32,000 nt of DNA from an uncultured bacterium (lineage in GTDB: Bacteria; Patescibacteriota; Gracilibacteria; UBA1369; PNNO01), in assembly GCA_963704705.1 (NCBI GenBank), contig OY969931.1:1200001-1232000 (forward strand), given 5' to 3'. Position numbers and translations under genes: made by a program. Numbering within the stretch: position 1 is the stretch's first letter; every line of letters starts with the position of its first letter. This document shows, piece by piece, positions 1-32,000 of this stretch. The notes under the pieces are model-generated. The model was not told where the DNA came from and did not search any database. It saw only the letters and a program-made list of their open reading frames with translations.

Positions 1-78
1 CTTGGTGATTTGATTATGAAGGATATAAAAGAACCGCCAAAGGAAATAGATGAAGATCCATTTTTACATGAAGAATAA
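1..78 (+). CDS. 3' end of a cassette ORF (partial, runs off the left edge)
   Basis: Frame 1 is open from base 1 to TAA at 76-78 (..LGDLIMKDIKEPPKEIDEDPFLHEE*), directly followed by attC1. Confidence 0.3.
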   Translation, partial: LGDLIMKDIKEPPKEIDEDPFLHEE

Positions 79-82
79 CATC

Positions 83-225
83 GCATAACAGCGAACTATC
101 CGGTTCGGGCTTTTTTGATGCGCGGCTTTGCGGGGCAAAAGCCTTCACCCAACTTTTTTTAATGGTGGCGCTGACGCGCTATTATACCACCGTAAAAAAG
201 TTCGTATAGTTTGCGCCCGTTATGT
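83..225 (+). repeat. attC site 1 (143 bp)
   Basis: R'' is GCATAAC (83-89) and R' is GTTATGT (219-225). Terminal stem GCGAACTAT (91-99) pairs with ATAGTTTGC (206-214). Inner arm is GGTGG..hairpin..ATTATACCACC (181-191). Confidence 0.85.
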
Positions 226-258
226 GACATCCATTTTTTCTCATTGTAGAATAACGAC

Positions 259-828
259 ATGGAAAAAGAACCAATTACACCGATTGAAATAGTAAAAGCA
301 GATATTAAACTTTTTGAAAAATATCAAAAAGAAATTTTGGAAATCGAAAGAGAACTTATCGAAAATAGTTCATCAGCATATCTTATTGATGAACAAGATG
401 AGCTCGATTTTATGTTAGATGCGTTTAAAAAAGGAGGTTATGCTTATTTAGTAATGGAAAATGAAAAAGTTACTGGGTTTTTAGTTGTTGGGCCACTCGA
501 TGATGGGACTGAATTGCCTGAAACAGTTACTCAAAATTATCCAATTGCAAATTGCCTTCATATCAAAGTAATGTACATAAAAAATACAAGCAAAGGAATT
601 GGTAGTGAAATGATGGAAAAATTAATTCAAGAACTAGATAAAGAACAATGGAAATATTTATTTGTAAGAACTTGGATTGATCCACCAAATGAAGGAGCTA
701 TTAATTTTTATACAAATCGAGCTGGCTTTGAAGCTGTTCCAAATGCAATAGTTGAATCAACAAAAAGAAAATTGGATGGAAGTGGAACACTCCAAATAAA
801 AAGACAATATTTTTCAAAAAGGATATAG
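259..828 (+). CDS. GNAT-family N-acetyltransferase (cassette gene)
   Basis: 189 aa. Acetyl-CoA motif A-like SKGIGSEMMEKLI and C-terminal NEGAINFYTNRAGFE are typical of GNAT folds. ATG lies 34 nt after attC1. Confidence 0.8.
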   Translation: MEKEPITPIEIVKADIKLFEKYQKEILEIERELIENSSSAYLIDEQDELDFMLDAFKKGGYAYLVMENEKVTGFLVVGPLDDGTELPETVTQNYPIANCLHIKVMYIKNTSKGIGSEMMEKLIQELDKEQWKYLFVRTWIDPPNEGAINFYTNRAGFEAVPNAIVESTKRKLDGSGTLQIKRQYFSKRI

Positions 829-842
829 AAAAAATGGACATC

Positions 843-999
843 ACATAACAGGCGCATTAACGGTTCGGGTTTTTTTTGTCGGGCGGCCTAAAAGCACGCC
901 CAAAAATCCCTCACCCAACTTTTTTAACGGTGGTGACATGCCTTGCGGCATGTTATTATGCCACCGTCAAAAAGTTCGCTAATGCGCCGGACGTTAGCG
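843..999 (+). repeat. attC site 2 (157 bp)
   Basis: R'' is ACATAAC (843-849) and R' is GTTAGCG (993-999). Stem GGCGCATTA (851-859) pairs with TAATGCGCC (980-988). Near-identical to attC6. Confidence 0.85.
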
Positions 1000-1063
1000 G
1001 AAATTGGGCTGATTTTAAAAGCGACTTAATATATAATTCAAATAATTCTTAACCTAAAATTCT

Positions 1064-1642
1064 ATGAATCAAACATGGAAAATCATTGTCGCCGTCATTA
1101 TTACAGCAGTCGTTGTCGGAGGTGGCTTTTACTTCTGGCAACAGAGCAAGGAAGAAACTCCACAAGTTACTCGAAAAACCGAAGATCAAACACCAGCTCC
1201 AGCAGCTGAAACCGAAAAAACGTTCACTGGTAGCGGATTTACATTCACATACCCCGTAGAATATACAGCTGATAACAAAGGACTTTGGACAACGGACGGT
1301 TATCAAAGACATATAAATCCGCCTGAAGCTTGCGATACCTGCCAGATACCAGAAGTAGAAGTAAAAGCCACCACTTCAAATAAAACATTGGATCAACAAA
1401 TTATTGCTGATTATGACTTGCCAGGAACAACACTGGCAGAGATGTCTAAACAAACTGGCATCAAATATGAGCAAATAAAAATCGGCGACAATGATTTTAT
1501 CAAAATCACGGTTAGCGACATGTTCGATGTAACAGGATATTACACAAAACATAATAATCAGATTGTCGCTTTTAAAGTTTATTTGACGGAAAAAGATAAT
1601 AAGGCATTAAAAGATATTATTTCGACATTGAAGTTTAATTAA
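1064..1642 (+). CDS. Hypothetical membrane-anchored protein (cassette gene)
   Basis: 192 aa with an N-terminal TM helix (WKIIVAVIITAVVVGGGFYFW) followed by a soluble domain. No family recognised. Confidence 0.7.
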   Translation: MNQTWKIIVAVIITAVVVGGGFYFWQQSKEETPQVTRKTEDQTPAPAAETEKTFTGSGFTFTYPVEYTADNKGLWTTDGYQRHINPPEACDTCQIPEVEVKATTSNKTLDQQIIADYDLPGTTLAEMSKQTGIKYEQIKIGDNDFIKITVSDMFDVTGYYTKHNNQIVAFKVYLTEKDNKALKDIISTLKFN

Positions 1643-1657
1643 AATCAGCCCAACATC

Positions 1658-1775
1658 AGATAACAAAGGCTATGCGGCTACGATCCTTTCAGTCGCTACG
1701 CCCATATTGTGCGGTGGTGGCCCTTCGCGGCCAATTATACCACCGCACAACATCGCATAGCCTTGGCCGTTAAAT
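1658..1775 (+). repeat. attC site 3 (118 bp)
   Basis: R'' is AGATAAC (1658-1664) and R' is GTTAAAT (1769-1775). Stem AAGGCTATGCG (1666-1676) pairs with CGCATAGCCTT (1754-1764). Inner arm is GGTGG-GGCCcttcgcGGCC-AATTATACCACC. Confidence 0.8.
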
Positions 1776-1877
1776 GAAATTGATTATATTTATGTCGTAT
1801 GATAAATTTTGCTCCTTTAACAAATAAAGCATGAATAAAGTTTTGCATTTAAACATTGAAACATCTGAACCAGGTAA

Positions 1878-2090
1878 ATGGTTAGATATATTACATGTCT
1901 AAGATTAATGCATCTCGATGGCGTTGATACTATGGCCGATGATGGCAATACAAAAGCAGTTTTAGCAGTTTGTTTAGAAAAAGGAGCTGAAGTAAAAAGT
2001 GCTATTCAAAGGCATGGATTAACAATTACTGACGAATGTGAGAAAGGATTTTACAGCACCTCTAGAATTAAGATGATCAACTTCATTTAA
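1878..2090 (+). CDS. Hypothetical small protein (cassette gene, start uncertain)
   Basis: 70-codon ORF whose TAA lies inside the R'' of attC4. An overlapping 23-codon ORF (1831-1902) in another frame makes the true start, or a frameshift, unclear. Confidence 0.3.
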   Translation: MVRYITCLRLMHLDGVDTMADDGNTKAVLAVCLEKGAEVKSAIQRHGLTITDECEKGFYSTSRIKMINFI

Positions 2091-2185
2091 GAGGCGTATA
2101 TTCAGTTCCGCTCCTTCGTCGCTCCACCCAAATTTACATTTCGCTATGCTCAATGTAAACTTTGTATATACACCAGACGTTAAAT
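2085..2185 (+). repeat. attC site 4 (101 bp, short variant, R'' mutated to AAG)
   Basis: R'' is ATTTAAG (2085-2091) and R' is GTTAAAT (2179-2185). Stem GGCGTATAT (2093-2101) pairs with ATATACACC (2166-2174). Lacks the GGTGG/ATTATACCACC arm. Confidence 0.7.
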
Positions 2186-2312
2186 GCAATTTATTTTTTA
2201 TCCTCCCTGTTTTCTAAAGACTTTTTCTTCTTGACTTGTTGAAATATAATTACCGGCATGAAAAACAACCGGTCCAAAAACTGCAAAAAATCCAGCAGTT
2301 TCTTTATCGTTA

Positions 2313-2624
2313 TTATAAATAGAAACCAAAACACATTAAACCTATAGTTAGTATAAAAGCTAACCACATACCTATACTTTCATTTCTTGTATTTGATCTA
2401 ATAATTATATTTTCTAAACTTTGTCTATGATTAGATTGCTTTTCGGCCATTGTAATTATTCTATCGGCTGCTCCAGGAATAATTTTTTCATATCCTTCTA
2501 GAATATTTGGGGGGGGTAATGGCCCAGAAAAAGAAGTTGCTACAGCTGTAAATCTTTTTTCTATCCTTTGGCTTGGTTTATTTTGCAGTTTTTGAGTACT
2601 GCTTTTCTTCTTCTTTTTGTTCAT
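2313..2624 (-). CDS. DUF2335-like membrane protein (inverted cassette gene)
   Basis: 103 aa. SGPLPPPNILEGYEKIIPGAADRIITMAEKQSNHRQ matches my memory of the DUF2335 signature. A C-terminal TM helix is present. Overlaps the upstream ORF by 47 nt. Confidence 0.6.
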   Translation of the reverse strand: MNKKKKKSSTQKLQNKPSQRIEKRFTAVATSFSGPLPPPNILEGYEKIIPGAADRIITMAEKQSNHRQSLENIIIRSNTRNESIGMWLAFILTIGLMCFGFYL

Positions 2625-2808
2625 AATTATCTATTGAAATATAAATTGCATTTCCAACATTATCCCAATCATTTTTTAAGGCAAAATAATCTGCATCCTC
2701 CTGATAGCAGTATTCGTCTAATTTACCATATAAATCAATAACCCTACTTGCACCCTTAAAAAATGTTGGTGAAGTGCATAATTTAGTAGTTTTTAATTCG
2801 TCATTCAT
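2578..2808 (-). CDS. Hypothetical small protein, first gene of an inverted two-gene cassette
   Basis: 76 aa ORF with ATG 28 nt downstream of an extended -10 promoter. No family confidently recognised. Confidence 0.5.
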   Translation of the reverse strand: MNDELKTTKLCTSPTFFKGASRVIDLYGKLDEYCYQEDADYFALKNDWDNVGNAIYISIDNYEQKEEEKQYSKTAK

Positions 2809-2835
2809 AATAAATATTTAGTCGGTCGGATTAAA

Positions 2836-2864
2836 ATTATAACAAAATATTTTTTAATCAACAA
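2836..2864 (-). promoter_or_regulatory. Sigma70-type promoter for the inverted cassette operon
   Basis: On the minus strand: TTGTTG (2864-2859), 17 nt spacer, then TGT-TATAAT (2844-2836). This is an extended -10. Confidence 0.5.
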
Positions 2865-2892
2865 TCCAATTAATAAATCAAAAATAAACTTC

Positions 2893-3025
2893 ATTTAACA
2901 GGTGTATGTTCGGCTCCACTCGCTATGCTCGTTTCGCCCATATTTGCCTTGTTCGCTTTGGCGGTGATAAAATTATACCGCCACGCTCACGGCGGCAAAC
3001 ATCGCACATACACCGGCCGTTGTAT
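2893..3025 (+). repeat. attC site 5 (133 bp)
   Basis: R'' is ATTTAAC (2893-2899) and R' is GTTGTAT (3019-3025). Stem GGTGTATGT (2901-2909) pairs with ACATACACC (3006-3014). Near-identical to attC11. Confidence 0.85.
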
Positions 3026-3108
3026 GCCATCGGATAGGGGGATTTTGTTAATTTAGCCCTTTACTTTTCTTGTAAAATATAGCAGAATAGCATCCTTTGA
3101 ATCCATTT

Positions 3109-3755
3109 ATGCCAGAAAACAAAATACTTCTTACAGGATTTGAGCCATTCGGCCCTTATCGCTACAACGTAGCTGAACAGCTAGTTGAAGCGCTAAATGG
3201 TGAAATAATTGATGTACGGCAGAACACACGCCTGCAAATAATTGGCGTAAGCTTGCCAATTAACTTTGGTACTTTTAGAAAAATTCTCGAAGCAGCAATT
3301 GAAAGCACTAAACCAAAAATAGCATTAGGATTAGGAATGGATTTTAAAGACCACGATCATCTCTCGTTAGAATTAGCTGCTCATTCAATTCCAAATTACT
3401 GCAATGATATTCAAGATACTGAATGTAATATTGGACCAAATGGCTCCTAGATAGTTTGCCAGAAACAATAAGAATTCCTAATGAAGAACACATAAAAAGT
3501 GCCATTTCTGCTATTAATGGAATTGAGTTTTCTGAAGATGCAGGGCGGCATATGTGCGAAACTGTGCTAAGAGATCTTATAAGAATGAGTGAAGGTGGCA
3601 AAAAATTTCAACCGGGTTTTATACATTTGCCGCATACAGCTGATCTTCTATCAGATTCAGTACATTTAGATAAACATGAGAAATCAATGTCAATCGAGCA
3701 GCAAATAGCAATAGTAAAAAAAGTAATAAAAAGTATTGGCACTTTTTATTTATAA
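3109..3755 (+). pseudogene. pcp: Pyroglutamyl-peptidase I (peptidase C15) family gene, frameshifted
   Basis: The N-terminal part (ILLTGFEPFG.., LELAAHS) ends at TAG 3448-3450. The C-terminal part (..SEDAGRHMCETVLRDLI.., FIHLPH) continues in another frame that is open from 3429. The Pcp-like motifs are split across the two frames. Confidence 0.7.
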
Positions 3756-3781
3756 CAAAATCCCTTTTTCAATCCAACAGC

Positions 3782-3934
3782 ATACAACAGGCGCATTAAC
3801 GGTTCGGGCTTTTTTGACGGCTGGCTTCGCACAGCCAAAAATCCCTCACCCAACTTTTTTAACGGTGGTTTCACGCCTTGCGGCATGTTATTATACCACC
3901 GTCAAAAAGTTCGCTAATGCGCCGGACGTTAGGC
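3782..3934 (+). repeat. attC site 6 (153 bp)
   Basis: R'' is ATACAAC (3782-3788) and R' is GTTAGGC (3928-3934, perfect GTTRRRY). Stem GGCGCATTA (3790-3798) pairs with TAATGCGCC (3915-3923). Confidence 0.85.
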
Positions 3935-3956
3935 GGCATCTCTTAATCAATCTATT

Positions 3957-4253
3957 ATGAAATTATATACAAAAATATTGTTAGCATTATTTATTGGAAT
4001 AGTTCTCACCTTACTTTCAATATCATATAAATCATCTTATGAATTTCATGTACTTGAATACAGTAGTTATGAAACACGACCTTCCTGGGGATTCCCTTTG
4101 CAGTATGTATACGATAATGATGTTAGCTCACCAGTAATGTCAATGAATGAAGAAGATACATTCATTTTTACATATATGATTGGGGATGTATTAATTTACT
4201 CATTTTTGGCTTTCATACCATTTTTAATATTTAAAAAAAGAGACACCGCCTAA
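3957..4253 (+). CDS. Hypothetical two-TM membrane protein (cassette gene)
   Basis: 98 aa with hydrophobic N- and C-terminal segments. The stop TAA is embedded in the R'' GCCTAAC of attC7. Confidence 0.6.
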   Translation: MKLYTKILLALFIGIVLTLLSISYKSSYEFHVLEYSSYETRPSWGFPLQYVYDNDVSSPVMSMNEEDTFIFTYMIGDVLIYSFLAFIPFLIFKKRDTA

Positions 4254-4365
4254 CAGCAAACTATCCGGTTCTGCTCCTTGCAGTCGCTACACCCAACTTT
4301 GCCAGTGGTGGCGCTTCGCGCTATTATACCACTGTCAAAGTTCGTATAGTTTGCGGACGTTAGGT
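4248..4365 (+). repeat. attC site 7 (118 bp)
   Basis: R'' is GCCTAAC (4248-4254, perfect RYYYAAC) and R' is GTTAGGT (4359-4365, perfect GTTRRRY). Stem GCAAACTAT (4256-4264) pairs with ATAGTTTGC (4346-4354). Confidence 0.9.
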
Positions 4366-4373
4366 GGCATAAT

Positions 4374-4411
4374 ATAAAAAAAGACCCACTTTTGGATAAG
4401 CAGGTCTTTTT
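4374..4411 (-). terminator. Possible intrinsic terminator of the inverted lipoprotein gene
   Basis: AAAAAGACC (4378-4386) pairs with GGTCTTTTT (4403-4411) around a 16 nt loop. The minus-strand transcript ends in a U-run. The stem is weak, with only 4 GC pairs. Confidence 0.4.
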
Positions 4412-4426
4412 AGTAAACTTAAATAA

Positions 4427-5037
4427 TTAAAATTCGTAAGTAACCGTTTCTTTCTGTTTATCGCCATCGGTCACCGATAAAAGCATTGTTCCGTGTTCAG
4501 ATTTATATAATTTTTTATAATGCTGCTTAACTGTAGCTAAACCTATTTTTAGTTCATCTTTAATAAACATTTCGCATGTAATAGCCTCTGGATCTGTATC
4601 ATTCACAATCAAAATCGTAGCTTGAACCGGAGCAGATTCCATAAAAATTGCAGGCCAATAAGCTAAGAAATTTTCATTACCACAACCTGTGTAACCAACT
4701 TTTACTGTTATTGTATCTCCTTCAATAGTCACCCAATTGCCACAAGTTTCATTGCCGATAGAAAATGATCCTTTTTTGAGATCTTCAAATGATTTATCAC
4801 TTCCTAAAGGATAAGCACATCACTTACAGCAACTGGCTCCGATGGCGACATATCCTTCGGTTCCACAACGGTTGGTTCCTCAGACACATCTATCATTATA
4901 TCTGAATCTTCTGGTTGCGTGTCAGTAGTTGAAACTGTTGGTTGTTGTTCTTCCTGAACCGGCTGAAACCAAGAACAGCCAGAGAGTGTTACTGTAGCAA
5001 TTGATAATAAAGCTACAAGCGTAATTACTTTTTTCAT
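4427..5037 (-). pseudogene. Lipoprotein gene, apparently frameshifted (inverted cassette gene)
   Basis: ORF 5037-4804 encodes a lipoprotein signal (LSGC|SWF) plus an acidic linker and stops at 4804. The second ORF's frame is open from about 4800 and reads coding-like (..GSDKSFEDLKKGSFSIGNETCGNWVTIEGD..) with no ATG before GTG 4732. This suggests a single gene broken near 4800. Confidence 0.5.
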
Positions 5038-5130
5038 AAGTGTATATGGTTAAAGTTACTTATTTAATAACAACCTTAGATAACAATAACACATTTTTTA
5101 TAAAAAGTTGCGATATTTTTATATTGCGCC

Positions 5131-5278
5131 ACCTAACAGGCGTATATCCAGTTCCGCTCCTTTCACTCGCTCCACCCAAATTAGCCTTTCCTCATTCCGG
5201 TGGTTTCACGTCTGACGACGTGATATTATACCACCGTCACTCGTCAGGCTAACTTTGTATATACGCCGGACGTTGTAA
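5131..5278 (+). repeat. attC site 8 (148 bp)
   Basis: R'' is ACCTAAC (5131-5137) and R' is GTTGTAA (5272-5278). Stem GGCGTATAT (5139-5147) pairs with ATATACGCC (5259-5267). Inner arm is GGTGG-TTTCACGTCtgacGACGTGA-TATTATACCACC. Confidence 0.85.
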
Positions 5279-5296
5279 GAAATTTTTAAATTATTC

Positions 5297-5814
5297 ATGA
5301 AAAAAGACAATTTTATTGAAAAATTACCGTTAGTAAAATTCTCAACTTATTCTGAAATTCAAAAACAATATGTGTTAGATTTTGGTGAGAACATTATTAA
5401 GTTAATGAAAAATTTTTCTCCAACACAAGTAGATGGCAATAATTTCTTAAAAGCATGCAGGCATATTTGGTTCTGGGAACTTGGAGCATATGAAGTAGTC
5501 CAACAATTGACGTTGAAGGTTGTTTTGATGATAAAACCAAGACAAAAATAAATGCACTTAAAATAAATCTCGCAAAGCTGAGAATGCCATTCGCAAAACA
5601 AGAACTTAGAGGAGAGAAGAAAAGAAAATTCGTGGAAACAGAACCTTCAGTTACTTCATTTGCAGAGGGGGATATAGGCTTTACTATAAAAGGAGAAAAA
5701 TTTTACTTTAAACCACTCTATAATGAGTTTAAAAGAGTAATTGGTGGTATCAAACCAAAAAATATAAATGCAAAGATTGAGAACCAAAAGGAAAAAAGTA
5801 AAAAACAAAATTAA
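5297..5814 (+). pseudogene. Hypothetical cassette gene split by a frameshift
   Basis: ORF 5297-5551 and ORF 5584-5814 overlap as open frames. The second frame is open from 5494 (SSPTIDVEGCFDDKTKTKINALKINLAKLRMPFAKQ..). This fits one roughly 170-codon gene with a frameshift around 5494-5520. Confidence 0.5.
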
Positions 5815-5824
5815 AAAAAACTTC

Positions 5825-6246
5825 TTACAACAGCGGGCTAGCCGGTTCGCTCACTAAAATTATTATTTTTTAAAATCTATATTATGAACAATATCTTAAT
5901 AATCATCCTGATCATTGTTAATATCTTTCTTTTATTTGCAATTCTCAGGATTCACAAACAACTAAAATGGATAAAGAAAACATATGACAGAAACTTTAAA
6001 CTAGCTCACGGAATATTGAATACCATAAACAAAAAAACAAAAGCTGATGAAAAATTGATATTACAAAAAAATGGGGCAATGAGGTTCTGGAGTCCTGATG
6101 AATATCAAGAAACTGTTGAAAGAATAGAGGATGTTAAAGAAATTCTTGAAAAATCGATCGAAAAGGATAAAAAATAATAATTTTTACGCTCGCTTACCCA
6201 AGTTGTCACAACTGTAACAACTTCGTCTAGCCCGCGACCGTTGTAC
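5825..6246 (+). repeat. attC site 9, composite (422 bp), with a 330 bp ORF-bearing insert inside its first internal arm
   Basis: R'' is TTACAAC (5825-5831) and R' is GTTGTAC (6240-6246). Stem GCGGGCTAG (5833-5841) pairs with CTAGCCCGC (6227-6235). The 5' arm CCGGTTCGCTCAC and the 3' part ACGCTCGCTTACCCAAG.. are separated by positions 5855-6185. A perfect 16 bp inverted repeat bounds the insert: 5856-5871 AAAATTATTATTTTTT and 6169-6184 AAAAAATAATAATTTT. Confidence 0.6.
5884..6177 (+). CDS. Hypothetical N-terminally anchored small protein nested inside attC9
   Basis: 97 aa with an N-terminal TM helix (ILIIILIIVNIFLLFAIL) and a charged helical tail. The double stop TAATAA lies within the right arm of the 16 bp inverted repeat. 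Confidence 0.5.
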   Translation: MNNILIIILIIVNIFLLFAILRIHKQLKWIKKTYDRNFKLAHGILNTINKKTKADEKLILQKNGAMRFWSPDEYQETVERIEDVKEILEKSIEKDKK

Positions 6247-6360
6247 GAAAAATACTTCCCGGCTTATTTCTGAAATCCATAACTTTTAATGCAAGTAAAC
6301 AAATTGGATTTTCTTTTTTTGATAGAGGGGAGCTTCCTGCCTTTGGCAGGAAGTAATGAA

Positions 6361-6396
6361 AAATAAATATAAAATGGCTCGCCTTACGGCGAGCCA
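6361..6396 (-). terminator. Intrinsic terminator downstream of the inverted DUF4256 gene
   Basis: TGGCTCGCC (6375-6383), loop TTAC, GGCGAGCCA (6388-6396). The minus-strand transcript continues UUUUAUAUUUAUUU. Confidence 0.5.
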
Positions 6397-6425
6397 AAGA
6401 AAAATAAAGTTCAAAAACCAATTTT

Positions 6426-6842
6426 TTAGACCCTTAGCCAGCCGTGGAAGCCCCTATCGTCATAAGGATAGTTCGGAGGGTTCCCAGACACGGTGACACC
6501 ACCGTGATCACGAAACGCAGCGAGCGCAACCTTTTTGTTTCTTGTTTCTTCCGGGGTATCAACCCATGACCATGAGTCACTAAATAAGCCTTTAACAAGC
6601 CTAGCAAGTTTCTCAATTTGCTTTTCGTTTAAAAGACCTCCAAGACCCATATCTTTTTTCGCCATATCAACCGCGTTACCTTTTGGGTTATATCCTTGCC
6701 TTTCAGCTATTTCCTGTCCTTTACGGTCATAACAAACCATTCTTCGTCCTTTAGGGCTTTCTTTTGAACAATCCCAGAATTCATATTCTCCCGTTTCTTC
6801 AACAAATTCCACTACATCAGGTTCACCGCCGGTTCTTTCCAT
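6426..6842 (-). CDS. DUF4256 family protein (inverted cassette gene), 5' end apparently disrupted
   Basis: MERTGGEPDVV..ESPKGRR..CYD..RGFHGWLRV matches my memory of DUF4256. The frame stays open upstream to 6949 (VPLKARFEANLKRHKDIEWSRVEARLKEAAPEKLWSLNE) without a start codon. Confidence 0.7.
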   Translation of the reverse strand: MERTGGEPDVVEFVEETGEYEFWDCSKESPKGRRMVCYDRKGQEIAERQGYNPKGNAVDMAKKDMGLGGLLNEKQIEKLARLVKGLFSDSWSWVDTPEETRNKKVALAAFRDHGGVTVSGNPPNYPYDDRGFHGWLRV

Positions 6843-6949
6843 TTCATTGAGTGACCATAGTTTTTCAGGAGCTGCTTCTTTAAGTCTTGCTTCAACTCGT
6901 GACCATTCAATATCTTTGTGGCGTTTTAAGTTTGCTTCAAAACGAGCTT

Positions 6950-7294
6950 TTAATGGTACTTAAAAGCTGTTCTGTTTGTTCGGGTAATTAAAGTGCGTTC
7001 AGGCTTTTCAACTTCCTCTTTTTCTTTTTTCTCAACTTGCAATTCATTATTATCATCATCTGTTGAATTACCTCTCTGTTCCAATAATAATGCATTAACT
7101 GCAGCCCTAACGGTTGGGTCATCAGGGAGCGGATCTACTCCCATTTTTGCATTTTCGATCATAAGTTCAAGTTTCAACCTATCTTCCGGATCCAGATGCC
7201 CTAAATCCATTACTTCTTCATACCCCAACTCTGTTGCCATATAATCATTATATGCATCTTCGTTATTCACTGGTTTTGGTGTAGATTCATTCAT
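6950..7294 (-). CDS. Hypothetical acidic protein (inverted cassette gene)
   Basis: 114 aa starting from ATG 7294 (MNESTPKP..). The longer TTG start at 7354 coincides with the -35 box of its own promoter. Confidence 0.5.
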   Translation of the reverse strand: MNESTPKPVNNEDAYNDYMATELGYEEVMDLGHLDPEDRLKLELMIENAKMGVDPLPDDPTVRAAVNALLLEQRGNSTDDDNNELQVEKKEKEEVEKPERTLITRTNRTAFKYH

Positions 7295-7325
7295 TTTATA
7301 AGTGTTACTTATAACAAGGTTTTTA

Positions 7326-7354
7326 ATTCTAACTATATTTCGGCAAATTGTCAA
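7326..7354 (-). promoter_or_regulatory. Sigma70-type promoter of the inverted cassette operon
   Basis: On the minus strand: TTGACA (7354-7349), 17 nt spacer, TAGAAT (7331-7326). It lies about 32 nt upstream of ATG 7294. Confidence 0.6.
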
Positions 7355-7512
7355 GTATAAATTATTATGGTCTTATATACAAACATTTTATGGTGTTTTG
7401 GCTCGCAAAATTTACCCCTTTTATTCCCCTCTTTTACTCGCCAAAACTAATCCAATTTGTATTTCCAGATAATAATAAGGCATTTAAAAGAAAAATCGGG
7501 AAAGTATTCATC

Positions 7513-7654
7513 GTACAACAGCTGACTATGCGGTGAGGGCTTTTTTTCGTGCGGCTAAAGCACGCATCAAAGCCCTCACCCAACTTTGACCGTGGTGAGC
7601 ACTTCGTGCTAATTTTACCACGGTCAAAGTTCGCATAGTCAGCGGACGTTGTAT
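7513..7654 (+). repeat. attC site 10 (142 bp)
   Basis: R'' is GTACAAC (7513-7519) and R' is GTTGTAT (7648-7654). A 12 bp perfect stem GCTGACTATGCG (7521-7532) pairs with CGCATAGTCAGC (7632-7643). Arms: GTGAGGGCTTT..AAAGCCCTCAC, and CTTTGACCGTGGT-GAGCACttcgGTGCT-AATTTT-ACCACGGTCAAAG. Confidence 0.9.
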
Positions 7655-7723
7655 TTAACCTTCTTGAGATTGACCTTTTTGTATTTTTATGTTATTGTTT
7701 AAATAGATATTTAAATTTAAATT

Positions 7724-8311
7724 ATGGCAGATTCATCAATTGATAAAGGATCACAAGGACAACCTCAGTCACCTGATCGTACTCCAAATTGGAATGATAT
7801 TGAACAATGGATTGCAGGTTTGTCTGGAGAACAAAAACAGAAAGTTAAAGATTTATTAGCAGAAACAGAAGTTAATAAACCTACTGAAAGCCCTATAGAC
7901 TTAGATAAACCTTCTACAGTTTATAGTAGAGTTCAAATTATTCTATCTGAGGCTGGATTTACTAATATTAGTTTTACAGAAACAGGTTTAACAGGTTATT
8001 ACGGTCCTGAAAACGATTTAAGTAGAAAGTGTATATTTAATATGAGTTTTCATAAAAATACAAAAATAACCAGTACTAATACCAATCTAGGTGTAATAAA
8101 CTGTTCATTTGTTGTTGCAAGAGCAGTACATGGTACTCATCGAAACTGGACTATATATTTTGATAATGAAAAAACTTTAAAAGAACAATTATCAACTTTA
8201 GCATCCGATCTTCGAGATACTGCCAAAAAAGATATTACATTTGAAGAAATTGAAGAAGATATTCATTCAAAAATATCAATGAAAAATGCTGAATTATTGG
8301 GACAAAATTAA
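7724..8311 (+). CDS. Hypothetical protein (cassette gene)
   Basis: 195 aa ORF with ATG 70 nt after attC10. No family recognised. Confidence 0.65.
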   Translation: MADSSIDKGSQGQPQSPDRTPNWNDIEQWIAGLSGEQKQKVKDLLAETEVNKPTESPIDLDKPSTVYSRVQIILSEAGFTNISFTETGLTGYYGPENDLSRKCIFNMSFHKNTKITSTNTNLGVINCSFVVARAVHGTHRNWTIYFDNEKTLKEQLSTLASDLRDTAKKDITFEEIEEDIHSKISMKNAELLGQN

Positions 8312-8318
8312 TAATTTC

Positions 8319-8463
8319 AAATACAACAACGCCTAACAGGTGTATGTTCGGCTACACTCGCTTTGCTCGTTTCGCCCATATTTGTTTTGTTTGTTTAGGT
8401 GGTGATAAAATTATACCGCCACGCTCACGGCGGCAAACATCGCACATACACCGGACGTTGGCC
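8319..8463 (+). repeat. attC site 11 (133 bp core plus an extra upstream R''-like box)
   Basis: The proximal R'' is GCCTAAC (8331-8337). The distal AAATACAAC (8319-8327) is the box complementary to this cassette's start. R' is GTTGGCC (8457-8463). Stem GGTGTATGT (8339-8347) pairs with ACATACACC (8444-8452). Confidence 0.85.
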
Positions 8464-8511
8464 GAAATATTTTGTGGTATAATATGTTTGATATTCTTTA
8501 AATTATAAACT

Positions 8512-8853
8512 ATGCCGTTTCTCTACTTCCCGATCATTCTACTGATCATCGAATTCCTTATTATCATGCCAATCCCGCTCTTTGTAGCAGGCAGGTTGAT
8601 GAAATTACCAATAAAATATACTGAAGCTTTATGGATTACTTTATTCGCTGGTATTATTGGATCACTTGCCTCAATGGCACATATCTTAGTGGGTTTAGCT
8701 GTGTTTTTAGGAATTCTTTATTATGAGTTGAATAATAAGTTTCATCCTAAACCAATAAAGATTATTTTAATAATTCTTATAGATCTTGCTGTAGTTATTG
8801 GAATAGAGTTTCTAAAACCTTATTTATTATATGGTGGACTCTCACTAATGTAG
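8512..8853 (+). CDS. Hypothetical polytopic membrane protein (last cassette)
   Basis: 113 aa, almost entirely hydrophobic segments. Confidence 0.6.
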   Translation: MPFLYFPIILLIIEFLIIMPIPLFVAGRLMKLPIKYTEALWITLFAGIIGSLASMAHILVGLAVFLGILYYELNNKFHPKPIKIILIILIDLAVVIGIEFLKPYLLYGGLSLM

Positions 8854-8865
8854 TTGAAATACTTC

Positions 8866-8920
8866 GGCCAACAGGCGTATATACTGTTCCGCTACTCTCC
8901 ATGTAAACTCTGTTTATTTA
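8866..8920 (+). repeat. attC site 12, degenerate terminal remnant
   Basis: R'' is GGCCAAC (8866-8872), followed by AGGCGTATATACTGTTCCGCTACTCTC..CATGTAAACTCTG, which aligns to attC4 and attC8. The middle is deleted, the 3' stem has decayed, and there is no GTT core. Confidence 0.5.
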
Positions 8921-8961
8921 TAAAAGGAGTATGATGTATTTAATTAACCTTACTGTAAACT

Positions 8962-9117
8962 ATGATAAAAGGAAATTTTATTGGTGCGGCAATCGTTGCA
9001 ATAATCTACACGGTCTATATTTTAATGAACCCCCTTCCAACAAAATGGCAAATGGTGTTGGTATTAGTGGTTCTTAATGCTTTGACTATCGTGTTGATGT
9101 CTTTTGCATTCAAATAA
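8962..9117 (+). CDS. Possible 51-aa two-TM mini-protein upstream of the CPBP gene
   Basis: Hand-translated: MIKGNFIGAAIVAIIYTVYILMNPLPTKWQMVLVLVVLNALTIVLMSFAFK*. It falls below the ORF-track length cutoff. Confidence 0.3.
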   Translation: MIKGNFIGAAIVAIIYTVYILMNPLPTKWQMVLVLVVLNALTIVLMSFAFK

Positions 9118-9200
9118 AAACACCAATAATCTACTTTAGTAAAAGCTCTTGAGAACTTATGATATTATATAAATGTCATAAATTTTGCTAAAGAATAAAT

Positions 9201-9971
9201 ATGGCCATAAAAAATTTTATTAACTGGAAATTATACTTCTTATTACTGGCGGCAAGCGTAATTTCAATTGTTGCGATTATGCCGTATGTACTAACCATTC
9301 AGGCAGATGCATTAAAAAACCTCCCGATTTCATTGCCTTTATTGGTATTAATTTCAGTTATTCAAAGCACCGTGCTATTTGCAATTTTTCTTTTAATTGG
9401 TTTAAAACTTGCAAAAACACTTGGATTGCGAATTCCCATTCTTGAAAGTTTTATTGCCAAAAAAAAGCCAGATGTAGATGTTAAATCGATTATTAAATTA
9501 TCTGTATTGCTCGGTATTTTGTCAGGGATAGCAATTGTTTTATTTGACTTTGTATTTTCAAAACTGGGTGTAAATTTGATGGAACAGGTACATGCTCCTG
9601 CATGGCAGGGATTTTTAGCTTCATTCTATGGCGGAATAAGTGAAGAAATTGTGATGAGATTATTTTTCATGGCTTTAATAATCTGGCTAATTAGCAAAAT
9701 ATTTAGATTAAAAGGCAAAGCGATTGAAAACAATTTACTAATGTGGACGGCAATTATTATTGCCGCGATTATATTCGGTCTTGGACATTTACCAATTACT
9801 GCAGCAATAACAACTATAACCCCAATGGTGTTCTTACGTGCCATTTTACTAAACGGAATCGGGGGCGTTGTGTTTGGATGGCTCTATTGGAAAAAAGGCC
9901 TGGAATCAGCCATGATTGCTCATTTCTCAGCAGATATAATATTACATGTATTGCTGCCGTTATTGTTTTAA
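9201..9971 (+). CDS. CPBP (CAAX protease / Abi) family intramembrane metalloprotease
   Basis: 256 aa polytopic protein. EE motif (GISEEIVMRLFF), FGLGHL and AHFSADI match the three CPBP signature motifs. Confidence 0.8.
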   Translation: MAIKNFINWKLYFLLLAASVISIVAIMPYVLTIQADALKNLPISLPLLVLISVIQSTVLFAIFLLIGLKLAKTLGLRIPILESFIAKKKPDVDVKSIIKLSVLLGILSGIAIVLFDFVFSKLGVNLMEQVHAPAWQGFLASFYGGISEEIVMRLFFMALIIWLISKIFRLKGKAIENNLLMWTAIIIAAIIFGLGHLPITAAITTITPMVFLRAILLNGIGGVVFGWLYWKKGLESAMIAHFSADIILHVLLPLLF

Positions 9972-10023
9972 AATAAACTCCATTCTACAAGGTCGCATAA
10001 TGTGGTCAAAACGGAGGGACCAA

Positions 10024-10173
10024 ATGGATATTCTGAATGGTAAAAAGGACTTGGGGTTGCTGGACTCGATCTGCGCGATGATGGAAAGCATCATGATGGG
10101 TCTGGCCAGCATTCCCCTGGGTATCATGCATGAGCTCGGCCTCATCAAGATCCCACTCAGATTCTGGATCTGA
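10024..10173 (+). CDS. Possible 49-aa ORF inside a GC-rich island
   Basis: ATG is preceded by GGAGGG 6 nt upstream. About three quarters of its third codon positions are G/C (hand count), unlike all neighbouring genes. It could instead be non-coding. Confidence 0.3.
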   Translation: MDILNGKKDLGLLDSICAMMESIMMGLASIPLGIMHELGLIKIPLRFWI

Positions 10174-10244
10174 CCCCTTCTCTCCCCTGCCTGCTGCTCC
10201 CTAATTCTTGGGGCGTGGCAGGCATCTATTCTAACTAGAGGGTA

Positions 10245-10272
10245 TTGACAAATTTAGCTGTTTATTTATAAT
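10245..10272 (+). promoter_or_regulatory. Sigma70-type promoter of the 10302-11922 operon
   Basis: TTGACA (10245-10250), 16 nt spacer, TATAAT (10267-10272). It lies 30 nt upstream of ATG 10302. Confidence 0.55.
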
Positions 10273-10301
10273 AGTAATCTTTAGACTATAATTACTTAAT
10301 T

Positions 10302-10595
10302 ATGAGTAGAAGATTAGAAGAATTTGCAGAATCTCGGGGGATTAGTCCGACTGATGCCGGAAGCCTGATTCTTGCAGCAGCGGCTGAAAATTATTTAACG
10401 GATTTGCCCGCAGATGAACTTAAGGAACTTGGTATTCATGAAGGCGATGATGCAGTAACCGTAATAGAAAAGATCAATCAAAAGCTTATGGTGATCACTG
10501 CAGAACTCGATACTTTAAGAACGAATCATGACCCAGATGAAGGAGCAGTACTTGTTAAAAAATACATGTTATTTGATATTTTAGAGTTGCTATGA
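10302..10595 (+). CDS. Hypothetical acidic protein
   Basis: 97 aa. Its stop overlaps the next start (ATGA). Confidence 0.6.
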   Translation: MSRRLEEFAESRGISPTDAGSLILAAAAENYLTDLPADELKELGIHEGDDAVTVIEKINQKLMVITAELDTLRTNHDPDEGAVLVKKYMLFDILELL

Positions 10596-10972
10596 ATGAA
10601 AATCCTCCAATAAATGAATTATCGAATCCGGATAGGAACAGTATTGATGCTTATGGTTTTACAGTAGATTATTTGAATGAATTACCATCCCGGGACTTTG
10701 AAGAAAATCCTGCAGTTTTCGCCATGTATATGGAATATTATAAAAGCGGCGAAGCTAAAACATATTCTGAAAAATATAAAGACAGACCGGAAATCATAGA
10801 AGCCAGTGATCCTCAAATAGTTGCAAAAATCGATTCAATAATGCTTCAAATTATTGAAGCTGCCAAAAGAGATAATGAAGAAAAAGTTAAAGAATTAATT
10901 AAAACCGCAACTTTTAAATTGGATTGTGTTATTGTATTCCAGTATGAATATTTTACTAACCTAATAATATGA
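10592..10972 (+). CDS. Hypothetical protein
   Basis: 126 aa. Translationally coupled on both sides through ATGA overlaps. Confidence 0.6.
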   Translation: MNENPPINELSNPDRNSIDAYGFTVDYLNELPSRDFEENPAVFAMYMEYYKSGEAKTYSEKYKDRPEIIEASDPQIVAKIDSIMLQIIEAAKRDNEEKVKELIKTATFKLDCVIVFQYEYFTNLII

Positions 10973-11922
10973 AAAAAATGATCGCTCTGGGTATTGCAAT
11001 TACCCTGACACTCGGACTTGGCGGATGTAACTGGTTTGCTCCTGCTGAAACCGAAACAACAACCGAACCTGAAACGAAAGTAATGGATGAAAAACCTGTA
11101 ACTTCAGAAATAGTCGATACAGAAGACTATATTTATGACAAGCAAACAGGCGAATTGCTAAATGCTAACACTGATGAAGTTCTTTATGAAAATCCGGATC
11201 ATCCTGACCTTGTTTTGTATGTTCTTGGATTGGATGGCGACAAGTTGATTCTATTTAAAACAGGCAGCGATAATTCTCCTGGTCCTGGTTTTGCATATGA
11301 AGTTTGGTTTAGTGAACCGGTTGCAGACAGCCTCTATTATCTTGATCTAAAAAATCCTGAAAAAGGTTTGATGACATATGTTGTTCCAGAAGCTAAAAAA
11401 GAACAGGAAAGAGTAAAACTTGAAAACTTTGTTAATCAATTTGATGAAGAAGGACCAGCTGAACCGCTTCTTTATTCAACTGATGGTGTTGATACAACAG
11501 TAACAAAAGATGAATCAACTTTTGACCTTAGTGCTGAACATTTTGAAGCAATGGCTGATGAATGCGGTACAACTTATGATGCTGACCACTTTGTTAATCT
11601 TGTTGATGATTACGCAAACACACCTAAATACACATATTCATTTAAATATAACGGTGAAAGCCAGGACCCTGACACCTTCACAGTAACTGTTCTTTTAAAC
11701 AGAATGGAATATGCTAATCTTGATGAAGTAAAAGCTGACTTTGATCAGTGTTTTGCAGGAGGAGATATGTATCCTATCGCTGTAACAAACTCTTTAATAC
11801 TATTTGAAAGTTCATGCGGCACAGGATTTGATGACGGCTCAGGAAATCCAAATGGATGCGCTGAAATTAAAGATGTGGTTGGACCAACACTTGAATTGAA
11901 TTCACAGTATGGTTCTTTATAG
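10969..11922 (+). CDS. Lipoprotein of unknown function
   Basis: 317 aa with signal peptide and lipobox LGLGGC|NWF, followed by a T/E-rich linker. Confidence 0.75.
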   Translation: MKKMIALGIAITLTLGLGGCNWFAPAETETTTEPETKVMDEKPVTSEIVDTEDYIYDKQTGELLNANTDEVLYENPDHPDLVLYVLGLDGDKLILFKTGSDNSPGPGFAYEVWFSEPVADSLYYLDLKNPEKGLMTYVVPEAKKEQERVKLENFVNQFDEEGPAEPLLYSTDGVDTTVTKDESTFDLSAEHFEAMADECGTTYDADHFVNLVDDYANTPKYTYSFKYNGESQDPDTFTVTVLLNRMEYANLDEVKADFDQCFAGGDMYPIAVTNSLILFESSCGTGFDDGSGNPNGCAEIKDVVGPTLELNSQYGSL

Positions 11923-11934
11923 AAAGAAATAGCT

Positions 11935-11970
11935 AAAGCCGGCGGATATATTTATTCGCTGGCTTTTTAT
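11935..11970 (+). terminator. Intrinsic terminator
   Basis: AAAGCCGGCG (11935-11944) pairs with CGCTGGCTTT (11957-11966) with one G.U pair, followed by TTATTT. Confidence 0.6.
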
Positions 11971-12028
11971 TTACTTGCAGCTAAAAACACACTTTGATAC
12001 ATTAAATATAATAAGTAACCCTTTAATA

Positions 12029-12148
12029 ATGTTAGAAGCAATTTTTAGTCCGGCAACCTGGGGATCACCTATTGGCCTTGGGATTTTTTTGATTTGCTTT
12101 GCACTTTTTGTTTATATATTAAGTCTTGCAAACAAGAATAAAAAATGA
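12029..12148 (+). CDS. Possible 39-aa single-TM mini-protein coupled to the second CPBP gene
   Basis: Hand-translated: MLEAIFSPATWGSPIGLGIFLICFALFVYILSLANKNKK*. Its TGA overlaps ATG 12145 (ATGA). Confidence 0.35.
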   Translation: MLEAIFSPATWGSPIGLGIFLICFALFVYILSLANKNKK

Positions 12149-12891
12149 TTAATAAATCTATTTCTCTAAAAATTTACTTTATTCTGATTTTAATTCTGGG
12201 AATTCTTGCTGCTGTAAGTATTTATATCCCCTATTCCACTATGCTTGAAACGGCTGAATTACCTGCATCAAAACCAGTAATAGCTGCGGTGAGTTTTCTA
12301 ATAATGTTGGTTTTGTATGGAGGGCTGGGATTAATCGGTCTTAAATTATCGAAGAAATTGGGCTTTCCTGATCTTTGGGATATTAACATCAATAATAAAC
12401 AAAGATTATTAAAACCTTTGATTTGGGGTGCTGTTATCGGAGTGATATTTATTATTTCGGATTTGGTTTTTAGCAATGTTTTTGGAATAGATAGGATTCC
12501 GCATCCTGCTTTTCCTTTTTCAATAATCGCTTCAATAAGCGCGGGAATTGGCGAAGAGCTGATGTTTAGATTGTTTTTTATTTCATTTTGGGTCTGGCTT
12601 ATTTCAAAAGTTATTCTAAGAGGAAGATGGCAAAATGGGATTTTCTGGATAATAGCTGTGATTTCGGGATTGCTATTTGCTGCCGGTCACATACCTTCTG
12701 TTCTGGTTTTATATGATTTTAAATATGTATCTGATATACCAGCAGCTTTAATGGCTGAAATATTTATATTAAATACCCTGCTTTCTCTGCCGGCAGCACA
12801 TTTTTTTAGAAAATACGGTATTTTGGCAGCTATGGGATTACACTTGTGGACCGATATAGTCTGGCATGTAATTTATGGATTTTTCTCATGA
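12145..12891 (+). CDS. CPBP (CAAX protease / Abi) family intramembrane metalloprotease, paralog 2
   Basis: 248 aa. GIGEELMFRLFF, FAAGHIP and GLHLWTD are CPBP motifs. Confidence 0.8.
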   Translation: MINKSISLKIYFILILILGILAAVSIYIPYSTMLETAELPASKPVIAAVSFLIMLVLYGGLGLIGLKLSKKLGFPDLWDININNKQRLLKPLIWGAVIGVIFIISDLVFSNVFGIDRIPHPAFPFSIIASISAGIGEELMFRLFFISFWVWLISKVILRGRWQNGIFWIIAVISGLLFAAGHIPSVLVLYDFKYVSDIPAALMAEIFILNTLLSLPAAHFFRKYGILAAMGLHLWTDIVWHVIYGFFS

Positions 12892-13340
12892 GATACAATC
12901 ACACACAAATCGGTTATTTAATGATCGTAATTACAATACTTATTGCAGGTTTATTCGGTTTTATATTAATACAGGCCGGTGTAATAATAGCTATGCTGCT
13001 GATTATGATATTTATTCTATTTATTTTAGTTTCTTTTTCGACATTAAATGTAAGTATTGATGAAGAAAATTTAAAAATAAGATTTGGCTATGGAATCTAC
13101 AAAAAATCATTTAAATTAAATGAAATAGCTTCATCAAAAATAGTGCGGAATCACTGGTATTTTGGATGGGGAATCAGATTCTGGTTTTGGCCTCCGACGT
13201 GGATCTATAATGTTTCAGGTTTTGATGCTGTTGAATTAAAGATGAAAGATGGCAGCAGATTCAGGATTGGGACTGATGAACCTGAAAAACTTGAAAATTC
13301 AATATTACAATCAATAAATTGGAAGGGGGTGGCGCAATGA
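12888..13340 (+). CDS. Membrane protein with a C-terminal soluble (PH-like?) domain
   Basis: 150 aa from ATG 12888, which forms an ATGA overlap with the CPBP stop. Two TM helices are followed by LNVSIDEENLKIRFGYG... Confidence 0.65.
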   Translation: MRYNHTQIGYLMIVITILIAGLFGFILIQAGVIIAMLLIMIFILFILVSFSTLNVSIDEENLKIRFGYGIYKKSFKLNEIASSKIVRNHWYFGWGIRFWFWPPTWIYNVSGFDAVELKMKDGSRFRIGTDEPEKLENSILQSINWKGVAQ

Positions 13341-13522
13341 AAAACAATGGAAAAGAATGGCTTTACGGAATAATTTCCGAAGTCTCATTATTTGCATTTT
13401 TATACTATGTTCAATACTTATTGAATGTAGACGGAAACCTATGGCTTAGCACTTTAATTCTATGGGCATTATTAAATATTGCAATTGTATTATGCCCGGT
13501 TGTAAGAAAATGCTATAAATAA
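13337..13522 (+). CDS. Small two-TM membrane protein
   Basis: 61 aa from ATG 13337, which forms an ATGA overlap with the preceding stop. Confidence 0.5.
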   Translation: MKNNGKEWLYGIISEVSLFAFLYYVQYLLNVDGNLWLSTLILWALLNIAIVLCPVVRKCYK

Positions 13523-13609
13523 TATATAGTATTCGCCCCGCTTAGCGGGGCTCATGCTACGCTCGCGATATGTTTTCGCTCGCGAGAGACTCGCTAAAGC
13601 TTCGTCTCT

Positions 13610-15289
13610 ATGGACTTTAAAAAATTAAAAACCGCCTTCTTCAGTATGGAGATAGGCATTAAAGATGCAATTCCCACTTATTGTGGTGGTTTGGGGATTC
13701 TTGCCGGTGATGCACTTGCAAGCAGTGCTGATTTGAAAATGGCTATTGTTGGCGTAACCCTCCTTTACAGAAAGGGTTATTTTAAACAAAAAATTGATGA
13801 AAACGGTAATCAAAGCGAAGAAGATCAACAATGGGATCCAAATGAAGAACTGATTAAACTCGAAAATACAATTAAGATTCGAATAAAAGGCGAGGATGTA
13901 ACTGTTGGCTGCTGGATGTATGAAATGGAAGGGCTTTCGGGAATCAAAAATCCAATACTTTTTTTGGATACTGACATTGAAGGAAACTCAGAATACTTCA
14001 GAAGGGTTTGCGACAGGCTTTATCAGGGAGACCACAGGGACCGAATAGCTCAGGAAATGATACTTGGTATAGGAGGTGTAAAAATGCTTACAAGCCTCGG
14101 CTGTGATATAAAAAAATATCATATGAATGAAGGCCATATCTCCTTTTTAACACTTGAATTATATAAAGAAATCGATTCGCCCGATAAAATAAACGAGATA
14201 AGAAAAAAATGTATTTTCACAACACATACTCCGCTTCCTGCCGGTCATGATGTTTTTGATGAAGGCCTTGTTTGGGAAATGGCCGGTGAATATATTCCCA
14301 ATAAAGCTGAGTTTGATGTTTTTAAAGATGGAGCGCTAAATATGACTTTGCTTGGTCTGGAATTCAGCGGCTTTATAAACGGGGTTGCAAGAAAACACAG
14401 GAAAGTATCAAAAACAATGTTTCCGGAATATGAAATAGAATCAATTACAAATGGTGTTCATCCTGTATTCTGGACTTCTGATCCTTTTATAAAGGTATTT
14501 GATGAATATATTCCGGAATGGAAAGGAACGCCCGAGAGCTTAAGGGCTGCCATAAATATCCCTGATGAAAAAATCCAGGATGCGCATATGGATGCCAAAA
14601 GATATTTAATTGAATATGTTAAAAAAACAACGGATATTGACCTTGATATGAATAAATTCACTATTGCTTTTGCAAAAAGATTCGTTAAATACAAAAGACC
14701 TGATTTGATTTTTCATGATATAGAAAGGCTTAAATCAATTGTTAAAGAAAAAGGCGCTATTCAGCTAATCTTTTCAGGCAAGGCCCATCCGGGTGACGAA
14801 GAAGGAAAATCATTATTACGGAAAATCTTTGAAATAAAAAACACTTTAAATGATCCAAACATAACAATTGTTTTTCTTGAAAATTACGGAATTGAAGCAG
14901 CCAGATTTTTAACATCCGGCTGTGATATCTGGCTTAATAATCCACGAAGGCCTTATGAAGCCTGCGGTACTTCGGGTATGAAAGCTGCTTTAAATGGCAT
15001 GCCGCATTTTTCTGTTCTGGATGGATGGTGGCTTGAAGGGCATATTGAAGGAGTAACAGGGTGGAGTATCGGTCTGCATCCTTATGACGCAAATTTTGAT
15101 CAGGATGTGAGCCCTGATGATGAAGCAGAGGACCTTTATAAAAAATTAAATGACGAAATTTTGCCGATGTTTTATAACGACAAGAAAAAATGGTGCAAAA
15201 TCATGAAAGACTGCATTGCAATCAATGGTTCATTTTTCAATACGCACAGAATGATTGAACAATATGAAATGGAAGCTTATTTAAAATAG
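13610..15289 (+). CDS. glgP: Alpha-glucan (glycogen/maltodextrin) phosphorylase, GT35 short form
   Basis: 559 aa. FSMEIG..YCGGLGILAGD at the N-terminus and the PLP-lysine motif EACGTSGMKAALNG. Confidence 0.9.
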   Translation: MDFKKLKTAFFSMEIGIKDAIPTYCGGLGILAGDALASSADLKMAIVGVTLLYRKGYFKQKIDENGNQSEEDQQWDPNEELIKLENTIKIRIKGEDVTVGCWMYEMEGLSGIKNPILFLDTDIEGNSEYFRRVCDRLYQGDHRDRIAQEMILGIGGVKMLTSLGCDIKKYHMNEGHISFLTLELYKEIDSPDKINEIRKKCIFTTHTPLPAGHDVFDEGLVWEMAGEYIPNKAEFDVFKDGALNMTLLGLEFSGFINGVARKHRKVSKTMFPEYEIESITNGVHPVFWTSDPFIKVFDEYIPEWKGTPESLRAAINIPDEKIQDAHMDAKRYLIEYVKKTTDIDLDMNKFTIAFAKRFVKYKRPDLIFHDIERLKSIVKEKGAIQLIFSGKAHPGDEEGKSLLRKIFEIKNTLNDPNITIVFLENYGIEAARFLTSGCDIWLNNPRRPYEACGTSGMKAALNGMPHFSVLDGWWLEGHIEGVTGWSIGLHPYDANFDQDVSPDDEAEDLYKKLNDEILPMFYNDKKKWCKIMKDCIAINGSFFNTHRMIEQYEMEAYLK

Positions 15290-15376
15290 TTCTGATGCAA
15301 CAGAAATTCAAAACACGTTGCTTCAATGCATATAACGTAATACAATATAGGGAGTTATTATTAAATCCCCTTTCAA

Positions 15377-16147
15377 ATGAGTAATCTCATCAAAAACCTG
15401 ATCGGAGTTGTAGCGATTGTGGCTGTTTTGGCATTTGCCTATCTAAGCTGGCAATATGTAAAAGTTTACGACAGGTCAAGCGAACCAACTAACTACAGAA
15501 GCTTTTATGTACAGGCTGAAGGTGAAGCTGTTGGAGTGCCTGATGTTGCACAGTTCAGTTTCGATGTAATAACACAGGGTGGTACGGATATTTCAAAATC
15601 TCAAACTGACAATACAGAAAAAATGAATGCTGTTCTTGAATATGTAAACGGCCAGGGAATTGATAAAAAAGATATTAAAACTACCGCTTACAATATTCAA
15701 CCACGATATACTAGTAACAGATGTGTGGAAGGTGTTTGTCCTCCACCGCAAATCGTTGGATATACTGTTTCACAATCAGCTCAGGTTAAGATACGTGATT
15801 TCAGCAAAATAAGCGGCATGTTACAGGCTGTTGTTGATAATGGCGCAAACTCTGTTTCTCAATTAAGCTTTATTATTGATGATACAACTGATGTTGAAAA
15901 CGAAGCACGTGCTGATGCAATTCAAAAAGCACAAGCTAAAGCTGAATTAATAGCAAAAGAAGCAGGATTCTCTGTTGGACGAATTCTTGAAATAAATGAA
16001 AATTTCTATCCTGTTTATGCTCAGCCAAAAATGGAAATGGCTGTAAGTTCTTATGATAGTTCTGCGGGGGGTGCTCCGGCTCCATCAATCGAACCAGGCT
16101 CTCAGGATATTACTGTCCAGATAAACATAAGATACGAGATTAACTAA
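15377..16147 (+). CDS. SIMPL / DUF541 family periplasmic protein
   Basis: 256 aa with an N-terminal anchor. GYTVSQSAQVKIRDFSKISGMLQAVVDNGANSVSQLSF and the ARADAIQKAQAKAELIAKEAG pattern are typical of SIMPL proteins. Confidence 0.8.
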   Translation: MSNLIKNLIGVVAIVAVLAFAYLSWQYVKVYDRSSEPTNYRSFYVQAEGEAVGVPDVAQFSFDVITQGGTDISKSQTDNTEKMNAVLEYVNGQGIDKKDIKTTAYNIQPRYTSNRCVEGVCPPPQIVGYTVSQSAQVKIRDFSKISGMLQAVVDNGANSVSQLSFIIDDTTDVENEARADAIQKAQAKAELIAKEAGFSVGRILEINENFYPVYAQPKMEMAVSSYDSSAGGAPAPSIEPGSQDITVQINIRYEIN

Positions 16148-16157
16148 TCTTTAAAAA

Positions 16158-16718
16158 TTGAGCCAGGTTAAGATAAAAAATTTTTTTGAAGATGATATCA
16201 AGGAGCCTGTCAGGATATTAATTGGCCACAGGCTTCCTTGGCTTATATTGGGACTTTTAGGAGGTATTTTAACTACATTTATTGTATCGAGATTTGAATT
16301 GATTCTCGCGAGTGACTTGCGTCTGGCTTTTTTTATACCGATCATTGTTTACATGAGCGATGCGATTGGAACCCAAACAGAAACAATTTACATAAGACAC
16401 ATTAAAGAGAGCGGTGCAGACTTTTTTAAATATATGATTAAAGAATCGCTGTTGGGCCTGGGGCTTGGTTTGATTTTCGGAGTTACAATTGGTCTTATAG
16501 CTAATTTTTGGCTCGCTTCTCCACAAATCGGTTTAACTGTGGGAATTGCGATGTTTATAAATTGCACAATTGCACCTGTTATGGCCACATTTATCCCAAC
16601 AATCTTGTACAAAAGACATAAAGACCCTGCGCTTGGATCAGGGCCTCTGGCAACCATTATTCAGGATTTAATCAGTGTTTTAATTTACTTTTATACCGCA
16701 AGTCTTATTCTTTTTTAA
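16158..16718 (+). CDS. MgtE-type divalent-cation transporter, membrane domain only
   Basis: 186 aa. DAIGTQTETI and GSGPLATIIQDLISVLIYF resemble the MgtE TM-domain motifs. No N-terminal or CBS domains. TTG start. Confidence 0.7.
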   Translation: MSQVKIKNFFEDDIKEPVRILIGHRLPWLILGLLGGILTTFIVSRFELILASDLRLAFFIPIIVYMSDAIGTQTETIYIRHIKESGADFFKYMIKESLLGLGLGLIFGVTIGLIANFWLASPQIGLTVGIAMFINCTIAPVMATFIPTILYKRHKDPALGSGPLATIIQDLISVLIYFYTASLILF

Positions 16719-16728
16719 TAAATTAAAC

Positions 16729-17127
16729 ATGAAAAAAATATTAATTTTATCGGCAATACTTATATTAGGATTAAGCGGCTGTGCTACGGTTCAGTCCGCA
16801 ACTTATGAGGAAACCATCAGCTATATCGACTCAAATATAACCAAAATTGTTGAATCCGGGAATTTTGAAGCCGAACCCGCAAATGGGAAATGGTTTGCTG
16901 ACGGTTACGGCTTTACTTCTCCAAATCATGTATATGTTGATTTTGAAGACGGCCACTATTTATTCAGGGTTTTACTTGAATGCAAAGGCACAAATGCAGA
17001 TTTAATTTGTAATCCATTGGCATTTTTTAAGTCAGATAACGGATGGACCTTGATGCAGGGACAAGACTCGGAAAAAGATAATCCTATTGTTCACGCGTGG
17101 GCAAAAGATTATGATTGGGAAAGATAA
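16729..17127 (+). CDS. Lipoprotein of unknown function
   Basis: 132 aa with lipobox LGLSGC|ATV. Confidence 0.7.
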   Translation: MKKILILSAILILGLSGCATVQSATYEETISYIDSNITKIVESGNFEAEPANGKWFADGYGFTSPNHVYVDFEDGHYLFRVLLECKGTNADLICNPLAFFKSDNGWTLMQGQDSEKDNPIVHAWAKDYDWER

Positions 17128-17143
17128 AAGCAACAAATCATAA

Positions 17144-17710
17144 ATGACAAAAACTTTACTGAACAAGCCATTGAGAATTCTGTTAATTACGAACTCTTTG
17201 GTTTTACTTGCCGGAGGTATGATCGGGCCAATCTACGCTATATTTGTTGAAGACATAGGCGGAGATTTGCTTGATGCCAGTTTTGCAGGAGGTATATTCG
17301 CGCTTGCAGCGGGCATCACAACTTTTTTGTCCGGCAAAATAGCTGACCATCAGGACCATAAAGAAAAAATAGTGATTTTTGGATATTTGGTTATGTGTGT
17401 TGGATTTATGCTTTATACTCTTGTGGATTCTATTTGGATGCTTTTTATTGTGCAGGTTATTATCGGATTCGGTGAAGCAATTTATTTACCGGCATTTGAT
17501 GCGGTTTATTCAGAACATCTCGATCATCATAAAGAAGGTCAGCAATGGGGGGCGTGGGAATCAACGTACTATTTTGTAACTGCATTTGGCGCGGCTTTAG
17601 GTGGTTATATAGTGGTTTATTTGGGATTTAATGCCATGTTCTTTTTAATGGCCTTACTTTGCCTAGGAAGCGCGCTTTATATTTTCAGATTGCCGAAAAG
17701 AGTATTATAA
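17144..17710 (+). CDS. Half-size MFS-like transporter (6 TM)
   Basis: 188 aa. GKIADHQDHKEK, a loop after TM2 (motif A-like), and six predicted helices. Confidence 0.6.
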   Translation: MTKTLLNKPLRILLITNSLVLLAGGMIGPIYAIFVEDIGGDLLDASFAGGIFALAAGITTFLSGKIADHQDHKEKIVIFGYLVMCVGFMLYTLVDSIWMLFIVQVIIGFGEAIYLPAFDAVYSEHLDHHKEGQQWGAWESTYYFVTAFGAALGGYIVVYLGFNAMFFLMALLCLGSALYIFRLPKRVL

Positions 17711-17792
17711 ATGAATTGCGGTTAAAAAGCGGTTAGAAAAAAAGGGGCCGATTCATATAGATTCGACCCGCTTTAAAGTTTTTAAGTTCGTT

Positions 17793-18251
17793 TTATTTTT
17801 TTCTTTTTCTAATTGCTGCTGCCCCAAACAATGAACCGAGTCCAATTGCGATTAGACCAGGACCGCTGCTAGCTGTTTTTCCACCACTGTATGAAGCCGT
17901 AGGTGCTGCAGCATGAGTAGTTGTAGTAGTAGTTGTTGTAGATGCAGGAGCAACTTCAAGTGTTGGTGGAGCTTCTTCTTCAGCAGGAGTTTGAACCTCA
18001 TCAGCTGCAGGTAAAGTAGGTTCTTCTACCGCTGGTGCCACAGGTTCTTCTGCCGCTGGTGCCACAGGTTCTTCTGCCGCTGGAAGTTCAAGTGTTGGCG
18101 GAGCTTCATCTGTGGTTGTGGTTGTTGTTGTAGTTGTAGCAAATGGATCGTTAATTACAGGAGGTGCCTGAGCAAATGCGATTGCACTAAAATTTGCCGC
18201 AAAAACAAGAGCGACAAATACAGTCAATAAATAAAATGGTGTTTTTTTCAT
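17793..18251 (-). CDS. Secreted Thr/Pro/Glu-rich repeat protein with a C-terminal anchor or sorting-like signal
   Basis: 152 aa with a signal peptide, poly-T runs and tandem AAEEPVAP repeats (a 24 bp DNA repeat at 18031-18078). The C-terminus is SSGPGLIAIGLGSLFGAAAIRKRKK. Confidence 0.7.
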   Translation of the reverse strand: MKKTPFYLLTVFVALVFAANFSAIAFAQAPPVINDPFATTTTTTTTTDEAPPTLELPAAEEPVAPAAEEPVAPAVEEPTLPAADEVQTPAEEEAPPTLEVAPASTTTTTTTTHAAAPTASYSGGKTASSGPGLIAIGLGSLFGAAAIRKRKK

Positions 18252-18321
18252 AAATTTTTTGTTTATTTTTTATTTTTCTAACTCTATTTTAGCATAAAAT
18301 AGCTTTTTTTTCAACTGCTTT

Positions 18322-18386
18322 AGACCAGGTCTGGCGGGTGAACCAGGTCTGGCGGGCAGACCTGGTCTGGTGGGCAGACCTGGTCT
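18322..18386. repeat. Four tandem 18 bp units, each containing an 11 bp palindrome AGACCWGGTCT
   Basis: Units start at 18322, 18340, 18358 and 18376: AGACCAGGTCTGGCGGGT / GAACCAGGTCTGGCGGGC / AGACCTGGTCTGGTGGGC / AGACCTGGTCT. Confidence 0.9.
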
Positions 18387-18533
18387 AATATCAATTTCCC
18401 CTATACAAAGAGAAAAACTTATGATATTCTTGCCGTACGGTTTTTTTGACTTCTGATTTATACCTAAATGTGCACAGTTTGAAATAAATCATTGCCAGAA
18501 AGCCGTAAACCCTAATACTTATACGCACACAAT

Positions 18534-18794
18534 ATGGCTAAGAAATTATTTGTAGGGAATATCGAATGGGGAGTTACTGATGATCAGCTAAAAGAACTTT
18601 TCGCCGCTCACGGTGAAGTTGAAGAAGCTGTTATCATCAAGGATAAATTCTCAGGTCGCCCTAAAGGATTCGGTTTTGTTACTTTCGTTAATGACGATGA
18701 TGCTGACAAAGCTATTGAAGCTCTTAATGATTACGATCTTAACGGTCGTAAACTTGCTGTTAACGAAGCAAGACCTAAAGAGCCACGTGACTAA
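18534..18794 (+). CDS. RRM-type RNA-binding protein
   Basis: 86 aa. RNP2 is LFVGNI and RNP1 is KGFGFVTF. Confidence 0.9.
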   Translation: MAKKLFVGNIEWGVTDDQLKELFAAHGEVEEAVIIKDKFSGRPKGFGFVTFVNDDDADKAIEALNDYDLNGRKLAVNEARPKEPRD

Positions 18795-18821
18795 TATTTA
18801 GTTACGACAACTCAAACGAAA

Positions 18822-18851
18822 AAATAGAATGTGTGCAGTTCTATTTTTTTT
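18822..18851 (+). terminator. Possible intrinsic terminator (AT-rich stem)
   Basis: AAATAGAA (18822-18829) pairs with TTCTATTT (18839-18846), followed by a T-run to 18851. Confidence 0.4.
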
Positions 18852-18909
18852 GACATGGCTAAATTATTAAAGTACAATTCTGGCCTTTGTAAACTTAACT
18901 ACTAAATAA

Positions 18910-20088
18910 ATGGTTATTGAAAATCAACATGGTAATTTGTTTTGTCCTGAAAATCGATTAGATTGTACTAAAGCTGATATCGAGATTTTATATTCCAAAC
19001 TCCCACCCAAAGATCAATGTATAGTTAAAGATTTCGAATCGCACAATGGTGATTTATTTTTTTATTACAAAAGTAAAGATGGTGTTGAATTCACAATTGA
19101 GTGGCATAAAGATAGTCAAAGTTTTTATGGTGCTCCAATTGAGCTGGTAAATCAATATCTTAGTTTGTCTCAAAAAGATAATTTATCTAACCAAGTAAAC
19201 AACACTCCAAGGCCTGAAATATATGCTCTGGTTGAGTTATTCCAGGAAAAATTATGCCAGTTTATTGATGAAGTGGGCAAACCTCCTGAAGTTTTGGAGA
19301 TTGCTTTTGAATCTGGAAATGATGTTTTGAAAATAAGAAGAGATGCTTCAAGAATGGTGAAAGTTGCAACTTTGCCAGTCCAAGAGATATTGGAAGATAT
19401 TCAACCTACAGCAGAAGAACATGTGGCTAAAACTGAGGAAGAACATGAAGAAGGGCCACCGGTGTTAATTAGATTTAATCTTGGTTTAACTGTTGCAGCT
19501 ATTAAAACCTTAGGTGTTGTTTTAAATAAAACTGAAATGGCCAAAGAATTGGGCATTTCAGCTGTGCATTTTGGTAAATTAGTAAAAATACAATTTGCAG
19601 CAAATATGAATCCCTCAACAATCATAGCTTTAAAGAGATTCCTAATTAAAAATAAAGCAAGTCTGAGCCAACTTATAAACCATAATGAAAAAGCACAACA
19701 ATCATTATCTGAAAGAGAATTTGATAATTTAATTGAATTCTTAAATTCGGATGGCTTTTTAGAAGACGACACAGAAACAGAAGATGATAATGATGGAATT
19801 GGAGAGCCTTTTAATCCCCAATATGCATTCAGTGCATTGAAATTAATGGGAGGTCTAACCACAAATCTTCAATTAGCTGAAGAAGTTGGAATTAATAGCG
19901 TTAGTATCGGAATATATATGAGTGGAAAATCCAAAAGGATACGCAAATCCACTGAGCAATCATTGAAAAAATGGTTGTTTAACAATAAAGAAAAAATTCT
20001 TAAGGCTCTGCAGAATGAGCTTTTAGTGAGCAAAACACTTAATTCTGAAGAAAAAACAATGCTGGAAGAATATTTGGAATCTCTCTAA
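18910..20088 (+). CDS. Hypothetical protein with two helix-turn-helix-like modules
   Basis: 392 aa. An internal duplication gives ..TEMAKELGISAVHFGKLVK.. and ..LQLAEEVGINSVSIGIYMSGK.., each followed by a similar helical tail. Confidence 0.65.
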   Translation: MVIENQHGNLFCPENRLDCTKADIEILYSKLPPKDQCIVKDFESHNGDLFFYYKSKDGVEFTIEWHKDSQSFYGAPIELVNQYLSLSQKDNLSNQVNNTPRPEIYALVELFQEKLCQFIDEVGKPPEVLEIAFESGNDVLKIRRDASRMVKVATLPVQEILEDIQPTAEEHVAKTEEEHEEGPPVLIRFNLGLTVAAIKTLGVVLNKTEMAKELGISAVHFGKLVKIQFAANMNPSTIIALKRFLIKNKASLSQLINHNEKAQQSLSEREFDNLIEFLNSDGFLEDDTETEDDNDGIGEPFNPQYAFSALKLMGGLTTNLQLAEEVGINSVSIGIYMSGKSKRIRKSTEQSLKKWLFNNKEKILKALQNELLVSKTLNSEEKTMLEEYLESL

Positions 20089-20149
20089 ATTATTGCAATA
20101 AATACTTATTTATTCTATCTTCATTTTAGACTCCCTTAACTTATCTAAA

Positions 20150-20737
20150 ATGAAAAAATCACTACTTACTCCCCTTTTATTAATCGCAATATTCATCTTT
20201 TTACTGCCTCAGGCGGCTTTTGCGCACAATATCGGCGGCAATGGTATGCTTAGCGGCATTTCGCATCCATTAACGGGTTTGGACCATATGCTCGCAATGG
20301 TTGCGGTTGGTGTAATAAGTACGCAACTTGGCGGCAAAGCGGTATGGCAGGTTCCGGCTACATTTGTGAGCTTTATGGTTGTTGGCGGATTTATGGCAAT
20401 TTTTGGCTTGCATCTGCCTGCTGTTGAAATCGGGATCGCTCTTTCTGTTCTTGTTTTGGGAGTGGCGATTGCGTTTTCGTCAAAAGTTCCTCATTTATTG
20501 GCTTTTTTGATGGTTGCTTTGTTTGCGATCTTTCACGGACACGCGCACGGAGAGGAAATGCCTGTTATCGCAAACGCAGGGCTTTATGCAATTGGATTTA
20601 TAAGTTCAACTGCATTACTTCACATAAGCGGTGTATTAATCGGGCACTATGCAAAAAAAACAGCTCTCACATCAAAACTTTTACGTTTTGCAGGAGCAGG
20701 TGTTGGATTTATGGGTCTTCTATTCTTAATCGGTTAA
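20150..20737 (+). CDS. hupE: HupE/UreJ family metal (Ni/Co) transporter
   Basis: 195 aa with a signal peptide ending in AFAH. HPLTGLDHMLAMVAVG and HGHAHG are signatures of the family. Confidence 0.85.
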   Translation: MKKSLLTPLLLIAIFIFLLPQAAFAHNIGGNGMLSGISHPLTGLDHMLAMVAVGVISTQLGGKAVWQVPATFVSFMVVGGFMAIFGLHLPAVEIGIALSVLVLGVAIAFSSKVPHLLAFLMVALFAIFHGHAHGEEMPVIANAGLYAIGFISSTALLHISGVLIGHYAKKTALTSKLLRFAGAGVGFMGLLFLIG

Positions 20738-20738
20738 T

Positions 20739-20978
20739 ATGGAGAAATCACGCGCTCTTTTTTCACCAAAGCCAGCTTCAATCGAAAGAGATCGTATGAA
20801 GATTGTTGAAGATTTAAGGAATGCTTTGAAAACAAAATATTTTCTTATAATTACAACAACCAAAGGTAAAGTAAGCGGCCATGTAACTGAAATGAACAGT
20901 ATTAATGGAAGTGTGAAATTAAAAAAAGGCGCAACTGAAATTGAGCTAAATATCAAAGACATTCTGCTTACCGAATAG
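20739..20978 (+). CDS. Hypothetical small protein
   Basis: 79 aa ORF abutting the hupE stop. Confidence 0.4.
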   Translation: MEKSRALFSPKPASIERDRMKIVEDLRNALKTKYFLIITTTKGKVSGHVTEMNSINGSVKLKKGATEIELNIKDILLTE

Positions 20979-21497
20979 CTACATCTTCCGGCTGTCGTAA
21001 GCCCAATGTAGAAGAGCCTGCCTTTGGCGCGGCCTGCAAGATAAATCTCGTGGTGCGCAGTTTTTACGAATTTGACCGATATGCCTTTTCATTGCTTTCC
21101 AACGTTTAATCTGCCTTAAATCTTCATCAGGAATACGGCGGCCAAGATAATATCTGCAATACCACTGAAACCAACCACGCGGATCCAAAGGATAAATCCA
21201 ACCCTTTTTAATCCAATATAATAAAGGCTTGCTGGCATTAACTTTAAAAAAGTTAAGTTTAGGGTCGTGCCGCTGATGGCAGAGTTTTGCTTTTTCAAAC
21301 CAAGACTTTGGAAATTCTTTTTTGCAATCTGTCATATATTTTCCGCCAAAAACCCCCATTTCAAGCATTTGTTTTGGAGTTAGGTCGGGTTTAAATTCAG
21401 GGTGGAAATTGCGGCCGGGATTCTCTGCAAGCACATAAATGTAACCTTTTTGCATTTTATCGTTAACCTTGATTTTTTGGCCTTTTTTAAATTCCAT
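20979..21497 (-). CDS. Conserved-looking hypothetical protein (W/R/K-rich)
   Basis: 172 aa. GWFQWYCRYYLGRR..DEDLRQIKRW looks like a conserved family that I cannot name. Confidence 0.7.
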   Translation of the reverse strand: MEFKKGQKIKVNDKMQKGYIYVLAENPGRNFHPEFKPDLTPKQMLEMGVFGGKYMTDCKKEFPKSWFEKAKLCHQRHDPKLNFFKVNASKPLLYWIKKGWIYPLDPRGWFQWYCRYYLGRRIPDEDLRQIKRWKAMKRHIGQIRKNCAPRDLSCRPRQRQALLHWAYDSRKM

Positions 21498-21529
21498 AAT
21501 ATAATAAATTAACTTAACAAAATTATATC

Positions 21530-21991
21530 ATGTTAAAAGAAGGTCAAAAAGCACCTGACTTTACTCTTCAGGATACAAATGAAAGCGAAATTAAACTTTC
21601 TGATTTTAAGGGTAAATGGGTGGTACTTTATTTCTATCCAAAAGACATGACTCCGGGGTGCACAATTGAGGCCATGGAATTTTCATTACATAAAAATGAA
21701 TTTGAAAAATTAAATGCAATTGTACTTGGTGTGAGTAAAGATTCATGCGCGTCTCATCAAAAATTTACAGACAAAAAAGAACTCACAATAAATCTGCTAA
21801 GTGACCCTGATTCACGAATACAAAAATTGTACGACGTATGGAAACCAAAGAAATTTATGGGACGAGAATTTCTTGGCACAGTGCGAACCACTTTTTTGAT
21901 CAGCCCCGATCAAACCATTAAAAAAATATGGAACGAGGTAAAGGCAAAAGGGCATGCAGAAGCTGTTTTGAAAGAGTTGGCTAATCTTTAG
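21530..21991 (+). CDS. bcp: Thiol peroxidase Bcp (atypical 2-Cys/1-Cys peroxiredoxin)
   Basis: 153 aa. FYPKDMTPGCTIEA is the peroxidatic-Cys motif. Confidence 0.9.
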   Translation: MLKEGQKAPDFTLQDTNESEIKLSDFKGKWVVLYFYPKDMTPGCTIEAMEFSLHKNEFEKLNAIVLGVSKDSCASHQKFTDKKELTINLLSDPDSRIQKLYDVWKPKKFMGREFLGTVRTTFLISPDQTIKKIWNEVKAKGHAEAVLKELANL

Positions 21992-22117
21992 ACTATCGCC
22001 GATAGCCGAATCCAAAACTGCCATTCCAAACATCTATAAAAGTTACTCAAAATTAATTTTAGTTTGAAAAATTTATTCAAAAGGTATATAAATTAACCCT
22101 ATTTCCATAATCTAAAA

Positions 22118-22504
22118 TTGTTGGATAAATTTAAAGGTAAAAATAATGATTTTGAAATAATTGAAGATTCCGAAGTTGATGAAATCAGATTGATCGATAC
22201 TGACCAGCTTTCAAATGAAGCTATCCGAATTCTCGAAAATGAAGATATCGATATTGATTTGAAAATGTTTCAGTATGTATTTATGAAAATTTATGAATAT
22301 TTTGAAGGTATGTTTGATAAAGGTCCATTTATTGATGACTTTCATGAAGAGTGTGAATATGAACGAATAAGTATTTCTTTCACTCTGCTTGAAATTGCGA
22401 TGACTGAAGTTATTGATGAATACGGAGAAGAAATCACTGCTGATCCGGTTAGACTTTTTAAGGCTTTTGTTGCACAATTAAACCAACGTGTAACAATAAG
22501 ATAA
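22118..22504 (+). CDS. Hypothetical acidic protein
   Basis: 128 aa with a TTG start. Its stop abuts the next ATG. Confidence 0.5.
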   Translation: MLDKFKGKNNDFEIIEDSEVDEIRLIDTDQLSNEAIRILENEDIDIDLKMFQYVFMKIYEYFEGMFDKGPFIDDFHEECEYERISISFTLLEIAMTEVIDEYGEEITADPVRLFKAFVAQLNQRVTIR

Positions 22505-23635
22505 ATGACTAAAAAAGAAATTTCTCTGCCAAGAGTTATAGTGTCTGCCACTCTTAAACTCGGCTCATTTTTCGTGCTCTTTTTTGTTGGAGCCGGCAGG
22601 CTTGATTACTGGCAGGGCTGGGGCTTCACAATATTGCTACTAGGAACTTCGATCACAGCTTTTATCCTGTTCCGAAAAAACAAGGCATTATTTGAAGAAA
22701 GACTAAAGCCAGGCCCGGGAATGAAATGGTGGGACAGAATATTCTGGTTCTTTAATATTTTTCTGTTCATGGGAATTTTGGTTGTGGGCATTTTGGATGG
22801 CGGAAGATTTATGTGGACAACTAATATTCCGACTTGGGTATATATACTAAGTTATATTGGCTACATTTTGGGATGTATAATTTTATTCTGGTCAATGTGG
22901 ACCAATCAGTTTTTTTCAACTGTTGTGAGAATCCAAAAAGACCGCGGACAAAAAGTGATAACAAGCGGTCCTTATAAAATAGTAAGACATCCGGGTTATT
23001 TTGGGGCGATATTTGTAATGCTGTCTTGCGGCCCGATTCTTGGATCTTACTGGGCAATGATTGGCGGCGGACTTTGGGTATTGGCAATTATAATCAGAAC
23101 TTATATGGAAGACAAAACTCTGCAAAAAGAACTTGAAGGCTACAAAGAATACACAAAAAAAACACGCTTCAGATTAATTCCAGGCTTTTGGGCTTTTTTA
23201 CTGACTTTAACAATCCTTGGCGGCTGCGGAGCATCAAACAATCAAATCACGTGGGATAAATACGAAGGCCAATGGTTTGATGTAGAATTTCCATCAAACT
23301 TCACTGCAATTGAATTAAATGAAAAAGACGCGGCAATGTTTGTTAATGAAAATGAAGATTGTATATTTTATGTTTATTCACCACAATGGGCCGGCAAATC
23401 TGAAATGGAAGAAAAATATGAAGCAGAAGAGTTGGTTTCTGAAGTAACAGAAGGGAATAAAACAACTTCAATATATAAAAATGAAGATACAGACTTAATT
23501 AGAGAAATTGAAGTTACAGAAGAAAACAATGCGACAGTAAGATATGTGTTTTTATACGGTCATAGCATTAATAAAGACAACTGCAGGCCCGAATATGAAA
23601 AATTTAAGGCGTCATTGAAGCAATATGCAGATTAA
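22505..23635 (+). CDS. ICMT/PEMT-like membrane methyltransferase fused to a lipoprotein-like C-terminal domain
   Basis: 376 aa. VITSGPYKIVRHPGYFGA is the ICMT-family motif. The internal KKTRFRLIPGFWAFLLTLTILGGC (Cys241, codon 23225-23227) looks like a complete lipoprotein signal. Confidence 0.75.
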   Translation: MTKKEISLPRVIVSATLKLGSFFVLFFVGAGRLDYWQGWGFTILLLGTSITAFILFRKNKALFEERLKPGPGMKWWDRIFWFFNIFLFMGILVVGILDGGRFMWTTNIPTWVYILSYIGYILGCIILFWSMWTNQFFSTVVRIQKDRGQKVITSGPYKIVRHPGYFGAIFVMLSCGPILGSYWAMIGGGLWVLAIIIRTYMEDKTLQKELEGYKEYTKKTRFRLIPGFWAFLLTLTILGGCGASNNQITWDKYEGQWFDVEFPSNFTAIELNEKDAAMFVNENEDCIFYVYSPQWAGKSEMEEKYEAEELVSEVTEGNKTTSIYKNEDTDLIREIEVTEENNATVRYVFLYGHSINKDNCRPEYEKFKASLKQYAD

Positions 23636-23881
23636 TTAAGCGGCTTCTTCATTTTCACCTTCTAGTACTGCGAAAATTTTCTTTAAAACAGCGTTTTTTA
23701 AATAGTCGGTTTTTACAACCAAATCAAGATATGCAGCTTCTTCAACAGTAATTGTGCCGTTATTTAACATAAGCTTTCTTACGGATTCGTCACTTCCAAG
23801 GTAAATCATAACATTTCTAATCTGATCCGGCTTAAATTGTTCAAGAACTTCAATTTCATTTGTTGGTGTATCTAGAGCCAT
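23636..23881 (-). CDS. Hypothetical small protein
   Basis: 81 aa ORF convergent with the previous gene. Confidence 0.5.
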   Translation of the reverse strand: MALDTPTNEIEVLEQFKPDQIRNVMIYLGSDESVRKLMLNNGTITVEEAAYLDLVVKTDYLKNAVLKKIFAVLEGENEEAA

Positions 23882-24010
23882 AATTTAATGATTACAGGAT
23901 GTTATTATACAAAATTTCGACAAGTTGTCAATAATTTAAGTATTAGAACTGGCTTGATTTAAATTTTTTCTGTAAAATTACGTTAGTTTATACTTCTAAC
24001 CTAACTTAAT

Positions 24011-24724
24011 ATGCAAGTTTTATTAATTCTCGGCGTTATAGTCGTTGGAGTTGTTATTTTTGCTATTGCCGTATACAACTCGCTTATTGTACTTAAAAAC
24101 AAAGTTGATGAAGGATGGGCAGACATCGACACGCAATTAAAGAGAAGATGGGACCTTATCCCAAATATGGTGGAAACAGTAAAAGGTTATGCAAAACACG
24201 AAGCTCATGTTTTTGAAGCGGTTACCAAGGCAAGATCAACAGCCATGCAGGCATCAACACCTGAACAGCATGCACAAGCTGAAAATATGTTAACAGGTGC
24301 GTTAAAAAGCTTATTCGCAGTTGCTGAAAATTACCCTGAATTAAAAGCAAATCAGAACTTTTTGGATCTTCAGGCAACTTTAAAAGAAGTTGAAGAACAA
24401 ATTCAAATGTCACGAAGGTACTACAATGGTACAGTTAAAGACTTCAACACTAAACTTGAAATCTTTCCAAACAATATTCTTGCTGGAATGCTTGGCTTTA
24501 AAAAACGTGAATTCTTCGAAATAGCTGAAGAAGAAAGACAAAACGTAAAGGTTAGCTTCTCAGAGGAGAAACCAGCAGCACCAACTGCTCCAGCTGCGCC
24601 AGAAGCACCAGAAGCGCCAAAAGCTGAAGCTCATGCTGCACCAGAAAAAAAGGAAGAACACGGCGAGCATAGCGAGGCCTCTGGAGAGAGCGAAGCGAAC
24701 GAAGCAGAGTCTAAAAAAAATTAA
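24011..24724 (+). CDS. lemA: LemA family protein
   Basis: 237 aa with an N-terminal TM helix. YNSLIVLKNKVDEGWADIDTQLKRRWDLIPNMVETVKGYAKHE is the LemA core. The C-terminal tail is A/P/E-rich. Confidence 0.9.
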   Translation: MQVLLILGVIVVGVVIFAIAVYNSLIVLKNKVDEGWADIDTQLKRRWDLIPNMVETVKGYAKHEAHVFEAVTKARSTAMQASTPEQHAQAENMLTGALKSLFAVAENYPELKANQNFLDLQATLKEVEEQIQMSRRYYNGTVKDFNTKLEIFPNNILAGMLGFKKREFFEIAEEERQNVKVSFSEEKPAAPTAPAAPEAPEAPKAEAHAAPEKKEEHGEHSEASGESEANEAESKKN

Positions 24725-24728
24725 AATT

Positions 24729-26465
24729 ATGAAAAAATTCTCCTTATTAATATTTTTTGCTGTATTCTTTGCAACTACTGCTGTTGCAAGCGCTTCCTGG
24801 AATTTCCCATCAATCGATCAAACAATTGAAATCCAAGAATCAGGCAAAATTCGTGTGACTGAAACAATTATTGCTGATTTCACTCAAGATGCGCACAGAG
24901 GAATTTATCGTGAAATTCCGGTCCATTATAAAGACGAATTCGGGAATCCTTTTAATTTAAGATTTAAATTAATAAGTGTAACTGATGAAAACGGCAATCC
25001 TCAGCCAATTGACAGCCAAGGCAGAGATCTGTTTGCTGATGATTATTATTTAAGAATAGGTGATGCTGAAGTCTGGCTTAATGATAAGGAAACTTATGTA
25101 ATTACTTACGAAATCGAACGGGCAATTAATTATTTTGATGATCATGACGAATTATATTGGAATGTTTTTAGTTACTGGGAAGTGCCTGTATTAAACAGTA
25201 CCGCAACAGTTATTTTGCCTGAAGATGTAGATACTTCGAAAATGCAGACAGAGTGTTTTACTGGTTATTACGGCGGAACAGAAAGCACTTGTGATGCAGA
25301 AATTATTAACGGACACACCTTTAAATATACAGGCAAACAAATTTTTGAGCCGGGTGACGGTTTTACAATAGTGGCAGGATGGCCAAAAGGTCTTGTTAAA
25401 AAGCCATCAATCTTAAAAATTATTTTATGGGCTTTTTTGGATAACTGGGCACTGATGATTCCAATTTTTGTATTCATATTCATATTTTTGAAATGGTGGT
25501 ATACAGGCCGTGATCCAAAAACCAGAGACACTATATTTCCTCGTTATCAGCCACCAGAAGGTCTTAATGCTACAGAAGTTGGAACAATAATTGATGAACG
25601 TCTTGATATGCGCGACATTACAACTGTTGTGATTGACTATGCTGTTAAAGGCTACATTAAAATACGTGAATTCACATCAAAAAAAGGGTTTTTTACAGAC
25701 CAAAAAGACTACGAACTTATTAAGTTGAAATCTTACGATCAAGCGCCCGAACTCAAACCAATGGAGAAAAAAATACTTGATGATATGTTTGACGGAAAGG
25801 AAAAAATCAAAATTTCAGAACTTAAATATAAGTTTTATAAAAAATTACCTGATATTAAAAAGGAGACTTACAAAGGTCTGGTTAAAGACGGTTATTTTGT
25901 TCGCAATCCTGAAAATGTTCGAACAACCTATTATACAATTGGCGGAATTTTGATTGGTTCTGTTGTTTTTGCAGGCGGGCTTATTGCTGTTTTTGCCGGA
26001 TGGATGGGTGTAGTTGCCATTATTGCCAGCGGAATAATTTTTGTGGCTTTTGCAGGAGCTATGCCGCGCAAAACATTAAAAGGCGCAAATACATATATTG
26101 AAATTAGAGGACTTGAAGAATATATTCGCACTGCTGAACGCGACAGAATCAAATTCCAGGAACAGGAAAATCTTTTATTCGAAAAACTTTTACCTTATGC
26201 AATGGCTCTAAACCTTGCAGATAAATGGGCTGATGCATTCAAAGATATCTATAAAAAAGGCCCTGACTGGTTTGAATCAGATGACATGAGCGGATTTAAC
26301 ACAAACTATCTTGTTAATCGCTTAACCAACTTTAATACTCACGCCACAACAGCAATGGCAGCATCACCAAAAAGCTCTGGTTCTTCATCCTGGAGTGGTG
26401 GAAGCGGCTTTAGCGGCGGCTTTTCAGGCGGCGGCTTTGGCGGTGGCGGTGGCGGCGGCTGGTAG
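24729..26465 (+). CDS. DUF2207 domain membrane protein
   Basis: About 578 aa from ATG 24729. It has a signal peptide, central TM helices and a Gly-rich C-terminus (GGSGFSGGFSGGGFGGGGGGGW). LemA-DUF2207 pairing is typical. Confidence 0.85.
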   Translation: MKKFSLLIFFAVFFATTAVASASWNFPSIDQTIEIQESGKIRVTETIIADFTQDAHRGIYREIPVHYKDEFGNPFNLRFKLISVTDENGNPQPIDSQGRDLFADDYYLRIGDAEVWLNDKETYVITYEIERAINYFDDHDELYWNVFSYWEVPVLNSTATVILPEDVDTSKMQTECFTGYYGGTESTCDAEIINGHTFKYTGKQIFEPGDGFTIVAGWPKGLVKKPSILKIILWAFLDNWALMIPIFVFIFIFLKWWYTGRDPKTRDTIFPRYQPPEGLNATEVGTIIDERLDMRDITTVVIDYAVKGYIKIREFTSKKGFFTDQKDYELIKLKSYDQAPELKPMEKKILDDMFDGKEKIKISELKYKFYKKLPDIKKETYKGLVKDGYFVRNPENVRTTYYTIGGILIGSVVFAGGLIAVFAGWMGVVAIIASGIIFVAFAGAMPRKTLKGANTYIEIRGLEEYIRTAERDRIKFQEQENLLFEKLLPYAMALNLADKWADAFKDIYKKGPDWFESDDMSGFNTNYLVNRLTNFNTHATTAMAASPKSSGSSSWSGGSGFSGGFSGGGFGGGGGGGW

Positions 26466-26480
26466 GAATCACTCGGTGAT

Positions 26481-27605
26481 TTAGTTTTTATCTACCTCGT
26501 ATTTTTCGTATGGCGGCACGGATTTTTCGCCTTTTGGAATTTCAATATCTTTCATATGTTTTTCAAAGTCAGCTTTTATTTTTTTTGTTATTTTAGGTGG
26601 TTTTTGATTTGCTATTTCAGCCCAAACTTTATAAAAATCTTCCATTTGATCTAAATTAATTCGGCCTTCTGCAAAATTTTCAACTGCTCTTCGTTTAATT
26701 ATATACTCATAGAGCTTTTCAGGTGTCATTGAAATCCAATAATCAGCGTATCTTCTTAATAATTCCTGAAATTTCGGGTTTATTTTTGATTCAAAATCCT
26801 GCTTTAACTTAAGCGCCCTTTCTTTTTCTTTTTTAATTTGTTCTTCTAATTCTTGCTTTTTCGGTTCAAGAAATTCATTAAACCTGTCTTCCATTATTTG
26901 TGAATAATCATCACCGGGTTTCTTTGCATTAAATTCATCATATAGTGAAACAATATCAGCCAATGGATAAGGCGGAATCCACAATGCTTTGGTAAGATTA
27001 TCAAAAAGTTGAATTTGCACAGGAGCAGAGGATGTATCTTCAGTTACAAAACCGCTGTATAACTTATCGAAAAAATCATTATTAAATTGCGTGAATTTAT
27101 CTATTGCATCAAAAATTTTATCTGGATCCTGTTCTGTTGCTTTTACAAGCTGATCAATCCTGTTTTTTAAAACATCCAACATTGCATTCAAAAGATAAAC
27201 CACTTCCCTTCCAAAAGCATTTACTGTCTCGTTTCTGTTAAGTTCGATTTCTAAAATATTCGTATAATATAAAAGCGATTCTACTAAAACTTTAATTTCT
27301 TCAGGATTAGGCTTTTTGTCGCGCTCGGTGAGTAACGGACTTTTAAGTACTGTTGTGATATTTTCTTCGACAAATATAAAGTCACGCTTAATTTCCTTAA
27401 CTTGCTTCCATTTATCTTCTTCAGAAACCATATTTGAAAAATCCAAAACTGCCCGGGCTTCATCAGAAACATTGTCTAAAGTAAATCTCACAAGCCTGTC
27501 CACGGATCTCTCTTTTGCTGTAAGCTCAAGATCAGATTCTCTTGGTTCAAAACTTGGCAGGTATACTCTAGGATCGTTTGATTTTTTGTTTAATGAATGA
27601 TTCAT
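26481..27605 (-). CDS. Hypothetical helical protein
   Basis: 374 aa. No family recognised. Confidence 0.7.
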   Translation of the reverse strand: MNHSLNKKSNDPRVYLPSFEPRESDLELTAKERSVDRLVRFTLDNVSDEARAVLDFSNMVSEEDKWKQVKEIKRDFIFVEENITTVLKSPLLTERDKKPNPEEIKVLVESLLYYTNILEIELNRNETVNAFGREVVYLLNAMLDVLKNRIDQLVKATEQDPDKIFDAIDKFTQFNNDFFDKLYSGFVTEDTSSAPVQIQLFDNLTKALWIPPYPLADIVSLYDEFNAKKPGDDYSQIMEDRFNEFLEPKKQELEEQIKKEKERALKLKQDFESKINPKFQELLRRYADYWISMTPEKLYEYIIKRRAVENFAEGRINLDQMEDFYKVWAEIANQKPPKITKKIKADFEKHMKDIEIPKGEKSVPPYEKYEVDKN

Positions 27606-27649
27606 TAAAATACGCTTTAATATCCAAATATTATAGCATATTTTTATAA

Positions 27650-28372
27650 TTATTGCACACTAAAGCCACAATCTTTTAATAAGTCTCTTATTTGTTTATG
27701 TAGTGTATTTGCTTTTTTAATATCAAAAAATTCAGAAGGTTTTAATATATTTTGATTTACATACAATCCCAATTCATTACTTAATTGAGTTATGGCTGTA
27801 AATTCCTCAACATATAATTCCTGATTTTCAAGTACTATTTTATCTAAAGCCGCAGCCAAAACACCTAAATCCAATAAACTGTCGTGATCCCTTAATCTTA
27901 AAAAAGCTAATAACTGAGAATTGGCTGATATTAAAAACAACTGAGCCTGAATATCAGGAGTTATTCCAGTCATATGCTTGTATTCCTTTGATGATTTAGC
28001 TTGTAAAGACAGGTACAAAGGCAAAAGTGCATTCATAAATTCAGGTGGATTACCAGGATCCAGGGTTAAAAGCTCATCAAAAAATTGTTTTTCATCATCA
28101 GTAAAACCCTCACAATCGCTATTTGCATAATGCACACTTATTTCAGATAACAACCTGCTGATTTGCGTAACAGTTACTTGCACTTGCGGATATTGCTCCA
28201 CACTGTTAATAACAAAGAAAACTAGTTTTCTAATCATTTCCTGTGACTTTTGCAAAATAAGTTTAATTCTATCTTTGTCATTTAATTCCTGGACGCGAGG
28301 AAGTTCTTCAGGATGCGACAATTCAGCATCAAAAATACTCTTTGGCATAATAAAGTGAATTAAGGGAGGCAT
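27650..28372 (-). CDS. Hypothetical helical protein (start may be 28348)
   Basis: 240 aa. No family recognised. A TTGACA box lies 26 nt upstream of ATG 28372. Confidence 0.65.
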   Translation of the reverse strand: MPPLIHFIMPKSIFDAELSHPEELPRVQELNDKDRIKLILQKSQEMIRKLVFFVINSVEQYPQVQVTVTQISRLLSEISVHYANSDCEGFTDDEKQFFDELLTLDPGNPPEFMNALLPLYLSLQAKSSKEYKHMTGITPDIQAQLFLISANSQLLAFLRLRDHDSLLDLGVLAAALDKIVLENQELYVEEFTAITQLSNELGLYVNQNILKPSEFFDIKKANTLHKQIRDLLKDCGFSVQ

Positions 28373-28466
28373 TGTGGCAGTTTGTTGCTAGATTGTCAAG
28401 GGTATCGACCAAGGGGGTCGAGCAGACCGACTCGGTCGAGCGGGACGCGGGGGTTGGCCAGAACGT

Positions 28467-30440
28467 TTACATCCCGAACTCTTCGCGCAGCATTTCCACT
28501 TGGTCGCGAAGTTCCGCTGCTTTTTCGAATTCAAGGTTTTGGGCTGCAAGATCCATTTGATCTTCGAGGGTACGTATTAAATGCTTCATTTCATCTTTTG
28601 GTACCTTTGCGGTGTCGAATCTTTTTTCAACTTTACGGCCGCCGCCAAGGCTTGTTAAATCTTTAATGGCTTTTTTGATTGTTTCAGGTGTAATACCATG
28701 TTTTTTGTTGTATGCCTCCTGTTTTTTACGTCGACGATTGGTTTCGCCAATTGCCTGTTTCATTGCATCTGTTTTTCTATCGGCATACATTACAACAAAT
28801 CCATTCACATTACGAGCACAGCGTCCGATTGTCTGAATAAGTGCGGGAGCTGAACGTAAAAATCCCTGTTTATCCGCATCCAAAATCGCAATAAATGAAA
28901 CTTCCGGAAGATCCAAACCTTCACGTAACAGATTAATTCCAACCAAAACATCAAATTTGCCGAGACGCAGATCACGCAAAATCTCAATTCGCTCCAAAGT
29001 ATCAATATCTGAATGCAAATAGCGCACTTTTACACCTTGTTCTGTTAAATAATCAGTGAGTTCTTCGGATGAACGTTTGGTTAAAGTTGTGATTAGAACG
29101 CGTTCACCAGCTTTTACACGGTTTTTAATTTCTTTCATCAAATCTATAATCTGACCTTTGCTTGGACGAATTTCAACAATTGGATCAAGAAGACCGGTTG
29201 GCCTGATAATCTGCTCAACCACTTTTCTATCTGTTTTTGCCATTTCGTATTTGCCGGGAGTAGCAGAAACATAAACCGCCTGCTTTACATGGCCTTCAAA
29301 TTCCTCAAATTTCAATGGACGGTTATCCAAAGCTGAAGGCAAACGAAATCCATGCTCAATCAAGGTTTGTTTGCGCGACAAATTTCCATTGTGCATTGCC
29401 CCTATTTGCGGAACCGTCATATGTGATTCATCAATAATAACCAAAAAATCATCAGGAAAATAATCTATTAAAGTGGCGGGTTGCTGACCTGGTTCGCGCA
29501 TGTTTAAATATCGCGTATAATTTTCAATTCCGCTGCAGTATCCTGTTTCTAAAAGCATTTCAATATCATATTCCGTGCGGGTTTTTATGCGCTGAGCTTC
29601 AACGATTTTTCCCATTTTTTGAAGCTGATCATAACGTTCTTTTAGATCTATTTGGATTGCATCGACAGCTTTTTTAATTCTTTCTTCAGTTGTAACATCA
29701 TGTTTTGCAGGGAAGATTTTAACTTCTTCAAGTTCGTGCAGTTCTTCGCCTGTAAATCCATCAGCTTCAGTGATTCGTTCAAGTTCGTCTCCAAAAAACT
29801 CAAACCTGAAAATTGTGTCGCCTGATGGCGGATAAACCTCAACGGTATCACCTAAAACATGAAACATTCCTCTTCTGAATTCAAGCTGCGAACGCGAATA
29901 TTGAATGTCTGTTAAATGACGAAGCAATTTATCACGTTTGTAATTATCTCCTTTTTTTAATTCAATAGAAACATTCCCATATTCCTCAACCGATCCCAAT
30001 CCATAAATGCATGAAACAGAAGCAACAATCAAAACGTCATTGCGCGTAAGCAGGTTTTTTGTTGCCTGATGCCGAAATTTATCTATTTCTTCATTGATCG
30101 AAGAATCTTTCTCAATATATGTATCGGTAGCGGGCATATAAGCTTCAGGCTGGTAATAATCGTAATATGAAACAAAGTAGCTAATTGCGTTTTCAGGGAA
30201 AAACTCCTGAAACTCACTACAAAGCTGTGCGGTTAATGTTTTATTGTGAGCGATTATAAGTGTGGGTTTTTGAATTTGCTGAACAAGATTGGCCATTACA
30301 AAAGTTTTGCCTGTGCCTGTTGCGCCAAGTAAGACCTGGTGTTTCTTACCTTGATTAATCCCTTCAACAAGCTTACTTATTGCTTCGGGCTGATCTCCGG
30401 TTGGCTTAAAATCCGATACTAATTTGAATTTCTTATTCAT
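28467..30440 (-). CDS. uvrB: Excinuclease ABC subunit B
   Basis: 657 aa. Walker [13 protein letters not shown] box, beta-hairpin region and the C-terminal UVR motif [12 protein letters not shown]. Confidence 0.97.
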
Positions 30441-30449
30441 AGCTAAGAT

Positions 30450-30477
30450 ATTTTACCAGAAAAGCGAAAGTCTGCAA
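30450..30477 (-). promoter_or_regulatory. Possible uvrB promoter (very short leader)
   Basis: On the minus strand: TTGCAG (30477-30472), 16 nt spacer, TGG-TAAAAT (30458-30450). The -10 box ends only 9 nt before ATG 30440. Confidence 0.45.
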
Positions 30478-30542
30478 CTATTTAAGGAATAAATCAAGTT
30501 AAGTTTGTTGCGTAAAAAAATTCAAAACAGGATAATAAAATC

Positions 30543-31082
30543 ATGAAAAAGTTCCTCTCTTATTCACTTATCGCCACAGTGCTTATCGTCGTAATCGGCG
30601 TATTGTTTATTTTTGGAACATTTGATTTAAATATGGGGCAGACAAACACAATAGGTTCGGGTCAGGGTCCAATTGATTTCGTAAAAACACATAATGAAAT
30701 TGTTGATGCAATTCATGATTTAGCGATATCATCCACAAATATTAAAAATTTTTATAATGAAATGACTCCTGAAAGTGACCTGAATAATTTAAGAAGTCAG
30801 ATACAAACAATTAATGATAAAAAAGATAAATTAAAATCGATTTTAGGGAATGAGAATTTTAAAAAACAACAGTCCAAAACAGCTGATTTATTTGAAAAAG
30901 AATATTTGCCGGCAATTGAAACTCTCTGCAACACTTACCTTAAAGCAATATCTTACTTTGAAGAAAAAGAATACACGCAGGAATCCATTGATTCATTCAA
31001 AGGCGTGCTAAATGCATCTGAACAAAAACTTCAGGATGCCCACAATAATTTTGTAGATGACCTCAATTCACACAAACACTAA
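30543..31082 (+). CDS. Hypothetical membrane-anchored helical protein
   Basis: 179 aa with an N-terminal TM helix. Confidence 0.6.
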   Translation: MKKFLSYSLIATVLIVVIGVLFIFGTFDLNMGQTNTIGSGQGPIDFVKTHNEIVDAIHDLAISSTNIKNFYNEMTPESDLNNLRSQIQTINDKKDKLKSILGNENFKKQQSKTADLFEKEYLPAIETLCNTYLKAISYFEEKEYTQESIDSFKGVLNASEQKLQDAHNNFVDDLNSHKH

Positions 31083-32000
31083 TTAGAAATAATTATTTCC
31101 GGCATTCCACAAAGCATAGCCTTTTGCTCCTTCGTCGTATGCTGCTTTAACCTGTTCGTCTACATACCACTGACCATAATTGCTCACTCGCCATGCAAAA
31201 GCCTGCAGCCATGGCCTTACAGCTGTTTTTGTTCCTTCTAAATATTTATTAAATAAAGATAAGCTCTCCTGAACAAAATAATAAGGTTCATCACCTGGAT
31301 TGGCAAAACCCGCAAAGCCCGGACCAAAATGTGAAGGGTAAACCATCGGATAAACAACATCGATATAAGGTCCTAAACATCCCATTTTTTGACCTGTAGA
31401 CTGCGAATCATATTCGTTATTCCAGACAATCACTCCGTAAACATCCATAGAAAGCTTGGATTCGTAAGGCTTTAATCTGTCGTGTACGCGCGCAATAAAA
31501 TTTCTGATTACTTCATATTTTTCTGTTGTGGTTTCATCAAAATTGTATGCCGTACTGCTTACAGGCCCCAGAGTCGGAAAGCGAATATAATCAAATTGAA
31601 TTTCATCAACGCCGGCCTTAGCGAGATCTTCAACCAAATTTAAAATATAATTTTGTGTTTCTTCATTTGAAGGATCAACCCAGACCACGCCTTCCTGATT
31701 AGACCATGGTCCCCCGTTTACACTTTGAACAGCCAAATCAGGCCTTGCTGTAGCCAAATTTATATCTTTAAAAGCAACAAGTCGTGCAGCAAGATAAATG
31801 CCTTTGTCATGCCAGTATCTAACATAATTTTCAAGATTCGGATAAAGAATTTTATCCTGAGCATTAGTGTCGTGCGCTAATTGAGCTGTTGTAGGAAAAT
31901 AAACCTGACCATCAATTTCTTTAACATCAAAAATCACAAGCTGGCCGCCTTTTTCTTTTAATTGATCAGCCAAAATCGGCCCCTGATTTGAACTGGCTGT
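31083..32000 (-). CDS. DUF4015-like putative glycoside hydrolase (TIM barrel), 5'-partial
   Basis: The frame is open to the right edge of the window. VIFDVKE..G, DEIQFDYIRFP and YPSHF resemble the GHL/DUF4015 family as I remember it. Confidence 0.7.
   Translation of the reverse strand, partial: TASSNQGPILADQLKEKGGQLVIFDVKEIDGQVYFPTTAQLAHDTNAQDKILYPNLENYVRYWHDKGIYLAARLVAFKDINLATARPDLAVQSVNGGPWSNQEGVVWVDPSNEETQNYILNLVEDLAKAGVDEIQFDYIRFPTLGPVSSTAYNFDETTTEKYEVIRNFIARVHDRLKPYESKLSMDVYGVIVWNNEYDSQSTGQKMGCLGPYIDVVYPMVYPSHFGPGFAGFANPGDEPYYFVQESLSLFNKYLEGTKTAVRPWLQAFAWRVSNYGQWYVDEQVKAAYDEGAKGYALWNAGNNYF

Follow-up and report, generated by a model that had tools for sequence, protein, structure and literature searches.

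The first 8940 nucleotides of the 32,000-nt stretch analyzed here (the window) probably belong to a large chromosomal cassette array of the integron type, whose distal part they form, in the genome of an uncultivated Patescibacteria (CPR) bacterium. The attC sites share a conserved fold, the cassettes are bounded at the 3′ box and follow the logic of circular permutation, and they are reshuffled among related genomes. The host is a bacterium near Peregrinibacteria with a 1.37-Mb genome, and the UvrB protein of the window is 80–90% identical to Patescibacteria and Peregrinibacteria proteins. The initial annotation, made from the sequence alone, had already suggested a poorly studied AT-rich lineage.

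Twelve repeats, all on the + strand, were located between positions 83 and 8940. Ten are complete, one is split by an ORF and one, at the array end, is decayed:

83–225, + strand: attC site 1, 143 nt, GCATAAC...GTTATGT; 101.4 bits, three-way junction fold.
843–999, + strand: attC site 2, 157 nt; 101.5 bits.
1658–1775, + strand: attC site 3, 118 nt; 108.3 bits.
2085–2185, + strand: attC site 4, 101 nt, short type, with AAG for AAC and without the ATTATA bulge.
2893–3025, + strand: attC site 5, 133 nt; 88.7 bits, 87% identical to site 11.
3782–3934, + strand: attC site 6, 153 nt; 97.1 bits, 94% identical to site 2 over 104 nt.
4248–4365, + strand: attC site 7, 118 nt; 117.6 bits.
5131–5278, + strand: attC site 8, 148 nt; 72.2 bits.
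5825–6246, + strand: attC site 9, split by a 0.3-kb insert, with boxes and a 9-bp stem (GCGGGCTAG / CTAGCCCGC).
7513–7654, + strand: attC site 10, 142 nt, the most regular three-way junction; 117.1 bits.
8321–8463, + strand: attC site 11, with tandem 5′ boxes ATACAAC (8321–8327) and GCCTAAC (8331–8337); 93.9 bits.
8866–8940 (end approximate), + strand: site 12, the decayed, short-type terminal site at the distal array end.
8941–32000: ordinary chromosome (CPBP proteases, glucan phosphorylase, LemA/DUF2207, UvrB and others), without attC sites and without a recombinase.

The twelve co-oriented repeats proposed by the initial annotation were all present, although some of their limits had to be redrawn. 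Site 9, taken for one long repeat, proved to be a normal site interrupted by its insert. The box of site 11 that adjoins the stem is GCCTAAC, and the box further out is a second one. Site 12 was thought to end at 8920; it extends to about 8940 and is decayed rather than cleanly truncated, with the 5′ box and L″ intact and L′ and the 3′ box mutated. No matching 3′ half was found anywhere in the window, and the model gave no match beyond site 12.

The covariance model was trained on nine window sites and one site from the related contig L001, and the nine window training sites scored 72–118 bits with it. Site 4, left out of model building, nevertheless scored 58.7 bits (E = 2e-15). Nine copies of the motif ATTATRCCRCY were counted vs. 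0.13 expected. Scattered copies would have spoken against the initial reading; within the window, the covariance model scan gave no credible attC match in 9000–32000 or on the − strand. As first described, AAC is present in the 5′ box of 10 of the 11 window sites (site 4 has AAG), GTT is kept in the 3′ box of every complete site, and sites 7 and 11 both have GCCTAAC. Taken over their full width, the boxes agree loosely with the RYYYAAC/GTTRRRY consensus (e.g., GCATAAC, GTACAAC). The attC subfamilies in the window are 87–94% identical. A length above the quoted range, claimed for most sites, holds for five of the ten complete ones (>141 bp) and not for the rest. Stop codons do fall within repeats: that of ORF 1878–2090 (2088–2090) lies in the 5′ box of site 4, and that of ORF 3957–4253 (4251–4253) in the GCCTAAC of site 7. 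No tRNA or tmRNA was present at the array ends as an insertion target, and no similar DNA was found in plasmids or phages.

The fold of the sites is maintained by compensatory changes. In the terminal stem (helix 2) such changes were observed in 8 of 11 pairs, 92.5% of the cells were paired, and the covariation score was 0.344 vs. 0.03–0.10 with slid partner columns. Over the whole site 79.7% of the cells were paired, compared with 31–39% when the partner columns were slid, and both internal hairpins covary too. The covariation that the initial annotation had noticed, in a stem that differs in sequence yet stays complementary and in the two hairpins, is borne out. Of 63 distinct sites, 56 folded more stably on the bottom strand (DNA parameters; Wilcoxon p = 2e-10). 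Together with the position of the crossover, this suggests that the bottom strand may be the folded substrate. With RNA parameters, site 10 had an MFE of −83 kcal/mol on either strand.

To analyze the boundaries of the units, 63 cassettes were taken from the window and from related contigs, and the 13 nt made up of the 3′ box and 6 nt at site i were compared with the reverse complement of the 13 nt made up of 6 nt and the 5′ box at site i+1. The end of a cassette was complementary to its start at 10.6 of 13 positions, whereas boxes of the same site or random pairs gave 7.3 of 13 by the same measure. For site 2, the 5′ box with its flank and the start of the site's cassette are complementary at 11 of 13 positions, and in site 11 the outer box ATACAAC alone fits the start of its cassette (10 of 13). 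A unit consists of one gene, occasionally two, with an attC site behind it; it begins with the TT of one GTTRRRY and ends with the G of the following GTTRRRY. In the proposed mechanism, cassettes would leave as circles and reinsert through an IntI-type tyrosine recombinase, which would recognize attC as a folded bottom strand and carry out strand exchange at G|TT. In keeping with circular permutation, the 5′ box of each site pairs with the start of its own cassette.

Related contigs carry the same cassettes in other arrangements. L130 and contig_101317 share cassettes with ∼92–99% identity but arrange them in a permuted order. Of the 28 ends of the shared blocks, 23 fell ≤15 nt from the G of a 3′ box vs. 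5.5% expected at random. The end/start complementarity, the reshuffled orders and the breakpoints at GTT uphold the initial proposal of an integron-type array with related, long and branched attC sites. The cassettes with assignable genes are:

220–993, + strand: GNAT acetyltransferase cassette, gene 259–828 (Pfam PF00583).
994–1769, + strand: cassette of a 192-aa secreted or membrane protein, gene 1064–1642 (weak PsbP-like match).
2180–3019, − strand: DUF2335 cassette, reverse gene 2313–2624 plus 2578–2808 (Pfam PF10097).
3020–3928, + strand: pyroglutamyl peptidase C15 cassette, gene split at 3447 (Pfam PF01470, both halves).

In L001 the GNAT cassette comes after another attC site and after an isochorismatase cassette, and identity with the window begins at GTTATGT. 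An identical 192-aa protein is encoded twice on the conspecific contig_101317, each time with different neighbors, and the 192-aa, 195-aa and 98-aa cassettes were found in other contexts too. The encoded proteins are small and mostly orphans; GNAT, DUF2335, peptidase C15 and DUF4256 proteins also occur, and such a content is typical of integrons. The division into cassettes of one or two genes stands in part: several apparent two-gene units are single genes broken by 1-bp indels and are intact in a 99%-identical contig. The DUF2335 and peptidase C15 genes are intact in L131 (145 and 215 aa, respectively), and in the latter the window has a 1-bp deletion.

Some sites carry a gene of their own. 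In site 9 a 97-aa ORF (5884–6177) is enclosed in the loop of hairpin 1, and at 1577–1984 of contig L064 an unrelated 81-aa ORF lies within the same attC backbone. Such sites bear on the open question of how cassettes are formed. The subfamily of site 8 is also found in L064 and at 10198–10358 of L126, a Patescibacteria single-cell genome.

Canonical attC sites have an unpaired central spacer of similar length on both arms and 2–3 extrahelical bases on the R″-L″ arm (PMC2727003). The spacer is ∼5 nt per arm in canonical sites, whereas in this family it is 1 nt (A) on the R″-L″ arm in 65 of 67 sites and 4 nt (GGAC, GAAC and similar) on the R′-L′ arm in 63 of 67. In 41 of the 67 sites the first interruption comes after 9 bp, and it was scored as a mismatch and not as an extra base. 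Unpaired features are thus present in these sites, but their geometry is another one. The initial annotation had proposed to fold the bottom strands and look for extrahelical bases; folding showed the greater stability, and no canonical extrahelical bases were seen on the R″-L″ arm. The complementarity of the R arms reaches 13 nt with a fixed 2 × 2 mismatch, and hairpin 2 holds a conserved unpaired ATTATA (TATAAT on the bottom strand). TATAAT was considered as a promoter, but matches to a sigma-70 pattern were not enriched in relation to the sites. The three-way junction proposed at first is correct as a fold but is not new, since the VCR sites of Vibrio cholerae already have a branched terminal structure (PMC2727003). 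What is unusual is the 1-nt vs. 4-nt spacer, the 13-nt R arms and the whole ORFs in a hairpin loop.

Related contigs give a minimum for the extent of the array. A conspecific 24-kb contig carries 35 co-oriented sites, 25 of them upstream of the start of the window, and judged by it the proximal array end lies at least 16.7 kb to the left of the window. A related 19-kb contig has 29 dense, co-oriented sites, and ∼18–32 kb of the window is syntenic with the 97%-related contig L135. A large chromosomal array, of over ∼20 cassettes whose attC sites resemble one another, is a mark of sedentary chromosomal integrons; here, the 12 window sites are joined to housekeeping genes and the conspecific contig has 35. 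A scan of genome contigs with GGTGGN{8,24}ATTATACCACC gave 120 rows, nearly all of them chance single matches; only L064 and L119 were real. A tighter attC pattern gave no viral matches and four metagenome matches, two of them real.

Neither the window nor ∼75 kb of related arrays yielded an integrase. The contigs reached through cassette proteins all begin or end inside arrays, and the contig of a 97% UvrB relative stops ∼9 kb short of the array position. Because no related contig reaches the proximal end of its array, the absence of an integrase from these contigs is uninformative. An attI site and a Pc promoter were likewise not seen, in DNA that stops short of that end. Searches by tblastn with IntI1 and XerD (approximate queries) gave no match in any array locus, and a two-cassette mini-array in a Patescibacteria single-cell genome had no integrase within 10 kb. 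The flanking CPBP protease was tried as a synteny anchor to the array and led to an unrelated locus. With attC sites and no integrase nearby, the visible part is formally a CALIN; as integrase, attI and Pc were not seen, we infer rather than observe a sedentary chromosomal integron.

Could the array be a relic? Its integrase would then have been lost, and cassettes would now move only by homologous recombination between the similar attC sites or by an integrase acting in trans. The array-bearing DNA examined, devoid of an integrase, the decayed terminal site and the 87–94% identity within subfamilies, which would favor homologous exchange, are consistent with such a history. Block ends, however, lie at the GTT of the 3′ box and not at arbitrary points within the repeats; moreover, the 13-nt end/start complementarity is maintained in 63 cassettes and the fold by compensatory changes, and the missing integrase counts for little when the proximal end is never reached. 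We consider this history unlikely. An integrase in trans could be supplied, for example, after DNA uptake.

More doubtful still is a non-canonical recombinase, a tyrosine recombinase of the lineage without the IntI extra domain or a Xer-like one, to which the geometry of the sites would be adapted. The 1 × 4 spacer without canonical extrahelical bases, the 13-nt R arms with their fixed mismatch and the lack of an IntI in the window and related arrays could be explained in this way, but RYYYAAC, GTTRRRY and the G|TT crossover are the signature of IntI sites, and nothing points positively to another enzyme. REP/BIME- or MITE-like elements, or transcribed 3′ structures (terminators, regulatory RNAs), are also structured, repeated and intergenic, and the repeats do lie directly 3′ of ORFs, are strongly structured and in a few cases fit a terminator-like pattern, but this explanation is extremely improbable: REP/BIME and MITE are dispersed and do not form cassette boundaries, whereas the window repeats are confined to one co-oriented block with none in the other 23 kb, their two end boxes belong to different adjacent cassettes and their ends recombine, identical genes travel with the downstream and not the upstream repeat, and no family in Rfam, which has none for attC, matches them. 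For the integron-type array favored here, the recombinase is presumably of the IntI type and the array is probably still active.

Sedentary chromosomal integrons such as the Vibrio cholerae superintegron are among the closest known systems. Like the array described here, the superintegron is long and co-oriented and is made up of small cassettes, mostly orphans, of which some are duplicated and some lack an ORF; it has RYYYAAC and GTTRRRY boxes and a G|TT crossover. Its VCR sites resemble those of the window in being mutually related, species-typical, longer than 100 nt and branched (PMC2727003). In contrast to Vibrio, the host here is a Patescibacterium with a 1.37-Mb genome and no integrase was seen; the sites have no extrahelical G or T on the R″-L″ arm, an R-arm complementarity of up to 13 nt, an unpaired ATTATA in hairpin 2 and, in some cases, an ORF in a hairpin loop. 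IntegronFinder classes two or more attC sites that lack a neighboring integrase as a CALIN (PMC9024848), and the visible window fits this category. CALINs average ∼6 sites (PMC9024848), unlike the 12 in the window and the 35 on the conspecific contig, and the label may only be an artefact of the window edge.

The arrays reported from archaeal MAGs also belong to uncultivated lineages, mostly lack an integrase (6 IntI for 539 attC sites; Ghaly et al., 2022, PMC9668308) and were found by attC structure; unlike them, the window is bacterial by UvrB. L064, a contig with the attC family of the window, has been assigned to a Promethearchaeota (Asgard) MAG by binning, which is a caution for claims of integrons in archaeal MAGs. 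That MAG is absent from the supplements of PMC9668308.

Integrons are well known. The genomes of CPR/Patescibacteria are very small, and these bacteria probably live as episymbionts. We found no description of integrons in Patescibacteria in the searchable literature. Tentatively, these bacteria might have a branch of integrons of their own, with arrays of dozens of cassettes, their own attC geometry, self-promoted genes in loops and possibly a non-IntI recombinase. The arrays would make up at least ∼2% of a 1.37-Mb genome, and the geometry would combine the 1 × 4 spacer, the 13-nt R arms and the three-way junction with its unpaired TATAAT. The genes in loops would be complete and closed in by a cassette-specific stem, and could be a natural intermediate toward cassettes.

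These observations suggest that (i) the sites retain the core logic of integrons and alter the features that decide strand choice in model integrons, and can therefore serve as a natural experiment on the attC features that are indispensable; and (ii) a gene-capture array taking up ∼2% or more of a small genome would be a main site of accessory-gene turnover in this lineage.

The twelve repeats that the initial annotation had listed between 83 and 8920 were recovered at the coordinates given, all on the + strand within the leftmost 8.9 kb of the window, with an RYYYAAC-like box at the start of each and a GTTRRRY box at the end of the complete ones. With a covariance model (R1, built from nine window sites and one site of the related contig L001), the nine seed sites scored 72–118 bits, and site 4, which was outside the seed, scored 58.7 bits (E = 2e-15). 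When the filters were turned off, R1 gave no credible match in window 9000–32000 or on the opposite strand, and Rfam held no family matching the repeats. The motif ATTATRCCRCY was present in 9 copies in the window vs. 0.13 expected; eight were on the + strand within repeats, and the ninth was on the − strand shortly past site 7. The presence of the repeats is thus confirmed, well above chance.

In integrons, each cassette begins at the TT of a 3′ box and ends at the G of the following one, so that a site's 5′ box is expected to pair with the 3′ box of the site upstream. In the window, the 5′ box matched the start of its own cassette in 10 of 11 cassettes, at 9–12 of 13 positions, and the eleventh cassette also matched when the outer of the tandem boxes of site 11 was used. 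Across 63 cassettes, taken from the window plus three related contigs, 5′ box and upstream 3′ box matched on average at 10.6 of 13 positions, the few low values being those where an intervening site was skipped, and the match to the own 3′ box or among random pairs was 7.3/13. The complementarity reached six bases past the classical 7-nt box, with a fixed 2 × 2 mismatch. The tandem 5′ boxes of site 11 (window 8321–8337) read ATACAAC then GCCTAAC, and the cassette start is complementary to the outer one only, which suggests past off-register or hybrid recombination.

Comparison between genomes pointed to the same position. On a Logan contig, an isochorismatase cassette and an attC site other than that of the window precede the GNAT cassette (259–828); sequence identity to the window started at GTTATGT, and the downstream site moved with the gene. 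The 192-aa, 195-aa and 98-aa cassettes likewise had different neighbours on other contigs. ENA contig_101317 (24.3 kb, 35 sites) was 99.0% identical to window 1–7650, with 25 of its 35 sites lying upstream of window position 1. A second contig from that sample, 19 kb long and with 29 sites, had many cassettes in common with it at ∼92–99% identity, in wholly different order. The ends of shared blocks fell within 15 nt of the 3′-box G in 23 of 28 cases vs. 5.5% expected randomly. The within-array complementarity and these comparisons together show that the 3′ box is the point of site-specific cassette reshuffling. The same evidence excludes purely RNA-level elements and, likewise, REP/MITE-like elements.

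Two side observations concern cassette boundaries. The junction before the 195-aa cassette reads GTTA/TTGTAT in the related contig L129 (945–960) and G/TTGTAT in the window (7646–7660), a 3-nt offset. An ORF-less cassette, made of a ∼75-nt hairpin-forming segment and a ∼198-nt AT-rich attC site, occurs in at least 6 copies (1931–2141, 2728–2937 and 4766–4972 of L127; 595–804, 4337–4546 and 7673–7882 of L130), each immediately 3′ of another attC site; possibly it codes for a small RNA or serves as a promoter module.

No integrase, attI or Pc promoter was seen in the window or in the related array contigs. Pfam and tblastn searches of the window found no integrase, the related array contigs, every one of which starts or ends within an array, had none, and contig walking and synteny from the array led to none; the visible array is therefore formally a CALIN, an attC cluster without a nearby integrase. 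The plasmid and phage collections held no DNA similar to the array. In its architecture the array corresponds to a sedentary chromosomal integron, and the initial interpretation is supported; we infer the integrase from core boxes of the IntI type and from where the crossover falls.

Every site folded into a three-way junction, as had been claimed. Two hairpins sit on the terminal stem (R box, spacer and L stem): hairpin 1, whose size varies between 20 and 60 nt, and hairpin 2, with a small hairpin nested inside it and an ATTATA that is conserved and unpaired. Covariation, another earlier claim, was upheld: 79.7% of alignment cells paired vs. 31–39% with slid partner columns, and 8 of 11 L-stem pairs showed compensatory changes. 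Among 67 sites of the window and its relatives, a single A directly followed AAC in 65; 9 perfect base pairs came next in 41, then one interruption and a short paired stretch; and on the opposite arm a 4-nt spacer (GGAC, GAAC, GGCC or AGAC) preceded GTT in 63. The 63 distinct sites measured 101 to 201 nt (median 138). With DNA parameters, the bottom strand was more stable in 56 of the 63 (Wilcoxon p = 2e-10, which overstates independence as the sites are mutually related), and therefore G·T pairs accumulate on the bottom strand. This preference is consistent with where the crossover lies and with canonical recombination of the bottom strand.

Branching of the terminal structure has a precedent in Vibrio cholerae, whose VCR sites carry a branched one of 65 nt (PMC2727003). 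The differences from model attC sites concern the features that set strand choice there: (i) the central spacer is 1 nt vs. 4 nt, compared with ∼5 nt in each arm of canonical sites; (ii) the R″-L″ arm, in contrast to that of model sites, is without extrahelical bases; and (iii) the surplus bases lie in the R′-L′ arm, beside the cleavage site.

In most sites (for example at window 181–191, 3890–3900 and 5225–5235), hairpin 2 contains a conserved unpaired ATTATACCACC, which is GGTGGTATAAT on the bottom strand. In sequence, GGTGGTATAAT corresponds to a perfect extended −10 (TGnTATAAT), directed towards the interior of the cassette; the three cassette genes in reverse orientation (2808, 5037 and 7354) would be faced by it, and to the others it would be antisense. 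In the Patescibacteria single-cell genome L126, a second repeat, TTGGAGCTCCCTCCTGGACACTAATCGAACCT, occurs in four copies in 7.5 kb (3292, 4876, 9773 and 10700). An attC-like 5′ half (box and L″) precedes 3 of the 4, and two flank a two-cassette mini-array; this repeat may represent a decayed site or an alternative kind of site.

Some attC sites carry a complete ORF in the loop at the tip of hairpin 1:

Window 5825–6246, + strand (site 9): 97-aa ORF; boxes, L stem and hairpin 2 normal.
Related locus L064, 1577–1984: 81-aa ORF unrelated to the window ORF; site-9 backbone, same insertion position.
Contig L130, 6433–7161 and 14470–15022: 163-aa asparaginase-family ORF and 118-aa AdoMet-decarboxylase-family ORF.

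Two genomes thus have unrelated ORFs in one and the same attC backbone. Both L130 sites have a loop closed by an inverted repeat of 11 bp that is specific to the cassette, with a −10-like box ahead of the ORF; the repeat flanking the ORF in the other two sites (window and L064) is weaker and AT-rich. A brief look through the literature turned up no account of genes inside attC sites.

Alignment of window 131–7566 with 6034–13697 of L131, a 99.0%-identical ENA contig, revealed 5 insertions in the window and 19 deletions, each a single event and mostly of 1 bp. Some of these changes interrupt the genes for peptidase C15 (3447) and DUF2335 (2228–2316) and two genes of 203 aa (4811) and 172 aa (5501), all four intact in L131; these indels are probably long-read consensus errors of the source assembly and not pseudogenes. 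Inside a cassette and downstream of the reverse-oriented DUF4256 gene, two strong GC-rich hairpins (window 6340–6400; GGAAGCTTCCTGCC.. and GGCTCGCC-TTAC-GGCGAGCC) look like a bidirectional terminator. Shortly past the array end lie two paralogous CPBP/Rce1-like intramembrane proteases (9201–9971 and 12145–12891); the first has many homologues on very short contigs, and no array adjoins the nearest relative that lies on a long one. A 152-aa secreted protein (17793–18251, − strand) has poly-Thr runs, a C-terminal membrane anchor and three tandem 24-nt repeats (18018–18089) coding PAAEEPVA-like units.

The UvrB of the window was 90% identical to ‘Patescibacteria group bacterium’ proteins and 80% to ‘Candidatus Peregrinibacteria’. 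If the conspecific contig_101317 reflects the genome of the window, the array is at least ∼26 kb, ∼1.9% of the 1,374,545-bp contig. The attC family was found in three further places:

Patescibacteria single-cell genome: two-cassette mini-array.
Short metagenome contig.
34.6-kb contig: binned by one study into a Promethearchaeota MAG.

Large surveys found integrons in many bacterial phyla (PMC9024848) and archaeal MAGs (PMC9668308); in the literature searched, we found no paper describing them in Patescibacteria/CPR. The array is a new version of a known element, in a lineage for which we found none described. L064 (JAEORV010000082.1, the same as L124, Ga0180436_10000673) has four sites of the family beside an IleRS gene in a Promethearchaeota (Asgard) MAG, and its attC family is elsewhere found in Patescibacteria. 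Its presence there reflects either mis-binning or cassette sharing across domains, and its binning bears on the reported integron enrichment in Asgard MAGs.

Follow-up and report, generated by a model that had tools for sequence, protein, structure and literature searches.

The window analysed here, 32,000 nt from the genome of an uncultured, tiny-genome (CPR) bacterium, covers the final third of an array of 34 attC sites and 33 cassettes (genome 1183977–1208457). The sites are all co-oriented, one per cassette, 90–414 bp long and of fixed geometry, forming imperfect palindromes with RYYYAAC and GTTRRRY at their ends. When the genome was searched with a geometric pattern (AAC-N-9mer...9mer-NNNN-GTT, scored by L pairing), 37 matches fell in three adjacent 10-kb bins, and no other bin held more than three. 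The features between positions 83 and 8910 are collected in Table 1; judged by its sequence, the truncated attC at 8866–8910 marks the end of the array.

Table 1. Sites and complementary cassette ends in the part of the array covered by the window (positions counted from the first nucleotide of the window)
Feature	Position	Strand	Details
attC	83..225	+	R'' box 83–89, R' box 219–225; geometric finder, 8/9 L pairing; tail from 220 onward is part of the next cassette
Start arm, cassette 219–993	219..241	+	Pairs with 827–849, 21/23, mismatches only at positions 10–11; gene: GNAT acetyltransferase (Pfam PF00583)
End arm and R'', cassette 219–993	827..849	+	
attC	843..999	+	9/9 L pairing; MFE fold: R helix, one-sided bulge of 3 nt, L helix of 12 bp, followed by a branch
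Start arm, cassette 993–1769 (PsbP-like)	993..1018	+	22/26 with 1639–1664, 15 consecutive pairs past hinge
End arm and R'', cassette 993–1769	1639..1664	+	
attC	1658..1775	+	Geometric finder
Start arm, cassette 1769–2179	1769..1793	+	Pairs with 2067–2091
End arm and variant R'', cassette 1769–2179	2067..2091	+	AAG (not AAC) at 2089–2091
attC	2085..2185	+	Geometric finder
Start arm, cassette 2179–3019	2179..2201	+	Pairs with 2877–2899, 20/23; genes on minus strand, DUF2335 (Pfam)
End arm and R'', cassette 2179–3019	2877..2899	+	
attC	2893..3025	+	Geometric finder
Start arm, cassette 3019–3928 (split pyroglutamyl peptidase)	3019..3037	+	15/19 with 3770–3788
End arm and R'', cassette 3019–3928	3770..3788	+	
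attC	3782..3934	+	Geometric finder
Start arm, cassette 3928–4359	3928..3944	+	Pairs with 4238–4254, 15/17
End arm and R'', cassette 3928–4359	4238..4254	+	
attC	4248..4365	+	Geometric finder
Start arm, cassette 4359–5272	4359..4382	+	Pairs with 5114–5137, 21/24
End arm and R'', cassette 4359–5272	5114..5137	+	
attC	5131..5278	+	Geometric finder
Start arm, cassette 5272–6240	5272..5287	+	Pairs with 5816–5831, 15/16
End arm and R'', cassette 5272–6240	5816..5831	+	
attC, 414 bp	5825..6246	+	9/9 L pairing across 414 bp; variable part holds a 97-codon ORF (5884–6177)
Start arm, cassette 6240–7648 (split DUF4256, minus strand)	6240..6260	+	18/21 with 7499–7519
End arm and R'', cassette 6240–7648	7499..7519	+	
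attC	7513..7654	+	Geometric finder
Start, cassette 7648–8457	7648..7656	+	9/9 with 8319–8327 only; usual G at position 8 absent
Tandem R'', cassette 7648–8457	8319..8337	+	8319–8327 matches start; 8331–8337 in attC register
attC	8331..8463	+	Geometric finder
Start arm, last cassette	8457..8472	+	Pairs with 8857–8872, 15/16
End arm and R'', last cassette	8857..8872	+	
attC remnant, left arm only	8866..8910	+	Resembles left arm of attC at 5131, then stops

A tyrosine recombinase gene (genome 1182395–1183213, minus strand) adjoins the array and is divergent from the cassettes; the first cassette begins at L001 position 2153, ∼100 nt upstream of the gene. At attI, conservation with a related genome extends up to GTT and gives way to divergence after it. 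A co-oriented array next to a divergent tyrosine recombinase gene and attI is the layout of classical and sedentary chromosomal integrons, and the boundaries of the attC palindromes (59-base elements) and the G|TT crossover are likewise those of class 1 and chromosomal integrons. The best family for the 273-aa recombinase is NCBIfam NF040815, and the protein and Pyrococcus XerA align over their full lengths (4A8E, E = 7.6e-43). Against the integron integrase model TIGR02249 it reaches 185.5 bits (cut-off 265), the match being split into two stretches with model positions 183–237 left out, and its alignment with VchIntIA (2A3V) skips residues ∼213–242. By these alignments the local recombinase resembles XerA and, in contrast to integron integrases, has no IntI-specific insert. 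A second Xer-like gene is present elsewhere in the same genome. Xer proteins act on a single double-stranded dif site to resolve chromosome dimers, whereas the local protein sits beside 34 folded sites. Because the recombinase falls below the TIGR02249 cut-off, a standard integron finder would probably call the array a CALIN, that is, a cluster of attC sites without an integron integrase as defined by IntegronFinder. Unlike CALINs, however, the array is not orphaned, since an intact XerA-like gene and a conserved attI occupy the places of intI and attI.

The G|TT crossover logic is textbook knowledge established since the early 1990s: the R' tail of a site is part of the cassette downstream and can pair with the R'' of that cassette, a rule for which later papers (PMC3518468, PMC2727003) cite Hall et al. 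1991 and Stokes et al. 1997. The initial annotation had proposed that the local units are discrete mobile cassettes with a crossover at GTT, and five paralogous pairs lying behind different attC sites bear this out, their identity starting and stopping inside the conserved (A/C)GTT, with breakpoint resolution bounded by the conserved ACGTT. One such copy, 99% identical to cassette 993–1769, is the first cassette, immediately behind attI, and there too identity is lost within the conserved bases at GTT. The different positions of the paired copies in the array lend indirect support to cassette mobility through the recombinase.

Complementarity between the two ends of each cassette had been reported at 11 junctions of the window, and recomputation returned it at every one (12/14, 20/24, 12/14, 8/8, 9/9, 14/16, 15/17, 12/13, 9/9, 9/9, and 10/10, in array order). 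Most pairs extend past the ends first noted, as in cassettes 219–993, 993–1769, and 2179–3019 (Table 1), because the earlier reading halted at a systematic 2-nt mismatch at positions 10–11. At one of the 11 junctions, the partner of the cassette start at 7648 sits 10 nt upstream of the R'' expected from attC geometry (AAC at 8335–8337), so this junction uses a displaced or tandem R''.

The cognate-end rule holds over the whole 34-site array. Cassette starts agree with the reverse complement of their own R'' ends at 76–90% across positions 4–9 and 12–19, compared with ∼30% at the same positions for non-cognate and same-site pairs. Across positions 12–20, 21 of 33 cognate pairs but only 3.2% of 1078 non-cognate pairs reach at least 7/9. 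The R' tail of a site was also said generally not to match the R'' of that same site beyond AAC/GTT, and indeed same-site agreement is at the non-cognate level (1.71 vs 1.73 of 4 at positions 4–7, against 3.42 for cognate ends; 3.26 vs 3.09 of 9 at positions 12–20). The shuffled-pairing control gave a summed score of 213 observed against 106.5 ± 9.6 (20 000 permutations, maximum 146). Chance and AT-rich composition are ruled out as the source of the pairing by the shuffle controls on the 33 cassettes.

The two ends form a stem of three segments. The first is a 9-bp R helix, made up of GTT, four variable pairs, the conserved G8, and one further variable pair. A conserved 2-nt hinge occupies positions 10–11, and beyond it lies a cassette-specific outer helix, usually of 8–15 bp and in one cassette of at least 16 bp. 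Among 36 unique cassettes from five genomes, position 11 is a bottom-strand G.T wobble in 28 and a top-strand mismatch (A.C) in 31, and no strand bias was seen at stem positions other than the hinge. Position 10 is heterogeneous (Watson–Crick in 14, G.T in 7, and mismatched in 15). Three cassettes carry extra arms of 22, 17, and 42 nt inserted at the hinge. Allowing such insertions raises the background, with only 13 of 33 cassettes then exceeding the 99th percentile, and the ungapped per-position test was preferred for this reason. The stem is not merely imperfect but built with a conserved hinge at positions 10–11.

The same end-pairing pattern occurs in a same-genus SAG, in another genus of the family, and in two other Patescibacteria families. 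We sampled 20 regions beside homologous recombinases, which added few cassettes, most contigs stopping 0.1–3 kb from the gene. A search for compensatory changes in orthologous cassettes of 60 relatives yielded homologues of 66–81% identity, mostly outside recognisable arrays or on short contigs, and the start of the sole clear orthologue (G807) is rearranged. The cognate rule is also present in 13 arrays beside bona fide IntI genes (88 cassettes, with three arrays dominating and sites located by our own heuristic finder), but there pairing stops at 9–12 nt and is at background level from position 13, whereas local pairing resumes past the hinge to reach ∼19–26 nt. Positions 13–20 score 5.56/8 locally and 1.85/8 in the IntI-linked cassettes (Mann–Whitney p = 2e-7). 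The earlier proposal of pairing longer than the canonical R box therefore stands, and local R''/R' complementarity, unlike that of canonical sites, is not confined to the 7-bp box. Local and canonical cassettes alike were delimited by an all-combinations search validated by a perfect core at positions 4–9; a gapped hairpin finder with a non-overlap filter chose inner AAC...GTT pairs within local attC sites and gave three validated cassettes.

An extended R stem in the excised circular form, as the initial annotation suggested, agrees with minimum free energy (MFE) predictions for naked DNA, in which the bottom strand of the joined attC averages −42.9 kcal/mol, compared with −32.2 for the site as it stands in the array and −33.1 when its tail is non-cognate. 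The bottom strand is predicted to be more stable than the top by 4.5 kcal/mol when joined and by 2.3 in the array. Classical attC sites have an unpaired central spacer on both sides and extrahelical bases in the L box region; for the local sites the MFE folds predict, in 25 of 33, a spacer reduced to a one-sided bulge of 3 nt and an L helix of 9–12 bp free of single-base bulges, with a branched apex. Rfam returned no significant family, with a single sub-threshold match.

We consider it probable, if far from certain, that the cassette ends are split halves of an attC basal stem, kept long because it stabilises the bottom-strand fold and bearing a hinge that marks the strand. Each complementary end would be one half of the stem at the base of the attC hairpin belonging to that cassette; when integration occurs at G|TT, this stem is cut, so the 3' half ends up at the 5' end of the linear cassette. 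A long stem may have been retained because it stabilises the recombinogenic bottom-strand fold once the ends are joined, and perhaps also when the whole cassette is single-stranded in the array, where the zipped ends would place the TT tail at the point that strand exchange must join. The hinge could mark the bottom strand by showing G.T there and A.C on the top.

Classical attC sites mark the strand with bulged bases, which lie within the stem above the R box and are recognised through the insert of IntI (Bouvier et al. 2009, PMC2727003; PDB 2A3V). The local hinge resembles these marks in being a non-Watson–Crick feature that differs between strands and could signal the strand to a recombinase, but this candidate mark is a G.T/mismatch outside the R box, and the local XerA-like protein, which lacks the insert that reads extrahelical bases, may read the hinge instead. 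A stronger version, which we advance only tentatively and think doubtful as a whole, is that the hinged outer stem replaces the extrahelical-base code, that an insert-less Xer-type recombinase recognises the distortion outside the R box, and that cassettes arise by a templated process. Under this version, templated making through fold-back or a circular intermediate would follow from the presence in each cassette of both halves of a private 20–80-bp stem.

Unlikely, in our judgement, is a neutral relic, in which cassettes were born from a longer palindrome or fold-back synthesis and their outer complementarity is now functionless and slowly decaying. Such decay would fit an outer helix that ranges from 5 to at least 16 bp (one cassette's gapped alignment reaches ∼80 nt), is not clear in about a quarter of cassettes (2, 6, 21, and 32), and loses pairing gradually across positions 19–23 in the 33 cassettes; a templated origin also predicts cassette-specific sequence. 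All four pair types are present at positions 13–16, which favours the split-stem reading, but both halves copied from one template at birth would also covary, so covariation is no proof of selection. However, a perfect birth palindrome would pair at positions 10–11, where most cassettes in five genomes share the same non-complementary letters, which calls for selection or sequence recognition. Good stems also persist in cassettes with frameshifted genes (e.g. 4359/5137 and 6240/7519), and the architecture is maintained in distant Patescibacteria families.

We give still less credence to a mainly pre-synaptic role, instead of stabilisation of the free cassette, in which the ends zip in the single-stranded array and the junction with the product R helix favours precise excision of single cassettes. 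When bottom strands spanning attC(n−1), cassette, and attC(n) were folded for 28 cassettes, at least 12 of 20 cognate long-range pairs formed in 19 and local R pairs were 0 in nearly all, a result that also speaks for the split-stem reading; R helices predicted in array context are only ∼4–5 bp, which also favours such a role. Top strands, however, behave nearly equally (17 of 28), leaving the strand asymmetry unexplained, and pairing over 300–1000 nt in vivo would face SSB and kinetics; the case comes from MFE folds. We rejected as highly improbable a transposon-like reading, in which a transposase and not the tyrosine recombinase moves the cassettes as MITE- or IS-like units bounded by terminal inverted repeats: each unit does end in inverted repeats of 20–26 nt, but these are cassette-specific past 12 nt and offer no common transposase site, target-site duplications are absent, and the ends invariably border attC hairpins that share one orientation, within one array directly next to a divergent tyrosine recombinase gene and conserved attI.

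With the crossover logic already known, what is new in the split-stem reading is a variant, a stem about twice as long as in classical integrons, whose outer part is hinged and has a strand-specific wobble; we found no published account of attC stems extending past the 7-bp boxes or of integrons in CPR bacteria. Standard integron finders would overlook or mislabel such arrays, and with the cognate-end rule cassettes in CPR genomes can be delimited simply and without annotation. The array bears on how integron cassettes are made and on how a recombinase can recognise a folded single strand whose sequence is hardly conserved. It suggests a second way of recognising such a strand, with a base about twice as long, a position-specific, strand-asymmetric wobble, and a recombinase without the IntI domain, which has been regarded as indispensable for recognising attC. 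Both halves of a private outer stem must arise together, which limits models of cassette genesis; a templated origin, if it holds, would narrow further the ways in which cassettes can come about.

The genome carrying the window is a single 1.37-Mb contig with a 16S rRNA of bacterial type. In this contig, a geometric finder (pattern: AAC, 1 nt, a 9-mer, then its complement, 4 nt and GTT; the site finders used are heuristic) placed 34 co-oriented attC-like sites at genome positions 1183977-1208457, with no enrichment for such sites in the rest of the genome. The window contains the last eleven complete attC sites of this array plus a truncated one.

The initial annotation had described complementary cassette ends at eleven junctions. 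On recomputation, all eleven pairings were recovered at the same positions with the same scores (20/24 for the second pair), and in most of them the complementarity is longer than had been reported. At the junction at 7648-7656, the proposed partner at 8319-8327 is present, but the R'' in register with the site (AAC at 8335-8337) lies 10 nt further downstream. Across 33 cassettes, agreement between each cassette start and the reverse complement of the same cassette's R'' end (cognate pairs, counted from the G of GTT) was 79-94% at positions 4-9 and 64-85% at positions 12-19. Non-cognate pairs (start against another cassette's R'') and same-site pairs (R' tail against the R'' of the same attC) agreed at 38-50% at the variable positions among 4-9 and at 25-41% from position 13 on; the conserved position 8 agreed at 94% in all pair classes alike, and position 12, a conserved T, at 68% in non-cognate and same-site pairs. 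The summed cognate score over positions 12-20 was 213, compared with 106.5 ± 9.6 (maximum 146) in 20000 permutations of the 33 cassettes. In the same set, a random R'' was as good a match to a site's tail as the R'' of that site itself, in line with the annotation.

Imperfections are not spread evenly along the stem helix. Positions 1-9 are paired, with G8 nearly invariant, whereas positions 10-11, here called the hinge, are systematically non-complementary, reading A or C followed by A on the start arm and, on the same strand, CA on the end arm; beyond the conserved T12 comes a cassette-specific helix, with all four pair types found at positions 13-16. Five genomes gave 36 unique cassettes; the bottom-strand fold has a G.T wobble at position 11 in 28 of these, and the top-strand fold has a mismatch there in 31. 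Non-Watson-Crick cells at the other stem positions showed no strand bias. Three cassettes upstream of the window only seem to depart from this anatomy: their stems are shifted by 22, 17 and 42 nt of extra R''-side sequence at the hinge. In the last of them (42 nt), pairing picks up again over at least 16 bp, and gapped similarity extends to about 80 nt. One of these GC-rich inserts is itself a small hairpin, and two other CPR genomes (regions L074 and L076) have cassettes with similar GC-rich sequence ahead of R''. The end pattern, hinge included, recurs in a genome of the same genus, in a second genus of the family and in two more Patescibacteria families.

The integron crossover rule and heptanucleotide boxes are standard knowledge (PMC3518468, PMC2727003, PMC7439510), and our literature search found no description of stems beyond the boxes, nor of integrons in CPR bacteria. 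For a control, an integron-integrase model was run against 401 genomes of another phylum (84 with a hit above the curated cut-off), and the 20 kb beside twenty integron-integrase genes was analyzed with the same end-matching procedure as the local array. This yielded 13 arrays with 88 unique validated cassettes, a set dominated by three of the arrays, in which cognate pairing was 66-70% at positions 10-11, 53% at position 12 and at background from position 13, a profile indicating that classical stems reach 9-12 bp, slightly past the nominal 7-bp box. Over positions 13-20, canonical cassettes matched at 1.85 of 8 positions versus 5.56 of 8 locally (p = 2e-7). The local stems have about double the length of those in classical integrons, and the hinge interrupts them. 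In bona fide IntI-linked arrays of other genomes (L056, L063, L062), which are classical chromosomal integrons, cassette-specific complementarity regularly spans 9-12 nt, beyond the 7-bp box, and at some sites the GTT box is in tandem, with a 4-nt offset.

Five paralogous cassette pairs lie behind unrelated attC sites, and their identity begins and ends within the conserved ACGTT. The PsbP-like cassette at 993-1769 recurs as the first cassette behind attI, where it is preceded by GGGA, not GGAC, and identity again begins at GTT; attI itself is conserved with a related genome up to GTT and divergent beyond. Together, the paralogue breakpoints, the attI-proximal copy and the attI conservation locate the crossover at G|TT or immediately beside it, the position the annotation had proposed, and show that cassettes have moved. 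The two ends of a cassette together make up a single attC stem, which this crossover divides. The 99% identity of the attI-proximal copy suggests that the cassette was recently copied, or excised and reintegrated.

Features of the array and its surroundings (window coordinates unless marked as genome)
Feature	Position	Remarks
Tyrosine recombinase gene, 273-aa product	genome 1182395-1183213	strand opposite array; directly upstream of first cassette
attI-nearest cassette junction	genome about 1183285-1183335	L001 (region with local recombinase and attI) 2130-2180; 99% identical to cassette 993-1769
284-bp cassette, two copies	genome 1185947-1186231 and 1187985-1188269	upstream of window
GC-rich hinge inserts, 17-42 nt	genome 1190779, 1194410, 1197254	one in each of three cassettes, R'' side; upstream of window
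Variant R'' triplet, AAG instead of AAC	2089-2091	site otherwise normal
Four cassette genes, each split into two frames	3097-3755, 4427-5037, 5297-5814, 6426-7354	
attC, 414 bp	5825-6246	outer L pairing 9/9
Tandem R'' boxes, 10 nt apart	8319-8337	outer matches own cassette start; inner in register with attC
Truncated attC	8866-8910	array end

The 414-bp attC owes its length to a 97-codon ORF (5884-6177) inside the variable region, for which no Pfam match was found. The inner of the tandem R'' boxes would fit the commonest start type (GTTAGGCG), and the arrangement looks like a scar of attC replacement or fusion. The stem of the AAG-variant cassette is still 19/25 complementary. Stems are intact in the cassettes of the four frame-split genes (pyroglutamyl peptidase and DUF4256 among them), which are either decaying genes or homopolymer assembly errors. 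No ORF is present in the 284-bp cassette, whose boundaries are just 97 nt apart; its start occurs a third time at genome position 1185152, where it is fused to another cassette.

attC folding was predicted with ViennaRNA and DNA parameters, and the energies refer to naked DNA. Mean predicted bottom-strand energy was -42.9 kcal/mol for sites joined to their cassette's own start, compared with -32.2 kcal/mol in array context and -33.1 kcal/mol with non-cognate tails; the predicted bottom-over-top advantage was 4.5 kcal/mol in the joined form versus 2.3 in the array. In single-strand folds of whole cassettes together with both flanking sites, the long-range helix between cognate ends was predicted in 19 of 28, and local R helices almost never formed.

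The local recombinase can be aligned with archaeal XerA over its full length, falls below the integron-integrase cut-off and is without the IntI insert. Predicted local attC folds have a 3-nt bulge on one side, an L helix of 9-12 bp without interruption and a branched apex; they depart from classical sites in the region on which the missing protein domain would act. The recombinase has its closest named relatives in Candidatus Peribacteria and Patescibacteria assemblies, and 44 of the 401 Patescibacteria genomes sampled encode a homologue. Many assemblies from Patescibacteria have the array recombinase gene within 0.1-1.5 kb of a contig end (regions L078, L080, L081, L084-L086, L088 and L089); such arrays are probably under-represented in MAGs because repeated attC sites are likely to break assembly.

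The main rival explanation for the complementary ends is that cassettes were born by a templated process and that the ends are a relic of it, now in decay, but the hinge is non-complementary yet conserved, which speaks against a pure relic. We infer that the long stem and its hinge are functional: they may stabilise the bottom-strand fold, zip the cassette ends together, or mark the strand so that a recombinase lacking the IntI insert can recognise it.

Follow-up and report, generated by a model that had tools for sequence, protein, structure and literature searches.

Integron attC sites are viewed as short non-coding hairpins that stand behind the cargo gene of a cassette, and detection tools as well as folding models assume this arrangement. 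A classical attC site measures about 57-141 bp as a whole and has a short, non-coding variable terminal structure (VTS). In the pdif (XerC/D) modules of Acinetobacter plasmids, cargo lies between inverted Xer-type recombinase sites with double-stranded 28-bp cores. Extra DNA of 1.2-2 kb that targets attC sites is found within them in the form of IS1111-attC elements, which encode an IS110-family (DEDD) transposase and are about 1.2-1.5 kb long, and of group IIC-attC introns, which comprise a ribozyme and a reverse transcriptase (RT) ORF. The VTS of described attC sites spans 20-100 nt, according to the authors of IntegronFinder (PMC4889954). In contrast to these non-coding structures, the VTS of the site described here, attC9, is about 380 nt long (up to about 900 nt in its relatives) and holds a complete gene, closed by a covarying inverted repeat that we call the clamp. 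It is probable, judging from the sequence comparisons given below, that attC9 is a genuine attC variant of a CPR (Patescibacteria) chromosomal array and belongs to a widespread sub-family in which the gene lies inside the site and the clamp closes the cargo loop. Full-text literature searches revealed no publication that describes CPR integrons or an ORF lying within an attC site, in agreement with an initial annotation of this DNA, which knew of no such class. Gene-bearing attC sites are thus apparently a widespread, undescribed variant of integron recombination sites.

The window, that is the whole stretch of 32,000 nucleotides analysed, comes from a genome of 1.37 Mb with 35.5% G+C and starts within a cassette array. 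We mapped 36 co-oriented attC-type sites, from the tyrosine recombinase gene which heads the array (genome positions 1182392-1183192) up to about position 8900 of the window. The recombinase scored 96 bits against the IntI model TIGR02249, and is therefore, unlike the recombinases of classical integrons, below the cut-off of that family (265); Xer proteins of control genomes also matched the model. GC skew was too weak and noisy to place the origin or to relate the bottom strands of the sites to the lagging-strand template. The sites follow a common plan. On the left, YAAC is followed by 1-2 bases, a 9-nt L'' box and CC-GGTTC; in the middle, a variable arm 1 ends in ACCCAA and is followed by arm 2, usually a GGTGG hairpin and then ATTATACCACC; on the right, GTTCG or CATCG precedes L', four or five bases and GTT. 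The length from AAC to GTT was 90-193 nt in the other 35 sites of the array as against 414 nt in attC9 (5829-6242). Alignment of all 36 sites confined the extra DNA of attC9 to the loop of arm 1. The 329 extra nucleotides (5856-6184) constitute this loop exactly, lying between GGTTCGCTCACT and TACGCTCGCTTACCC, so that the comparison with uninterrupted array sites which the initial annotation had proposed did locate the insertion point. An uninterrupted analogue of the frame, GGTTCGCTC-GTTGCACT-TCGCTCTCCCA, is present in site a21 of the same array and was the only one in all the sequences fetched.

Positions 5825-6246 of the window constitute a single site of the attC type, whose R''/L'' and L'/R' boxes are cognate (Table 1). 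The two R boxes, TTACAAC and GTTGTAC, are complementary at 6 of 7 positions and include the AAC...GTT triplets, and the spacer between R and L boxes measures 1 nt in the left half and 4 nt in the right half of the site. At the base of arm 1, GGT pairs with ACC around an internal loop in which TCGCTC occurs on both strands as a direct repeat. These direct repeats were considered as a possible target duplication and rejected, as uninterrupted sites (e.g. a21) carry both copies. The region is 75% A+T. An ORF nested in one hairpin arm of a site with normal ends, a perfect inverted repeat of 16 bp around it, and a double stop codon within the right copy of that repeat had all been noted earlier. 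Every one of these elements was present and the repeat was indeed perfect; only its length needed correction, to 17 nt.

Table 1. Features of cassette 9 and of its site attC9; positions are those of the window.
Feature	Position	Strand	Remarks
R' (GTT 5272-5274) and tail of the preceding attC	5272-5291	+	Start of cassette 9; putative crossover G|TT at 5272|5273
Outside gene of cassette 9, 172 aa	5297-5814	+	Two other assemblies have it intact
R'' flank and R'' box	Flank 5812-5831; box TTACAAC 5825-5831	+	Conserved AAC triplet
L'' box GCGGGCTAG	5833-5841	+	9/9 complement of 6227-6235, with no second pair of this kind in the window
Left base of arm 1, GGTTCGCTCACT (the conserved frame)	5844-5855	+	Conserved in about 38 public loci
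Left arm of clamp stem, AAAATTATTATTTTTTA	5856-5872	+	17/17 complementary to 6168-6184
Embedded gene, 97 aa	5884-6177	+	Ends in TAATAA; second stop codon at 6178-6180
Right arm of clamp stem	6168-6184	+	The embedded gene's final two Lys codons and its two stop codons fall here
Right base of arm 1, TACGCTCGCTTACCC	6185-6199	+	From alignment with array sites and relatives
Arm 2, 10-bp hairpin	6200-6223	+	Apical GGTGG...ATTATACCACC absent, unlike in most family members (e.g. L093)
L' box CTAGCCCGC	6227-6235	+	Perfect complement of L''; pair unique in the window
R' box (GTTGTAC 6240-6246) and tail of the next cassette	6240-6259	+	Putative crossover at 6240|6241

The fold was predicted from attC9 in which the ORF had been swapped for a tetraloop, and the construct was folded as DNA. 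The bottom strand gave the same fold as an ordinary neighbour (a32), in which an R stem of 7 bp and an L stem of 9 bp are separated by a 3-nt bulge on one side, and a junction with two arms follows. The computed energy was -34.3 kcal/mol (z = -8.1) for the bottom strand and -27.2 kcal/mol for the top strand, so that by prediction alone the bottom strand is 7 kcal/mol more stable, and a single unpaired base is predicted beyond the L stem, which may or may not be equivalent to the extrahelical bases that mark the bottom strand of classical sites. With classical attC sites, such as the Vibrio cholerae repeats, whose variable terminal structures are large and branched, attC9 shares the AAC...GTT R boxes, imperfectly paired L boxes, an asymmetric unpaired spacer and a bottom strand predicted to fold better, besides G|TT cassette boundaries and a position at the cassette 3' end in a one-directional array with a tyrosine recombinase gene at its head. 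It differs from them, apart from the coding VTS, in that the L box and frame of its family are conserved across very distant lineages.

The boundaries of attC9 follow the integron cassette rule on both sides, under which the sequence past R' is part of the next cassette and complementary to the R'' flank of that cassette. The R' tail of attC8 (5272-5291) was complementary to the R'' flank of attC9 (5812-5831) at 15 of 20 positions, against 9/20 for a non-cognate control, and the tail of attC9 (6240-6259) matched the R'' flank of the next attC (7500-7519) in the same manner at 17 of 20 positions (control 12/20). Thus, cassette 9 extends from 5273 to 6240 and holds two genes, one outside the site and one within it. 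The outside gene is split into two frames in this assembly, where one G is missing near 5501. The upstream partner of R'' was recognised, with no more than one mismatch, in 22 related loci, of which 21 also hold an ordinary outside gene; in one locus (L080, 8813-9521), the site with its embedded 194-aa gene constitutes the entire cassette. Fused multi-gene cassettes resemble this arrangement in that two genes move together in one cassette, but they lose the intervening site, whereas the second gene of cassette 9 lies between the cognate halves of an intact site. Likewise, pdif modules also have cargo genes bracketed by an inverted pair, but the halves of attC9 are complementary to each other as strands of a single folded site, whose boxes are of the integron type.

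An ENA metagenome contig and a Logan contig each contained the sequence from 5825 to 6246 without a single difference, so that three independent assemblies agree; the arrangement is therefore real and no assembly artefact. The initial annotation had named what would overturn its view, namely that repeat and ORF are confined to this place and that related arrays show the two halves of attC9 as parts of separate, independently decayed attC sites. In an explanation of this kind, the inverted repeat would have arisen by chance in AT-rich DNA. The base composition of the region would suit such an origin, as would the non-cognate chimeras found among the relatives, but the probability of this explanation is practically negligible. 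The L'' and L' boxes are a perfect 9-mer complement unique in the window, and the 17-nt repeat exceeded the longest inverted repeat (12 nt) in 300 dinucleotide shuffles of 5855-6185. Moreover, more than 20 other loci have an ORF enclosed by the same paired halves. The halves are cognate, and related genomes carry this type of site with other genes in the same place.

The 329-bp insert was also distinct from the known kinds of DNA found inside attC sites. No Rfam family reached the gathering threshold in the window, the only ORF of the insert had no significant Pfam match, and neither a transposase nor an RT domain was present, which bears out the earlier view that this is no IS1111-attC element or group IIC-attC intron. 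Inserts of the attC9 family, in contrast to those elements, are unrelated cargo genes, and the repeat that flanks them covaries. MITE-like or other hairpin-ended elements do share with attC9 a short unit with perfect terminal inverted repeats, but the attC9 unit is single-copy, coding and free of a target duplication, and its ends are variable and compensatory, not a conserved sequence for the binding of a transposase.

The embedded gene encodes a 97-aa protein with an N-terminal transmembrane helix followed by a helical tail. Its AF2 model was helical and of low confidence (pLDDT 66), and the protein had no significant match in Pfam and none in PADLOC. Among 1.8 billion representative proteins, the only homologue beyond the assemblies of its own organism was P0002 (41% identity, E 3e-12), which is encoded in an ordinary, non-cassette gene cluster without a flanking repeat; the clamp is therefore not native to the gene. 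A convincing promoter for the embedded gene was looked for and none was found, so that it would depend on a transcript longer than the gene itself. Searching the genome for further copies of the clamp repeat and of the 97-aa ORF, as had been recommended, showed both to be single-copy in the 1.37 Mb.

The same layout, however, recurred with other genes. A DNA search of 40 relatives matched both junctions, but not the ORF, in G001, which belongs to the same genus, and in G010, of the same family. In G001 the position is taken by a different gene, encoding a 112-aa lipoprotein, within the same type of site. Two further cases were seen in G010, one with two ORFs and a reduced right half, the other with a non-cognate right half. 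Among 205 genomes from the order, four copies of the 24-nt left half were counted, all of them gene-bearing. A search of related genomes for the empty site had been proposed, and no empty version of attC9 was found among the 40 relatives (by cassette DNA) or the 205 order genomes (by left-half pattern), where only gene-bearing copies were seen. Homologues of the 172-aa outside gene (30-42% identical) led no further in this respect, as the two contexts that were read consisted of unrelated high-GC DNA with no empty site.

Genome and metagenome collections were then scanned for GGSCTAGYCGGTTCGCTC, and chance matches in high-GC DNA were set aside. The left half YAAC-AS-GGGCTAG-CCGGTTCGCTC-NCT was found in about 38 distinct low-GC public loci, labelled as Patescibacteria, Gracilibacteria, Peribacteria/Peregrinibacteria, Saccharibacteria and Buchananbacteria, with one contig binned as Promethearchaeota. 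In nearly all of these loci, an ATG 5-35 nt past the frame starts an ORF of 50-230 aa. In about 24 loci a right half, either cognate or with a single mismatch, followed 324-966 nt downstream, and right halves were non-cognate in three; in the remaining loci the short contig ends first or the right half was not recognisable. The embedded proteins are mutually unrelated and mostly small membrane proteins or lipoproteins, with one GNAT acetyltransferase among them. The AAC at the inner end of the left arm was considered as a nested R box and rejected, as the right arm usually lacks a matching GTT.

Among these loci the clamp sequences vary, but their complementarity is kept, as in the pairs AGAATAAAAATTTATTTTT / AAAAATAAATTTTTATTCT, AAACAATCACT / AGTGATTGTTT and AAATAAAATTGTTTTAATTC / GAATTAAAACAATTTTATTT. 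The longest perfect repeat between the two arms had a median of 12 nt (up to 20) for cognate arms as against 7 nt for non-cognate pairings, even though the latter share the conserved outer bases. Across 20 sites, 78% of the clamp cells were paired (54% in shuffles) and 95 double-sided changes were counted (41 in shuffles); the covariation score was 0.55 as compared to 0.18, with none of 500 shuffles as high and scores of 0.14-0.22 in slid registers. The alignment used for the pair counts was set on the best diagonal of each site and so favours pairing, a bias from which the comparison of cognate with non-cognate arms is free. The clamp lies close around the coding sequence. In 20 of 23 related sites the stop codon falls within the right clamp arm, and the ATG sits 0-18 nt past the left one. 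In the sites L080a and L110, whose embedded genes are homologous, the C-terminal codons differ and the left arm has changed to match. These observations support the view that the clamp is selected for pairing.

Covariation by itself fits folding of DNA and of RNA alike. The clamp might accordingly act mainly in RNA, where the 5' leader of the embedded gene's message would pair with its 3' end, in message stability, in processing from the array transcript or in control of translation, with the attC context being incidental. The stem does bracket the ORF almost exactly, and the embedded gene, for which no promoter of its own was found, would depend on a longer transcript. Nevertheless, we consider a role mainly in RNA quite improbable, since RNA function requires neither compensation in the L boxes nor an R/L geometry like that of the neighbouring sites. 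G-U type pairs are scarce in the clamp (about 9 of 313 paired cells), and at L061, where the embedded ORF is on the opposite strand, the clamp is retained.

Compensation in the L boxes was seen in two pairs of sites that have homologous embedded genes in common, L080a with L110 (64% identity over the whole site) and L069b with L103 (about 90% nucleotide identity). In both pairs, one member has CGGCATAG/CTATGCCG and the other CGGGCTAG/CTAGCCCG. Thus, two-base changes of the L box were compensated over distances of 350-690 nt in lineages that were already gene-bearing, which is the strongest indication in these sequences that the site is used in its gene-bearing form. The opposite possibility is that insertion into the loop inactivated attC9 and that the inverted repeat has been left behind and serves no purpose today. 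In classical systems a long VTS cuts recombination by up to four logs under replicative conditions (PMC8946536), so that a VTS of about 380 nt might be nearly inert. The apex of arm 2 is also deleted in attC9, and this copy may be partly decayed and perhaps less active than its relatives. Further, the L boxes are non-cognate in at least three chimeras (G010a, L025 and L138), and some copies of the family are therefore dead. All the same, it is very improbable that attC9 itself is merely such a remnant: its clamp is complementary at 17 of 17, its L box at 9 of 9 and its R box at 6 of 7 positions, clamp and L box came to covary across the family after the genes had been embedded, and conservation is higher in the frame than in the outside gene next to it.

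If attC9 is a working, gene-bearing attC site, the bottom strand, when single-stranded, would pair its R boxes and 9-bp L boxes as in the neighbouring sites. Beyond these boxes a three-way junction would form, with arm 2 as a short hairpin, and arm 1 would comprise the GGT/ACC base and the TCGCTC//TCGCTC internal loop, extended by the 17-bp AT-rich clamp stem. The apical loop of 295 nt would then be essentially the 97-codon gene, and the clamp would offset the long loop and keep the halves of the site in register. The recombinase would thus meet normal R and L boxes, with crossover at G|TT (6240|6241). Cassette 9 would move with its ordinary gene upstream of the site and the second gene inside it, the two always being co-inherited, and the embedded gene would be read in the direction of the array, by read-through and without a promoter of its own.

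Folding of so long a structure would depend on the state of the DNA. The decrease in recombination caused by a long VTS under replicative conditions does not occur when the site arrives as single-stranded DNA, and cruciform extrusion is limited to sites with a small VTS (PMC8946536). Therefore, a VTS of about 380 nt should fold only on long single-stranded DNA, probably in replication gaps or on incoming DNA, and the clamp would make this folding feasible. In the attC9 family the cargo is inside the hairpin and spans 300-900 nt, a distance over which compensatory evolution is at work. Provided that such sites do recombine, structure-specific recombinases are able to act on a site that a whole gene interrupts, cassette shuffling requires very long stretches of single-stranded DNA to be exposed in the cell, and in CPR and related lineages there is a class of cassettes that present surveys overlook.

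The embedded genes seem to have been exchanged between sites. In loci L054 and L118, the outside genes are 69% identical at the amino acid level and the left frames are identical, but the embedded ORFs are unrelated and the clamps differ; homology ends right past GGTTCGCTCGCTAA and returns at GCTCGCTCACCC, and the frame is better conserved than the adjoining outside gene. G001 and L021 have near-identical frames with different embedded genes, and attC9 shares its 17-mer clamp with L128 around a different ORF. In L103, a homologue of the G001 ORF stands as an extra ORF ahead of an L069b-like ORF within one site, which may represent a fusion of two gene-bearing sites. Together, these patterns indicate that gene-plus-clamp modules are exchanged within a conserved frame.

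The initial annotation had offered two readings, a site that tolerates a variable region of 0.4 kb and a tiny hairpin-ended element inserted into the apex. The former is the one we favour, in a generalised form; the latter survives as a possible account of origin only. As such, it holds that a mobile module consisting of an ORF with terminal inverted repeats inserts into the arm-1 loop and that the repeat belongs to the element, which is partly compatible with a working gene-bearing site. The unrelated ORFs and different clamps in the homologous cassettes of L054 and L118, the different genes in the frames of G001 and L021, the reversed ORF of L061 and the two modules in the single site of L103 all speak for a mobile module. 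Yet we regard such an element as unlikely, because the repeats covary instead of being conserved like transposase-bound ends, the repeat and ORF are single-copy in the genome, and there is no transposase and no target duplication, the TCGCTC repeat being present in uninterrupted sites. In addition, no repeat flanks the only homologue of the 97-aa gene found elsewhere, attC9 and L128 have one 17-mer around different ORFs, and homologous recombination in the frame explains both swaps and chimeras.

Homologous recombination within the conserved frame would be the simplest cause of the module swaps. It is favoured because it predicts chimeras with non-cognate L boxes, as in G010a, L025 and L138, and because it would explain why a single L-box sequence is kept in the sub-family. 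A dedicated mechanism of gene capture is possible. It is conceivable, though doubtful, that new cassettes are made by near-ORF-precise capture of a gene into the arm-1 loop of an existing attC frame, which is then locked by the clamp. If this were true, the recombination site would be built around the gene instead of being added behind it, and this would be the long-sought process by which cassettes are made. The near-identical frame around dozens of unrelated genes makes the question of how genes and attC sites become associated directly testable.

The conserved base of arm 1 in the gene-bearing attC sites, in which an ORF lies within the arm-1 loop, carries TCGCTC, or a motif close to it, as a direct repeat, one copy on each side of the arm-1 internal loop. 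The repeat is present in all sites of the family (5844-5854 and 6187-6198 in the window) and is kept in gene-bearing and short sites alike. This conserved, unpaired motif may be contacted by a protein. Chimeric sites were found in the same-family genome G010 (L009 1527-1945) and at the public loci L025 and L138, where a left half, comprising the L'' box GGGCTAG and the embedded ORF, is followed by a right half whose L' box is unrelated. Recombination between different sites within the conserved frame would be expected to yield such chimeras. In three attC sites of 190 nt upstream of the window, arm 1 includes about 85 nt of AT-rich filler that forms no hairpin, and these sites may represent an intermediate size class or the remnant of a lost embedded gene.

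At L061 1361-1850 the site and its embedded lipoprotein ORF are on opposite strands, and the stop codon of the ORF adjoins the left clamp arm. This points either to an inversion of the DNA between the clamp arms or to insertion that can occur in both orientations. A single cassette at L116 7023-8132 has an outside gene and an embedded gene that both apparently encode GNAT-type acetyltransferases, the embedded gene by a Pfam match and the outside gene by eye only. A further gene-bearing site (L021, JAEORV010000082.1) is on a contig of 6.8 kb that was assigned to a Promethearchaeota archaeon bin, and its frame is nearly identical to that of the same-genus genome G001. The same sequence occurs on a 34.6 kb metagenome contig (L121, Ga0180436_10000673). 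Either the L021 contig is misbinned or these arrays occur across domains.

Perfect long-range inverted repeats are far more frequent in the array (genome 1183200-1209200) than by chance: about 19 of 15-18 nt, with arms 150-3000 nt apart, against a roughly estimated expectation of about 0.3. Part of them are nested in the coding regions of one cassette, and were found again in a duplicate copy of that cassette. Entire cassettes may be shaped for single-strand folding.

Features of the array (w, window coordinates; g, genome coordinates)
Feature	Coordinates	Reading frame
Peptidase_C15 cassette gene	w 3109-3755	frameshifted look here, intact in L005
Lipoprotein cassette gene	w 4427-5037	frameshifted look here, intact in L005
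172-aa cassette gene	w 5297-5814	frameshifted look here, intact in L005
Perfect inverted repeat	w 1079-1094/1483-1498	
Perfect inverted repeat	w 1121-1136/1357-1372	
Perfect inverted repeat	w 7676-7691/8051-8066	
190-nt attC with arm-1 filler	g 1185249-1185440	
190-nt attC with arm-1 filler	g 1186044-1186234	
190-nt attC with arm-1 filler	g 1188082-1188272	

Comparison of window 895-7650 with L005, an ENA contig from this organism, revealed 17 single-base indels over 6.7 kb. Since the same cassette genes are intact in L005, their 'gene graveyard' look in this assembly probably stems from errors in the assembly or from strain differences of very recent date. The final site of the array (window 8866-8900) consists of a left half only, namely R'', L'' and the start of arm 1, and is followed by AT-rich DNA and membrane-protein genes; the array therefore ends there with a truncated site.
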